A stretch of 64,000 nucleotides of DNA, from positions 75,392,001-75,456,000 of the forward strand of contig OX597818.1 of the NCBI GenBank assembly GCA_951406725.2. Reading direction: 5' to 3'. The stretch is from Octopus vulgaris. Taxonomy: Eukaryota. Both the position numbers and the translations under genes were made by a program. The notes below the pieces were generated by a model, which saw only the letters and a list, made by a program, of their open reading frames with translations, was not told the origin of the DNA and made no database searches. This document shows, piece after piece, positions 1 through 64,000 of this stretch (within the stretch, counting starts at the first letter, position 1; every line of letters begins with the position of its first letter).

Positions 1-2002
1 TCGCCAGCTTCCGCAGTAGCGGCTCGAGAGTCAATACATACAGAAGCGCCGACAGGGGACACCCCTGACGGACCGAACGCGTGATGTCAAACGGTTTCGA
101 CAGGTGGCCGTTCACCCGAATCACCGATCGGATGCCGCTATACAAGGCAGCGATCCAACCGTGGAAGACGGAACCGAAGCCAGCCGCCCTGAGGACGGCC
201 GCCAAGTACCGATGGTCGACCCTATCGAAGGCTTTAGACTGATCCAAATTGATCAGCGCCCCACCCATGCCAGGATCCTTAACTACCCTGTCCACAATGT
301 AGCGCATCAGATGGAGGTTGTCATGTATGGTTCTGCCCGGCACGGCGCATGTTTGCGCCCTGTCGACCAGTTTACCAATGACAAGCGCCAACCTCTCGGC
401 TATCACTTTGGCCAAAATTTTCAAATCTGCGTTAAGCAGAGTGATGGACCTGAAATTATCTATAAAATTCTCCTTGTTTGGGTCTTTCTTCAGCAACGTC
501 ACTGCACCTCGGCTCACGAAACCGGGAATTCTCCCGTTTTGTTGCCAGTTGCAGTAGACTGATGCCAAGAGGTCGCCAAACAAGTCTGGCATTTGACGAT
601 ACAGCTCGTAGGGTATACCATCCAATCCAGGCGACTTATCCCTCGCGCAGCCCGCCATCGCATCCCAGACGTCAGCGGCCGTGATGGGACTTTCACAACA
701 CGCCGCTTCTCTTGCCGAGAGCCGTGGTAGGTCGGTCAGGTAGACACTGAAATCCATCCCGCGTTCCGACCCACCACTCGCACCAAACAGTCGAGCAAAG
801 TGTAGTTAAAAGGCCTCACACATACTTTCGGGTTCGAGTAAACTGCATCCCTGTTAATCTATTAGAGACCGAATGGTGGCTCTGTTGCCACGCTGCGCCT
901 CCGCTACCCGGGCCTCTCGCGCAGCTTCAATCCCTTCGTTCCTTAAGGCACGCATTTTAGCTCTGACGACGCAACCCTCGTGCTTGGCGTTGAGGTGTTG
1001 GTCGAGGGCCATCCTCGCAGCCAGCACGCTGGTTGCGCAGCCAGTGGTAAGTACCTCTTCAAGTTTCTTAACCAGGTCTCCCTCTACTCTATTTCGATTT
1101 ATCGCTAATTCCTTGCTAAACCTAACTGATTCCGATTTTATTGCCATTTTCAGGGCGAACCACCAGCGGTTGTTAACGACGACAGCCGTCAGCGCCCTCT
1201 TAATTAACTCGCTAATCCGGTTCCTGTAAACCTGTCGCGCTAAGAGCGACGTGTTCAGTTTCCAGTAACGGAGACCCTGTCTATGTGTCTTATCTAAGTC
1301 GAGCGTACACGTAACAAATTTGTGATCTGTGTAGCTGACTATTTTAAATTGTGGACATCCTACACTATCCCTATCCGCTGTCCTGCATAGAATTCTCTCT
1401 AGATAAGATCTCGACGATCCGGCGCGGTTTGTCCAAGTCCACGTTGGCACGTTCGGATGGTCGAGTCGGAACCTGTCAGACAAATGGAAACGTCTGAGTA
1501 GGTCTTTGATGCACTTACACCCCCTTCTATTCCTATCCATTCCCACATAATCTAGATGCGTGTCCAAGGTAGCGTTCCAATCCCCTACTAGCAGTAAATG
1601 TCTAGACGTACCCAGAAAAAACTCTAGACGTCTGAAGAAATCCGCCCGACCCGTTAAATACGGTGCATAAACTGCCATCAGTCGGAATGCACACCCATTT
1701 CTGCCATCCACGTCCAAGACAACCAGCCTACCCTCCGGGTCTAGGAATATTGTTCTTACTTTTACATTTAGACTCTTTCGAAAAAGTACCGCGGTACCTC
1801 CACCACCCATGTTCGGCAGACAGGGAGAAAAATAAATGTCGAATTTATCGCCAAACATGGACGCGAGGGCCCGCGGCTTGCTGAGTCTGGTTTCACTGAT
1901 AGCTACTATATCCACGTTCAGTGACTTGATGTCGTTTAGAAGGTAACCTTGTTTCCAAGCCGACGCCAAGCCACGCGCATTCACACAACCTAATTTAAGC
2001 AT
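1..2002 (-). pseudogene. LINE ORF2 (APE endonuclease + reverse transcriptase), two in-frame TAA stops
   Basis: APE motifs: MLKLGCVNARGL, DIVAISET, AVYAP, GDWNA, TDH. The frame continues past TAA at 854-856 and 806-808 into KSPGLDG, NFRSITLLNADLKILAK, LDQSKAFDRVDH and VRQGCPLS (about 51-73). Confidence 0.9.
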
Positions 2003-2068
2003 AATTGACGTTTAAGAAATTTGTGTTTCACACACTACATTGGAAGAGACAAGAGGCAAGAGGGAAGG

Positions 2069-3344
2069 TCACTTACCCATTTCGAAAGTTTCAGTTTTTT
2101 CTTCATCTTTTGTAGTGTCTTTGAGGAGGTGTTTGAATAGTTTTTTGGAGAGGTATTTTTGAAACACCCCTACCGCATTTGGAAATATGGTTTTCAGTGT
2201 ATGGTGTTGTGTTTGCGTTATGTGTACAATTCTTATGTGTTTTGGTGGAGTCGTGCGCGGATGATTATTTGTCTTAAAGTCATCTTCGCAGATGTTCGTG
2301 TTGGATGCAATGTAATCCATTAGTTTTTTATTGTCCGTGTCTATTGCTGTTAGTTGTGTGTGTGGTTTTGCGGGGTCATTGATTTTTTTATTGTCTAAGG
2401 GGATGCTGTCCGGAGTTAAATATCCCTCTGCTTTACTTACTTTTTTGGTGGGCTTTTTTTGTCTTTTCCTTTTACCCCCTGTGGCTATTTGCCATTCCGT
2501 CGAACTTTCGTCGTCCGACGAATCAGAAGGGGGTAAAGGCAAAGCATTTGCGTTAATATGTATGTTTGTAGAAATTGTTGATGTTTTGTGCGGTGTTTGT
2601 GTTGTTGGGGTGTTAGGGTTAGAATTTGTCTTCTCGTCACTACTTTCTTTTTTTTTTTTTTGTCGTCCTTGGTGCTGGTGTTGGTCTATATTTTGGTGTT
2701 GTTTCAGTATGTTGAATTGGTTGCGACGTCAACGGTGATTGTGTTGGTGCTGTTTCTTTTCTTGGTGATGTTGTTGGGGTTTGTTTGCTGGTTTGTTGTT
2801 TTTCTTGGCATTGTTCCATCATTGAGTGTGTTGGTGTTGGTGTTGGCAACAAAGGTTTTTTGTTTGTTTTCTGATTTGTTTTTTCTTGTTTTCTCTGTGC
2901 CAGAACGCACTTTGCAATTAAATGTTCTGGGCTGCCACAGTTGTAGCATCTTGGGTTTTTGCCTTCTGCTACAACATATAGGCCTTGCCCATTTTCTAAA
3001 TGGATCCTATCAGGAAGTTTCTCTATAGAGGACCCATCAATCTGGATGGTCACTTCTATTGATTTATCACCCCAATTGTCATTTTTGTACTGGACGATTT
3101 CTAATATGTTTATCGTTTTTAAATGATAACATATCGCCGATGTTATCCATTTGGGTGATATGTCTGTTGGGACATTTTTAATTGTAATTTTGCTCACTCT
3201 TTGGCCTTTGTAATATGGTATCATGATGATTTCATCATTTTGCAAAGGCTCCGTAGAGTGAGCTTTTGCCACTTCCTGGTTAGGGAAGCGGACCACCACT
3301 GTATTAAACTGGGGACCCCAGTTTATATATTCTTTTACTTTCAT
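2069..3344 (-). pseudogene. LINE ORF1 (gag-like, zinc knuckle), frameshifted in a homopolymer
   Basis: ORF 2640..3344 (CCHC knuckle) joins ORF 2069..2542 if one base is shifted in the A-run at about 2648-2661, giving ...KKESSDEKTNSNP...LPLPPSDSSDDE. Confidence 0.75.
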
Positions 3345-3595
3345 TATGCTTTTTGCACACTTTTCAATGTCCGTTTTTGTGATCTGTTCATTTTGTTTTT
3401 TTGTTTTTTTTAATAATTTTATATATAATTGTTTGGTTTTCTATTTGTTCCTTTATGTGTTGAGGTGTATGCAATACTAAATCCTGCCTTTGGGTTGTGA
3501 AGAGTGATCTTGTCTCTATCAACTCTTCATTCGTGAACTGTATATTGAAAATTAAGTATTTAAATGATTTTAAATATCACTCTCTGCTTTGACTT

Positions 3596-3598
<3 letters not shown>

Positions 3599-3668
<70 letters not shown>

Positions 3669-3778
3669 TGTGTGTGTAAGTATGTATGTAAGTATGTATG
3701 TATGTGTATGTATGTGTGTGTATATATATATATATGTGTGTGTGTGTGTATGTATATATATATATGTATGTATGTATG

Positions 3779-3809
<31 letters not shown>

Positions 3810-3826
3810 TACATATATATATATAT
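3599..3826. repeat. (TA)n/(TATG)n/(TG)n compound microsatellite
   Basis: Directly visible. Confidence 0.95.
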
Positions 3827-3827
3827 T

Positions 3828-4228
3828 CTTTTATTCTTTTATTTGCTTCAGTCATTTGACTGTGGCCAAGCTAGAGCACCGCCTTCTTTCGGATAAATCG
3901 ACCCTAGAACTTATTCTTTGTAAGTCTAGTACTTATTCTATCGGTCTCTTTTTTCCGAGCCGCTAATTTACTGGAACGCAAACACACCAGCATCGGTTGT
4001 CAAGCGATGGTGGGGGGACAAACACAGACACACAAACATATACACACACACACACACAAATATATATAAGTATATACAACTGGCTTCTTCCAGTTTCCGC
4101 CTACCAAATCTACTCACAAAGCCTTGGTCGGCCTGAGGCTATAGTAAAAAAACACTCGTCCAAGGAACCCGGAACCATGTAGTTGGTAAGCAAACTACTT
4201 ACCACACATCCACTGCTTCGCACGCCTA
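3828..4228 (-). mobile_element. tRNA-derived SINE family A (internal TA/TG tract)
   Basis: Reverse complement of the copy at 10276-10652: GGCGxxxxAGxxGTGGxTGTGTGGTAAG head through CAGTCAAATGACTGAA tail. Confidence 0.85.
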
Positions 4229-4662
4229 TATATCTATATATATATAAGTATAGCATCGAATTTACTAAATGGAAACTATGAGGAAGCTTATCTTGTATGT
4301 TTGGATGGAGCGGGAGTGCCTGAGTTTGTCCATATACCTATTGACAACCAGTGTTGGTGCATTTATGTACCGGTTCAATAACGGTTTGGCAAAAGAGACC
4401 CAATAGAATAAGTTCCAGACTAAAACAGAATTACAAGGATTATTTCGTATAAACCCATCAAAGATAATCCCCCAGCATAGCCGCAGTCCAATGAGTGAAA
4501 CAAGTAAATAGTAAATAAAAGAAGAAAGATAAAAAGGATTAACATACTAACATACTTATATACGTATGTGTATATACATGTATGTGTGTGTATATATATG
4601 TATATGTATATACATGCATGTGTGTGTATATATATGTATATGTATATACATGTATGTCAGTG

Positions 4663-4706
<44 letters not shown>

Positions 4707-4712
4707 CACTGG

Positions 4713-4746
<34 letters not shown>

Positions 4747-5095
4747 AAGCAAATTAGCTAGTTATAATATCACAAGAAGAGATCAGAGTAGTAACTATAC
4801 TAACCAGTAAAGTTAATCGCTACATCTGTTCCATGTTACTACTGTTTAACCACATGTTAACCCCTTTTTAACATGGCTATTCCATGTTACAACTAGTTTA
4901 ACCCCAGGCAGATCTTCTGCCAGCTGGTTATTGGTACAGCACTAAATCTTGTACATACATATCTATTGCTAGCAGGGGGAGCGAATCCTCTAGTAGACAA
5001 CTGTTTACTCTTACAGTAAATGTATTAAATAGATATTTATCTTTCATTCGAGTACTTTTTTGTTGATTCTACCTATATTGGATCTATAAACTCTA

Positions 5096-5135
<40 letters not shown>

Positions 5136-5155
5136 TGTGTGTGTGTATGTGTGAA

Positions 5156-5200
<45 letters not shown>

Positions 5201-5201
5201 A

Positions 5202-5235
<34 letters not shown>

Positions 5236-5242
<7 letters not shown>

Positions 5243-5652
5243 TGTCTACTCGTTAGATGAACATGACCCTCGCTGACATGTAGTGTCAGCAATGTCCGTG
5301 CAAGGATTTTATGTCGAGTGTGGCTTGTCCACTCCACAACGACTCTCACTAGCAATATCAAAGAACCTAGAGACTAACAAAGTGCAAGATATCCGGGTCA
5401 GCAGAGCTCCGGCTTTATATACGAGTTAACCTTCTCCTAGAGGGATTCCATCACCTTCTGTGGGTATACTGCGTTCTAAGCCACTTACTCGAATATTTCT
5501 ACGCCCCGGCGCTCATATACTAGTTAACCCATAGGTGGAACCCAACGGGTGCTACTGCTCCAATTCAGAAGTGGCTCCACACTCCTCAAAACCCTGGAAC
5601 TCCTGAACCGGAGCTCCATTATCGGATGCAGTTTAGAGTCATAACCAGGACA
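5236..5652 (-). mobile_element. Unclassified interspersed repeat, possible solo LTR
   Basis: A GC-richer block of about 420 bp bounded by TG...CA between TA tracts, with TATATAAA on the minus strand near 5414-5421. No second copy in the window. Confidence 0.25.
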
Positions 5653-5688
5653 TATATGTGTGTGTGTGTGTGTGTGTGGGTATGTGTG

Positions 5689-5719
<31 letters not shown>

Positions 5720-6098
5720 ATATATATTTATATATATACATACATATATACATACATATATATATATCATAAGAATTTATCAAGTAGTTAGCGGGAAAAT
5801 TTATCAATTATTCCCCTTAAATGTATTTATTTATATTAAGGGCATTACTATACATAAGTGCCTCACGCTAGGAGGGACTCTTAAAGTCAAAACTACCATA
5901 ATAAACACCTTTTACCGAACGCGAGTGAATGCAACTCTCGAACTGAGTCTTTTAAAAACAGATCCAGCTGCAGATCATATGATTTTATAATTAGTGCACA
6001 AAATGCACTTTTTTAATCGTCAGTGCAAGCGTAATCAAGCATAACCATATACTAATTCCCTTAATATAAATAAATAGATAAATAAATATATATATATA

Positions 6099-6962
6099 CG
6101 TCCTACAACTGCCACCACGGAGGAAAACATTGATGGTCGACAAGCGATTGGCTATAAATCAAATAGCCAATGCTATTAGCATATTCTGTGAGGAAGTTGA
6201 GATTATTCTGTACAATGAACTTGGCATGACGAAGGTTTCTGTCACATTTTCTGACAACTGATCAAAAGCGCAACAGGCTAATCACATCACGAGAAAATCT
6301 GACACTGAGTCACATCCAACTGGTTTCCTTGAATGTTTCCTGAGCCAGGATGAGAGTTGGGTTCATCACTCTGAGCCAAGGGTAAAGAGACAATCCATGC
6401 AGTGGAAACACACCTCTTCACCTGCACTAAAGAAGGCCAAGGTCGTTTTATCTACAGGGAAGGTGATGACCTCAGTTTTGCTTTTTTGTTTTTTGTAATG
6501 TAAAAAGCATTGTGCTTATTGCCTATCTTCAAAAGTACTACACCATCTATAGACAGTATTATGCCAACTTACTGATATCAAGACAGAACGCCCAGGGAAA
6601 CTGAAGAAAGGGGGTCTTGTTTCATGAAGACAATGCTCCAGCACAAAAGTCCTTGCTTTGAATGGTTGCTGTGTGTGACTGTGGCTTTGAATTGGTCGAT
6701 CACTGTCCCTAGTTTCTTGATTTGACCCTATCTGATTAACATTTGTCCCCTAACATGAAAGAACACTTGGCTGAGAACCAGTATCACTGTGATGGTGACG
6801 CCATATCTGCTGTTGATGTTTTTAAGCAACAGGATGAAAATGTCTTTACTAATTGGATTGAAACACTGCAACACTGATGAAAGAAGTGTAGACTGCAAAG
6901 GGGACTGCGTTGAAAAATAAATGTCATGTGTTCACATTCCATTAGAGTATCTTGATCAGCCT
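6099..6962 (+). pseudogene. Degenerate mariner (DD34D) transposase
   Basis: Translated fragments: RPTTATTEENID, DESWVHHSEP, RQSMQWKH, GKVMTSV, HEDNAPA, a decayed YSPDLAPSD-like motif, and a KCVDCKGDxVEK-stop end. Many stops and frameshifts. Confidence 0.85.
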
Positions 6963-7499
6963 ACATGTGTGTGTGTATTTATATATAGAGAGAGAGGGGG
7001 GAAAGGAAAAGAGAGAGAGGGGGAGAAAAGAGAGAGAGATAGTTGAACCAGCACTTGGTCAACATTCTTTGTAGAGGAGACTGAAGCAACATGAAATGAA
7101 GTATTTTACTGAAATATATAACAAGTTACTTTGAGCAGGTATTGAAGGCGTTATGGTCGTGAAGCCAGTACTCTAACCACGAGGCCACTTGTCTTCACTA
7201 TAACATGATAAATATTCTTGAAAACACACAGCAGAATGACACAGACACTCGTGGGAAATTACAATAAACAGGGTTAATTATTCATTGAGATTTACCTTTT
7301 AATATGAATATCTAATCAATGAACACTATTTATGACACCCACGTAATCAAATATTAATTGATATATTCTTCTCAATAAGTATGTGTATTTATGCATGTTT
7401 GTGTGTGAAGTCTGCGTATTTCAAAGAATAAACATAACGTTGTAATTACATTATATATAATATATATATAGTATTATATATATATATATATATATATGT

Positions 7500-7708
7500 G
7501 GGGGGGGGGTGACCTCGTGAGCACCGCCAGCAATTTTTTTCCTATGTCTTCCCTTCTCGGGATCTTTCCTTCTCCTTTGTTTCCGACGAAGAGCTCCGCT
7601 CGAAACGTTAAACCCTCCTTCCCTTCTTTCCTGAGCGTCCAATAATACTTTATTTGTTCCACGTCCTCGCGTTGCTGTGTGCTTTTTTGTGTGTTTTCTT
7701 GTTTGGAT

Positions 7709-7712
<4 letters not shown>
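7500..7712 (+). mobile_element. (TA)n-flanked PLE-like terminal-repeat fragment with minimal hammerhead
   Basis: Near-identical to 62860-63052. Both end in TTGGATTAAC(TA)n. Confidence 0.7.
7579..7613 (+). ncRNA. Minimal type I hammerhead ribozyme (U4C variant)
   Basis: GTTT-CCGACGA-A-GAGC(TCC)GCTC-GAAA-CG-TT-AAAC. Stem I GTTT/AAAC, stem II GAGC/GCTC, palindromic stem III. Confidence 0.65.
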
Positions 7713-7751
<39 letters not shown>

Positions 7752-8065
7752 CAAAACAATTTAGATTCAAATGAATATGGTACTTAACTTAGATGCACCA
7801 GAATTTTTTTATAGTATTACCCATAAAATTATGTGGGGTGATTATAACCAAAAAATAAGCAACAAGAATGGATCGATTCTTGTTGCTTATTTTTGGGTTA
7901 TATATATATACATATATAATTTATAAGTAAGGGAAAAAGAAAAAATTTCTAATCCCAAAATATGCCGAAAATAGACACTACGTCAATAACCATGTAATTT
8001 ACCACCACAAGCACGTGCTTCAAAGAAAGCCGACAGAAATTTCCAAAAAAATTCCGTTATTACCA

Positions 8066-8119
8066 TATCGGACCCGACTTCAGAGTTAGTTCATAAGAAC
8101 CTTCTCTTCATCAGTGATA
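8066..8119 (-). ncRNA. Degenerate type I hammerhead motif
   Basis: TATCA-CTGATGA-AGAG...CTCT-GAAG-TCGG-GTC-CGATA. GAAA is mutated to GAAG. Confidence 0.4.
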
Positions 8120-9323
8120 AATGCGGTAAAGAAATAAGTGAAATACTTACTTATACCCATAGAAGAAGCGAGCACTAAGCCACGAGCACAATTAAGTACC
8201 CCAAATATATCCAAAATAGAAATTCTCTAGCACAGGATATTTTAAAACTATATGGAACGCAACAAAACACAGTAGACTATACACGTTCGCCCGTCCAAGT
8301 GACGAGGACCTTCTAATCATTTTTGGTGGCTCTGTTTAAAGAGAAAAAGATTCATGTACCGTCAACTTCACTCTCTCGATCATGACCACCTTCAATCCAG
8401 GGGAAAGATTAGATCAATACGACTGGGATGGGAGACAGATACAGTGGTTAACCAAGCTGTTATTCTTCACAACAGATCACAACATAACATATTAGGACAC
8501 TACAGAACAAACGGCACTAGTTGGATTGCTGTAGCCACAACTACAGCAACAGAAACAACTTCTACTACAGGCATCCAAAGAACATCGCGAATATGATTTC
8601 CTATCAGCGAAAAAAGTTGGACGATACAGCTAAATAATGCAGTCACAGCAACAACTGCCTCAGAGCGTCTATGGTGTGGGAACTACTCTAAGGTTTGATC
8701 AGGATAGTCTGAACAGTCTCTTCTGAATAACATTCAGGTCGTTTGATTATGGACAATCTCCGAGAATTTTTGACTTAAGAGGGAAGTGGAAAGAATCACC
8801 AGTTCCAGTTTATGGCAAGGTCTACAAGCACGGAAATGCCAGCAACCGAATCTAATCAAGATGAATGCAAGATAAGGGAATCGTCTTATACACATTTGTA
8901 CATTATCTGTGCTTTAATGATCCACAGGTTTGTGTTAAAGAGCTGCTATCATGTGTCAGGCAGATCCTGCAATCAGCTGTATTAAGATGATCAGCACACC
9001 ATCTGTCCTTTGCCAGACGAAGGGCAGCTAGTTTCCTTGTCTCGTAAATATGGCTATATCGGAAACGGCGTCGTCCCTTAGCTCAGTGTGAATTTGTGGC
9101 CTAATATGGGGAAAGGGTGAGTGTTGATGTGGCCCTTAATAATATTAAGTTGTAGGGGGTTTCTGTGGACATACAAGTCTGTAAACTACAAAGGGATTCC
9201 AGAATTGCTGTCCCGCAGCATGTACTGATAGAAGGGGTTCAAGACTGATAATATACTGCAGCATTTCCAGATATTACACATGTGACAGCAGGGTTTTATA
9301 TAGCAGTAAGGGTCGTTTAATGA

Positions 9324-9664
9324 AGGCGCATGGCTCAGTGGTTAGAGCGTCGAGCTTACGATCGTGAGGTTGTGAGTTCGATTCCCGGACCGGGCTGCGT
9401 GTTGTGTTCTTGAGCAAGACACTTTGTTTTACGTTTCTCCGGTTAATTCAGCTGTAGAAATGAGTTGCGACATCACTGGTGCCAAGCTGTATCGGCCTTT
9501 GCCTTTCCCTTGGATAACATCAGTGGGGTGGAGAAGGGAGGCTGGTATGCATGGGCGACTGCTGGCCTTCCGTAAACAATCTTGCCCTTGGCTTGTACCT
9601 TGGAGGGTAACTTTCTTGGTGCAATCCCAAGGTCATTCATGACCGAAGGGGGTCTCCCATAAGT
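9324..9664 (+). mobile_element. tRNA-derived SINE family C with 12-bp TSD
   Basis: A box TGGCTCAGTGG, B box GAGTTCGATTC, then GTGTTCTTGAGCAAGACACTT. Direct repeat GTCGTTTAATGA at 9312-9323 and 9665-9676. Confidence 0.85.
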
Positions 9665-10275
9665 GTCGTTTAATGACTTTTTTGTCCAGATGAACTAGAG
9701 AAATCGAAAGAGAAGCATGGACTGAAACGGCAGATGAGGTCGCCTTGCTGTGATCTCCAAGTACATACCAGGAAGTCAATGACTGAGAAACTAAGGTCTC
9801 ACATGCATACGCACACACACCCTCTCTCTCTCTCTTTCTCTCTCTCTCTTTCTCTTTCTCTTATAATTACAAACAAGAAAATCAGATTGTAAGCCTGAAA
9901 CAGAAACACTATTCCTTACAGCAAAGGTCTAGGTTCTGAAGGCAATTTACATTTGTTACATCACGTTCCGCATAGACTAGATCAGTGGGTCATCGTTGGA
10001 TAGAATCCTTAGCACAAAATTATATAAGTACGTCGAATTTTATAAGGGAATTGCCAGAGAGGGAATTTCTGTGTTTTATTTGAAAATATAACTAATGAAT
10101 TTAACACCAAAGACTTAGAAATCAGATTATTTAGAGAACAGGAATGACCTATTGTATGAAATAATTGATATTAGAAAACTTGGTGAGGGTACTGGATTTA
10201 AAAGACAAATTAAAACAATACGAAGTAGGAAGACTAATTTTCAGCCATTAACGAAGTTTTAATAGAGTGAGAACC

Positions 10276-10652
10276 AGGCGCAGGAGTGGCTGTGTGGTAA
10301 GTAGCTTGCTTACCAGCCATGGCACCTTGGGCAAGTGTCTTCTACTATAGCCTCGGGTTGACCAAAGTTTTGTGAGTGGATTTGGTAGACGGAAACTGAA
10401 AGAAGCCCGTCGTATATATGTATATGTACATATGTGTGTGTGTTTGTGTGTCTGTGTTTGTCCCCCCCCCCCCCAACATCGCTTGACAACCGATGCTGGT
10501 GTGTTTACGTCCCCGTAACATAGCGGTTCGGCAAAAAGAGACCGATAAAATAAGTACTAGGCTTACAAAGAATAAGTCCTGGGGTCGATTTCCTTGACTA
10601 AAGGCGGTGCTCCAGCATGGCCGCAGTCAAATGACTGAAACAAGTAAAGAGT
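10276..10652 (+). mobile_element. tRNA-derived SINE family A, near full length
   Basis: Head, internal (TA/TG) tract and tail shared with several other copies in the window. A deletion removes the B-box region relative to the copy at 23358. Confidence 0.85.
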
Positions 10653-10908
10653 TTGATGGATTTACTCCACTGAATCTTTCTTTAAATAGCAACAAAAACA
10701 CGAGAGACACTTGAATCTCAACGATTTTATTCCCTTGAATGTATGTAAATAGTGATATACGTTTTACAGTAATGTGATAGTATGGTGTGGCAGTGTGTTA
10801 GTATGGTATGGCCGTGTAACGTGGCCGTGAATTTTGGATGTGTAGTACAAGTAAGCATAGTGTAGTGATGTAGTAAGTTCATGTAGTATAGGTGAGTCTC
10901 GCTCTCTT

Positions 10909-10955
<47 letters not shown>

Positions 10956-11836
10956 TGTGTTCTTGGGTTATGACAGAATCGTTAAAAATGCAGAACTTCG
11001 AATTCTAGCACCTTTATTCCACTGTGGAAGCGAAAATTGATGAATGACTATACGAATAAGAAAACTTTACTGTCGATTCTATAACCCAACGTGTTACTTT
11101 TATGCATTATCGATATATTTCTTAAATAAAATGCAAAATCGATATTTCTAAATCGCCTGCCATCCTAACACTTAAGCAATAAATTCAAAATTTTCTATTG
11201 AAGTCTTCTAGAATATTCTTCCTTCATTTTATATTAAGTATTGTCTAATTTGTAAGTACTTTACACGCACTGTTTTTTTTAACTTCAACTGATTGAAGAC
11301 AAGAGACACCTACAGCATATTTATGTGGCGTAAATATGAATTATTGTTTTCTTTATTGTGGGTGTTCCAACTACTTTAATCTTAAGATTCTTTTGTCGCA
11401 CTCACAGCAACACGTCCTTATAATTATACATCGTCTAACATCCAAAATCTTTCAGACAACGGCTCTGAGACAATACTGGTCTATGTTGTTATCTAATATT
11501 ACTTACTAACTCGCTTCTATAAATTTTATTCCATTCCAAATCAACTAAGTTATATAGTCTTGCAGTAGAAGTTTGTATGTTATTACCTATATAACTATAT
11601 CACGCAACCGCACTACGTTACCACACTGTACGCCACACTATTCAACTATACTATATGTCCATACTTGCTATACTATACAAGACAGTGTAGTTAGATAACA
11701 TATACATTTAAATTAAATGACTTCACACTATCATTCTACACCACCACAATATCAATACACTAACACAACTTTACTACCTTACCACACTGCACAAGCACAC
11801 GCATACTATTCTACCAAGCTCTGTTACTACCCACAC

Positions 11837-12090
11837 CAGTGGTTCTCAACTATTTTTTCCCTATCGACCCCTTCAATTTCTATTTTACTCAGGTGGACCC
11901 TCATAGCCATTTGATTTTTTTTTGAAAATCTCATCAATTTTTGGAATGAAATATTAGAGGAAGAGCATTAAAAATTTTTTTTATATTTTTGTATATTGAA
12001 GAAACATAAGCAATTTATTGCACAAATTTTAGCGAAAAATATCTTATATGGATCACCAAGGTTCATGTGGAACTCAGTTGAGTACCATTC
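11837..12090. mobile_element. hAT/Charlie-like MITE
   Basis: TIR CAGTGGTTCTCAAC versus GTTGAGTACCATT, followed by ATCTAGAC (Charlie-like NTCTAGAN target). Confidence 0.55.
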
Positions 12091-12207
12091 ATCTAGACTA
12101 TCACATTATAGTTTCACACTTAGCAAACGCATTACTACACACTACTAACAACACTGCACTTCCTCACTACAGTGTCAGACAACACTTCCACACTTTACAA
12201 CCCATGT

Positions 12208-12452
12208 CCGGTAAGTTCATGGTCATAAATTCACTGCAGGGAAAGTTCCCCGTCATCAATTCACCGTTCTGATTTGTTTTTGTTCTTTTGTTTTTTGGTG
12301 ATGGGAATTTCAATAAAATAATTTTAACTATTAATAGTGAGACACTATGGATATATTTTCTTGGTAAACTTACCTCGTGGTGAACTTTCTTCACAGTGAA
12401 TTGATGGCGGTGAACTTTCTCAGCGGTAAAGTGATGGCGGTGAACTTACCTG
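12208..12452. mobile_element. MITE with inverted termini and subterminal GGTGAACTT repeats
   Basis: CCGGTAAGTTCA ... TGAACTTACCTG. Internal AAAGTTCCCCGTCATCAATTCAC pairs with GTGAATTGATGGCGGTGAACTTT. Confidence 0.55.
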
Positions 12453-12719
12453 TAATTCATACCACCACACTTCAGAACTGCACTGTCACATTACACAATT
12501 TTGCAGCACTGCCACACAACACTTTTGTTAAAGAACCAAACAGTAGAGTTCATAGACTGCACGAATACATTGTTTTTCCAGTCTTAGTCTTGCAAGGTAA
12601 TTCCTGAACAGTACTGCCTTGGGTCCTAGGACTCATAGAGATGGCTGCCCGGTTCCCAGGCGTATAAGTGACCGAGGAGCACCTCGCTGAAGAACTTAGT
12701 AGGTCCTTTTGCTAAGCTT

Positions 12720-13070
12720 GTTCTTTTGCTAAACTGTTAAGTTATGGGGGCGTGAATGAACGAACATCGGTTGTCAAGTGGTGAGGGAAGCAACTGTAAA
12801 TACATGCATATACACACAGATACACACACAAAGATACACACACACCTGTGTGCGTATGGGTGCATGTGTGCGTGTGTCTGTGTGTTTGTGTGTAAGACAG
12901 GAGACTATATAGTTTCCGTCTACCATACTCACTCTCAAGGTATTGGTCAACAGGGAGCTATAGTATAAAACATCTTGTATAAGAATAATATAAGGTACCA
13001 ATAGAATAGTATTGCCCACGGTGCCGCATAGTGGGAGTGAAACGTTCTTGACCACAAAGCCATGCCTACA
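12720..13070 (-). mobile_element. Old, diverged SINE family A copy
   Basis: Recognisable blocks CATCGGTTGTCAAG, GTTTCCGTCTACCA and GTGCCGCATAGTGGGA. Confidence 0.6.
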
Positions 13071-16000
13071 CCAAAGTCAAACCTGAACCATACCTGAACC
13101 ATGCCTGCACCTTACAATATGTAGTCAATCTACATTAGAAATATGAAGGGGAATGAACACTACCCATTTGCTATATAATTTTCATAATTTATTCTTTGAA
13201 TGTACTGATATAGTACAGCTGAGAATAAAGTATTGGCAGCCAGGCGTTGTGAACTTTTGTTTCGTAATAGACGTATAAAATAACTGAGAGAATTGTTTCA
13301 ATTACTGCTCCACCCTCTGGAATGGGTTGAAAAGGGATGCAACTCTTAACCGTTTGCTACCAGTGTTGGTTGGCAAAGAACTTGTAATGTTCCAGGAATT
13401 TATTTAGCATTAAAGAATAAGATGTTCGTGGGTTGATTGTTGTGTGTAAGGAAAGGATGTGTGTGGTCAGAGGATATGATGGTGAAGATGGGTATTATAA
13501 TTAGTAATGACTGAATGTTGTGTGTGATTGCAGAACCAGATAAATAATATGTCGGTGAAGAATATGGATAAGCATGGGTAATACCTGATGCTATACAGTT
13601 GAGAATGACAAAAAATATAGCATCTGCTGTGGTTGTGTTGGTAAAGGAGGAAGACTAGAATCAAGAGGAATCAACATAAGTTGATGACGTAAATAGAGAG
13701 TTAAGCTGAGAAAAAGAGAAAGGGATTTGAGGAGAGCGAAAGAGAAAGAGATAAGGTAAGAGAGAGGGAGATAGAAAGTTGAATTGGAAGAGATGTCCTT
13801 AAAATAGAAATATAGATTGCCGATCAAGAAGTTTGGAAGGTAGTAGAGACAGAACATGAACTGAAAGAAATGTATAAAAAGAGAGACAAAAGACATTGAG
13901 ACACAAAAGGCTGGTGGTTGTGGTGGTGGTGGTGGTGGTGGTGGTGGTGGTGGTGGTGGTGGTGGTGGTGGTGGTGGTAGTGGTGGTGGTGCTGGTGGTA
14001 CTGGTGGTGCTGGTGGTGCTTGTGATGATGGTGGTGCTGGTGGTGCTTGTGGTGATGGTGGTGCTGGTGACGCTGGTGGCGTTAATAGTGCTGGTGGTGC
14101 TGGTAGGAGTGAAACACTATTACGTTGGTTAAGTACTTCCCACTATTTAACCGTCAAAATATTCACGCACCATTTCTTAATTCTTTCTCATTTTTCCTAA
14201 GAATTTTCTTCAATACGGTTTCTTGCTTCCATTTACGGAACAATGAACCTGTTATGGCTTCTTATTAAATAATGCCATTGTTTATTGAAATTTTAAAATA
14301 CAAGGGCATGTGAGGAGAAATATTTGATAATTCATTTTTTCATTGAAGAATATAAAATTTTCATTATTGCATTTTCAACATTTTTGTTTTTAATTTTCTC
14401 CATTTTCTCTCTTTCCTTCTTTTATGAAATGTTTTAGAAATTATCTTCAAACATTCTCTAATAACTGGGCAGAACTTTGGAAATATCTTTTTCTTTTGTA
14501 ATCCCAAAATGAAAATCCCTACAAAGAAAGCAGAAGAGCAGCTCTTACTGTTGATGAAGGGCTCTCTATACCATAGCTCGTCTTGCTAAAAATAGCAACC
14601 AAATTTCACTCAAATCATATCCTACTGCCTTGAAAATGGGACGGCACATACGACAACGTAATCCTAAATATAGAAAAGACAGGAAAGTCACAGCTGAAAC
14701 ATTTTTGATCAAGGTTTGACTTGGTTTGTACTGACCTGAGGCTAAATAGCAGCTGGGAAAGTGTCTTTTACTGCAATACTGCGACGACCAATACCTTATA
14801 AGGGAATTTGATAGACGACAACTGTACAAAACCTGTGTATATCTGTATGTGTAAGAATATGGTGGGAAATGTGTGTTTGTACGAGTGTGAGGGTATGAGT
14901 TTTTACATTCTGTGTGCTTCGCATGGAAAACACCTCAACAGATCGTCTGCTGGTTCCGTGCTTTCGGGGAAGTACAGAATATGCGTTTCTTTATATGAAA
15001 GACAGAAAAGTGTTAGCAACAGGATGGGCATTCGGCTGTAAAACATAATAGATTTCCGTCAAATCCAAGCTAGTATGGAAAAACAAACTTTAAAAAATTT
15101 GAACTTAAAAATAACAAAACAATACACAAGGAAATCATTTAAAATAGGAAAGCAATTATATATGTGAGGTAATATTGCAAGAGACTTATATTAATTACAT
15201 AATTGGCTTATTTTGTTATTTTTAAGGTTGTTTTTACATGTATGCAAAATCTGGGTGTGAGACCCTAGGTATTCTAACTTTACACAAATATATAATGTAT
15301 TGTTATGAATGTTTACTGGACTAATCTGTTGTTGTGACGTAGAAGCCACTTTATCTATTGCTTTAATTATTTTTGTCTAGATGGCGCTGATGAAAACCCT
15401 CTCCAATTAACCAGCAACAATAGTGATTTTCATTGCCATCTATTCTAAAATACTCATGTTTAACAGTGATATGTACTTGCGTCACTTGCCGTCCCCAGAC
15501 CTGGGATTAAAAAAGTAAAAACATTGCAATCTACTCAGCTTCCAAGATGTTACAATCCGCCATAGTACCAATTACATTTGTTTTGTAAACCATAAAACGA
15601 CATGTAAAGAAAACGGGTTAACAACTGTGATATTTAAGTCCGATGGACTCAAATATCAATATTCCCGAAATTTCTGGAATCATTTAAAAATATTTTTTTT
15701 TTATTTCAACGTATTGAAATTATCTTCTGACTCTGACACAGCATTAGAATGCAATCAGCGAAATAGCTGTGAGAAGTTGTTCATACACCAAGTACACACT
15801 ATAACGGTACTGGATATCTTCCACGTTTCATGTATTTGTTACAGTGCTTCCACTTCCTGAAACATGAACATGAATTATATAGCACAATGAAATATCTGCA
15901 TAAAACTATGTCAGTTTTGCATTTGATTCTCAAATGTGCTGACCCGGGACATACAAAAATTGTAGAAAAGCCAGAATGTGAACCACTGATCTTTTAACTT

Positions 16001-17218
16001 CCTAGTAATTTCCTGCATACTCAGACGTTCACTTTCACATAATAAACTTAGGGTAAATGCACATAAATTATACGTATTCATTCTATGACACATCCTTTCC
16101 GTATACACACCCAAACACGCACACACATGCACGCGCATACATAAGTCCGTGCTTTAAATACACTAACAACAAGCGTTGCGTAATGTGCGGGGCTAAGATA
16201 ATTAACTGTCAACAGCAGAGGAGAAACTATCAATAATTTTGTACAGTACCACTGGTGACGGGGCGAATTCGTCCCGTGATAAAATCCATCTAATACAGAA
16301 TGCAAACACCCTGAATACAGAACGCTCGAACTTTTGAATCATCTGGGGAAAAACAATTTAGCAATGTTGAGATAACGGAACGGTATTGATTTGTGAGAAA
16401 GAGGGTTTTACAGAGAGAAAAATAGAGAAAGTAAGACTGAGAAGGAAAAAATAAACAGTGATACATAAATAGAAGAGAGAAAGAATATGAAGGCAAGAAG
16501 AGGCCAATGTAGTTGCTTTTATTATATTAAGTCGTCATGTTGTCGGAAATAGACGTAAATAGAATCTAAAATTCCGCTCAGCCACGTGCTATATTGCGAA
16601 AGTAAAATAACATAAAACGGTATTCACTTATTCACTGCTGGTATTTTAATAAGTTCGCTAGATTTAAGATATTAATTTGAATGTTAATTATAACTACTAC
16701 ATGGGCAGTTGAAATAATAGATTACAGTAGAGTGATGGGGGACTAAACAGCTTTGATTACTTAATTTAACGTTGTCTCTCAACGTTCCTTTCAGCCTTCA
16801 CTGATGTTGACTTTGCCTTTTGTCCTTCTGAGATCAATAAAATAAGGATACCAACAGAAGAGAACAAGTTCGAATAAATGTTCTTATTCTTCCGAAGTCT
16901 CTTCTTTTGACTATACCTGTCGGCTAACAAACATTTATTGTGAGACTAATCGTAATAAATTTATTTATCAAGAGGTTAAATCTGAGTGACAATTAGTTAA
17001 GTTAGACATACGATTACCTAGCATGTTGGTGTCAATAGGTACAATCATAATAGTGACTTATACAATACTTTGTTATATTGCTCTAGTGCACGAATCTCTG
17101 AGTTCAGAAACTGCCCACGTCACCATAGCCTTTTACAATTTTTTTAGTGATCAATGAATAAATTACCACCTGTGCCTGTACGTCTTCCTCCCCTCCTCTC
17201 CTTCTCTTTGTCTAGTTT

Positions 17219-17272
<54 letters not shown>

Positions 17273-17885
17273 TTTCTTTTTCTCTTTCTCACTCTCTCAG
17301 AACTACGCCTGCAATTCAAAGGTCCAACTTCGTTGATAGAATAACTGAGCGCTCATCGCTGAAACTGGCGTAAAATCCATCATTACTTTGATCACGTAAT
17401 ATATTTACTTTCGTATCCATTGCAACGAATGCAGTGTAGCAAACTGGAAATTCTCAGATATCCTGATGTCATTTTCCAGTTTTGTACAGAATTTTGTTCT
17501 TAAGAAATATATCATGTGATCATTGACAAATCACGATTTGGTGATGGGGACTTTGTTTTGGTGAGAGGTGGTTATAACCATCATTGATATCAGCAAGTAA
17601 TGTGTATTTTCACGAAGAAATATTCCAATATAGATATTCAGAAATTTTACAGCCACTCCCTGTTTTTACTTTCTACCATCTCAGTTCAAATCCCGCTGAG
17701 GTTAACTCTTGGCTTTCATTTATTGATATCACATTCATATCTTTCTGAACTTCTCACCTGAATTGCTCAAAGTCGTTTTCAAACATTTATTTCATTTACA
17801 TACATGGTACTGCTTCAAGCAAATTACAACATTCCTTACATACTCACACCCAACTCCCACACACACGCACAAACACAGACAGGTG

Positions 17886-18041
<156 letters not shown>

Positions 18042-18329
18042 CTGATTCTGGCTATCAAAAATTAATTTGTACTTCGGTTCAAAAATGTTATTTTTCCTAC
18101 CCGATAGGTAACAAAGTTTTTAAAAGAGATTTATTCGGATGGCGATGGGTTTAAATTCCGCCGAGGTCGACTTTGCCTTTCATCATTGGGGGTCGATAAA
18201 TTAAGTACCAAAAATTTTGAGCCTTGTGCCTAGAGTAGAAAAGAATATATTATAGTTATCAGGTAAACATTAAAAAAATTTTGTTAAGCCATTAACAAAG
18301 TGGCTTGACAAAATTTCGGTTCGAAAACT

Positions 18330-18420
18330 GAAGGATAGGAAAAACATTTTTATCATTCAAGTTCCAGACATATTTAGACAACATAGTAGTATGTTTTTCT
18401 AAATATCTAAAAGAATGAGA
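18330..18420 (-). pseudogene. Penelope-like GIY-YIG endonuclease fragment
   Basis: HSFRYLEKHTTMLSKYVWNLNDK resembles the HxxSF...TxLSKYIWxLK segment and the copy at 60422-60730. Confidence 0.5.
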
Positions 18421-18421
18421 A

Positions 18422-18492
<71 letters not shown>

Positions 18493-18493
<1 letters not shown>

Positions 18494-18725
18494 GTTTCTT
18501 TATTGGCCACACAGGGCTGCACACAGATGGGACAAGTTACAAGGTAGAGCTTTTCTTTTGGGGGAGAAAAAAAAGGTGGCGTAGGTTTTCGATCAAAAGG
18601 GATCGTAAAAGGGAAAAAAGAATAAAAAAAAAAGAAAAAAGAAAAAAAGGAAAAGAAAAAAAAAGAAAGAAAATGAAGAAAAAAAGGAAAAGAAAAAGAA
18701 AAAAAGAAAAAAGGGAAAAAAAGAA

Positions 18726-18728
<3 letters not shown>
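18493..18728 (-). mobile_element. 3' end of a non-LTR retroelement embedded in (GATA)n
   Basis: On the minus strand a T-rich tract, then unique sequence, then GCCAATAAAGAAACTT(ATCT)n. (GATA)n flanks both sides. Confidence 0.5.
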
Positions 18729-18809
<81 letters not shown>

Positions 18810-19386
18810 GGTATCTACTCACACACACGCACACACTCACACACACACGCACACACGAGCACAAACATGAATTGACAAGCCAATCTCACAAAAAAGATGT
18901 AGTGATGGCATGCAACTTCGTCGTTATAGATAAAACTGGCCTTCCATAATATTCCATTAGTACGGCCTTCCATAATCCAAATGAAAATCACGTATCATAA
19001 ATGTTCGATAATTGTCGTTAAGTTTCGATATTTTCAAATGAAAATTGAATTATTGGTTTGTATTAATAATGAAATGCAGTTGCAAAGTGCATAATTACTC
19101 CAAAAGTAACAGCAACATTTTTTTTCATTTTCATTTTTTAAGTGGTTTTTGTCAGGAGAATAAAATATGAAGTGAGTGGGGGCACATACACAAACACTCA
19201 TACACACACATACACATTCACATACAGACTCACATACATACACATACAAACATACACTCACAGCATCACATACACACTCATACACTCACATAAACATACT
19301 TACACTCACATACATACACATACTCACATACACTCTCATATACACACGCATACACATAAATATATACTTACCACATACACACACAG

Positions 19387-19512
<126 letters not shown>

Positions 19513-21094
19513 GCGCAGACATAGCTGAATGGTTAAGAAGCCCGCTTTGCAACCACAGTGTTTCGGGTTCAGTCTCACCGCGCAAAAACACGGGAGATTG
19601 ACGATGATGATGATGTTACTGTTGTTGATATTGTTCTTGGTAGTGTTGCTGTTGTAGTGGCGGTGGTGGTGGTGGCAGTGATGTTAACGCTATTGTCCCT
19701 ATTGTTGCTGTGGTGGTTATCGTCGTCGTTGATGCTAATGTTGTTATTGTTAATGGAGGTGGTGGTGGTAGTGTTATTGTTGTTGATATTGTTCTTGGTA
19801 GTCGTTGTCGTTGTTGTTGTTATTGTTAGGGGTATTGTTGCTCATGTTCTCCATGTTGCTGTTGTTATTGCTATTTAAACATGTTCGAGTGTGTAGTTCT
19901 ACTGTAGAACTTGTCAGGTGGGGAAATTTTGTACCTATATATTCGTAAAACCATATTTCTTTAGCCTTAGGTTGAACTGGATCGAGTAGACCTCTGATCA
20001 AAGTCCATCTGTAAACCTCCCAACTTTCTTTCGAGCAAAATCAACGACATTGTGTACCACACCACATCCTTCTGTGTTCTTAACTTTTTGAAGACGATAA
20101 GGCCTGGTTTGAGGGAGATTTAGGTGCAATTTCTTGCAGGATGTGTGAATTATGTAGAGTATCTCCGCCCCACGTTTATTGTTAAAATATGAAAATAAAC
20201 GTCCATCACTAACAACACCAACACTACATGCTATACCACAACCACCAACACAACCACCACAAGCATAACCAATATCACCACTATCTACAATACTTTCAAC
20301 AAGACGTCTATGAGTTGAGTGGAGACGAAAAGGCTGATGTCCCCAACAATACCTTTTGTAGTTGGAAAGGAGTTTAAGTTTCAAGGATACGGGCTGTGAA
20401 AGAAAGAAAGAAAACGAGATAACGATGCAAAATGAGTATTAATAGAAATAAATGGAAAATTTACGAAGTAAAATGGAGGGGAGAGAAATGATTGATTAAA
20501 CTGAGACTGAATTCCATCAAAGGACGGATGAGCTAAATGTAGGTTCAACGACTATTTAGCAATAGCACAGGCCCTCAGAAATTCCGGGTTGGTGTCGGCG
20601 TGCTGGAAGACCACTGGAAGTGGGACACTCCTTGGTTTTTGTTAAAGCTTGTCTATAGAACCCGCTTCTATATTAGACTACGCCTGCTCAGATATTCGGT
20701 ATGACTTATTAAGCTCATCCTCTGCGACGATCGATAATCTACGGTAAGATGAGCTGCTACAGAGCACAGTATCCCAAAGTGTGTATGCATGTGACCGGAG
20801 ACCACATATGAACTTGTATTCGCACCGAAATTCCTAACATGAACTCTACACCCCAACAGCGACAGACGACTACAACTATGGCGTCCGTGCTTCATTACAG
20901 CTTCGACTGCGGTCGACCGTCGGATGTGGTCAACATTCGTGAGGGAGGTGGTGAACTCATTGGTCAGAGCCTGCTCAACACACATCGATAAATACTGCCG
21001 TAAGTACAAATAAATCCCATCATATGGGATAGGGAGCTTAAAGGCGCAACAGTTGTAACAATGTTGAAAGCTTACAAGCACATACACATGCATA

Positions 21095-21162
<68 letters not shown>

Positions 21163-21211
21163 AATACATACATAGATACATACACAGAAACATACATATA
21201 TGTGTATGTAT

Positions 21212-21305
<94 letters not shown>

Positions 21306-22389
21306 CTGTAAATGTAATATGTGACAATTATTCGGTAGCCAAGATAAAACTCCGAGTTTTATGTGTATATATACATTTACACATACACACACAGAGACAT
21401 ATATACACCTGCTTTGCTTGCTGGTTTCTATAAAAATCCACTTAAACATGGCTGTTCCGAAGGAACCGACATTGATTTAGAAGTTGAACTTTAGAAGCTG
21501 AAATATGTCACAAGCATGTTTTAACTAACCTAAAGTTCACTTACGCCTAAACATTGCTTGGCACTGATACTGCTGTAACTTTTTACGACCTGGTGGTCTG
21601 ATGGTACAATTCAGTTAGTATTGACTGCGTTTTATTTAAAGCTGCAGCTTAATGTTTCGGTAAAAGTCATTCATTCATAGAATAAGTACCAGCCTTAAAA
21701 ATTAGCACTGGGGGTCGATTTCATGGACTCAACCTTTCAAGGCGAAGCCACAGTATAGTCGCTTGTCCATTGACTGAAACAAGATAAAAAGATAGAAATT
21801 CATCGTAAATTCTAAACAGAACTGAATCCATAGGACAAGGTTCACAATACACGAGGGGTTGCTCTAACCGGGAGTAATTCTCCTTTTCGCATACAACCCC
21901 ACAACCTCCATAACACAGCTACAGCTATAGGGGATTTCAATATCTATTTCCTGTCGTTGTCATCAAGTGGGATAAGATAACGCATCAGTATTTTACTTAA
22001 ATATCCTTCATCAAATATATCAATATTGATTTGTTCTTTGTATTTTCCTTCCACTTCCTTCGATTTTTTTTGTTATATTTATTTATTCATACCTTTATTT
22101 ATTCATGCATTTATTTATAACTAATATTCCTTCGAGAATAGTTTTTGAGTCCGTTGTTGCTTTCAATATATTTTCGTTTCTTTTATTTTCTCTATTTATT
22201 TTGAGGCTACGCGGTCAGTGATGAAAAGAATCAATGTGTGTGTGTAGTTGTAAGTGTGTGTGAGTATGAATGTGTGTGTGTGTGTGTATGTGTGTGCGAT
22301 TGTGTGTATATGCATCTACATCTGTATATCTATATTTCTATATGTATATACTTGTACGAATATATGTGTGTGTATGTATATCTGTATAT

Positions 22390-22420
<31 letters not shown>

Positions 22421-23521
22421 TACATATAAATATACGCATAAATACAGCACATATATTTACACATATATATAGACATATATAAACAATATATATATATATA
22501 TATTCATATATGCGTGCAAGAGTATATGTATATACATATTTATGTATATGTGTGTACATATGTGTACATATGTGTGTACACACATGCGTGCGTTATACGT
22601 AAATACAAATGCTCACACATGCACATTCATAATTCATATGGAGACACATATATATGTACATATATCCTGTACGTACGTGGATGTATACATAGTTATATAT
22701 ACACACAAATACATGCATACACATACGCAAACATTTATACACTCATATATAGAAACAGACATCCACAAAAGTACATACATATACATACATACTTATACGT
22801 ATGCAAAACACATACACACATGTCAAAATTAATATCTATATCTCCAATTACTTCATGTTTACTTTTCATCCAAGGGAGATTTCGGAAAGCAACAACTCTC
22901 TACATATTGTTTGCTATTGTTGTTGTTTTTGTTGCGTTTGTTATTGCCGCTATTGTCAACATAATTTTACATAATTCTCGAGAGTTTCTTTTTCCAAATT
23001 CTAATTCATTTACACACACACCACCACCACCACACACTGACATGCATGATCATGCTAGTACTTGCACGTACACACATATATCACATGCATGTTTGTATGT
23101 ATGTATTATGTATATGTATTTATATTATTTATATATACATACACACACACACACACATATATGTATGTATATATATATATGTATATACACATATACACAC
23201 ACACACTCACATATATATACTCAGGATCAGAATAAAACTGGCGATTCGATTGTCAAATTTGGGGGGGGGGGCTACTTGATGGTTAAATATGATGTTTAGA
23301 ATTCTATACATATATCATTCAGGGTGTGATAAAATCATAGAAAAGTTAGACATACATAGGCGCAGGAGTGGTTGTGTGGTAAGTAGCTTGCTTACCAACT
23401 ACATGGTTTCGGGTTCAGTCCCACTGCGTGGCATCTTGGGCAAGCGTCTTCTACTATAGCCACGGGCCGACCAAAGCCTTGTGAGTGGATTTGGTAAACG
23501 GAAACTGAAAGAAGCCCGTCG

Positions 23522-24018
23522 TTTCTCTTTTCTCTCGCTTATTATTTTGCCTCCTCTTTAGTCTGTTACTCTCTCTCCCTCACTCCTCCACCCTTGCTCA
23601 CGTGGCTCCCACGTGACTATCGGCCATCTTTCTTTCTCTCCGTTGTAGCTGGAACAAAGAAGACGTATTCTTGTCTGTCTCCTGTCCATGCTTGATTTAC
23701 GCGTTCGCTACCACAACCTCTTTTAGGCTTAACAGCCCTTCTGTTTGTATTACCAATTTTGATCCTCCGCAAAATCCCAAATTTTATTTAATATGCTTTG
23801 CGGGAGCAACTGTTTTATCGAAAACGTATATTGTTGTTAAATGCTCGAAATACGAGACTAGAAAAACAGCCAACAACTGATGAAGGGTCGTTATTTATGT
23901 TGTTTGTCTTGTTTTCCATTTGTGTCATTTGTTATTCGAAAAAACAGTTCATATTCCATGTACTCGTGCTTCGTATTTTTATGTTGTACACGTTTCATGA
24001 CGTCCTGTACCCACATAT

Positions 24019-24022
<4 letters not shown>
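23522..24022 (+). mobile_element. PLE-like terminal repeat, subfamily 1, ending in (TA)n
   Basis: Shares the GTCCTGTACCCA 3' motif and the ribozyme architecture with the 36.4-kb and 38.8-kb elements. Confidence 0.6.
23761..23889 (+). ncRNA. Non-circularly permuted hammerhead ribozyme candidate, copy A (intact core, AUA site)
   Basis: GATCCT | hairpin CCGC..GCGG | IIa GAGCA | P0a CTGTTTT | IIIb CGTA-T-A^ | Ib TTGTTG | IIb TGCTC-GAAA-IIIa TACG | P0b AAAACAG | Ia CAACAA-CTGATGA | AGGGTC. Every listed pair is complementary. Confidence 0.75.
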
Positions 24023-24049
<27 letters not shown>

Positions 24050-24421
24050 GATATATGTATGTACATATACGTATGTATATATGCATATATATATATATTA
24101 TTTATATTATTATATATGTGTGTTTGTGTGTTTGTCCCCCAACATCGCTTGACAACCGATGCTGGTGTGTTTACGTCCCCGTAACTTAGTGGTTCGGAAA
24201 AATAAACGATAGAATAAATACTAGGCTTACAAAGAACAAGTTTTGGAGTCGATTTGCTCGACTAGAGGTGGTGCTCCAGCATGGCCGCAGTCAAATAACT
24301 GTAACAAGTAAAAAAAAAAGAAAGTAAAAGTAATACATAGTTTATATGCAGTTCTAATCAAAAGTTATCTCTTACGCTGTCTAATTTAAAATAGATACAT
24401 TTCAAGATATATACATTTATG

Positions 24422-24458
<37 letters not shown>

Positions 24459-24483
24459 GTATGTATGTATGTATGTATGTATG

Positions 24484-24531
<48 letters not shown>

Positions 24532-24546
24532 GTATATATATATAAT

Positions 24547-24607
<61 letters not shown>

Positions 24608-25254
24608 GACAACAAAAGAATGAATGAGACCTCAATATTATGTAAATAGAGGAATTTATCTATAAATATAGGACAATATAGATAGTTGTCATAATAATGC
24701 TCAGAGTTTTAGATGCCGAATGTCTTTTAGCCCCGGCATCTGAAACTCTAAGTATTATTATGACAACTCACTGATTGTCCTATATTATATATATATATTC
24801 CACGAAAATCTTGCCGATATACGAATTTCCTAGTCTTATAGTTAAAATCATGAAACAATGTATTAGTATTTTCGGTCGAGAAAAAAATCCCAAGATGTGG
24901 AATGTGGATTGCCCCTCTTATTTCAGTTTCACTGAAGAGAGTGAAAATATACCGAGGGTTTACGAAATTTAACAGGCTAAAATCTCATAAGCCTATGGGT
25001 CATAAAAATATGAACGGACAATGTTTAAATAGAACAATATAGATGGTCAGAGATAAAAGATATGAGGAAGACAGAGAGAAAAAGATAGGGAGGAAAGGAA
25101 AAAGAAGCAAGATTGGAGTCAAGATAAATGTCCTGCTGCTAAAAGAGACATTACCAATAACCTATGGACAATTAAATGGTACATTTATACCACATACATG
25201 CACTCATGTTAATCACACTTACATGCATTTATGCACACACGCATATATAAACAT

Positions 25255-25830
25255 ATGTATAAACGGATGCAGGTTAAATCATCTCAAATTCGCTGATGAT
25301 ATTGTACTCATTTCCAGGAGCATTAAAAAATTAATAGAAATTCTCAGAGAAATAAAAGAAGAAAGTAAAAAATGTGGACTCAGAATTAACATAAATAAAA
25401 CGTAGATAATCTCCAACTATCTAATCACAGCTGGAAATGATAATGCAATAGTCGAACACGGAACCAATTCACCAATCTTGGACAAATAATATGCATAAAG
25501 GATAAAAGTCAGACCAAAGAAATTCAACGACTAATACAAATAGGATGGGCAGCCGTTGGTACATTGAGCCATATCATGAACAGTAATTTGCCTATGAGTC
25601 TAAAAATAAAGGTTTTCAGCCAGTGTGTGCTAACTATCAGTGCGCATGTACCAGAAACATGGACTACCAACAAGAGCATTGAAAATAAAATGAGAGCCCC
25701 TCAAAGGGCCATTGTAAGGAGAATGCTGAAGATTAACAAAGTGGATAAGTTGAGAAACAACAGGATAAGATTGGCAACAGGTTTAACGGATATTATCAGG
25801 AAAATTCAAATTCTGAAGTTGTCTTTTGCA
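25255..25830 (+). pseudogene. RTE-clade LINE reverse transcriptase fragment
   Basis: INGCRLNHLKFADDIVLI...GLRININKT, then LPMSLKIKVFSQCVL...ETWT...QRAIVRRML. Confidence 0.85.
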
Positions 25831-26021
25831 GAAATGCATTTAGAAATGTATTAAAAATAAAAATACAATACATATACAAATTGACAGTGTGACACCACGT
25901 CCTAAAGCAGGAGGGTGGTGGAGACCATGTAGAAGGTGGAATGAAGATTTAAGAAGAAATTATTCGGCACCCAAAAATGGATGAGGAAAACAGCAGTGAC
26001 CTGAACATGTACACGGATAAT

Positions 26022-26093
<72 letters not shown>

Positions 26094-26135
26094 GTGTGTG
26101 TATATATAGATAGATAGATAGATACATACATACAT

Positions 26136-26170
<35 letters not shown>

Positions 26171-26227
26171 TATATATACATATATATATACATATATATA
26201 AATATATGCATATATACATATAGGTAC

Positions 26228-26467
26228 ATACCTATTTCTTTACTACTCACAAGGGGCTAAACATAGAGGGGACAAACAAGTACAGACAAACGGATGAAGT
26301 CGATTACATCGACCCCAGTGCGTCACTAGTACTTAATTTATCGACCCCGAAAGGATGAAAGGCAAAGTCGACCTCGGCGGAAATTGAACTCAGAACGCAG
26401 CGGCGGACGAAATTCCACTAAGCATTTCGCCCGGCGCGCTAACGTGTCTGCCAGCTCGCCGCCTTTT
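26228..26467 (-). mobile_element. tRNA-derived SINE family B (Nin/Deu-like core)
   Basis: GGCGGCGAGCTGGCAG head, GAGTTCAATTTC B box and GCCTTTCATCCTTTCGGGGTCGATAAATTAAGTAC core. Partial copies at about 18150, 28110, 43255, 45432, 47035, 53960, 56245 and 57500. Confidence 0.85.
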
Positions 26468-26576
26468 AGGTACATACCTACATATATATGTATATGTACA
26501 TGCATATATGTGTAGAGGAAATCAAAAAACGTCAACAAATATGTGTGTGTATATATACATATATATGTATGAATAT

Positions 26577-26653
<77 letters not shown>

Positions 26654-26744
26654 CCAATCAATCGATTATTGAGTAATTTCAATACTAATCCATTAATACG
26701 ACACGCACAAATATGTGCATATATGTATGTATGTGTGTATGTTT

Positions 26745-26890
26745 GTAGGTAGGTAGGTAAGTAGGTAGGTAGGTAGGTAGGTAGGTAGGTAGGTAGGTAG
26801 GTAGGTAGGTAGGTAGGTAGGTAGGTAGGTAGGTAGGTAGGTAGGTAGGTAGGTAGGTAGGTAGGTAGGTAGGTAGGTAGGTAGGTAGGT
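26745..26890. repeat. (TAGG)n microsatellite
   Basis: Directly visible. Confidence 0.95.
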
Positions 26891-27415
26891 GTATATGTTC
26901 GTGGGTGTATGTATAAGTGATATAAATGGTTAAGTGTTCAGATTATTCAATAATGGATTGATTGTTTGACCAAGTTATCGATTGATATCTCGATTAAATT
27001 ATCAATAAATCTATTATTTCAAACATAAGGATACCTATCATTCAGTCTGGTGATTCTACGTCATAACAGTTTAAGATGTGGGTATATCGTCACCAACTGG
27101 TGCTTCTTTTACGAGATATGTGTGTTTTGCCGCCGCTTGTTTGTCTAAACATATAGCTGTGTATATACACATGTATAAATATATATATACATATATATGC
27201 GTGTGTGAGTGTGTGTGTGTGTGTGTGTGTATGTATATGTGTGTGTGTGCGTGTATGTGTGTATGTATGCATGTATGTATGTATGTATACATATTATATA
27301 CACATACAAATACATTAATAGATAGATATATACATAGATTGAGTCTTGTAAATACGCATATTATATATATATATATATAAATGTATATATATATATATGT
27401 ATATATATATGTATG

Positions 27416-27450
<35 letters not shown>

Positions 27451-27584
27451 CATATATAATGCATGCATATATATATGCATGTATGTATAAGTATTTATGA
27501 ATAGTCATATCAACTATATGCATATTAATATACATACTTATATAGACATAATTATACATACACATGCATAGACAGAGAGACAGG

Positions 27585-27645
<61 letters not shown>

Positions 27646-29464
27646 TCAAGAATTATATTCAATATATATGAATGTATATATGATGCACACATACGTATGT
27701 TGATATATATACAATACACACACATATATGTCTGTGTGTATGTGTGTGTATGTGTGTGTGCGTGTGTGTAGGTGTGTAGATGTGGGTGTGTGGGTTTGCG
27801 TATGTGTGTCCGTGTGGTTGTGCACGTGCTTTATACTTTTACTATTTTCAGTCATTAGACTAGGCTATCGCCTTCAATTCTTTTCTAAAGTATGTTCCGT
27901 TTCATGAATTATGAGTCTTTCAATAAGAACACACAGAAGGATAAGGTTAACGGGTATTTATCAAAACACTATGTGCTGACCTTAAGTAAAGCAGTGCTTA
28001 ACTAAGTGCTTGCTAAAGAAAACGACTGTACAGCTCATTTAAGGAACAATTATACCAACACATTAGCTTTTCCAAACACAGTCAAAACGTAAACATTACA
28101 TCATTGTCTATTTCTTCTGTCTTTACGTTCTGAGTTCAAATTCCGCCGAGGTCAACATTCCCTTTCATCCTTTCGGGGTCGATAAATTAAATACCAGTTG
28201 CGTACTAGTGCCGATTTAATCGACTGGCCTCCTCGCCAAAAATTTCGGGCCTTGTGCTTAGAGTAGAAAAGTACTACATCGTTGTCGGAACAAATTTGGT
28301 AAAACAAGGATAAGAGTAAGGTTGTATGGCATTTCTAGAGCAGACCCACTTTATACAATAGTGATTTAAATTCCTTACATTTATTTGGAAGAGAATTAAC
28401 ACATCATAAAGCATTCGATACCACAAATGGTTAGAGATAAAAACCTGACGTTGAAATGTAAAAACAATGTGATATTTTTGCTACTTCTTTTCGAGAGTAC
28501 AGACGGAGTATAAGTGGTGTCGTGAATGACATAATGCGGCGACATCTCTTTTACACTAATAACTGCGTCAAGTAGGCTGAAAAACGCTGTGCCCAAAATT
28601 CTTGTTCATTTGAATGAAATCATGGCTCAGAAGTACCTATGAGCATGAAGACTCAAACTAAATTACTAAAAAGTTTTGTATCTAACACCACGAGGTACAC
28701 ATATCTTAGTACGTATTTACAGACCATTTGTTTTTGTATGTGTATGCACACATTGACTTATAAATGTAAGATCTGTGGATCGAGGTGTATGAAGACGATT
28801 AGCTTCAAGCAGTCCATAATGAATATGAAACAACTTTCAGGGACAATATTGGTTTATTGATGCGGAGTGCTGTGAATTTTTTTCCTTATCGAAGTACGAT
28901 AAGCTGAAAATATGTTCTTTTTGTATTCCACGTTAGGCGACTAAGGTTGCCGGGTGTGCAAATAAGAATACAAGAGTTACGGAATGGAGTAGGTAAGACA
29001 CGGGCTACATATATTTCATAGCGGGCGGAACCTCAGAAGTGGTAAAAAACCAAGCGAGGTATATACCACCGGCTATTCTACAGGACAAGGATATCTTGAT
29101 TAAATTAAAGATTACATTGTCACAAGGATGTACATGTTGACGCATGGAAGATTCAGTCAGAATGTGTAGAGAGCACAGTGTAAGAGGGGTATGTAACAAT
29201 AGGGAGAAATAAGTATTTGAACAAGGGAAATGGAAGAAAATATCAAGGAGTGAGAGGAAGGAGGAATGAAAGTAAGGTCAATTGACTGGTATTAAAACAA
29301 TGGAGCTGTTTTGGCTGAGATACAGAATTTAGTAAGGGGTTTGATATTCGAGAAAAATATCATTTGGCGGAAAGAGGGTAGGGAAATATTTTTGGTCAAG
29401 GGAGAGAAAGAAAGTGTGTATGAATAAAACAAGTTAGAGTAAAGAATTTAAGTACAGTTATTTG

Positions 29465-29575
29465 ACTGTTGGCATATCATCCCATGATGAACCTTATCTA
29501 AGGTCTTTGCAAAATCAAGATATGTCACATCCACGTTTGAGCGATTCCCTAGCTGTTACGACACCCAGTCATAGT
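29465..29575 (-). pseudogene. CR1/Jockey-group LINE RT fragment
   Basis: NVDVTYLDFAKTLDKVHHGMI matches the VDVIYLDFxKAFDKV motif. Confidence 0.65.
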
Positions 29576-29673
29576 GTATATTTTTATACGTTCATGGGGA
29601 AGTGAAACATATACACCATGCATGTATATGTGTATAGATGTGTATGCACAAATCTTTGGATGCAAAGTACGTG

Positions 29674-29729
<56 letters not shown>

Positions 29730-30277
29730 CACAGATAGACATATGTATGATATGGTGGTGTGCGTGCTTGTGTGTATGTGTATGAGTGTGTGTGTACAGA
29801 CATTATGTGTCTGTCCGTCTGTGTCAGTGTGTGTATACTGTTCCGCTTACAGAGACACACACACGTACTCACAACACACAGATACACACACAGGGACATA
29901 TAAGTGTGTGTGTGAATATGTATGTATATATACACACGCACACGCACACATATGCACATACACTCAAACATATATATACACACAGACACACAGACACACA
30001 CGCAGACACACATATATATATATATATAAGTATACATATACACACATACAGAGTACCTGTGTGTGTATTTGTGTGTGTATTTGTGTGTGCATGTGTGTGT
30101 CTCTTTATGTCTGCGTATGCCTCGGAGTGCGTGCGTGCATATATATACATGTTTCCACTAATACATCTAATTATCTTTAACGCATACACTTTTTTATGTA
30201 CATCTTCATTGATTTTCTCATTGATATTGCTATTCCCTATATACGCTCAAATGTAATTCCTTCCGAGATAAATTGCA

Positions 30278-30379
30278 CTTCATATTTCGTGTCACCGATG
30301 AAGCTATAAGGTGTTATATAGGCACTCGACTACGAGTCCACTGCATCTTATAGCAGAAACAGTTGTAAGCTGATGAAGT
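30278..30379 (+). ncRNA. Type I hammerhead-like motif with long stem II
   Basis: CCGATGA (30295-30301), 11-bp stem GCTATAAGGTG/CATCTTATAGC, then A-GAAAC-AGTT-GTA. Distal stem I ACTTCAT/ATGAAGT; proximal stem I is weak. Confidence 0.5.
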
Positions 30380-30560
30380 TCAGATGTTAATCATTTATTC
30401 TTTTGTCATCTCTTTTTTTTACATACACATACACGTTCATTCCACTCTTCGTTCTTTCGTTCCCTCCCTCTCACATTTCCTGGCCGTCTCTTCATGCTTA
30501 CTTTCACTTCACTGAGTCTCTTTCATTTTTCTCTCACCTTAATCCTTCTATTCCTCTGCG

Positions 30561-30649
<89 letters not shown>

Positions 30650-30654
<5 letters not shown>

Positions 30655-31127
30655 CCACGTGACCGGTGTTCGACCAGGCCTGACCTTTCTTTCTTTGTTG
30701 GACTACTGTCCGTGCAACATCTATATTCTTTCCCGTGCTTGTCCCTGCCATAAGGCTTTAATTCCACACACGCCAGCTTAATTTAATTCGTCCTTAGTCG
30801 AAAGACACCTGTTGTTATGTCCTGTTATTTGTATTTGAGTAACATATCTGGGGTTTTTTCGTCCTTTTTTTTCGTATACATTCGCTGCTTTCTTCCAAGG
30901 AATGTAATGCTCTTAGCTTATTTTTCCTTGGGTCTGGCCAGATTGGAGCAATCTCGAGTATAACCAGCCGAAATTGTAAGGATAATCTCGAACTCGACTA
31001 AGGATAGAAAACTCCGAATGATCCGTCCTTGTTTTCCTTGTATCGTCTATCTGGATATTTTGTTTTCCCTGTTTTTGTTTCACCTAATTGCCTGGATGTT
31101 TTGCGTTCTTGTCCCATATTTGTGTTA
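30650..31127 (+). mobile_element. PLE-like terminal repeat, subfamily 2, ending in (TA)n
   Basis: Colinear with 37383-37745 (minus), from CGAAAGACACCT to GCGTTCTTGTCCCAT. Confidence 0.65.
30879..31020 (+). ncRNA. Non-circularly permuted hammerhead candidate, copy D (core G5A, AUC site)
   Basis: Hairpin CCAAGGAA/TTCCTTGG; IIa GTCTGG with IIb CCAGCC (1 mismatch); P0 AGATT/AATCT; III GCAAT/ATTGT; I TCGAGT/ACTCGA; core CTAAGGA; closing TTTCT/AGAAA and CATTCG/CGAATG. Confidence 0.6.
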
Positions 31128-31129
31128 TA

Positions 31130-31165
<36 letters not shown>

Positions 31166-31214
31166 TGTATGTATGTATGTATGTATGTATTATGTATGTA
31201 TGTATATGTATATA

Positions 31215-31472
31215 CTGTTGTGTCTGGGGAGAGTCATTTTCTTTTTGTGCCTTATAATTTAACACACACACCGGTAAAATTTCCACTTATTCCTTATTTT
31301 CCTAAAATTTTCGTTGCATCTTGCAACATTTTCAATAGAGAGTCAAGACTATTGAAAAGGTTGCAAGACGCCATGAAAATTTTAGGAAAATAAAAATAAG
31401 GAATAAGTGGAACCGGTGAGTGTGTTAAATTATAAGGCACAAAAAGAAAATGACTCTCCCCAGACTCAACAG
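31215..31472. repeat. Fold-back element (about 125-bp arms) carrying U3-A8 hammerhead motifs
   Basis: CTGTTGTGTCTGGGGAGAGTCA... is inverted at ...TGACTCTCCCCAGACTCAACAG. A single-arm relative lies at about 36820-36972. Confidence 0.9.
31301..31339 (-). ncRNA. Minimal hammerhead, U3-A8 core variant
   Basis: TCTA-TTGAAAA-T-GTTGC(AAGAT)GCAAC-GAAA-ATT-T^-TAGG. Confidence 0.55.
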
Positions 31473-31520
31473 AATATGCTTCAACACACGAACTCACATA
31501 AGGGATCTTGCAAACCAAAT

Positions 31521-31580
<60 letters not shown>

Positions 31581-31583
<3 letters not shown>

Positions 31584-31868
31584 AGGCGCAATGACCCAGT
31601 GGTTAGGACACCGGACTCATGGTCGGAGGATCGCAGCTTCGATTCCCAGACCGGGAGTTATGTGTGTTTATTGAGCGAAAACTCCTAAAGTTCAACGAGG
31701 CTCCGGCAGGGGGTGGTTGCGACCCCTGTTGTACTCTTTCGCCCCAACTTTCTCTCACTCTTTCTTCCTGTTTCTTGAGTAACGCTGGGGGGAATACATA
31801 CGCCATAGAAACCGGGAAACCGGGCCCATGAGCCTGGCTAGGCTTGAAGAGGGCGCATAAATAAATAA
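31581..31868 (+). mobile_element. tRNA-derived SINE family D
   Basis: A box TGACCCAGTGG, degenerate B box CTTCGATTCC, tail GAAACCGGGAAACCGGGCCCATGAGCC followed by (AAAT)n. Confidence 0.7.
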
Positions 31869-31883
31869 TATATATATATATAT

Positions 31884-31967
<84 letters not shown>

Positions 31968-31968
<1 letters not shown>

Positions 31969-32512
31969 CAGTACCAAGCAGTGGCTCTCATGGCTTCTGA
32001 TCTTAACTGATTGGAAGTGTCATCATGTACATTGTTTTGTCTTGGTATAAAAGATGGGCTACAGCAAATATTCTGCTCAATACCACAGATTTGCTTGTCA
32101 GTTGTTTGACTTTAACCAGTTGAGCATGTCTCTTAGTGGCTGACGATATGTGCATCTCTGATCACGAGCAGAAGTAGTGGGGAACATCATAGCCATGTGT
32201 TGAGAGGGATCCTTTGGGGTTTGAATAATTCACCTCTGGAAACATGGGTGTTTCATTCAACATCCTTAAACAACCCTTATTCAGAGACCTTTTGAGCGGG
32301 ATGGGCTACTCAACCTGAAGAAAATTCTAACTAGGCCCCACCTGCAAGGTCATGTGCTGTTTATCTTGATATGAGATCACCATGTCGCGCACATATGGTT
32401 GTGATGCATGTGCCTGGTGTACCCTTATCAGACGGGTAGTCATGATGGGTATATTGGGCTCCGTATATTTTACCCCAGTGTCACTTTGATGGCATGAACT
32501 GCTCTCTCACTC
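31968..32512 (+). mobile_element. Unclassified insertion of about 545 bp inside (TAA)n
   Basis: Complex sequence flanked by long (TAA)n on both sides (31885-31967 and 32513-32766). No intact ORF. Confidence 0.55.
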
Positions 32513-32571
<59 letters not shown>

Positions 32572-32585
32572 TAATAATAATAATG

Positions 32586-32659
<74 letters not shown>

Positions 32660-32667
32660 TAATAATG

Positions 32668-32766
<99 letters not shown>

Positions 32767-33799
32767 GGGAATATTATTCCAAACTTACAGTGGAAAATTC
32801 AATTTAGAAATACTAAATCAAATTTCACAAAATATAACATATATATATATATATAAATTAGAAAAAAAACACCTTTTATCAATTCAACAATGAAAAAATT
32901 TAATTATACCATATAGAAAAAAATTACATCCTAAAAAAAAAATTAAATATAAGATAAAAACATATACCAATGATTAAGTAATGTACAAAATAATAAATAA
33001 AACGTATATATTTGGTAAAATTTGTATGTATGTATACGCATGTATATTTGTATATGTGTGTGTGTGTGTACGTGTGCGTGTGTGTGTGTGTGTGTGCGTG
33101 TGTGCGTGTGTGTGTGTGCGTATGTGTGTGTGTGTATGTGTGTGGAAGAGTAAAGAACAAGCAGTAATTAAACCTCGAAAATTACAAGAAGAAAGAAAAC
33201 TTAAAATATTGCTGCTGAAGTTAGAATTTGCTAAATGAATTTCTGAAATTGTTCATCAAAAAGTGTGTGTGAAATTTCTTTCTATTAAGCTAAAACATTT
33301 GTCTTTTTTTTAGTATTATATTGTTTTTTAATATTATTTTCTTAACAAAATGCATTGTAGAAAAATTTTAAATCACTAGAATTGTGCTAAAATTAAACTC
33401 ATGTGGAATATATGTAATTCAGAAATAAGAGCAAAAAAAAATATAAACAAAATTCGAGGTAACAAAATAATTAATTTATTTAAAGTTTGCATTATTACAT
33501 AATAATGTATTTTGTATTTGCAGAGAAATATTTTTAAAAAATGGAAACTAATAAAGAAATTGGGTGCAAAACGTAGAAATGACTGTAGCTTTTTTTTGAA
33601 AAATTTTAATTTTATAATGCATTGTCAATTTTGCTTAAATTGCTATTAAGTAATTCTTTAAATGTATGAAGCGCTAGGTTTGTAATATTAAATCTTTAAT
33701 GTGTAAACTTACAAGTGATTATTCTTTTCACTAAAACTGAAAATAAATAGCTTCTAACATATTTTAATTCAAACTTTTATGTAAAAATTTTAACGATTT

Positions 33800-34770
33800 A
33801 GATTTCTAGCTCCAGTAACAATATTTTTACTTCTTTTTCTGCTTGTACTGCATTTTTCCAGGTTCAATGCTTAAGAATATTCTAGCGTTCTGCGCCCACA
33901 TTTTTCATTCAAGTCCACATTTTTTTAGGCAATGCTTCTGTTACTATAATTAATTATATTTATCTTTATATTTTTTATTGTAGTCATACTAAAATTAAGA
34001 TTAAAATGTTTTAGCTTAATACAAAGAAATTTTAAAAACAAAAATATTAACTTCAATTTTTTAAATTTTCAATAAAAAACAAAAATTATTTTTAAAAAAA
34101 GTATACTCACTATTTGATTAAAATTTTTACGAAATTATTTTGATACAAATTTTCTCAAACATCTGCAGCTTCATTTTTCTCAGCTTTTGAACGGTAGCTA
34201 GTCACATACCTGGTCAATATCAAACGCGTTTCTCCAATATATTGACAGTCAACATTTGCCTGCCATATTAAGAGCAGTAAAGGATTGTAATCATTGATAA
34301 ATTTTTCATCAGATGATTTTCTTTGAAGTTGATAAAGCTCTTTAACACCTTTTTCATTTCTTTTTGATTGAACAGTTTCAGCAACAGTGAAGAAATTGAG
34401 CATTCCTTCAGTTTTAGGAATGTCAAATCGGCATTTTTTCCCTTTCCATAAATTCTCCAAAAGGTTTTGCTGCATGAATGCATTTGAAAATTACTGACTA
34501 AATTGTAAAGATTAGGGCTTGATACTGAACATGGCAATCTGAAAATAATATTGTGTTCTATAAATTTTTGAATTATTTCTGGAGAATCTTTGTCATAAAT
34601 AGATGCTTAATCCACCCAAATTTTCACACGAACATGACAAACTCCTCTGTGGTGATACCCTATTCCCCAAAAATAATGTGTGGTGTTGCCACAAGTTGGA
34701 TTGTTTTTGCCAAAAACACTTTATTCATTACAGTCTGTAATCGGCGATAAAACTATAACTGCAAAAACAT
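33800..34770 (-). pseudogene. Helitron/Helentron Rep relic
   Basis: QMHSCSKT...KKCRFDIPK and FINDYNPLLLLIWQANVDCQYI...YVTSYRSKAE match Helitron2/Helentron Rep motifs (NxYNPxLLxxWxANxDIQ...YxxxYxSK). Confidence 0.75.
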
Positions 34771-35949
34771 CATTTAAAACAGAAAAGTTTCATAGTTTGA
34801 AGATATGCATTTCTCTAAACAAACTTTGAAGCGGCCACTGAGTTGGTATTTTAAAGAAAATTGAGGAAATTCCAAATGAAGAATAGCTGTGAAATCAGCT
34901 TAGAAGTTTGAGTAAATACCCTTAGAAAACAGGAAAAAAGTAATTGGCCTGCGAACCGCCTCAAAGGATCGAACCTTGTATCTCTCAAAGTCCGGGTAAA
35001 TACCCTGTACTATTGAGTTAAGTAACCCTCGACCTCGCAGAGTAACTTTTATAACGCTAAATATTTTTAAATGACAAAAATATTTTGATTTAGAATGATC
35101 ACCTTTTTCGTCCCTCCAGGCAACAGAACTTTGTAGCTAATATTTTCTGATGAGGTTTTCGCCATAAGATTCCTTTCATAGAGCTCTTTCATTTGAAGAC
35201 AACTAGTGTAAAGTTTTCTTTTACAACAGCTTAAATGTTTTGATTTAAAGTCAATTTTGGGGGTTACTTACCATTTTTTACGTCACCTAAAGCCACACTA
35301 TTTTTTTTTTCGTAGCAAATATGTTTAAAGAAATTTTCACCTAAAGATTCTTCTCATTGAGTACATTCTTATAAGTCCAATTAATCTATATTTTTCTTTT
35401 AAAATAACTGCAATATTTCGATTCAAAGTCAAATTTTGGCCTTACTCTCCCATTTTTAACCTTACATTTTGACCTAACATTTTTTTCTTATGAGCAGATT
35501 TCAATTATTTTATTTTTAAATATAGCTTAGGACCGGACCACCATTGCGAAAGAGACCACATTCAATTTGGTTGAGGGGTGAATTAGCGATATGGTTAAGC
35601 AAATTCGGCAACACATATATTTTACTGTCTCATAACTAGAGGTTACAGATATCAGTTGTTAATTCAATACCTGTTACTTAATCGATTTTATGAATTCACC
35701 ACAAATCTGGTGAGAATGTACCAACAAATAAGACCATAATAAACAAGTGAATAAAGATGAAACGCTTTCTATCGAGAAATTGAAAAACGGAAAACAAATC
35801 ATCACTGGTCTACAAAAGACTATCAGTTATGTTTCAATATTTATCAAATGTACACAAAGAAACAGCCTACCATTTGTCTCCAATAAAAATAGTGAAGGAA
35901 AGCATCATGGCGCTCCCCAATATGGGCTGGTTTGTCTCTGGATTATATT

Positions 35950-36765
35950 AACTGGCTAGAGTTAGTCTGTAAGGTGTTGGATAAGCCTTATTGAACCTAA
36001 AATTTTAGGTTGCGAGATCGCCGACGAGGTGACTTCCCGAGGCCAGTTGAGTAGGAGGACACTGCAGCGAGCATACAAGCCGCAAGCAGGTAAAGTCGAC
36101 CGCGAGTGCAATAAACTTATACACAGGTATTTCTTACATTTTACATGGGCAATATATATATATATTAAGAACAATCTTACTTAGAAAAGGATGCGTCCGT
36201 TCCGTCATATAACAAATTAATAAATAAAACATATGCATATATACATGCATATATGGGTACAGGACACCAAAAAAACGTTGAACACAATGAGAAACGAAAA
36301 CATAAACACAAAAACAAGGAAATGGACATACATGACTTCAATAAAACTTTCTTTCCCGCGAAAATCAAATTAAATAAAATCTGTCGTTACTGTCCTGTTT
36401 TTGTTACCATTTTTACCCCTCCGCAAAAAAATCTCAAATTTTATTTAATTTGATTTTCGCGGGAAGGAAAGTTTTATTGAAATCATGTATCGCCTTGACC
36501 TTCGAAACGTGGAGTAGATGAAACTAAGGCGACTGAAGAAGGGGAATTTTCCTTGTTTTGTATGTCCTGTACTCCATTTTTTCGTTGTTTAAAAGAAATG
36601 TCCACTTCCTTGTTTTTGTGTTTATGTTTTCGTTTCTCATTGTGTTCGACGTTTTTTTGGTGTCCTGTACCCATATATGCATGTATATATATACATGTAG
36701 AGGTAGGTACGTACATTTATGTATGTATATATGCATATGGTTTATTTAATAATCTATTATATATA
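35950..36765. mobile_element. PLE-like element, subfamily 1, with inverted partial duplications
   Basis: 36215-36330 is inverted at 36595-36750, and 36331-36380 is inverted at 36438-36488. Ends at (TA)n. Confidence 0.7.
36416..36544 (+). ncRNA. Non-circularly permuted hammerhead candidate, copy B (intact core, GUA site)
   Basis: CCCCT | hairpin CCGC..GCGG | IIa GAAGG | P0a GTTTTATT | IIIb TCATG-T-A^(36489) | Ib TCGCCTTG | IIb CCTTC-GAAA-IIIa CGTGG | P0b GATGAAAC | Ia TAAGGCGA-CTGAAGA | AGGGG. Confidence 0.8.
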
Positions 36766-37382
36766 TATATATATTATAATTAAGGGCTAAAGAAGGTTAT
36801 ATATATATATATATATATTATTGTGTCTGGGGATAGTCATTCTCTTTTAGTGCCTTATTATTTATAATACCGGTTAAATAATCGAACTCACCAGTTCGAT
36901 TTCCACTCATTCAGTTATTATTTTTCCTAATTTTTGTTGCGTCTTGCAATCTTTTCAATAGTCGTTGACTCTGTCCGTTATCAGAGCTGCATTTTTTGTT
37001 TATTTGTTTGTGCGCATGTACATGCGTCAGTGTGCATGTGTATACATACATGTATGTATGTATTTATATATGTGCTAGTGTGTGTGTGTGTGTGTGTGCA
37101 TGTTTCTATGTGTGTGTATTTGTGTGTACCTCTGTCTCCTTGTGGGTACATGTTTGAGTGTGTCTGTGTGTATGAGTTTGTGTGACGATGTACATGCGTC
37201 TGTTATGTATGGATGTGTGTCTCCATGTGTGTCTTTGTGTGTGTGTGAAGTGTGAGTGTGTGTATATGGTCATGTGCTTCAGTCTTCATTTGTGTATGTG
37301 TGTGCTTGTCTGTCCGTATTACCTATGTACCTACCTATCTATTTATCTATCTGTTTATTTACATATCCATTTACCTACACAC

Positions 37383-37851
<469 letters not shown>

Positions 37852-38422
37852 CATATATATATATATACATATATATACATATATACATATATACATACAT
37901 ACATATACACACACACACATACATACATACATACATACATACATACATACATACATACATACATACATACATACATGTCTGTAGCTGTGCACATGTGTGT
38001 TTGTATAATCTGAGCCAAATAATCTTAAGCTGTTGAGTATAAGACGCTTCTTTGATTCATAATAGGAAAAAAAACCACTACACTGAAAGAAACTGTTTCG
38101 CATCTGCATGTCTGTTGTTGGCGATACTATCATATGTAATCGTAAAAGTGTATGTTCCTATTCACGAAGTAGTCAATTATTGCTTCAATGAAAAAATCGG
38201 ATTACCATTTCATGCATGTACTGTGAACTGGCCGCAACGTGTATTGTTACAAGGGATTACTGTTATTATTGATATATCCTATTAATCTCTCAGGGTGTAT
38301 ACTTTTTTTAATACAACTTTTAATTTGGCTAGAAAATTATTTAAATGTTACTGGTAATAATGAATACACATAAAATGCACATCCATACGTATGTGCGAAC
38401 GTATATAATATGTATATGTGTG

Positions 38423-38480
<58 letters not shown>

Positions 38481-38484
<4 letters not shown>

Positions 38485-39265
38485 CTTACTTGGAGAACAG
38501 AAAGGAAACGAAACGAAACAACGCGAGGGCGCTCAGTCATGCAAATATTTAATAAATAAAATATATGCATACATACATACATGTACGTACCTACATCTAC
38601 ATGTATATATACATGCATATATAAATATATATATATACGTGAGTACAGGACACCAGAAATAGACGTAGAACTCAACGAGAGACGAAAACGTAAAAACAAA
38701 CATGGAAACGGACCTTTTTAACAACGAAAAAAACAGAGTACGAGACAAACAACACAAGGAAAATTCCCCTTTATCAGCTATCCCTAGTTCGACTCCATGC
38801 GTGTTTCGAAGGTAAAGACAGAACACGACTCCTCGAACTAATCCTTCCTGCGAAAGAATTAAATAAAATTCCTTTGCAGAGGGGTAAAAACAAGGAAAGA
38901 AAAAAATGTCACAAAAACAGGACGTAAAAGTAATACAAATAAAAATGCGAATAAAAAAATAAATACAAAATAAAAATACAAATACAAAAAATACAGTACA
39001 AGAAATCAAAACAAACAGGAAAACAAACAATGAGGGCCTTTTTTTAGCATAGACGAGGAAAAATTTAAGAGCGCAGGAAAATAGCGTGTTCACTTGTAGG
39101 AGGTTGCCAGCGGTTTTTACGTTTTCGTCTCTCGTTGAGTTCTACGTCTATTTGTGGCGTCCTGTACTCACGTATATATATATTTATATATGCATGTATA
39201 TATACATGTAGATGTAGGTACGTACATATATGTATGTATGTATGCATATATTTTATTTATAATAT
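38481..39265 (-). mobile_element. PLE-like element, subfamily 1, with inverted terminal duplication
   Basis: 38550-38697 is inverted at 39113-39262. Flanked by (TA)n on both sides. Confidence 0.7.
38766..38884 (-). ncRNA. Non-circularly permuted hammerhead candidate, copy C (core G8A, GUU site)
   Basis: CCCCT | hairpin CTGC..GCAG | IIa GAAGG | P0a TAGTTCGA | IIIb CGTG-T-T^ | Ib CTGTCTTTA | IIb CCTTC-GAAA-CACG | P0b TCGAAC(TA) | Ia TAGGGATAG-CTGATAA | AGGGG. Confidence 0.7.
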
Positions 39266-39599
39266 ATATATCTATATATATATATTCCTATTCATGCATA
39301 TGTATACATAAGTATGTATAAGTTTTATTGTGGAAAGAAATTATTATGGAAAGAACTATATGTACATTTAGAAAACGACACACGGATACGCTCGCGTACA
39401 GAATTATGCGATCATACACACCACAAACTATCTCACATACGTAGATAAGCACATACAAAGTTGTACACACTAACATATTTACATACGTACACACGCATAT
39501 GTAGTTAAATAGATATAGATATAGATATGTGTATATGTATATATCGCATGTATGCTGATACACTTACCATCATGTATATAAATATATATGTATGCATAT

Positions 39600-39633
<34 letters not shown>

Positions 39634-40162
39634 CAGAGACAGAGAGAGAGGGAGAGGACATACTTTTCATCTATATACACACAAACCATACACAAATGCA
39701 TGCATATACATATATATATATACATACCTACATACATACATATACACACATAATTGCTACATCACTATTTTCTTACCCACAAGCCTATGCAGACTTTATC
39801 ACAGAAAAATGAAAGTAATTCCCTGTCTACATCACCTTAATGTTTTCTCTTTGATTATTTTTCTTTCATTTTGTTTCATTTTATTTATTTTTATTTTCTT
39901 GGTATTTTAATGGATTTATTTTTATCTTTCATCTTTCCTTTTTCATCTTTTCATTCCAGCCCTGTTATCTTATTTCTCTTCTCATTTAGAATCTTCACTG
40001 ATGGGCAATAGTGTGTTGGGAGTAGGTGCGGGTGGTGATATATACATTTTTGAACGTAGTAGAGGTAGGTGTTGGTTTCGTTATAATATAAAATCATATT
40101 TACATCATGAACACATTGGAAAAAGCAATTTTCGGGCTTATCTGAAAACATTCAAGAATTTA

Positions 40163-40212
<50 letters not shown>

Positions 40213-40368
40213 GATGTAGTTGTTGGTAATGTTATTATTGTTACTTCTACTTTCCGGACTTTTCCTTTTTATATGCGCTTTATTTATATATTTGTTCATT
40301 TATATATAATATACATATACATATACATATATATATATACATACATATATATATACATATATATATAC

Positions 40369-40424
<56 letters not shown>

Positions 40425-41371
40425 ATATATATATGTTTGTATGTATGTTTGCATGTATGTATGTATATATATATACATACATATATTTAAAAATAAAAAT
40501 ATAAATAAATGAATATATATATTCATTTATGCTTATTCATTTATTTTATATTCCCTTTATCTCGTTGTTTTTCTTTTATTATTATTATTACCATCATCAT
40601 CATCATCGTCATCATTATCATCCTCAACATCTTTGTAAGTTGTTTTTTACTTCTTACTTTCATGTTGTTTTTTATTTCTTTTTGGTAAAAATCTCATTTT
40701 TAAAAATAAGGTGTAAAAAAAACACAGCTAAGAAGTTTCTTGATGGCCGAAAAGAAGGCGAAATATACATAAGATAGTTTTAAAGGATATTAACTGAGAT
40801 AGCAAGGATGTAATTGTCATGTCGGTGGTGATGGATATGGTTGAGGAATATTCCAAGTGGTGGTTAGCTTGTGTTTAAAAAAATGAAACTAGCACGTGAA
40901 AGAGAGAGGCTTTATGCCAAAAAGAATTTTTTTTTTTTTTTCATTAAATATGATGAGAGATGTTGATCATTTAGGTCTTCCTACAAATTGAATTGAAGGT
41001 ATTACCTCCGTGTAACAGTTGATTGGATAAAGTGAGCAGGAGACATTGTAAAAATTGCCGTCCTCTCAACACCATTATCATGACCGCCAGTAGTTGTAGT
41101 AGTAGTAGTAGTAGTTGTTGTTGTTGTTGTTGTAGTGGTGGTGGTGCTGGTAGTGGTGGTGGTAGTGGTGACTGGGATGTGGTTGTAAGAGGAGTTGTAG
41201 GAGTGGTAATGTTTTGAGGCTTGCAGTAGTGGTTGTAATAGTAGTTGTAGTTGTGGTAATGGTGGTGGTGGTGGTGGTGGTGGTGGTGGTGTGGTGGTGG
41301 TGGTGATGGTGATGGTGGTACTAGTAGAGATAGTGGTTTAGTGGTGGTGGCGGCGGCGGCAGCAGCAGCAT

Positions 41372-41410
<39 letters not shown>

Positions 41411-41924
41411 CAGCAGCAGCAGCAGCAGTAGTAGATGGTTGGTTTCGCTTAAATTCATTGGAGATAAGAAGACGTAGATAAGACATAAATTCAATTGTGA
41501 AAAGTATTTCCAGCTTCTATTGAAAAATTTCCAGTGTTTTTAGCTGAAGGAAATTGTTGATTCGTCTCTCCAAGCTTCATTTATGTATTTTTTTAAAGCA
41601 ATTCCTCATTAAGACACTATACTATAATGTAATGTTCCTGCTGTTCTTGTTCTTATTGTTGTCGTTATCGATGATGTTTAGCCTAAGGACATTTCTAACC
41701 CACCAAATCAAATGATCCAGTTGTGATTATAATAACAGCCGACATTTTTTTCTCGGATATTTTGTTATATATAACGATTTCTTCTTTTTTCACAGAATAT
41801 ATAGTGTAATTTGAGCTTGTTATTGGCTGCTATTTCTAATAGGCAGAATGCACGCATAAAGTACCCACCTACGTAGTACATCTAGTTCTTATAGTGGTTA
41901 TGACAGTTTTTATTTTGCAGCAGC

Positions 41925-41965
<41 letters not shown>

Positions 41966-42355
41966 GAGGAGGAGGAGGAGGAGGAGGGAGAGGGGAGGAG
42001 GAGGGGAGGACGACGAGGACGACGAGGACGACAAGCAAGAGGAGCAGGAGGAGGAGGTAGAGAAGGAGGTAGAAGAGGATGAAGAAGAAGAAGAAGAAGA
42101 AGAAGAAGAAGAAGAGTAGGAGGTGGAGGAAGAGAAGGCAGCAGGATGGTGGTTGTGCATGATGATTCAGCTTCAAGTGTGTTTCAGCCATAACTACCTT
42201 GCATTTTTTCAGCTCTTAATGTATTTCTAAATGGTATACATGTGTGTGCGTGTGTGTGTATGCATTCGTATATATGAATGTATGTGTATGCATATGTATG
42301 AATACGTGTATATATGTGTGTATGTGTGTGTGTGTGAGCGTGTGTCGATATATAT

Positions 42356-42389
<34 letters not shown>

Positions 42390-42439
42390 ATATACATACA
42401 CACACATACGCACACGCGCACACACACACACACACACGC

Positions 42440-42496
<57 letters not shown>

Positions 42497-42884
42497 TGTG
42501 AGTTTAAAGAAATATATTATCAGGATAATATATTATCCGCATCGATTAGTAGTTAACGTCTATGACTACTAGGGGTTGTCATTCCCGCTGTAAATTCTTC
42601 CGATGGGTAACACTCTGTTCGTTTCACTGGATGGTGATATTATCTGGAATGCATATTAGCAATAGTTATAACAATAGAGAATATGGAGACTCGTACATTC
42701 TCAAATTGTATTTCCTTTTATTTTACAATGTCATACAGCATATTTTTTATGGTTACGACGACCTACACGTGTTTCCATTGTACATATATACGTATAAGAT
42801 ATATAATATATATATATACATACATACATACATACATACATACATACAAACATACATACATACATACATACATACATACATACA

Positions 42885-42920
<36 letters not shown>

Positions 42921-43108
42921 TACATGTGTGTGTTTTGGGGGCCCATAATTTAGCGGCGCGACATAAAAAAACCGTTTGAATAAGTACCTGGCTTTAAAAA
43001 AATATTGAGAACTGGGGTTGACTCCTTCGAATACAAAATTTCTTCGAGACGGTGCTCCACACATATATGTATATAGATATGTGTGTTTGTATATATATAC
43101 ATATATAC

Positions 43109-43181
<73 letters not shown>

Positions 43182-43453
43182 TATATACATATATATACAC
43201 ACATATATACATATATATATGCATGTGTGTGTGTATATATATATACTGATTTTAAATTTTGGCACAGTGCCAACAGTTTCGGAGGTAGGAGGTAAGTCGA
43301 TTACATTGACCTTAGTGTTCAACTGGCACTTATGTTCTCGACCTCGAAAGTATAAAAGCAAAGTCGACCTCGAAAGAATTTGAACTCAGAGCATAAAGAC
43401 AGACGAAATATCGCTACGCATTTCGCCCGGTGTGCTATCATACACACACACAT

Positions 43454-43752
43454 AAACAATTGCAGCGTGAAAGGTGTTTATAAATCATTTAAGAAACACA
43501 CAAAAACCGTTAGATTCACTTCCAACATTTAAATTTAATATGTAAAAATATTAAAATATTTTCGTTGCTTTGAAACCGCGACAAAATTCACTGACAAAAT
43601 TCCGTGCAGCACGGAATTTTGTCAGTGAACAGGTCGCGGTCTCAAAGCGACGAAAATATTTTGACAAATTAAATTTAAATGCTGAAGTGAATCTAACGAT
43701 TTTTGTGGGTTTCTTAAATGTCTTATAAACACCTTCCACGCTACAATTGTTT
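43454..43752. repeat. Fold-back element (about 150-bp arms, centre 43608)
   Basis: ...ACTGACAAAATTCCGTGC-A-GCACGGAATTTTGTCAGT..., with arms extending to AAACAATTG/CAATTGTTT. Confidence 0.9.
43618..43668 (+). ncRNA. Minimal hammerhead, G3-C8 core variant
   Basis: TTTGTCA-GTGAACA-G-GTCGC(GGTCTCAAA)GCGAC-GAAA-ATAT-T-T^-TGACAAA. 7-bp stem I, 5-bp stem II, palindromic AATATT stem III. Confidence 0.6.
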
Positions 43753-43825
43753 TCGTTCCAGCGCACGATCTCAGATCATGTCACTTGCTACGCAGGTACA
43801 TCTCCGTAAGATATATATTTATATG

Positions 43826-43882
<57 letters not shown>

Positions 43883-44040
43883 ATTTCCAGCATTCAGGAG
43901 AATCAGGTACTTAAATAGTAAACCACCAAGGTCAGGTCGGTGATAGCGATATCGTGTACAAACAACATTTAAGGACAAATACTCACTAAATTAAACACGA
44001 ATTTGTACTCCGGTTGTGCATACATTCACAAATGGCTTAC

Positions 44041-44261
44041 CAAATATACAACGAATCATCAAGGTCACACATGGGCACACCCACTGCACCTATTGCACCG
44101 CATTCTACATCCATACGAATTGCAAGTTCCGAGTTAAGAGCCTGCAATTTTTCCATGATGAAACATTTTTGTTCATCAATAAGAAAAAAAACGTCTGAAA
44201 CAGTAGTAGTGTACCGCAAACCATCTGTTGTTATTTGTTTATCCTTCACCGACATCGGAAC
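44041..44261 (-). CDS. Possible host coding exon, product unknown
   Basis: Non-repetitive open frame (...MEKLQALNSELAIRMDVECGAIGAVGVPMCDLDDSLYI) between TTCCAG| and |GTAAGC. No recognisable domain. Confidence 0.2.
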
Positions 44262-44290
44262 CTGGAATTCGTTTGAATCTAGAGTATATA

Positions 44291-44350
<60 letters not shown>

Positions 44351-44879
44351 CGCGCGTGTGTGTGTGTGTGTGTGTGTGAGCGCGCGCGCATTGTTTTTGT
44401 TTTCTTTGTCAATCGTCATGGCGAAAAAGTTTTGTAAACGTGTTAAGCGATAAAGAAAATTCCGTTTTGAGGCTTCACAATGGCCGGTGTTTAAGAGTGC
44501 ATAGGTTGACCTATTTTATTGAAATGATTCATCAAAGTCTAAAATTAAGGAACATGCAAAAAACAAAATTTGAATTTTAGTATTATTTAGATATATTCTT
44601 CTTTCAAAAGCACTGACGTTTGTAACTTCATGGGCTCTCGATTCTCCTTTCAAGCATGAAATTATTCATTATCATAGCATTTTGATATACCTGTGTTATT
44701 TTTTCAGTGCCACTTTTATTGTTTTTAATCTGTATTATATATGTGTGATGTGTGTGAGTGTAAGTGTGTGCAAAATACTTCAAATGCATACATATATTTA
44801 TATATTTTTATAGACAATAAATAATGCAAAAGATATGTGTGTGTGTGTGTGTGTACACACACTCATACCACATACATAA

Positions 44880-44974
<95 letters not shown>

Positions 44975-45049
44975 TATATATATATGCATATATATGCATA
45001 TATATATATATATATGCATATATAGTAATAATACTGATAATGTGATAAT

Positions 45050-45149
<100 letters not shown>

Positions 45150-45602
45150 ATCCATGGATGCAATTTATAAATATTTTAACGCATTGCTACGCACGTTTCC
45201 ATGGTTCACATGTTCCTTCCGATCATAGTCCGTATTCTTGGTATGATTACAGTACAATCCGCTGTATCCATGGACAACTTGTGGATCTTAGTTCATCTTA
45301 GTTCATTCTTCGGGCGATATGGCATTAAAGTTGGAAGTAACGAATATTTAATTGAAAGATGTTTATCAATCGTGGAAACGCGCGTTGTGATGCATTGAAG
45401 TAATTATATATTCTATAGAATCGTTAACACACTAGGCGGAACGCTTAGCAGTATTTCGTCAGTCCTTATGTTCTCAATTCACATTCCGGTGAGGTCGACT
45501 TTGCCTTTCATCCTCTCGGAGATCGATAAATTAAGTACCAGTTGAACACTGGGGTCGATGTAATCGACTAGCACCCTCCCCCAAAATTCCTAACCTTAGT
45601 AT

Positions 45603-45655
<53 letters not shown>

Positions 45656-46169
45656 TCATTATTATATTTATACTACGTTATAACGACGCAGCTCTGTACA
45701 TAACACTGCTATTACAAGTTGGTGTCATTGGGCCTTAGTCGACACAATAACATAGGATATTTTATATGCGTACTAAAAAACGTTTCCCGAACTTAAAGGT
45801 ATATATGTTTATATACACACCATTTTTACCATTTTACTGAATCAACCACTGATTCCTATGGTATTTTGTACAAATTGACAGAGCGAGTGAACGTAACCCT
45901 AGGCAACGGAGTAGCGTCACCGATAAGGATTAATTCTATCCGACATCACCGGTGATCTGACGCATCTCGCTTGTTGTAGGGAGTTTGTCAGTCAAGAGAT
46001 AGTGCCTTGTCTGTTGCTAAAAGTTGTTTTGGCTCCAATTTCTAGCAATGTTGGTGCTGATTTGCACCCTTCGTCAATTTAGTGACAAGTGTACTTTTAC
46101 CTTTTGGTTTTAAATTTTGACTAGCCACTTTAATAATTTGTGTCTAAATATATATAAATATATATATAT

Positions 46170-46254
<85 letters not shown>

Positions 46255-47178
46255 GATGTGTGTATATGTATATGTATATGTATATATATATATGTGTATA
46301 TATGTGTATAAGTGTATGTGTGAGTGTGTACATACACGACAGACTTCTTTCAGTTACCGCCTACCAAATCCACTCACAAAACCTTGGCCTGTCCGGGGCT
46401 ATAGAAGAAGGCACTTGCCTAAGGCGACACGCAGTGGGACTGAACCCAGAACCATGCGGTTGACAAGCAAACTTCTTACCACATGGCCACACCTGTACCT
46501 ATATGTCTACTTATCAACAGGATTTTTGTTTTGATGTCTATTTAATTTTAAACGATAGTTGCTAGAGATGAGCTTCCTGATCAAACCTTTTGAAAAGACT
46601 TCTAAACTAAATGCTCCTTTCCTATTTAAGCTTACAACAAACTTAAACTCGATCAGTAGTGTTTATACTTCTGATGGGTTTATCCATGATTATATTTGAC
46701 TTGTTTTTCACTAACAATAGTTTTATTTCAAGATCGTTTATTCCGTTTTGTTTTATTATTCCAATTGTCATTCTTAACTTTCTGATGTGTGTGTAATTTA
46801 AACTGTATATTTTGCATATAACAGCCACATGTTATACAAATAACTATTAAGCGTATTTCCATACAGTCGTTTCGTTTTGTCTTGTCTGCATTCAAAAGTT
46901 CATTGCACTTTATTTTGTTTGTATTACATCCTGACCTCATTTACACACGTTGTGCATTATTTGAAAGATATATTTTGTACAGAATAATAGTCATACATGT
47001 AGGGACAAAACCAGCAATATTAATTGCATACGATTAGTCGATTACATTGACTCTACTACTTGACTGGCGTCTATTTTATTGGCCCAGGAGGGTTGAAAGG
47101 CAACGATGATGTTGGCGGGATTTCAACTCAGAACATAAAGAAACAATTATTATTATTATTATTATTATTATCATTATT

Positions 47179-48715
47179 CAGTAGTTTTATTTTTATTTTT
47201 ATAGCGTGCTTTCACTTCACTACCGAGCGCAGCTCTGTGTGCCTTGGGTATGTGCTGTGATTTGTTGTGATGCTCTGATGGTTATTGTATGGAAAGTGTT
47301 CTGCGTAGGATGTGTGCAGTGCCTAGTAGTGCAATTTTCTGTATGTTATATGTGTTTGTAAGTCCTGGTGTTTTTGTTATGTATTTGTCTGAATATTTTT
47401 TTATCATGCCTAATGCACCTACTATGATAGGAATTGTTTCTGTTTTCAGATTCCACATTCTAGTTACCTCTATTTCCAGGTCTTTGTATTTTGAGAGTTT
47501 CTCCATTTCTTTTAGAGACACGTTGTCATCTGCCGGTACTGATACATCAATTAGAAAGCATTTTTTTCTTCATGGTCTCTGACAACTATATCTGGTCTGT
47601 TGGCCTTAATTTCTCTATCTGTGTGTATCGGCATATCCCAGAGTATGGTTGCTTTCTCGTTTTCTGTGACCTTTTCTGGTGTGTGCCTATACCATATTTT
47701 TTCTGTTGTTATTCCATAATGTTGGCATAGCTTCCAATATGTAAGTTCCAACTCTGTCGTGTCTGTGAATATATTCCTTCTTAGCCAGGACTGGGCAGCT
47801 AGAGATAATATGATTTATTGTTTCTTGTCCATCTCCACATATTCTGCAGTTACTTGTAATATTTCTTTTCATTACATGTTTTTGGTAATTTCTGGTGGGG
47901 AGGCTTTGGTCTTGTGCTGCAATTAAAAATCCCTCTGCCTCTGCTTTGAGTCCTGAGCTTCTCAACCATTGCTGGGATTTTTCTTTGTCTATTTCTTTTG
48001 CGTTTAGTTTAGTCCAGTATTTACCATGAAGGGGCTTTTCTTGCCATCGTTTTATCATGGTTCGTTGCTGTTCTATTTTTAGTTTGGATTTCATTTTTTT
48101 TATAGCTTTTGTTGTTTCTTCATCTTCTTCTTCTTCTTCATGTTTATTAGGTGGTATGATTTCTTGTTTGTATTTGTCAGCTTCCTTAAATACTGAGAAC
48201 AGTTTTTTGTTTTGCTCGTGTTTTGCCGCTATCTGGATCAGTTTTCCTTCCTTCTGAAGTAGATATTTTTGCAGTCCTATGGTGGTTATTTTATAGTAGT
48301 TTTCCAGCTGTATAAGGCCTCTACCACCTTCTATACGTTGTATATATAGTCTTTCTATGTCAGATTTTGGGTGATGCATCCTAGATCCTGTCATTATTTT
48401 TCTTGTTTTCCTGTCTATTTTGGTCAGTTCATTTCGTGTCCAGTTAAGGATATTGTAGCTGTAACTTATAACTGGGACAGCTAAAGTGTTGATACCTATT
48501 ATCTTGTTTTTAATATTGAGTTCTGTGTTTAGTATTGATCTAACTCGTCTATAATATTCTTTTTTTATTTTCTCTTTCATTTGTGTGTTGTGTCTTATCT
48601 AGTTCATGGATTCCTAAGTATTTGCAAGTTTGGCTTTGGTCTAATTCTTTTATTTCATTTGCTTCATCCAGTGTGATGTTGTTACTCTTAACTAGTTTTC
48701 CTCTTTTCATGGTTA
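47179..48715 (-). mobile_element. R4/Dong-clade RLE LINE, 5'-truncated, in (TAA)n
   Basis: YLG, GGRGL, CRICGDGQETINHIISSC, RHD, RPDIVV...IDVSVP...EKLSKYKDL, QKIALLGTAHILRR. (TTA)n on both flanks; several frameshifts. Confidence 0.93.
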
Positions 48716-48721
48716 CTATTA

Positions 48722-48789
<68 letters not shown>

Positions 48790-48799
48790 ATACGCACTA

Positions 48800-50935
48800 C
48801 AGATTAGACTGTTGGAAAAGAAAAATTCCTGACATCGGGCTATAACAAGTAACCTCAGATGTCAAGAACCCTCCTAGCTGTCCCTAATAACAGTTTTCCA
48901 GTGCCTATTTCCTCCATCCATCTGTTCAAATCTTTAGAGATAGTTCATAATGTACCTTTAACTTGTGGGATACATTTTACCCGCACTTTCCATAGTCTCT
49001 GTAATTTATTGGCTAGGTCCTGGTACTTTGCTATTTTTTCTATACCTCACATATTGATTTTCTCATCATTCGGCACTTTTTATTGTCTTTATCTACTACT
49101 ACTAAATCAGGCCTTCTAGCTTCTATTACTCTGTTATTCTGAACGTTAAAATCCCACAACATCTTATATTTCTTACTTTCTGGTACTTTACTAGGTCCAT
49201 GTTCATACCATTTACCAGTATGTTCAAATCCTAGCTTTCTACATATCTCCCAGTGGATTGCGTTCCCTAGATTGTTATTTCTTTTCTTGTATTCTTTCTC
49301 TGCCAGCATGCTACATTCACTTACTATATGAGTAACACCTTCCTCTTTGGGAATCTACTTGGTTTCTGTCTATCTTGGTTTTTATCCAATTGGTCTTTAA
49401 TGTTTGATCTTGTGTTGCTGCTAACAAACTTTCTGACCCCTTTTCAGCCTTCCTTTCTGCAACCATAACTATGTCTCACTACAACTATTTGCTGCAACTA
49501 TCTTTAGGAAGCTACCATGCAAAGCCTTCTCGTGTCAGTTAGATAACTTTTGTTCTTTTTTCTGATATTTAAATTCACTTGGCTTTTTCGTTTCTCCATG
49601 TCCTGCCGTGATTCTAGCAGCTCTTAATAAATTTCCTTCACCATTACTTACATAAGAGTCTATATCTACTCTAGCTAACTCCATATCTACTGATATTAAC
49701 CCTCTTCCGCTTTCCTTTCTAGGTAAGTATAATCTTGCTACTCCTGCCCTTGGATGGCATCCTCCATTCACATCGAATTCCTTCCTACTTCTGTCTAACT
49801 TTGCTAATTCAGTTTTTGTCCAATCTACAAAAGCTGCTGAGTATCTAAGTAATGATACTGCCCAAGTATTTACAGCCTTCACTAGATTCAGCCTATTTAG
49901 CTTCATTAGCTTCCTTACCATTCTGATGTGCTCCTTCTTAATTTTCGTTTTCATTTCTATAGTTAGTACTCTGTCAGATTGTAACACACCTAGATACTTA
50001 TAAGTCTCTCCTCCTTTCAGTGATTTTAATGTCTGGCCATCTAGTAATTGGATGCCTTCACTGTTGACTAATATTGCACACTTATCTATGCCAAATTCCA
50101 TGCCTATAACTTTGCTGAAGAATCTTACAGTCTGTATTAAGGAATCATCTATGTAGAGCAAATAGTTAATTTTTCCCTTACTATTTCTAAACTGGTAAAC
50201 TTCCTTAATACTAAACTGAAGGGTATCAAAAATAAGATTAAAGTGGATAATGAGACTCCGTGGAAAATTCCTCTCTTGATATTAACTTTCCCTAAGACTG
50301 TGTCACTTTGGTAGAACTCCGCTTTCCATTTCTTCATGCTAAAGCTAATTAATTCTCTTATGTTGTCTGCAATACTGAATATATTCAAACATTCACTTGT
50401 CCATGAATGTGAGACCATGTCATAGGCTTTCTTATAATCTATCCTTGCTATTGTTAGATTTTTCTTTCTAGCTTTTACTTCACTTAGAACTGCTTTGTCT
50501 ATGTGTAATAGATCATGCGTTCCTCTAGCCTTCTTCCAACAACCTTTCTGTTCTTCTGGCAGTAAATTCTGGTTGTCAAAGTGCTAGTAAATGCTTTCTG
50601 AAAGCATCCCTGTTGATAGTTTCCACACTGATGGTAAGCAAAGGATTGGTCTATAATTGCTAGGTGTATTACCCTTGCTTTTGTCTTTCACATGGAGTAC
50701 TGTTCTCTCTCTCGTCATCTAGTCTAGTATTATTCCTTATCCAGTCTAGTATTATTCCTTAAGGCACTTCTGAATTTGTTCCCTCAGCCTCCCATGTAAG
50801 TTACTGAATTCCTTTAACCAGTATCCTTGAGCTAAATCCTGTCCACGGCCCTTCCAATTCGGCATTTTTCCTCGCACTATACTCACTTGTTAGTCTTAGA
50901 TCTAGCTGCTTCTTACTCACTACTTCTCTCATTTT
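48800..50935 (-). mobile_element. Older R4/Dong-clade LINE relic (RT to RLE)
   Basis: NYRPI, EQKGC, DYKKAYDMV, RGIFHGVSLS, LYIDD, YKYLGV, GRGLIS, LWDFNVQ...RRPDLVV. Many lesions. Confidence 0.88.
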
Positions 50936-50969
50936 CTCCTTTTTATTATTATCATTATGTAAAAAAGAC

Positions 50970-51788
50970 AAGGCGGCGAGCTGGCAGAAACGTTAGCACG
51001 CCGGGCGAAATGCTTAGCAGTATTTCGTCTGCCGCTACGTTCTGAGTTCAAATTCCGCCGAGGTCGACTTTGCCTTTCATCCGTTCGGGGTCGATTAAAT
51101 AAGTACCAGTTACGCACTGGGGTCGATATAATCGACTTAATCCGTTTGTCTGTCCTTGTTTGTCCTCTCTGTGTTTAGCCCCTTTGTGGGTAGTAAAGAA
51201 ATAGGTATTTCACCCGTCGCTACGTTCTGAGTTCAACTTCCACTGAGGTCGATTTTGCCTTTTATTCTTTCGGGCTCGATAAAATAAGTACTAGTTGAAT
51301 ACTAGGGTCGATGCAATCGACTCATCCCCCTCCCCAAAATTGCTGCCCTTGTGACAAAATTTGAAACCATTATTCTTATTGTTATTATAAAGGCGACGAG
51401 ATGGCAGAATTGTTAGCGCGCCGGGCGAAATGCGTAGCCGTATTTCGTCTGCCGTTACGTTCTAGGTTCAAATTCCGCCGAGGTCGACTTTGCCTTTCAT
51501 CATTTCGAGGTCGATAAATTAAGTACCAGTTACGCACTGGGGTCGATATAATCAACTTAATCCGTTTGTCTGTCCTTGTTTTTCCCCTCTGTGTTTTAAC
51601 CTCTTGTGTGTAGTAACGAAATAGGTATTTCGCCTGTCGCTATGTTTTCAGTTCAAGTTCCACCGAGGTCGACATTGCCTTTCATCCTTTCGGGATCGAC
51701 AAATCAAATATCAGCGAATCACTTGGGTCGATGTAATCGACAACTCCCCTCCTCAAAACGTTCAACCCTTGTGCCTTTAGTAGAAAGG

Positions 51789-51790
<2 letters not shown>
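50970..51790 (+). mobile_element. Tandem array of SINE family B: (full + headless) x2
   Basis: Heads at about 50970 and 51390. Headless units start within GGTATTTC at about 51204 and 51623. Confidence 0.85.
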
Positions 51791-51833
<43 letters not shown>

Positions 51834-51836
<3 letters not shown>

Positions 51837-53061
51837 TAGTTTTATTTTTTATAGCGTGCTTTCACTTCACTACCGAGCGCAGCTCTGTGTGCCTTGGGTA
51901 TGTGCTGTGATTTGTTGTGATGCTCTGATGGTTATTGTATGGAAAGTGTTCTGCGTAGGATGTGTGCAGTGCCTAGTAGTGCAATTTTCTGTATGTTATA
52001 TGTGTTTGTAAGTCCTGGTGTTTTTGTTATGTATTTGTCTGAATATTTTTTTATCATGCCTAATGCACCTACTATGATAGGAATTGTTTCTGTTTTCAGG
52101 TTCCACATTCTAGTTACCTCTATTTCCAGGTCTTTGTATTTTGAGAGTTTCTCCATTTCTTTTAGAGACACGTTGTCATCTGCCGGTATTGATACATCAA
52201 TTAGAAAGCATTTTTTTTCTTCATGATCTCTGACAACTATATCTGGTCTGTTGGCCTTAATTTCTCTATCTGTGTGTATCGGCATATCCCAGAGTATGGT
52301 TGCTTTCTCGTTTTCTGTGACCTTTTCTGGTGTGTGCCTATACCATCTTTTTTCTGTTGTTATTCCATAATGTTGGCATAGCTTCCAATGTATGTAGGTT
52401 CCAACTCCGTCATGTCTGTGAATATATTCCTTCTTAGCCAGGACTGGGCAGCTAGAGATAATATGATTTATTGTTTCTTGTCCATCTCCACATATTCTGC
52501 AGTTACTTGTAATATTTCTTTTCATTACATGTTTTTGGTAATTTCTGGTGGGGAGGCTTTGGTCTTGTGCTGCAATTAAAAATCCCTCTGTTTCTGCTTT
52601 GAGTCCTGAGCTTCTCAACCATTGCTGGGATTTTTCTTTGTCTATTTCTTTTGCGTTTAGTTTAGTGCAGTATTTACCATGAAGGGCTTTTCTTGCCATC
52701 GTTTTATCATGGCTCGTTGCTGTTCTATTTTTAGTTTGGATTTCATTTGTTTTATAGCTTTTGTTGTTTCTTCATCATCTTCTTCTTCTTCTTTGTGTTT
52801 ATTAGGTGGTATGATTTCTTGTTTGTATTTGTCAGCTTCCTTAAATACTGAGAACAGTTTTTTGTTTTGCTCGTGTTTTGCTGCTATCTGGATCAGTTTT
52901 CCTTCCTTCTGAAGTAGGTATTTTTGCAGTCCTATGGTGGTTATTTTATAGTAGTTTTCCAGCTGTATAAGGCCTCTACCACCTTCTATACGTTGTATAT
53001 ATAGTCTTTCTATGTCAGATTTTGGGTGATGCATCCTAGATCCTGTCAGTATTTTTCTTGT
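51834..53061 (-). mobile_element. R4/Dong-clade RLE LINE, second young copy, in (TAA)n
   Basis: Near-identical to 47179-48410, with the same 3' end (...AAACTACTG(AAT)n) but a different 5' truncation point. Confidence 0.93.
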
Positions 53062-53072
53062 TAATAATAATA

Positions 53073-53262
<190 letters not shown>

Positions 53263-53264
53263 CT

Positions 53265-53960
53265 CTATACAATATGCGTGCAGTCCCAAGTAATGCCGAT
53301 TTTTGCAATACAGCTAGATTGTAGGGTTTTTCTAAAGTTTCCAGTTTTTTTTTTCTTTTTCTTTTTCTTTTTCAAGTTGGGTGGTATTGTATCCAATGCT
53401 CCGATGACAATAAGGACAACCTTTCTCGTAGCTGCCACATCTTAGCGATCTCAATTCTCAGATCTCCATATTTATCAATATTTTCCTCTTTCTTTCATGA
53501 TAATATGGTGATCTTCTAGCACTGCCTTGTCGATTATTAGGCACTCTTGTTTGCCCCTCCTAATGGTTACTATATCCAGTCTTCGGTGCTCTAATACCTC
53601 ATCTGTCTGAACATCAAAGTCCCAGAGGATGTTTGCCTTCCTTTTTTCGTCCATTACCTTTTCCGGTGTATGTTGGTACCAAGCACCCGTTACCTCGTAT
53701 CCATACTTCCGACATAGTATCCAGTGAAGGCTTTGGGCTACCTTGTTGTGTCTGCGCTTGTACTCTTTCTACGCAAGACTTTCATAAGCACTAACAATAT
53801 GAGTTACACTTTCGACCCTCTTCCACACATTCTGCAGGGGTTCGTTGCACTTGTGTGATATATATCCTTTTTCACTGAGTTGGTATTCAATGTCTGATCC
53901 TGGGCAGCGATGACTTACAGTATTCTTTTTATGTCACCGTTGTTGAGCCACCTCCGTCGT
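53265..53960 (-). mobile_element. Third R4/Dong family, 3' fragment (CCHC/RLE)
   Basis: IAAQDQTLNT, YKRRHNKVAQSLHW, ILWDFDVQTD...RRLDIV, LQKSALLGTARIL, followed by (TAA)n. Confidence 0.85.
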
Positions 53961-54128
53961 TTTGAGTTTAAATTCCATCGAAGTCAGCATTGCCCTTCAT
54001 TCTTTCGAGGTCAATGAAATAAGTACTAGTCAAGCACTGAGGTCCTTGAAATCGACTTGCCTCTGTCTCCTCAAAATTGCTGGTCTTGCGCCAAAATCGG
54101 TAAGAGCTATTTTCATTTAAGACATTCA

Positions 54129-54188
<60 letters not shown>

Positions 54189-55025
54189 ACTACTACTACT
54201 ACTACTACTGCTGCCTCTACCGCTACCACCCTCACCCCGCTATTACTATTAACGCCACCACAACCACCACTAATACTACTAATACTACAACCATTACTAC
54301 TAGTGCATTTGCTGTTTTTGCAAATCTTAGAATTAAAAAAGCATGTTCTCCACTAAGGAATGGCTCACTGTTGCAACAGCTTCATTTCCCTAACGCGTTT
54401 GGTTTGATATTTATTTTCCGTATAAAATATACCGTAAATATAAGATCTGATATTATCCTCATGTCCCCTATAAATCCGAAACCCCTTATTAAAATGAAAC
54501 ACTATTAATTTTAGCTTTGTAACATTTTATTTATGATATGTTCATGTCCATTTTTTTTCTTTTATCATTCATCACTAATGTTGTTTTGTTTTGTGTCGTT
54601 TGGTTTTTCCGCGTCTATATTTACATATTGTTTTTGTTTTACGTTCATAATATGAATATGCAAACAGTCTTTCTTCTTTTTGTTTGCTTGTTTGCTTGTT
54701 TGTTTGTCTGTTTTGTTTTTGTTTTTTGTTGTTGTTGTTTAATGGAACATTCTAGAGACAATAAGAAAACAGATTAAAGTAATTCAGATTTCGTTTCAAA
54801 ATCACATGCAGTAATAAACAGAAGAATGAGGTTAAAAGATTGGCAAACTCTTTCAACTCTTTTATTTTCGGCTTTTCATATTCCGACATTGTTTTTATCT
54901 ATTTTTTTTTTCTTTTGCAAGTCGAGAACTTCCATGCATAAAACTGAACAAAAACTCATTAAAACTGAACAAAGTTTAATAACATAGTTAGTGGTGGTGG
55001 TAGTGGTCATGACGATGATGGTGGC

Positions 55026-55059
<34 letters not shown>

Positions 55060-55089
55060 ATGGTGAGGGGTGGTGATGATGTTGGTATC

Positions 55090-56530
55090 ATTGTAGTGCT
55101 GTGGTGAGTGCATATTTATGAGAAACAATGCTGTGCGTTATGATGTAGCGAAGAACGTTGAATGTAGTATTGAGATTTGATCTGTGATCTTATACAGTGT
55201 GTTCTGTGTGTCGTGATATAATGTTGTGTGTTGTAATGAAAGGTTGTGTTGTGATGTAAAGTTGTGTTGCGTGTTATGATATAAGTATTGTGGTGTAAGA
55301 TTGTGTCGTGGTATAGTGTTGTCTTTTGTGATATAATGTATGTTGTAACATAGAGCTGTGTGTTGTGGGGCAAGGTTATGTTGTGATACAGTGCTGTGTG
55401 TTGTGGTATAATGCTGTGTTTTGTGATATAGTGTTATGTGTTGTGTTGCAGGATTGTTTTGTAATATAGTATTGTGTGTTGTGATACAGTGTTGTGTGTT
55501 CTACTGTATAATAATATTGTATGGTGTGATATAGTGTTGTGTGTTGTAGTGAATAATAATATCACTGTTGTAATGTAGCGCTGTGTTTTGTGTTGCCGTA
55601 TAGTTTTGTCACTGTACTGCAACATAGCGTTGGGTGTCGGTATGTAGTATTGTATCTTGTGGTGTGGGATATTCTTGTTTGTTGCTATATAGTTTCAGGT
55701 GTTGTGAATTAGTGTTGTATAGTGTGATATAGATTTTTGTACTATATAGAATTGTGTGTTGTGGTGTACTAGAGGGTTACGAGTTATGATATAGATTATG
55801 TAATGCTGTATAGCATTGTAGTTAGTGTTATAGTTTAGTCCTGTGTGTTGTCTGTACTGATGCAATGTTGTATGTTTTGATGTAGTATAGACGTATATGT
55901 TGTGGTACAGTGTTGTGTGTTGCCATGTAATGAAGCGCTGAGAGGTGCTCTAAGATATAGTTTATTGTGTTGTTATACAGTTACTTGACGTGATGTAGTG
56001 TTATATACCGTAACGTAGCATGGTGTTATATGTTGTGATGTAGCGTTGTTTTGCAGTAAAGTGTTGTATGGTGTAGTGTGTTCTAATGTAGTAATGAGTG
56101 TTTTTGGTATAACAGTGGTATGCATTGTGGTGTAGTTGGTGTGTTATGATGAAGTACTAGGTGTTGTGGTGTAATGTTGCAGATTATGGTATTGAATACT
56201 ACTTTCTGCTGTGATATAACGTTCTACATTGGTCTCAAATTTCAAATTTTGGCACGAGATCAGCTATTTTGGGAGAGGAAGTAAACCGATTTCATCGATC
56301 CCAGTGCTCAACTGATACTTATTTTATCAACCCCGAAAGGGATGAAAAGCAAAGTCGACCGCAGTGGAATTTGAACGTAAAAACAGATGAAATGCTGCTA
56401 ATTATTTGCCCGACGTGATAACGGTTCTGCCAGCTCATCGCCTTATACATAACGTTCTATATTACAATGTAATGGTACGTGTTGTGACGTAATACAGTGT
56501 TCTGTACCCTTGTTGTATTGCGTGTTGTGG
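55090..56530. repeat. Degenerate (GTGTT/GTAAT)-type cryptic satellite
   Basis: Long G/T-skewed tract with roughly 5-bp periodicity, interrupted by a SINE B at about 56245-56445. Similar tracts at 10760-10890 and 11590-12530 (opposite strand). Confidence 0.7.
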
Positions 56531-57844
56531 TATACCTTTTGTTCTGTGCTATATTTTTGTTGCCATTGTTGCTCTTATTGTTTAATTCAAGATCAACGCT
56601 GCTTGAGGACATTATGATCAAACTCATTCTAGATGTGACCATTTGGTATTATATTATGTATATTTAAAACTACGTTTTTTAATGTATTCTTCTATTTTTA
56701 AAACAGCATAATGTAATCTGAATGAAATTTGACTACTATTTCTAACAGGTTAACAGGTTGAGCGACCGTGAAGAGGATTCTTCGTGGGCTCAATTTGACT
56801 GAGTTTTGTACTGAGTTACGCCTGTCGGTTATTTTGTACTGAAGTACCCCAATCTTTCACTTTGTAATAAGGTACCCCTCTCTTTTACTCTGTACTGAGG
56901 TACTCCTATTTGTTATTTTGAGCAGAGTTACCCTCTATTTTATTCTGTTCTATAGTGACCTTCCAGAAGTCCGTGTATGTGTGTGTGTGTGTATGTGTGT
57001 GTATATGTGTGTGTGTGCGTGTGTGTGTGTGCATGTGCGTGTGTGTATGTGTGCATGTGCGTGTGCGCGTGTGTGCGTGCGTGAAGATATAGAAAATGCA
57101 GCGAGAAATCGGAATATAAAGATAAATTATAACTGGGAACTACAGGGTGCGTATTTGAAGCACAAAGGATATGTACTAAATGCTTGGTCAAATAGTCATC
57201 TGCGTCAGACTAGTACCCAGAATTATATTACTCTTGTTTGATGTTACATCTATGTACATTAAAAATGAGGGATGTTGAAACGTAACAAAGGGTGTGACAT
57301 TAAAAAGTGTTTGTAAAAGAAAAGGGCAATACTTAATAAGTGTTTGAGAATCGCTGCAATAGTTAGCAGTAATCAATCAATGTAGTTGTATTGATAGAGT
57401 GACGGCCAGTGCCATAAAGTCGATAGTACGTGGTTATGATCTGTCAATAGTGTCATGTGACACAGGTAAATCAAATATTTATTTCAAATTTCGAGTGAAG
57501 AGATAAGTCGATTACATGAATCCCAGTGCTCAGCAGGTACCTTTTTTTTTTAATGACCCCCAAAAACATGAAAGACAAAGTCAAACTCGATAGAATTTGA
57601 ACTTAGACCATAAAAACGACGAAATGCCGCTAAGCATTTTACACGGCGTGATGATAAATCTGCCGGCACACCGCCTTAGGCGAATCAGATATTGCTCTAC
57701 AGTATATAGCTGTCTAGCAATAAGCTGGTATTGTAGCTGGAAGTGATTACCATATCGTGGCAGGGTAAGTTCAAACCTGCCTTGTGAACTAAAAGATCGA
57801 TCAATATCTCCGAAGAGAGAGATAGAGTATGTTGTCAAATGCTT

Positions 57845-58058
57845 AAGGCGGCAAGCTGGCAGAATCGTTAGTACGCCGGACGAAATGCGTAGCGGCATAG
57901 CGTCCGTCTTTATGTTCTGGGTTCAAATTCCGCCGAGGTCGATTTTGCCTTTCATCTCCTTTCGAGGTCCATAAAATAACTGCCAGTTAAAAACTGGAGT
58001 CAATGTAATCGTCTTACGCCCTCCGACGAAATTGCTGATCTTGTGCCAATACTAGAAA
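57845..58058 (+). mobile_element. SINE family B
   Basis: AAGGCGGCAAGCTGGCAGAATCGTTAG...GGGTTCAAATTCCGCCGAGGTCG. Confidence 0.85.
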
Positions 58059-58109
58059 TGTTTCCATATAGTTTACATAATATTGTACAGTATTAGATAT
58101 AATTATTTA

Positions 58110-58325
58110 TACTCTTTTACTCTTATTTATTTCAGTCATTTAGCTGCGGCCATGCTGGATCACCGCCTTTAGTCGAGCAAATCGACACCAGGACTTATTC
58201 TTTGTAAGCCTAGTACTTATTCTATCGGTTTCTTTTACCGAACCGCTAAGTTACGGGGACGTAAGCCCACTACCATCGGTTGTCAAGCGATGTTGGTGGG
58301 GGGACAAACACAGACTCACAAACAT
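58110..58325 (-). mobile_element. SINE family A, 3' half
   Basis: Colinear with 10440-10652. Confidence 0.85.
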
Positions 58326-58416
58326 ATACACATACATACATACATACATACATACATGCATGCATGCATACATACATACATACATACATACATACATACA
58401 TACATACATACATACA

Positions 58417-58448
<32 letters not shown>

Positions 58449-58873
58449 AAGCAATGTTCCACGTTCGAACTAGAGCATGTATCCCTGCCCCGTAAAATTC
58501 TGTTAACTGTTCTTTGAGCCACTTCTTCACTACAGTTTTCACTTCCTCGTCACTGAACTATCATCGTCACTGGACTATCATCTCTTCGGCCCCATGAAAG
58601 ACGGTTTGAGAGGCAAACATTATTCCAGTAACGAGGAAGTGAAAACTGTAGTGAAAAAGTGGCTCAAAGAACAGTCAACAGAATTTTACGGGGCAGGGAT
58701 ATGCTCTCATTCGAAGGTGGAACATTGCTGTTGAGAGCAATGGGGACTATGTTGAGGAGTAGGGATGTGATCCACAGAAGACCAGCTTCCTTTTGATGTA
58801 TGATACATGTTCTTGTGTTGGTAATTATACCTGTCCTAAACAAAATGGCATTACTTTTTGACTCACCCTCGTA
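58449..58873 (+). mobile_element. Mariner 3' end with TIR and an inverted internal duplication
   Basis: [43 protein letters not shown]...GDYVEE-stop; TIR end ...TGACTCACCCTCG-TA. 58449-58556 is an inverted copy of about 58623-58730. Confidence 0.85.
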
Positions 58874-58996
58874 TATATATACACATGTGTATATACCAGC
58901 ATACATCTCAAGGTGTTGCCCCAGAATGGCTGCGATTTAATAACTAGAACAAGTAAACGATATAAATATAATACTTAGATAGATAGACAGATAGCT

Positions 58997-59096
<100 letters not shown>

Positions 59097-59842
59097 GCTC
59101 AATGTAATGGTGGTAACAACAATAAAAGTTATGAGGATAAGAGGGAAAGGCAAAGAACCTAAACTAAGAAGAGGAATAACGTAAGAAAAATGTAGCTTTA
59201 GAAATCCTCATTAAAAGACAACACTAACAGACAATGATGATGATGGTGGTCATAGTGATAATGTTGATTGTTGTGATGGTTGTAATTGTGGTGATGATGT
59301 TGAGAAGGAGGAAGAGGGGGAGTAGGAGGAAGAGGGGGAGCGTGGGAGAATGAGCGAATGAAAAAGATGATTAGGATGTCATGAAAACTCCATTTAACTG
59401 TTTAAAAGCTCTTAGGTTTTTCTTTAGGAAAGGACGTGTGTGTTGTGGGTAGGGGTTTTTGCTTTAACAAGAATAATTAACAAATACAGAGAATAAGATG
59501 GCGTTAATTCTTGATGTCTGACTAAATATCTTGGAGAGTTTTCTGCCTCTTACACACTCAACTTCAAAGCCAGGAACTTTTATTATTTCCGGTTGATGAA
59601 TTTGGTATCTTTGTGATTTTACACTTTGATTTCCTAACATTTATACCATTTCATTTCTTATGACATCTTCCCAATATAATTGTCCTCTGCAATCTTTCAA
59701 ACCGATCACTTAATTCTTATTATTTACCTTAATTAAAATCCATTTGATTCACCTTTTGAAAGAGACGTCTCAATAAAAATATCAAAGACCTACCGTAATC
59801 AACTGTTTATATGTGTGAATGCATGTGTACAAGAAAGTATGT

Positions 59843-59897
<55 letters not shown>

Positions 59898-60421
59898 TAT
59901 ATATGTGCATACTTGATGTATGTATGTATGCATGCATGTATGTGTATCTAGATATGTGTGTGAGTGAATGTATATGTATACTCCCACGATGAACTACGTA
60001 CAAACATACGCGTACACGTGTGCGTTCGTGTCTGTGCACACACATATGTACATAATACATGGTTTCGTGTCTAATTCTTATTTATTATTCGAAAGACCGT
60101 TTCCGTCTTATTCATTGATTCAAGTGAGCTGATTCTCAGTGATAACTTTAAATGTCAAAAATGTTTTCCACTCCAGGGAGTAAAAATAATTTTTATCTTT
60201 TACCTGTTTCAGTGATGAGATTGCAGCCGTGCTGGGACACCACCTCAAAGAAATTTTAGTTAAATGAATCAACCGCAGTACATTTTTTAAGCCTGGTACT
60301 TATTTTATAGATATCTTTTGCCGAGCCGGTAAGTTACGGGGACGTAAATACACCAAGGCCGGTTGTCAAGCTGTGGTGGGAGACAAATACAGACACAAAA
60401 ACACACACATAGATCACCGTA

Positions 60422-60730
60422 GATTTCAAGCGCCGCTACCGTCCACACATGAACTCTTTCTCCAATCCAAATTCTAAATTATCATCCTCCTTAGCACCTT
60501 ATATACACAACCTTAAATCTCAAAATATCCCATACATCCTATCCTGGTCCATAATAAACGAGGCTCCCTCATACAATGCAAGCATCGGCGAGTGTAAGTT
60601 ATGTCTAAAAGAATCATTAACCATTCTTCGCCTTCATAATTCCTCTTTACTTAATAGATTCTCTGATGTAATTCATTCTTGTAAACACAGGCACCATTCA
60701 TCTACCACACACTTTGCAAAATCTATGTAA
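60422..60730 (+). pseudogene. PLE GIY-YIG endonuclease C-terminal half
   Basis: DFKRRYRPHMNSF...SSSLAPYIHNLK...WSII...YN...CKLCLKE...LLNR...CKHR. Confidence 0.8.
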
Positions 60731-61470
60731 TCCCATAGCTTTAAGTATCCGTACCCAAAATAACCTTAAACTAAGACAAAATATTCCTTAGAAAATACTA
60801 CCACCACCTGTTATTTTTCTCATACACATATTTCTAAATTCTTCCAAATTCTTCTAGTCTACTACTTCCCACTTTCCTCTTAGCTCCCCCACACTCCTCG
60901 CCTTTAAAAGTACTTACACTACTCCCCTCTTTTTAAATCTAACCAATCTACCTTTACTCCTCCCTATTCACATCCCTCTATTCAATTTCATACACCCCTC
61001 CGTACCATAATACCCCCTCCAACACCAAACTAATTCCTTTGCCCCGCTAACAACTATTATTTTGACCACCTACTCACCCCCACTGTATCCCCCTCTATTT
61101 TCTCTCATACCTCTCTACATACCTTACTAATCTCCGTCAACCACTGAACCAATTTACTTATTTCCCTCAAATAATGGCCATTCCCATTTTCACTATCTCA
61201 ACCTTTAACTCTGTAGCCTTCATACAAACTAACACAAAGGTTACCATTCACGTACTACCTAAACCACCCTTTCCTCTTCCTCCCACCTTCCACCTCTACT
61301 ACTATCACTCTCAACTACCTTGATTAATAATCTCTAACCCTGAAATTTATTTTCTCCTCCCACTACTCTCTATCTTGATACCCCCCAACTCCTTCTAGTA
61401 CACTTAGTTCTCCACAAAATCATTCCATCTTTAATCTCCTTTCTGTCAACACCTCAAATATAAAGCTTCT

Positions 61471-61562
61471 TCCCTGAAGACGGAGACTGGTATAAACCAA
61501 TGGTATAAATCAATTTACAATCATTATTTTGGACCACCAAGCTCCCACAAACAGCTGTTGGA
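61471..61562 (+). ncRNA. Degenerate type I hammerhead in the PLE 3' region
   Basis: TCC-CTGAAGA-C-GGAG...CTCC-CA-CAAAC-AGCT-GTT-GGA. Palindromic ACAGCTGT stem III; G12 mutated. Confidence 0.5.
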
Positions 61563-62139
61563 CTCGTAAAACTCTTATTCAACCTCTTTAATTCCCAATA
61601 TCATTTCTATTCTGCGTAAGTCGAACGTTTTTATATGTAAACATATGTTCATTTTTTTGTATTAAATGTATTTAATAGTTTTTGTATATCAATTTGCCTA
61701 ACTTGCTTATCCTTACATTTACTCCTCTACCTGCTCAAGTTTAAACCTCTTGAGCACTACAAAGAGTATTCTATACGGAGAATATCTGTCTCTCGTCTAT
61801 AAACACACACATAGATATATACATACATATATACGACGGGCCACTTTCAGTCTTCGTCCAACAAATCCACTCACAAGACTTTGATCGAACCGAGGCTATA
61901 ATAGAAGACACGTGTCCAAGGTGCCACGTAGTAGGACTGAACCTGGAAGCATGTGGTTGGGATGCAAGCTTCTTACCACACAACCATGTGTGCGCCTATA
62001 TAAATGGCAGCACCTCAGGTGACGTATATTAAACCTTCCTACGCATATTCCTCACCTCCTACATTTAAATATAATATACATATGCATGTGTGCAGGTACA
62101 CATATACGTATATATGTATGAATATACATGTCTTTGTGA

Positions 62140-62210
<71 letters not shown>

Positions 62211-62818
62211 CGTGTGCGTGTGTGTGTGTATTTACGACTGTGGAAGTGTAATTCTAGTCATTTAATGAAGCAAAAATTGTCCGTTCAAACCAAAACCACT
62301 GATTCGTGAATTTGAAATTAAATGTATTTCATGACACGTCAAAACTTTTTCGTCTCAAAACTACGACAGAGTCATTGACACAGTTCCACTACAAACAACG
62401 AAATAGATTTAAGTGAAATTAACAGCTTTATGCGTTATTAAGTTGATGAAGATGGTCTTACATGATGCAGCTGTTTTAGTTTGAAAGTACAGCTTCAGTT
62501 GCAGTCACCTGCTAGTTAAGAATAACCCTGAATACGCGCGCGTGCAAGCACATGCACGCACACACACACACACACACAAACACACACATATAATAATAAA
62601 CAGGAAATGAAAGCATAATTTGAGTATTACTATAGGCGTTTCATTGGCAAATATATTATTAACACATTGCGTCGTACAAACTGTCATGCAATAACATGCG
62701 AGGTTATATAAGATTATGCAAACAAGTTGTTTATGCAAAGTTACCACATCGTCAGGTATATATATATAAATTCTAATGGAATATTTACCTGACGATGTGG
62801 CAATGTTACGCAAAACCT

Positions 62819-62856
<38 letters not shown>

Positions 62857-62859
62857 AAT

Positions 62860-63048
62860 GTGACCCTGTGTGTACTGTTGGCGATTTTTTTCCTCCGTCT
62901 TCCCTTCTTTGGATCTTTCCTTTTCCTATGTTTCTGACGAAGAGCTCCGCTCGAAACGTTAAACTCTCCTTCTTTCCTTCTTTCCTAAGCATCCAATAAT
63001 ACTATACTTGTTCCACGTCCTCGCGTTGTTGTGTTTTCTTGTTTGGAT

Positions 63049-63052
<4 letters not shown>
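62860..63052 (+). mobile_element. (TA)n-flanked PLE-like terminal-repeat fragment
   Basis: Second copy of 7500-7712. Confidence 0.7.
62930..62964 (+). ncRNA. Minimal type I hammerhead ribozyme, canonical core
   Basis: GTTT-CTGACGA-A-GAGC(TCC)GCTC-GAAA-CG-T-T^-AAAC. Confidence 0.75.
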
Positions 63053-63132
<80 letters not shown>

Positions 63133-63133
63133 T

Positions 63134-63356
63134 TGTTTCTGTAGAATTTTATTTAATTTAGTCGTAAAAGATTACATCATAATATACAGTCCACCCACAT
63201 CAGGTAAAGTTTTAAAAAAGTAAATATTTTTTATATGTTGGCTATGTCCCAGTCAAATGCATAAAATCTGACTTTTTTAAACTGTACCTGATGATAGAGA
63301 TTATATTTTATGATGTAATCTGTTATGACTACCTTAAATAAAATTCTACAGAAACA
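63134..63356. repeat. Fold-back element between (TA)n tracts
   Basis: TGTTTCTGTAGAATTTTATTTAA / TTAAATAAAATTCTACAGAAACA; AGATTACATCATAA / TTATGATGTAATCT; CATCAGGTA / TACCTGATG. Confidence 0.85.
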
Positions 63357-63380
63357 CCCTATATATATCGATATATATAT

Positions 63381-63420
<40 letters not shown>

Positions 63421-63680
63421 CGATATATATATATATGAATAGCCTTCGCGTAAACCAGTGGTTCGTTTTGTTCTCTTACTTTATTATCATCTTATAATCA
63501 TCTCATAATAATGACTTTTATGACTCGTATTACTACCTCAGTCAATCTAAATGTATATATTTGTCACTACCTGTCATAAATAGCCTTTTTTCTATTTGCA
63601 ATATGCATTTTCGTTGATTTTTCATATTTTACCCTTACATTTCCACGTGTATTTTATATTTTCTTTTCGTAACTTATTTC

Positions 63681-63717
<37 letters not shown>

Positions 63718-63926
63718 TCCATATGTTAGAAAGAAGCATACTTAATATGAACAATACAACAGTTACGTTTTTATATATAGCCGAGTAGTATATTAGGTAT
63801 ACTAACCATTCAAACATACTGACCAAAGAGTCGTCAATAAGCGCAAAAGTTATCGCGAAACTGATGGTAACATTGTGCCCAGTTATTGCCATATACAGTA
63901 ATATACTGCTCGACATTATATATATA

Positions 63927-63984
<58 letters not shown>

Positions 63985-64000
63985 TGATATATAGATAGAT

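Follow-up and report, generated by a model that had tools for sequence, protein, structure and literature searches.

Can the conserved CUGANGA block of a hammerhead ribozyme be parted from the strand that forms its stem II? The question is raised by a short locus, copy B (36416-36544), in a 64,000-nt stretch of Octopus vulgaris DNA (positions 75392001-75456000 of contig OX597818.1; hereafter the window), which lies inside a 2.8-Gb microsatellite-rich genome. In copy B the hammerhead blocks stand in a non-circular order, S-G-C, and the CUGANGA block is split. Read 5' to 3', the strands are those of a closing helix, a hairpin, the 5' side of stem II, an interaction helix and stem III with GUA; these are followed by strands of stem I and the 3' side of stem II, by GAAA, by the remaining strands of stem III, the interaction helix and stem I, by CUGAAGA and, last, by the second strand of the closing helix.

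All elements of copy B are on the + strand. The 5' strand of closing helix IV (36416-36420) pairs with its 3' strand (36540-36544) at 5/5 Watson-Crick positions, and the helix is in the predicted fold if the RNA ends at 36544. The inserted hairpin V (36421-36462), which appears in the predicted folds and whose basal 4 bp are kept across families, runs straight into G10.1 (36463) of the stem II 5' strand (36463-36467), whose pairing with 36499-36503 is backed by covariation. Next come the 5' strand of the stem I-II interaction helix (36470-36477; partner 36518-36525) and block S (36484-36496), identified by its sequence, with a stem III strand, GUA (36487-36489) and a stem I strand (36490-36496). 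By analogy with other hammerheads, cleavage would fall between 36489 and 36490. Block G (36499-36512) holds the stem II 3' strand (36499-36503), GAAA (36504-36507) and a stem III strand, and the segment 36518-36539 holds the interaction 3' strand (36518-36525), a stem I strand (36526-36532) and the intact core CUGAAGA (36533-36539).

Four more copies lie in the window. Copy A (23761-23889, + strand) has the same layout and an intact core and belongs to a family with 2983 first-look candidates. On the - strand, copy C (38766-38884) has the same layout with one core change (G8) and relatives with an intact core, and copy E (37494-37636) also keeps the layout, the basal pair of its helix IV being U-U, and has one core change (U4); in the relatives of E shown (n=19), the core is intact or differs by one base. 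Copy D (30879-31020, + strand) is a decayed member of family E with changes in core and stem II. The five copies represent four different high-copy families. All five copies named in the original prediction are present, with every pairing that it listed in place. CUGANGA is intact in A and B only; each of C, D and E has a single core change that is absent from its closest relatives. The original prediction had described several minimal PLE-type hammerheads with an extra base in the window, of which an exact-core scan finds one (62934). This is a minimal type I hammerhead at 62930-62964 (+ strand) whose stem II has 4 bp and in which a single additional A separates A9 from G10.1.

A structure descriptor found five S-G-C cores in the window, four of them with the full split layout (D fails on its stem II mismatch), and one in a separate 400 kb random genomic sample; three dinucleotide shuffles of that sample gave none. 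With a looser descriptor, 800 kb of genome gave five cores, four of them split, and five shuffles of the same 800 kb gave six cores in total with none split. CUGANGA alone occurs 27 times in the window against 22 expected, which is no enrichment, so the signal resides in the helices. Searching the window against 4227 Rfam families at the gathering score gave no match and hence no assignment to an Rfam hammerhead family, and the output of a repeat finder was dominated by microsatellites. CUGANGA, GAAA and the U-H site are intact in A, in B and in six family representatives, stems I, II and III covary and the G10.1-C11.1 pair is kept, features of sequence and helices that the motif shares with the hammerhead class.

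To compare the helices we took one natural copy from each of six families (A, B, C, E, F and N), anchored at the junction, and counted Watson-Crick pairs with strands from the same family and with strands swapped between families. Helix boundaries were optimised per family and the families are related, so that significance is overstated in these counts: 30/30 own-family against 68/150 swapped for the upstream stem II, 24/24 against 52/120 for the basal 4 bp of hairpin V, 30/30 against 50/150 for stem I, 22/24 against 36/120 for stem III, 25/30 against 42/150 for the interaction helix (4-10 bp in 6/6 families) and 25/30 against 79/150, a high background, for closing helix IV. While the helix letters turn over, CUGANGA, GAAA, the U-H site and G10.1-C11.1 are retained, the last invariant in 6/6 families. 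In a nine-row alignment, in which one misaligned row counts against it, the upstream stem II reaches 91% pairing, 4/5 of its pairs have changed in both strands, and 0/500 shuffles reach its covariation score. The MAFFT alignment places helices IV and V of different families out of register and sets family N off by one column, so we relied on it for stem II alone; IV and V were compared by junction-anchored counting. Among 70 distinct S-G-C cores in fetched loci, which were picked by similarity and are therefore not independent, 63 have an upstream stem II of at least 4 Watson-Crick pairs and 58 of the 70 have V and IV as well, while none has a downstream stem II of 4 Watson-Crick pairs. Covariation thus bears out the proposal that the stem II 5' strand lies upstream behind the hairpin and that the bases after A9 close a long-range helix, and the two helices proposed at 9/10.1, hairpin V and closing helix IV, are present in 6/6 families. 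In a further family related to A, seen at locus L146 (about 780-910, + strand), the copy has a stem II mismatch.

The host of copy B is a 5'-truncated non-coding repeat of family B (36381-36762, + strand; unit about 700 nt; 2953 first-look candidates genome-wide) that ends at (TA)n. Beside it, on the - strand, lies an inverted, 5'-truncated piece of the same element with a short tail (36166-36383), lacking about 36489-36597. The families of the window copies have about 1700-3000 first-look candidates each, and since 400 kb of random sequence held six homologous loci, one of them partial, a rough extrapolation gives some 40,000 copies genome-wide. Copies share a common 3' end at (TA)n, variable 5' truncation, often an inverted piece upstream, and a tail. 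Units in families B and F are about 660-710 nt, and periods of 664-706 nt were found in 5/7 loci probed; the longest copies are tandem with one hammerhead per unit, three F arrays reach a second ribozyme, and arrays are mostly shorter than one unit. No upstream frame with GIY-YIG and reverse transcriptase (RT) was seen on translating the eight longest A, B and E copies, and a search upstream of family F found no RT gene. Judged by sequence, these are Penelope-type repeats that are non-coding, sit at (TA)n and are truncated at the 5' end. Two loci (L065 and L067) share the entire 1.5 kb upstream flank, likely by segmental duplication, and the window also contains retroelement remnants with endonuclease/exonuclease/phosphatase and zf-RVT domains at 854-2011 and 47687-48598 (both - strand).

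A link to a coding element comes from family N. Of 30 loci in the genome that match a Naiad-type RT fragment, 11 are followed by the fold on the same strand at a distance of no more than 1.5 kb, always as family N; none of the 30 has family A, B, C, E or F downstream. The RT remnants before family N match RVT_1 at E 1e-5 to 1e-3, below the Pfam cut-off, and most Naiad-type RT matches in the genome have stops or short frames. The 3' motif of the octopus Naiad has 397 matches in the genome with the same layout, and a reversed control has none. For families A-F, the common fold and the insertion anatomy make mobilisation by a Naiad RT likely.

The layout also occurs in Naiads of other animals. 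By eye, we inspected the final 420-480 nt in 53 of the 54 Naiad consensus sequences of Craig et al. (PMC8557442 File S5). The full layout is present in 10/53 (Bfor, 3_Chem, Amil, Aacu, Anas, 2_Movir, Plae, EuTe, Obim and Ovul) and a decayed layout in one (Esco); together they represent eight distinct lineages in five phyla as labelled in PMC8557442. In the remaining 42, the part viewed contains different motifs or no motif. Coral, clam-shrimp and acanthocephalan Naiads keep, by eye, the same register with different letters. The sections of PMC8557442 on these elements describe Naiads as devoid of canonical hammerheads and point to cores and half cores ('HHR_core' and 'HHR_half_core') that are left unexplained; they also give the Penelope-like anatomy of (TA)n targets, partial tandems, inverted 5'-truncated pieces and a short tail. 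The octopus copies share all of these features as well as the 3' layout, and differ in that the window families are non-coding and share the fold without a detected RT gene.

Other Naiads fill this 3' slot differently. Another conserved, structured-looking motif occupies it in CGi, Sglo, Olur, Tgra, Pmar, 1_Chem, 2_Chem, Skow and Pfla, and this motif of bivalve, hydrozoan and hemichordate Naiads is a candidate ribozyme. In Naiad-1_Movir, 4_Chem, Mgal, Bpla, Mphi, Scon and Mmer the same slot holds signatures that we take to be twister-like, which suggests that Naiads swap ribozyme classes. In the nematode Naiads Nbra-1/2/3, Hcon and Hpol (PMC8557442 File S5), the hammerhead blocks run, by eye, in the order C-S-G, block C being uninterrupted; the article of Eckert et al. 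gives this permutation for only two metagenomic sequences (PMC10085705).

We judge it probable that these RNAs are self-cleaving and that they have an S-G-C hammerhead core with the stem II 5' strand upstream of the cut, opened at A9/G10.1 by a predicted four-way junction. The motif is real and conserved and, from its sequence together with the copy ends described below, probably active. An alternative that we consider unlikely accepts an active ribozyme with stem II upstream and makes helices IV and V peripheral, as a folding aid or a scaffold for the retroelement RNA, the backbone being simply open after A9. Helix IV is the least convincing element by sequence and may not be necessary: in family N, the one linked to Naiad, it has only 3 Watson-Crick pairs, and in E and F its base includes 1-2 positions that do not pair. 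Hairpin V varies in length from 24 to 42 nt, and stem II with the interaction helix could hold the core alone. A peripheral role sits poorly with the positions of the two helices, since V ends exactly at G10.1 in 6/6 families and IV begins 0-2 nt after A9, and with the register kept across the coral, clam-shrimp and acanthocephalan Naiads.

Evidence bearing on activity comes from the 5' ends of genomic copies. Family F is young, with 12 copies identical over 161 nt; five motifs were checked in its 52 full-length ribozymes, and in 35 of these every motif agrees with the reference. We located the 5' ends of family F copies with a 23-mer placed 87 nt beyond the predicted cut, taking each of its 95 exact matches and dropping nine anchors (seven downstream tandem units and two judged to be internal deletion junctions) to leave 86 independent ends. 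Of these ends, 21 fall at +2 to +18 from the cut, 12 at +21 to +86 and 53 upstream of it, so that 53/86 copies read through the cut site. Within -140 to +86, the 20 nt after the cut hold 21/45 ends against 24 in the other 207 positions (binomial P 3e-11), and 0/20000 scan simulations reach the observed peak. The peak divides into 13 ends situated after the cut but before stem II and eight at the stem II 3' strand or immediately 3' of it; family F shows no end peak at helix IV, stem I or hairpin V. Microhomology to (TA)n was rejected as the cause of the peak, rates being up about 8-9-fold at both A/T-start and other positions. The end distributions are non-uniform for other reasons too: a second cluster (16/86) lies at -174 to -210 from the cut and could mark a transcript start or another RNA end.

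The peak was not reproduced in family B, where 2/30 ends fall after the cut at +6 and +17, or in family N, where 2/52 fall at +6 and the anchor hides ends beyond +8. Four sequencing runs for the family F unit, contigs of presumed kind with none listed as RNA, showed neither joints nor end pile-ups and weigh neither for nor against cleavage or circular RNA. The family F pile-up is likely the footprint of cleavage in vivo, and would arise if RT ran off a cleaved 5' end, losing a few bases. In the inverted piece beside copy B, a single event, the left break of the deletion is at most 2 nt from the predicted cut, as a jump onto a cleaved 3' end might leave it.

The pile-up might also be explained by a real but non-catalytic structure, a protein-binding or template signal for the retroelement enzyme at which RT stalls. 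That most F copies read through the site, that families B and N have no end peak and that eight of the 21 peak ends sit at a possible pause site would all suit such a signal. It would leave unexplained, however, why CUGANGA, GAAA, the U-H site and G10.1-C11.1 are kept as the helices turn over, why 13/21 ends fall where nothing would stay paired and why helix IV, stem I and hairpin V produce no peak; other Naiads, moreover, hold other ribozyme-like motifs in the same slot (by eye). We regard this explanation as quite improbable.

The remaining choice concerns the strand that makes stem II. In copy B, 36540-36544 could serve in a weaker, 4-bp stem II instead of in helix IV. In A, B and C such a downstream stem II comprises only 2 G-C and 2 G-U pairs, at -4.1 to -5.6 kcal/mol against -8.7 to -9.5 for the upstream stem II (-4.1 against -8.7 in copy B); in the nine-row alignment it is 64% paired, and 451/500 shuffles reach its score. 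An ordinary type SGC hammerhead with an extra A after A9 and a downstream stem II, the upstream strand being a decoy or off-switch, is therefore very improbable: A, B and C can form that 4-bp stem starting with G-C, and both type SGC and the extra base are known, but only two of its pairs are Watson-Crick, its energies are weaker, it is impossible in E and F and it shows no covariation. Since family F cannot form the downstream stem II, its pile-up bears directly on the split layout.

These competing pairings affect the choice of a substrate. In copy B, the predicted fold has the stem II 5' strand tied up by the 3' flank (36545-36554), and the nested minimum-energy fold of copy B with its flank, from programs that cannot draw pseudoknots, lacks stem II and IV (z -1.26). 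Copy B had been put forward as the best test substrate for its intact core. The core is indeed intact, but the downstream stem II and the sequestering flank make copy B second-best; copies of family F or E would be better first substrates, because in B the flank and the downstream G-run offer competing folds. An equivalent of the flank is also present in family C, and may reflect chance or an off-switch acting after transcription.

In the split hammerhead that we favour, the strand leaving A9 would enter closing helix IV, the partner strand of IV would lead into hairpin V, and V would lead into G10.1 of stem II. The core stack, IV, V and stem II would thus meet in a four-way junction in which IV stacks on V and stem II on the core, the junction taking the place of a single phosphodiester bond or a single extra base. 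Such stacking of stem II, onto the core G-A pairs, is also seen in ordinary hammerheads. The active site would otherwise be that of a normal hammerhead, and an additional helix would link stems I and II, as it does in type SGC. Tandem transcripts would be cleaved into monomers. All bases of the catalytic core except the cleavage triplet would then sit on the 3' product, and the two products would be held by four helices (IV, II, the interaction helix and III; about 20 bp), favouring re-ligation into circles. Animal retrozyme monomers are described as being circularised mainly by RtcB in vitro. With reverse transcription primed at (TA)n, copies would stop at the cut on a linear template or run through it on a ligated or uncut one, and circular or uncut templates would account for copies longer than one unit that continue past the site.

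Type SGC (HRIMA-1 and variants; PMC10085705) is the closest known arrangement, sharing, as described in the article, the S-G-C order, a short linker between stems I and II, a I-II helix and all core bases. In the octopus motif, by contrast, the stem II strand sits 5' of block S, and the space it vacated is taken by two helices. The original prediction had connected the motif neither with type SGC nor with Naiad retroelements. The octopus motif would work like type SGC but is not a member of it, its block C being broken. For all six permutations, Eckert et al. take block C to be uninterruptible, and their main text reports no insertion of more than 1-2 nt beside CUGAnGA (PMC10085705). Natural hammerheads are described as tolerating one extra base at 9/10.1 (PMC4209133; PMC3705267). 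In the accounts given there, minimal PLE hammerheads and the CChMVd A10 hammerhead likewise carry an insertion between 9 and 10.1 and keep G10.1-C11.1; theirs is one unpaired base in circular order, whereas here there are two helices and a relocated strand. Animal non-LTR retrozymes (PMC7229834; 10.64898/2026.07.22.740005) are, in the text of these articles, also non-coding, tandem and PLE-related, with one hammerhead per unit and unit lengths whose range includes ours, but they carry type I hammerheads, unlike the S-G-C motif with split block C and arrays mostly shorter than one unit found here. The main text of Li et al. (10.64898/2026.07.22.740005) makes no mention of SGC, octopus or cephalopod. 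In the literature outside most subscription journals and the supplements of Eckert et al. and Li et al., we found no description of a split-core or four-way-junction hammerhead.

Taking these observations together, we lean, if only slightly, towards a broader interpretation in which the motif would be a seventh natural hammerhead wiring beyond the six permutations, active and multiply pseudoknotted, with an essential junction; it would be the missing Naiad ribozyme in at least five phyla, and its clamped products would drive circularisation of tens of thousands of retrozyme-like repeats. The split layout would break the stated rule that the CUGAnGA block is inseparable from its stem II strand, and hammerheads with a non-circular permutation, so far a matter of environmental sequence, would then also be present in animal genomes in very many copies. 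If the 9/10.1 step can open to take in whole helices, it would offer engineered ribozymes a new attachment point for aptamers. For Penelope-type elements, the pile-up of ends at the cut would provide a genomic read-out of ribozyme activity, and the puzzle of the Naiads, with no canonical hammerhead and unexplained half cores, would gain a testable structure.
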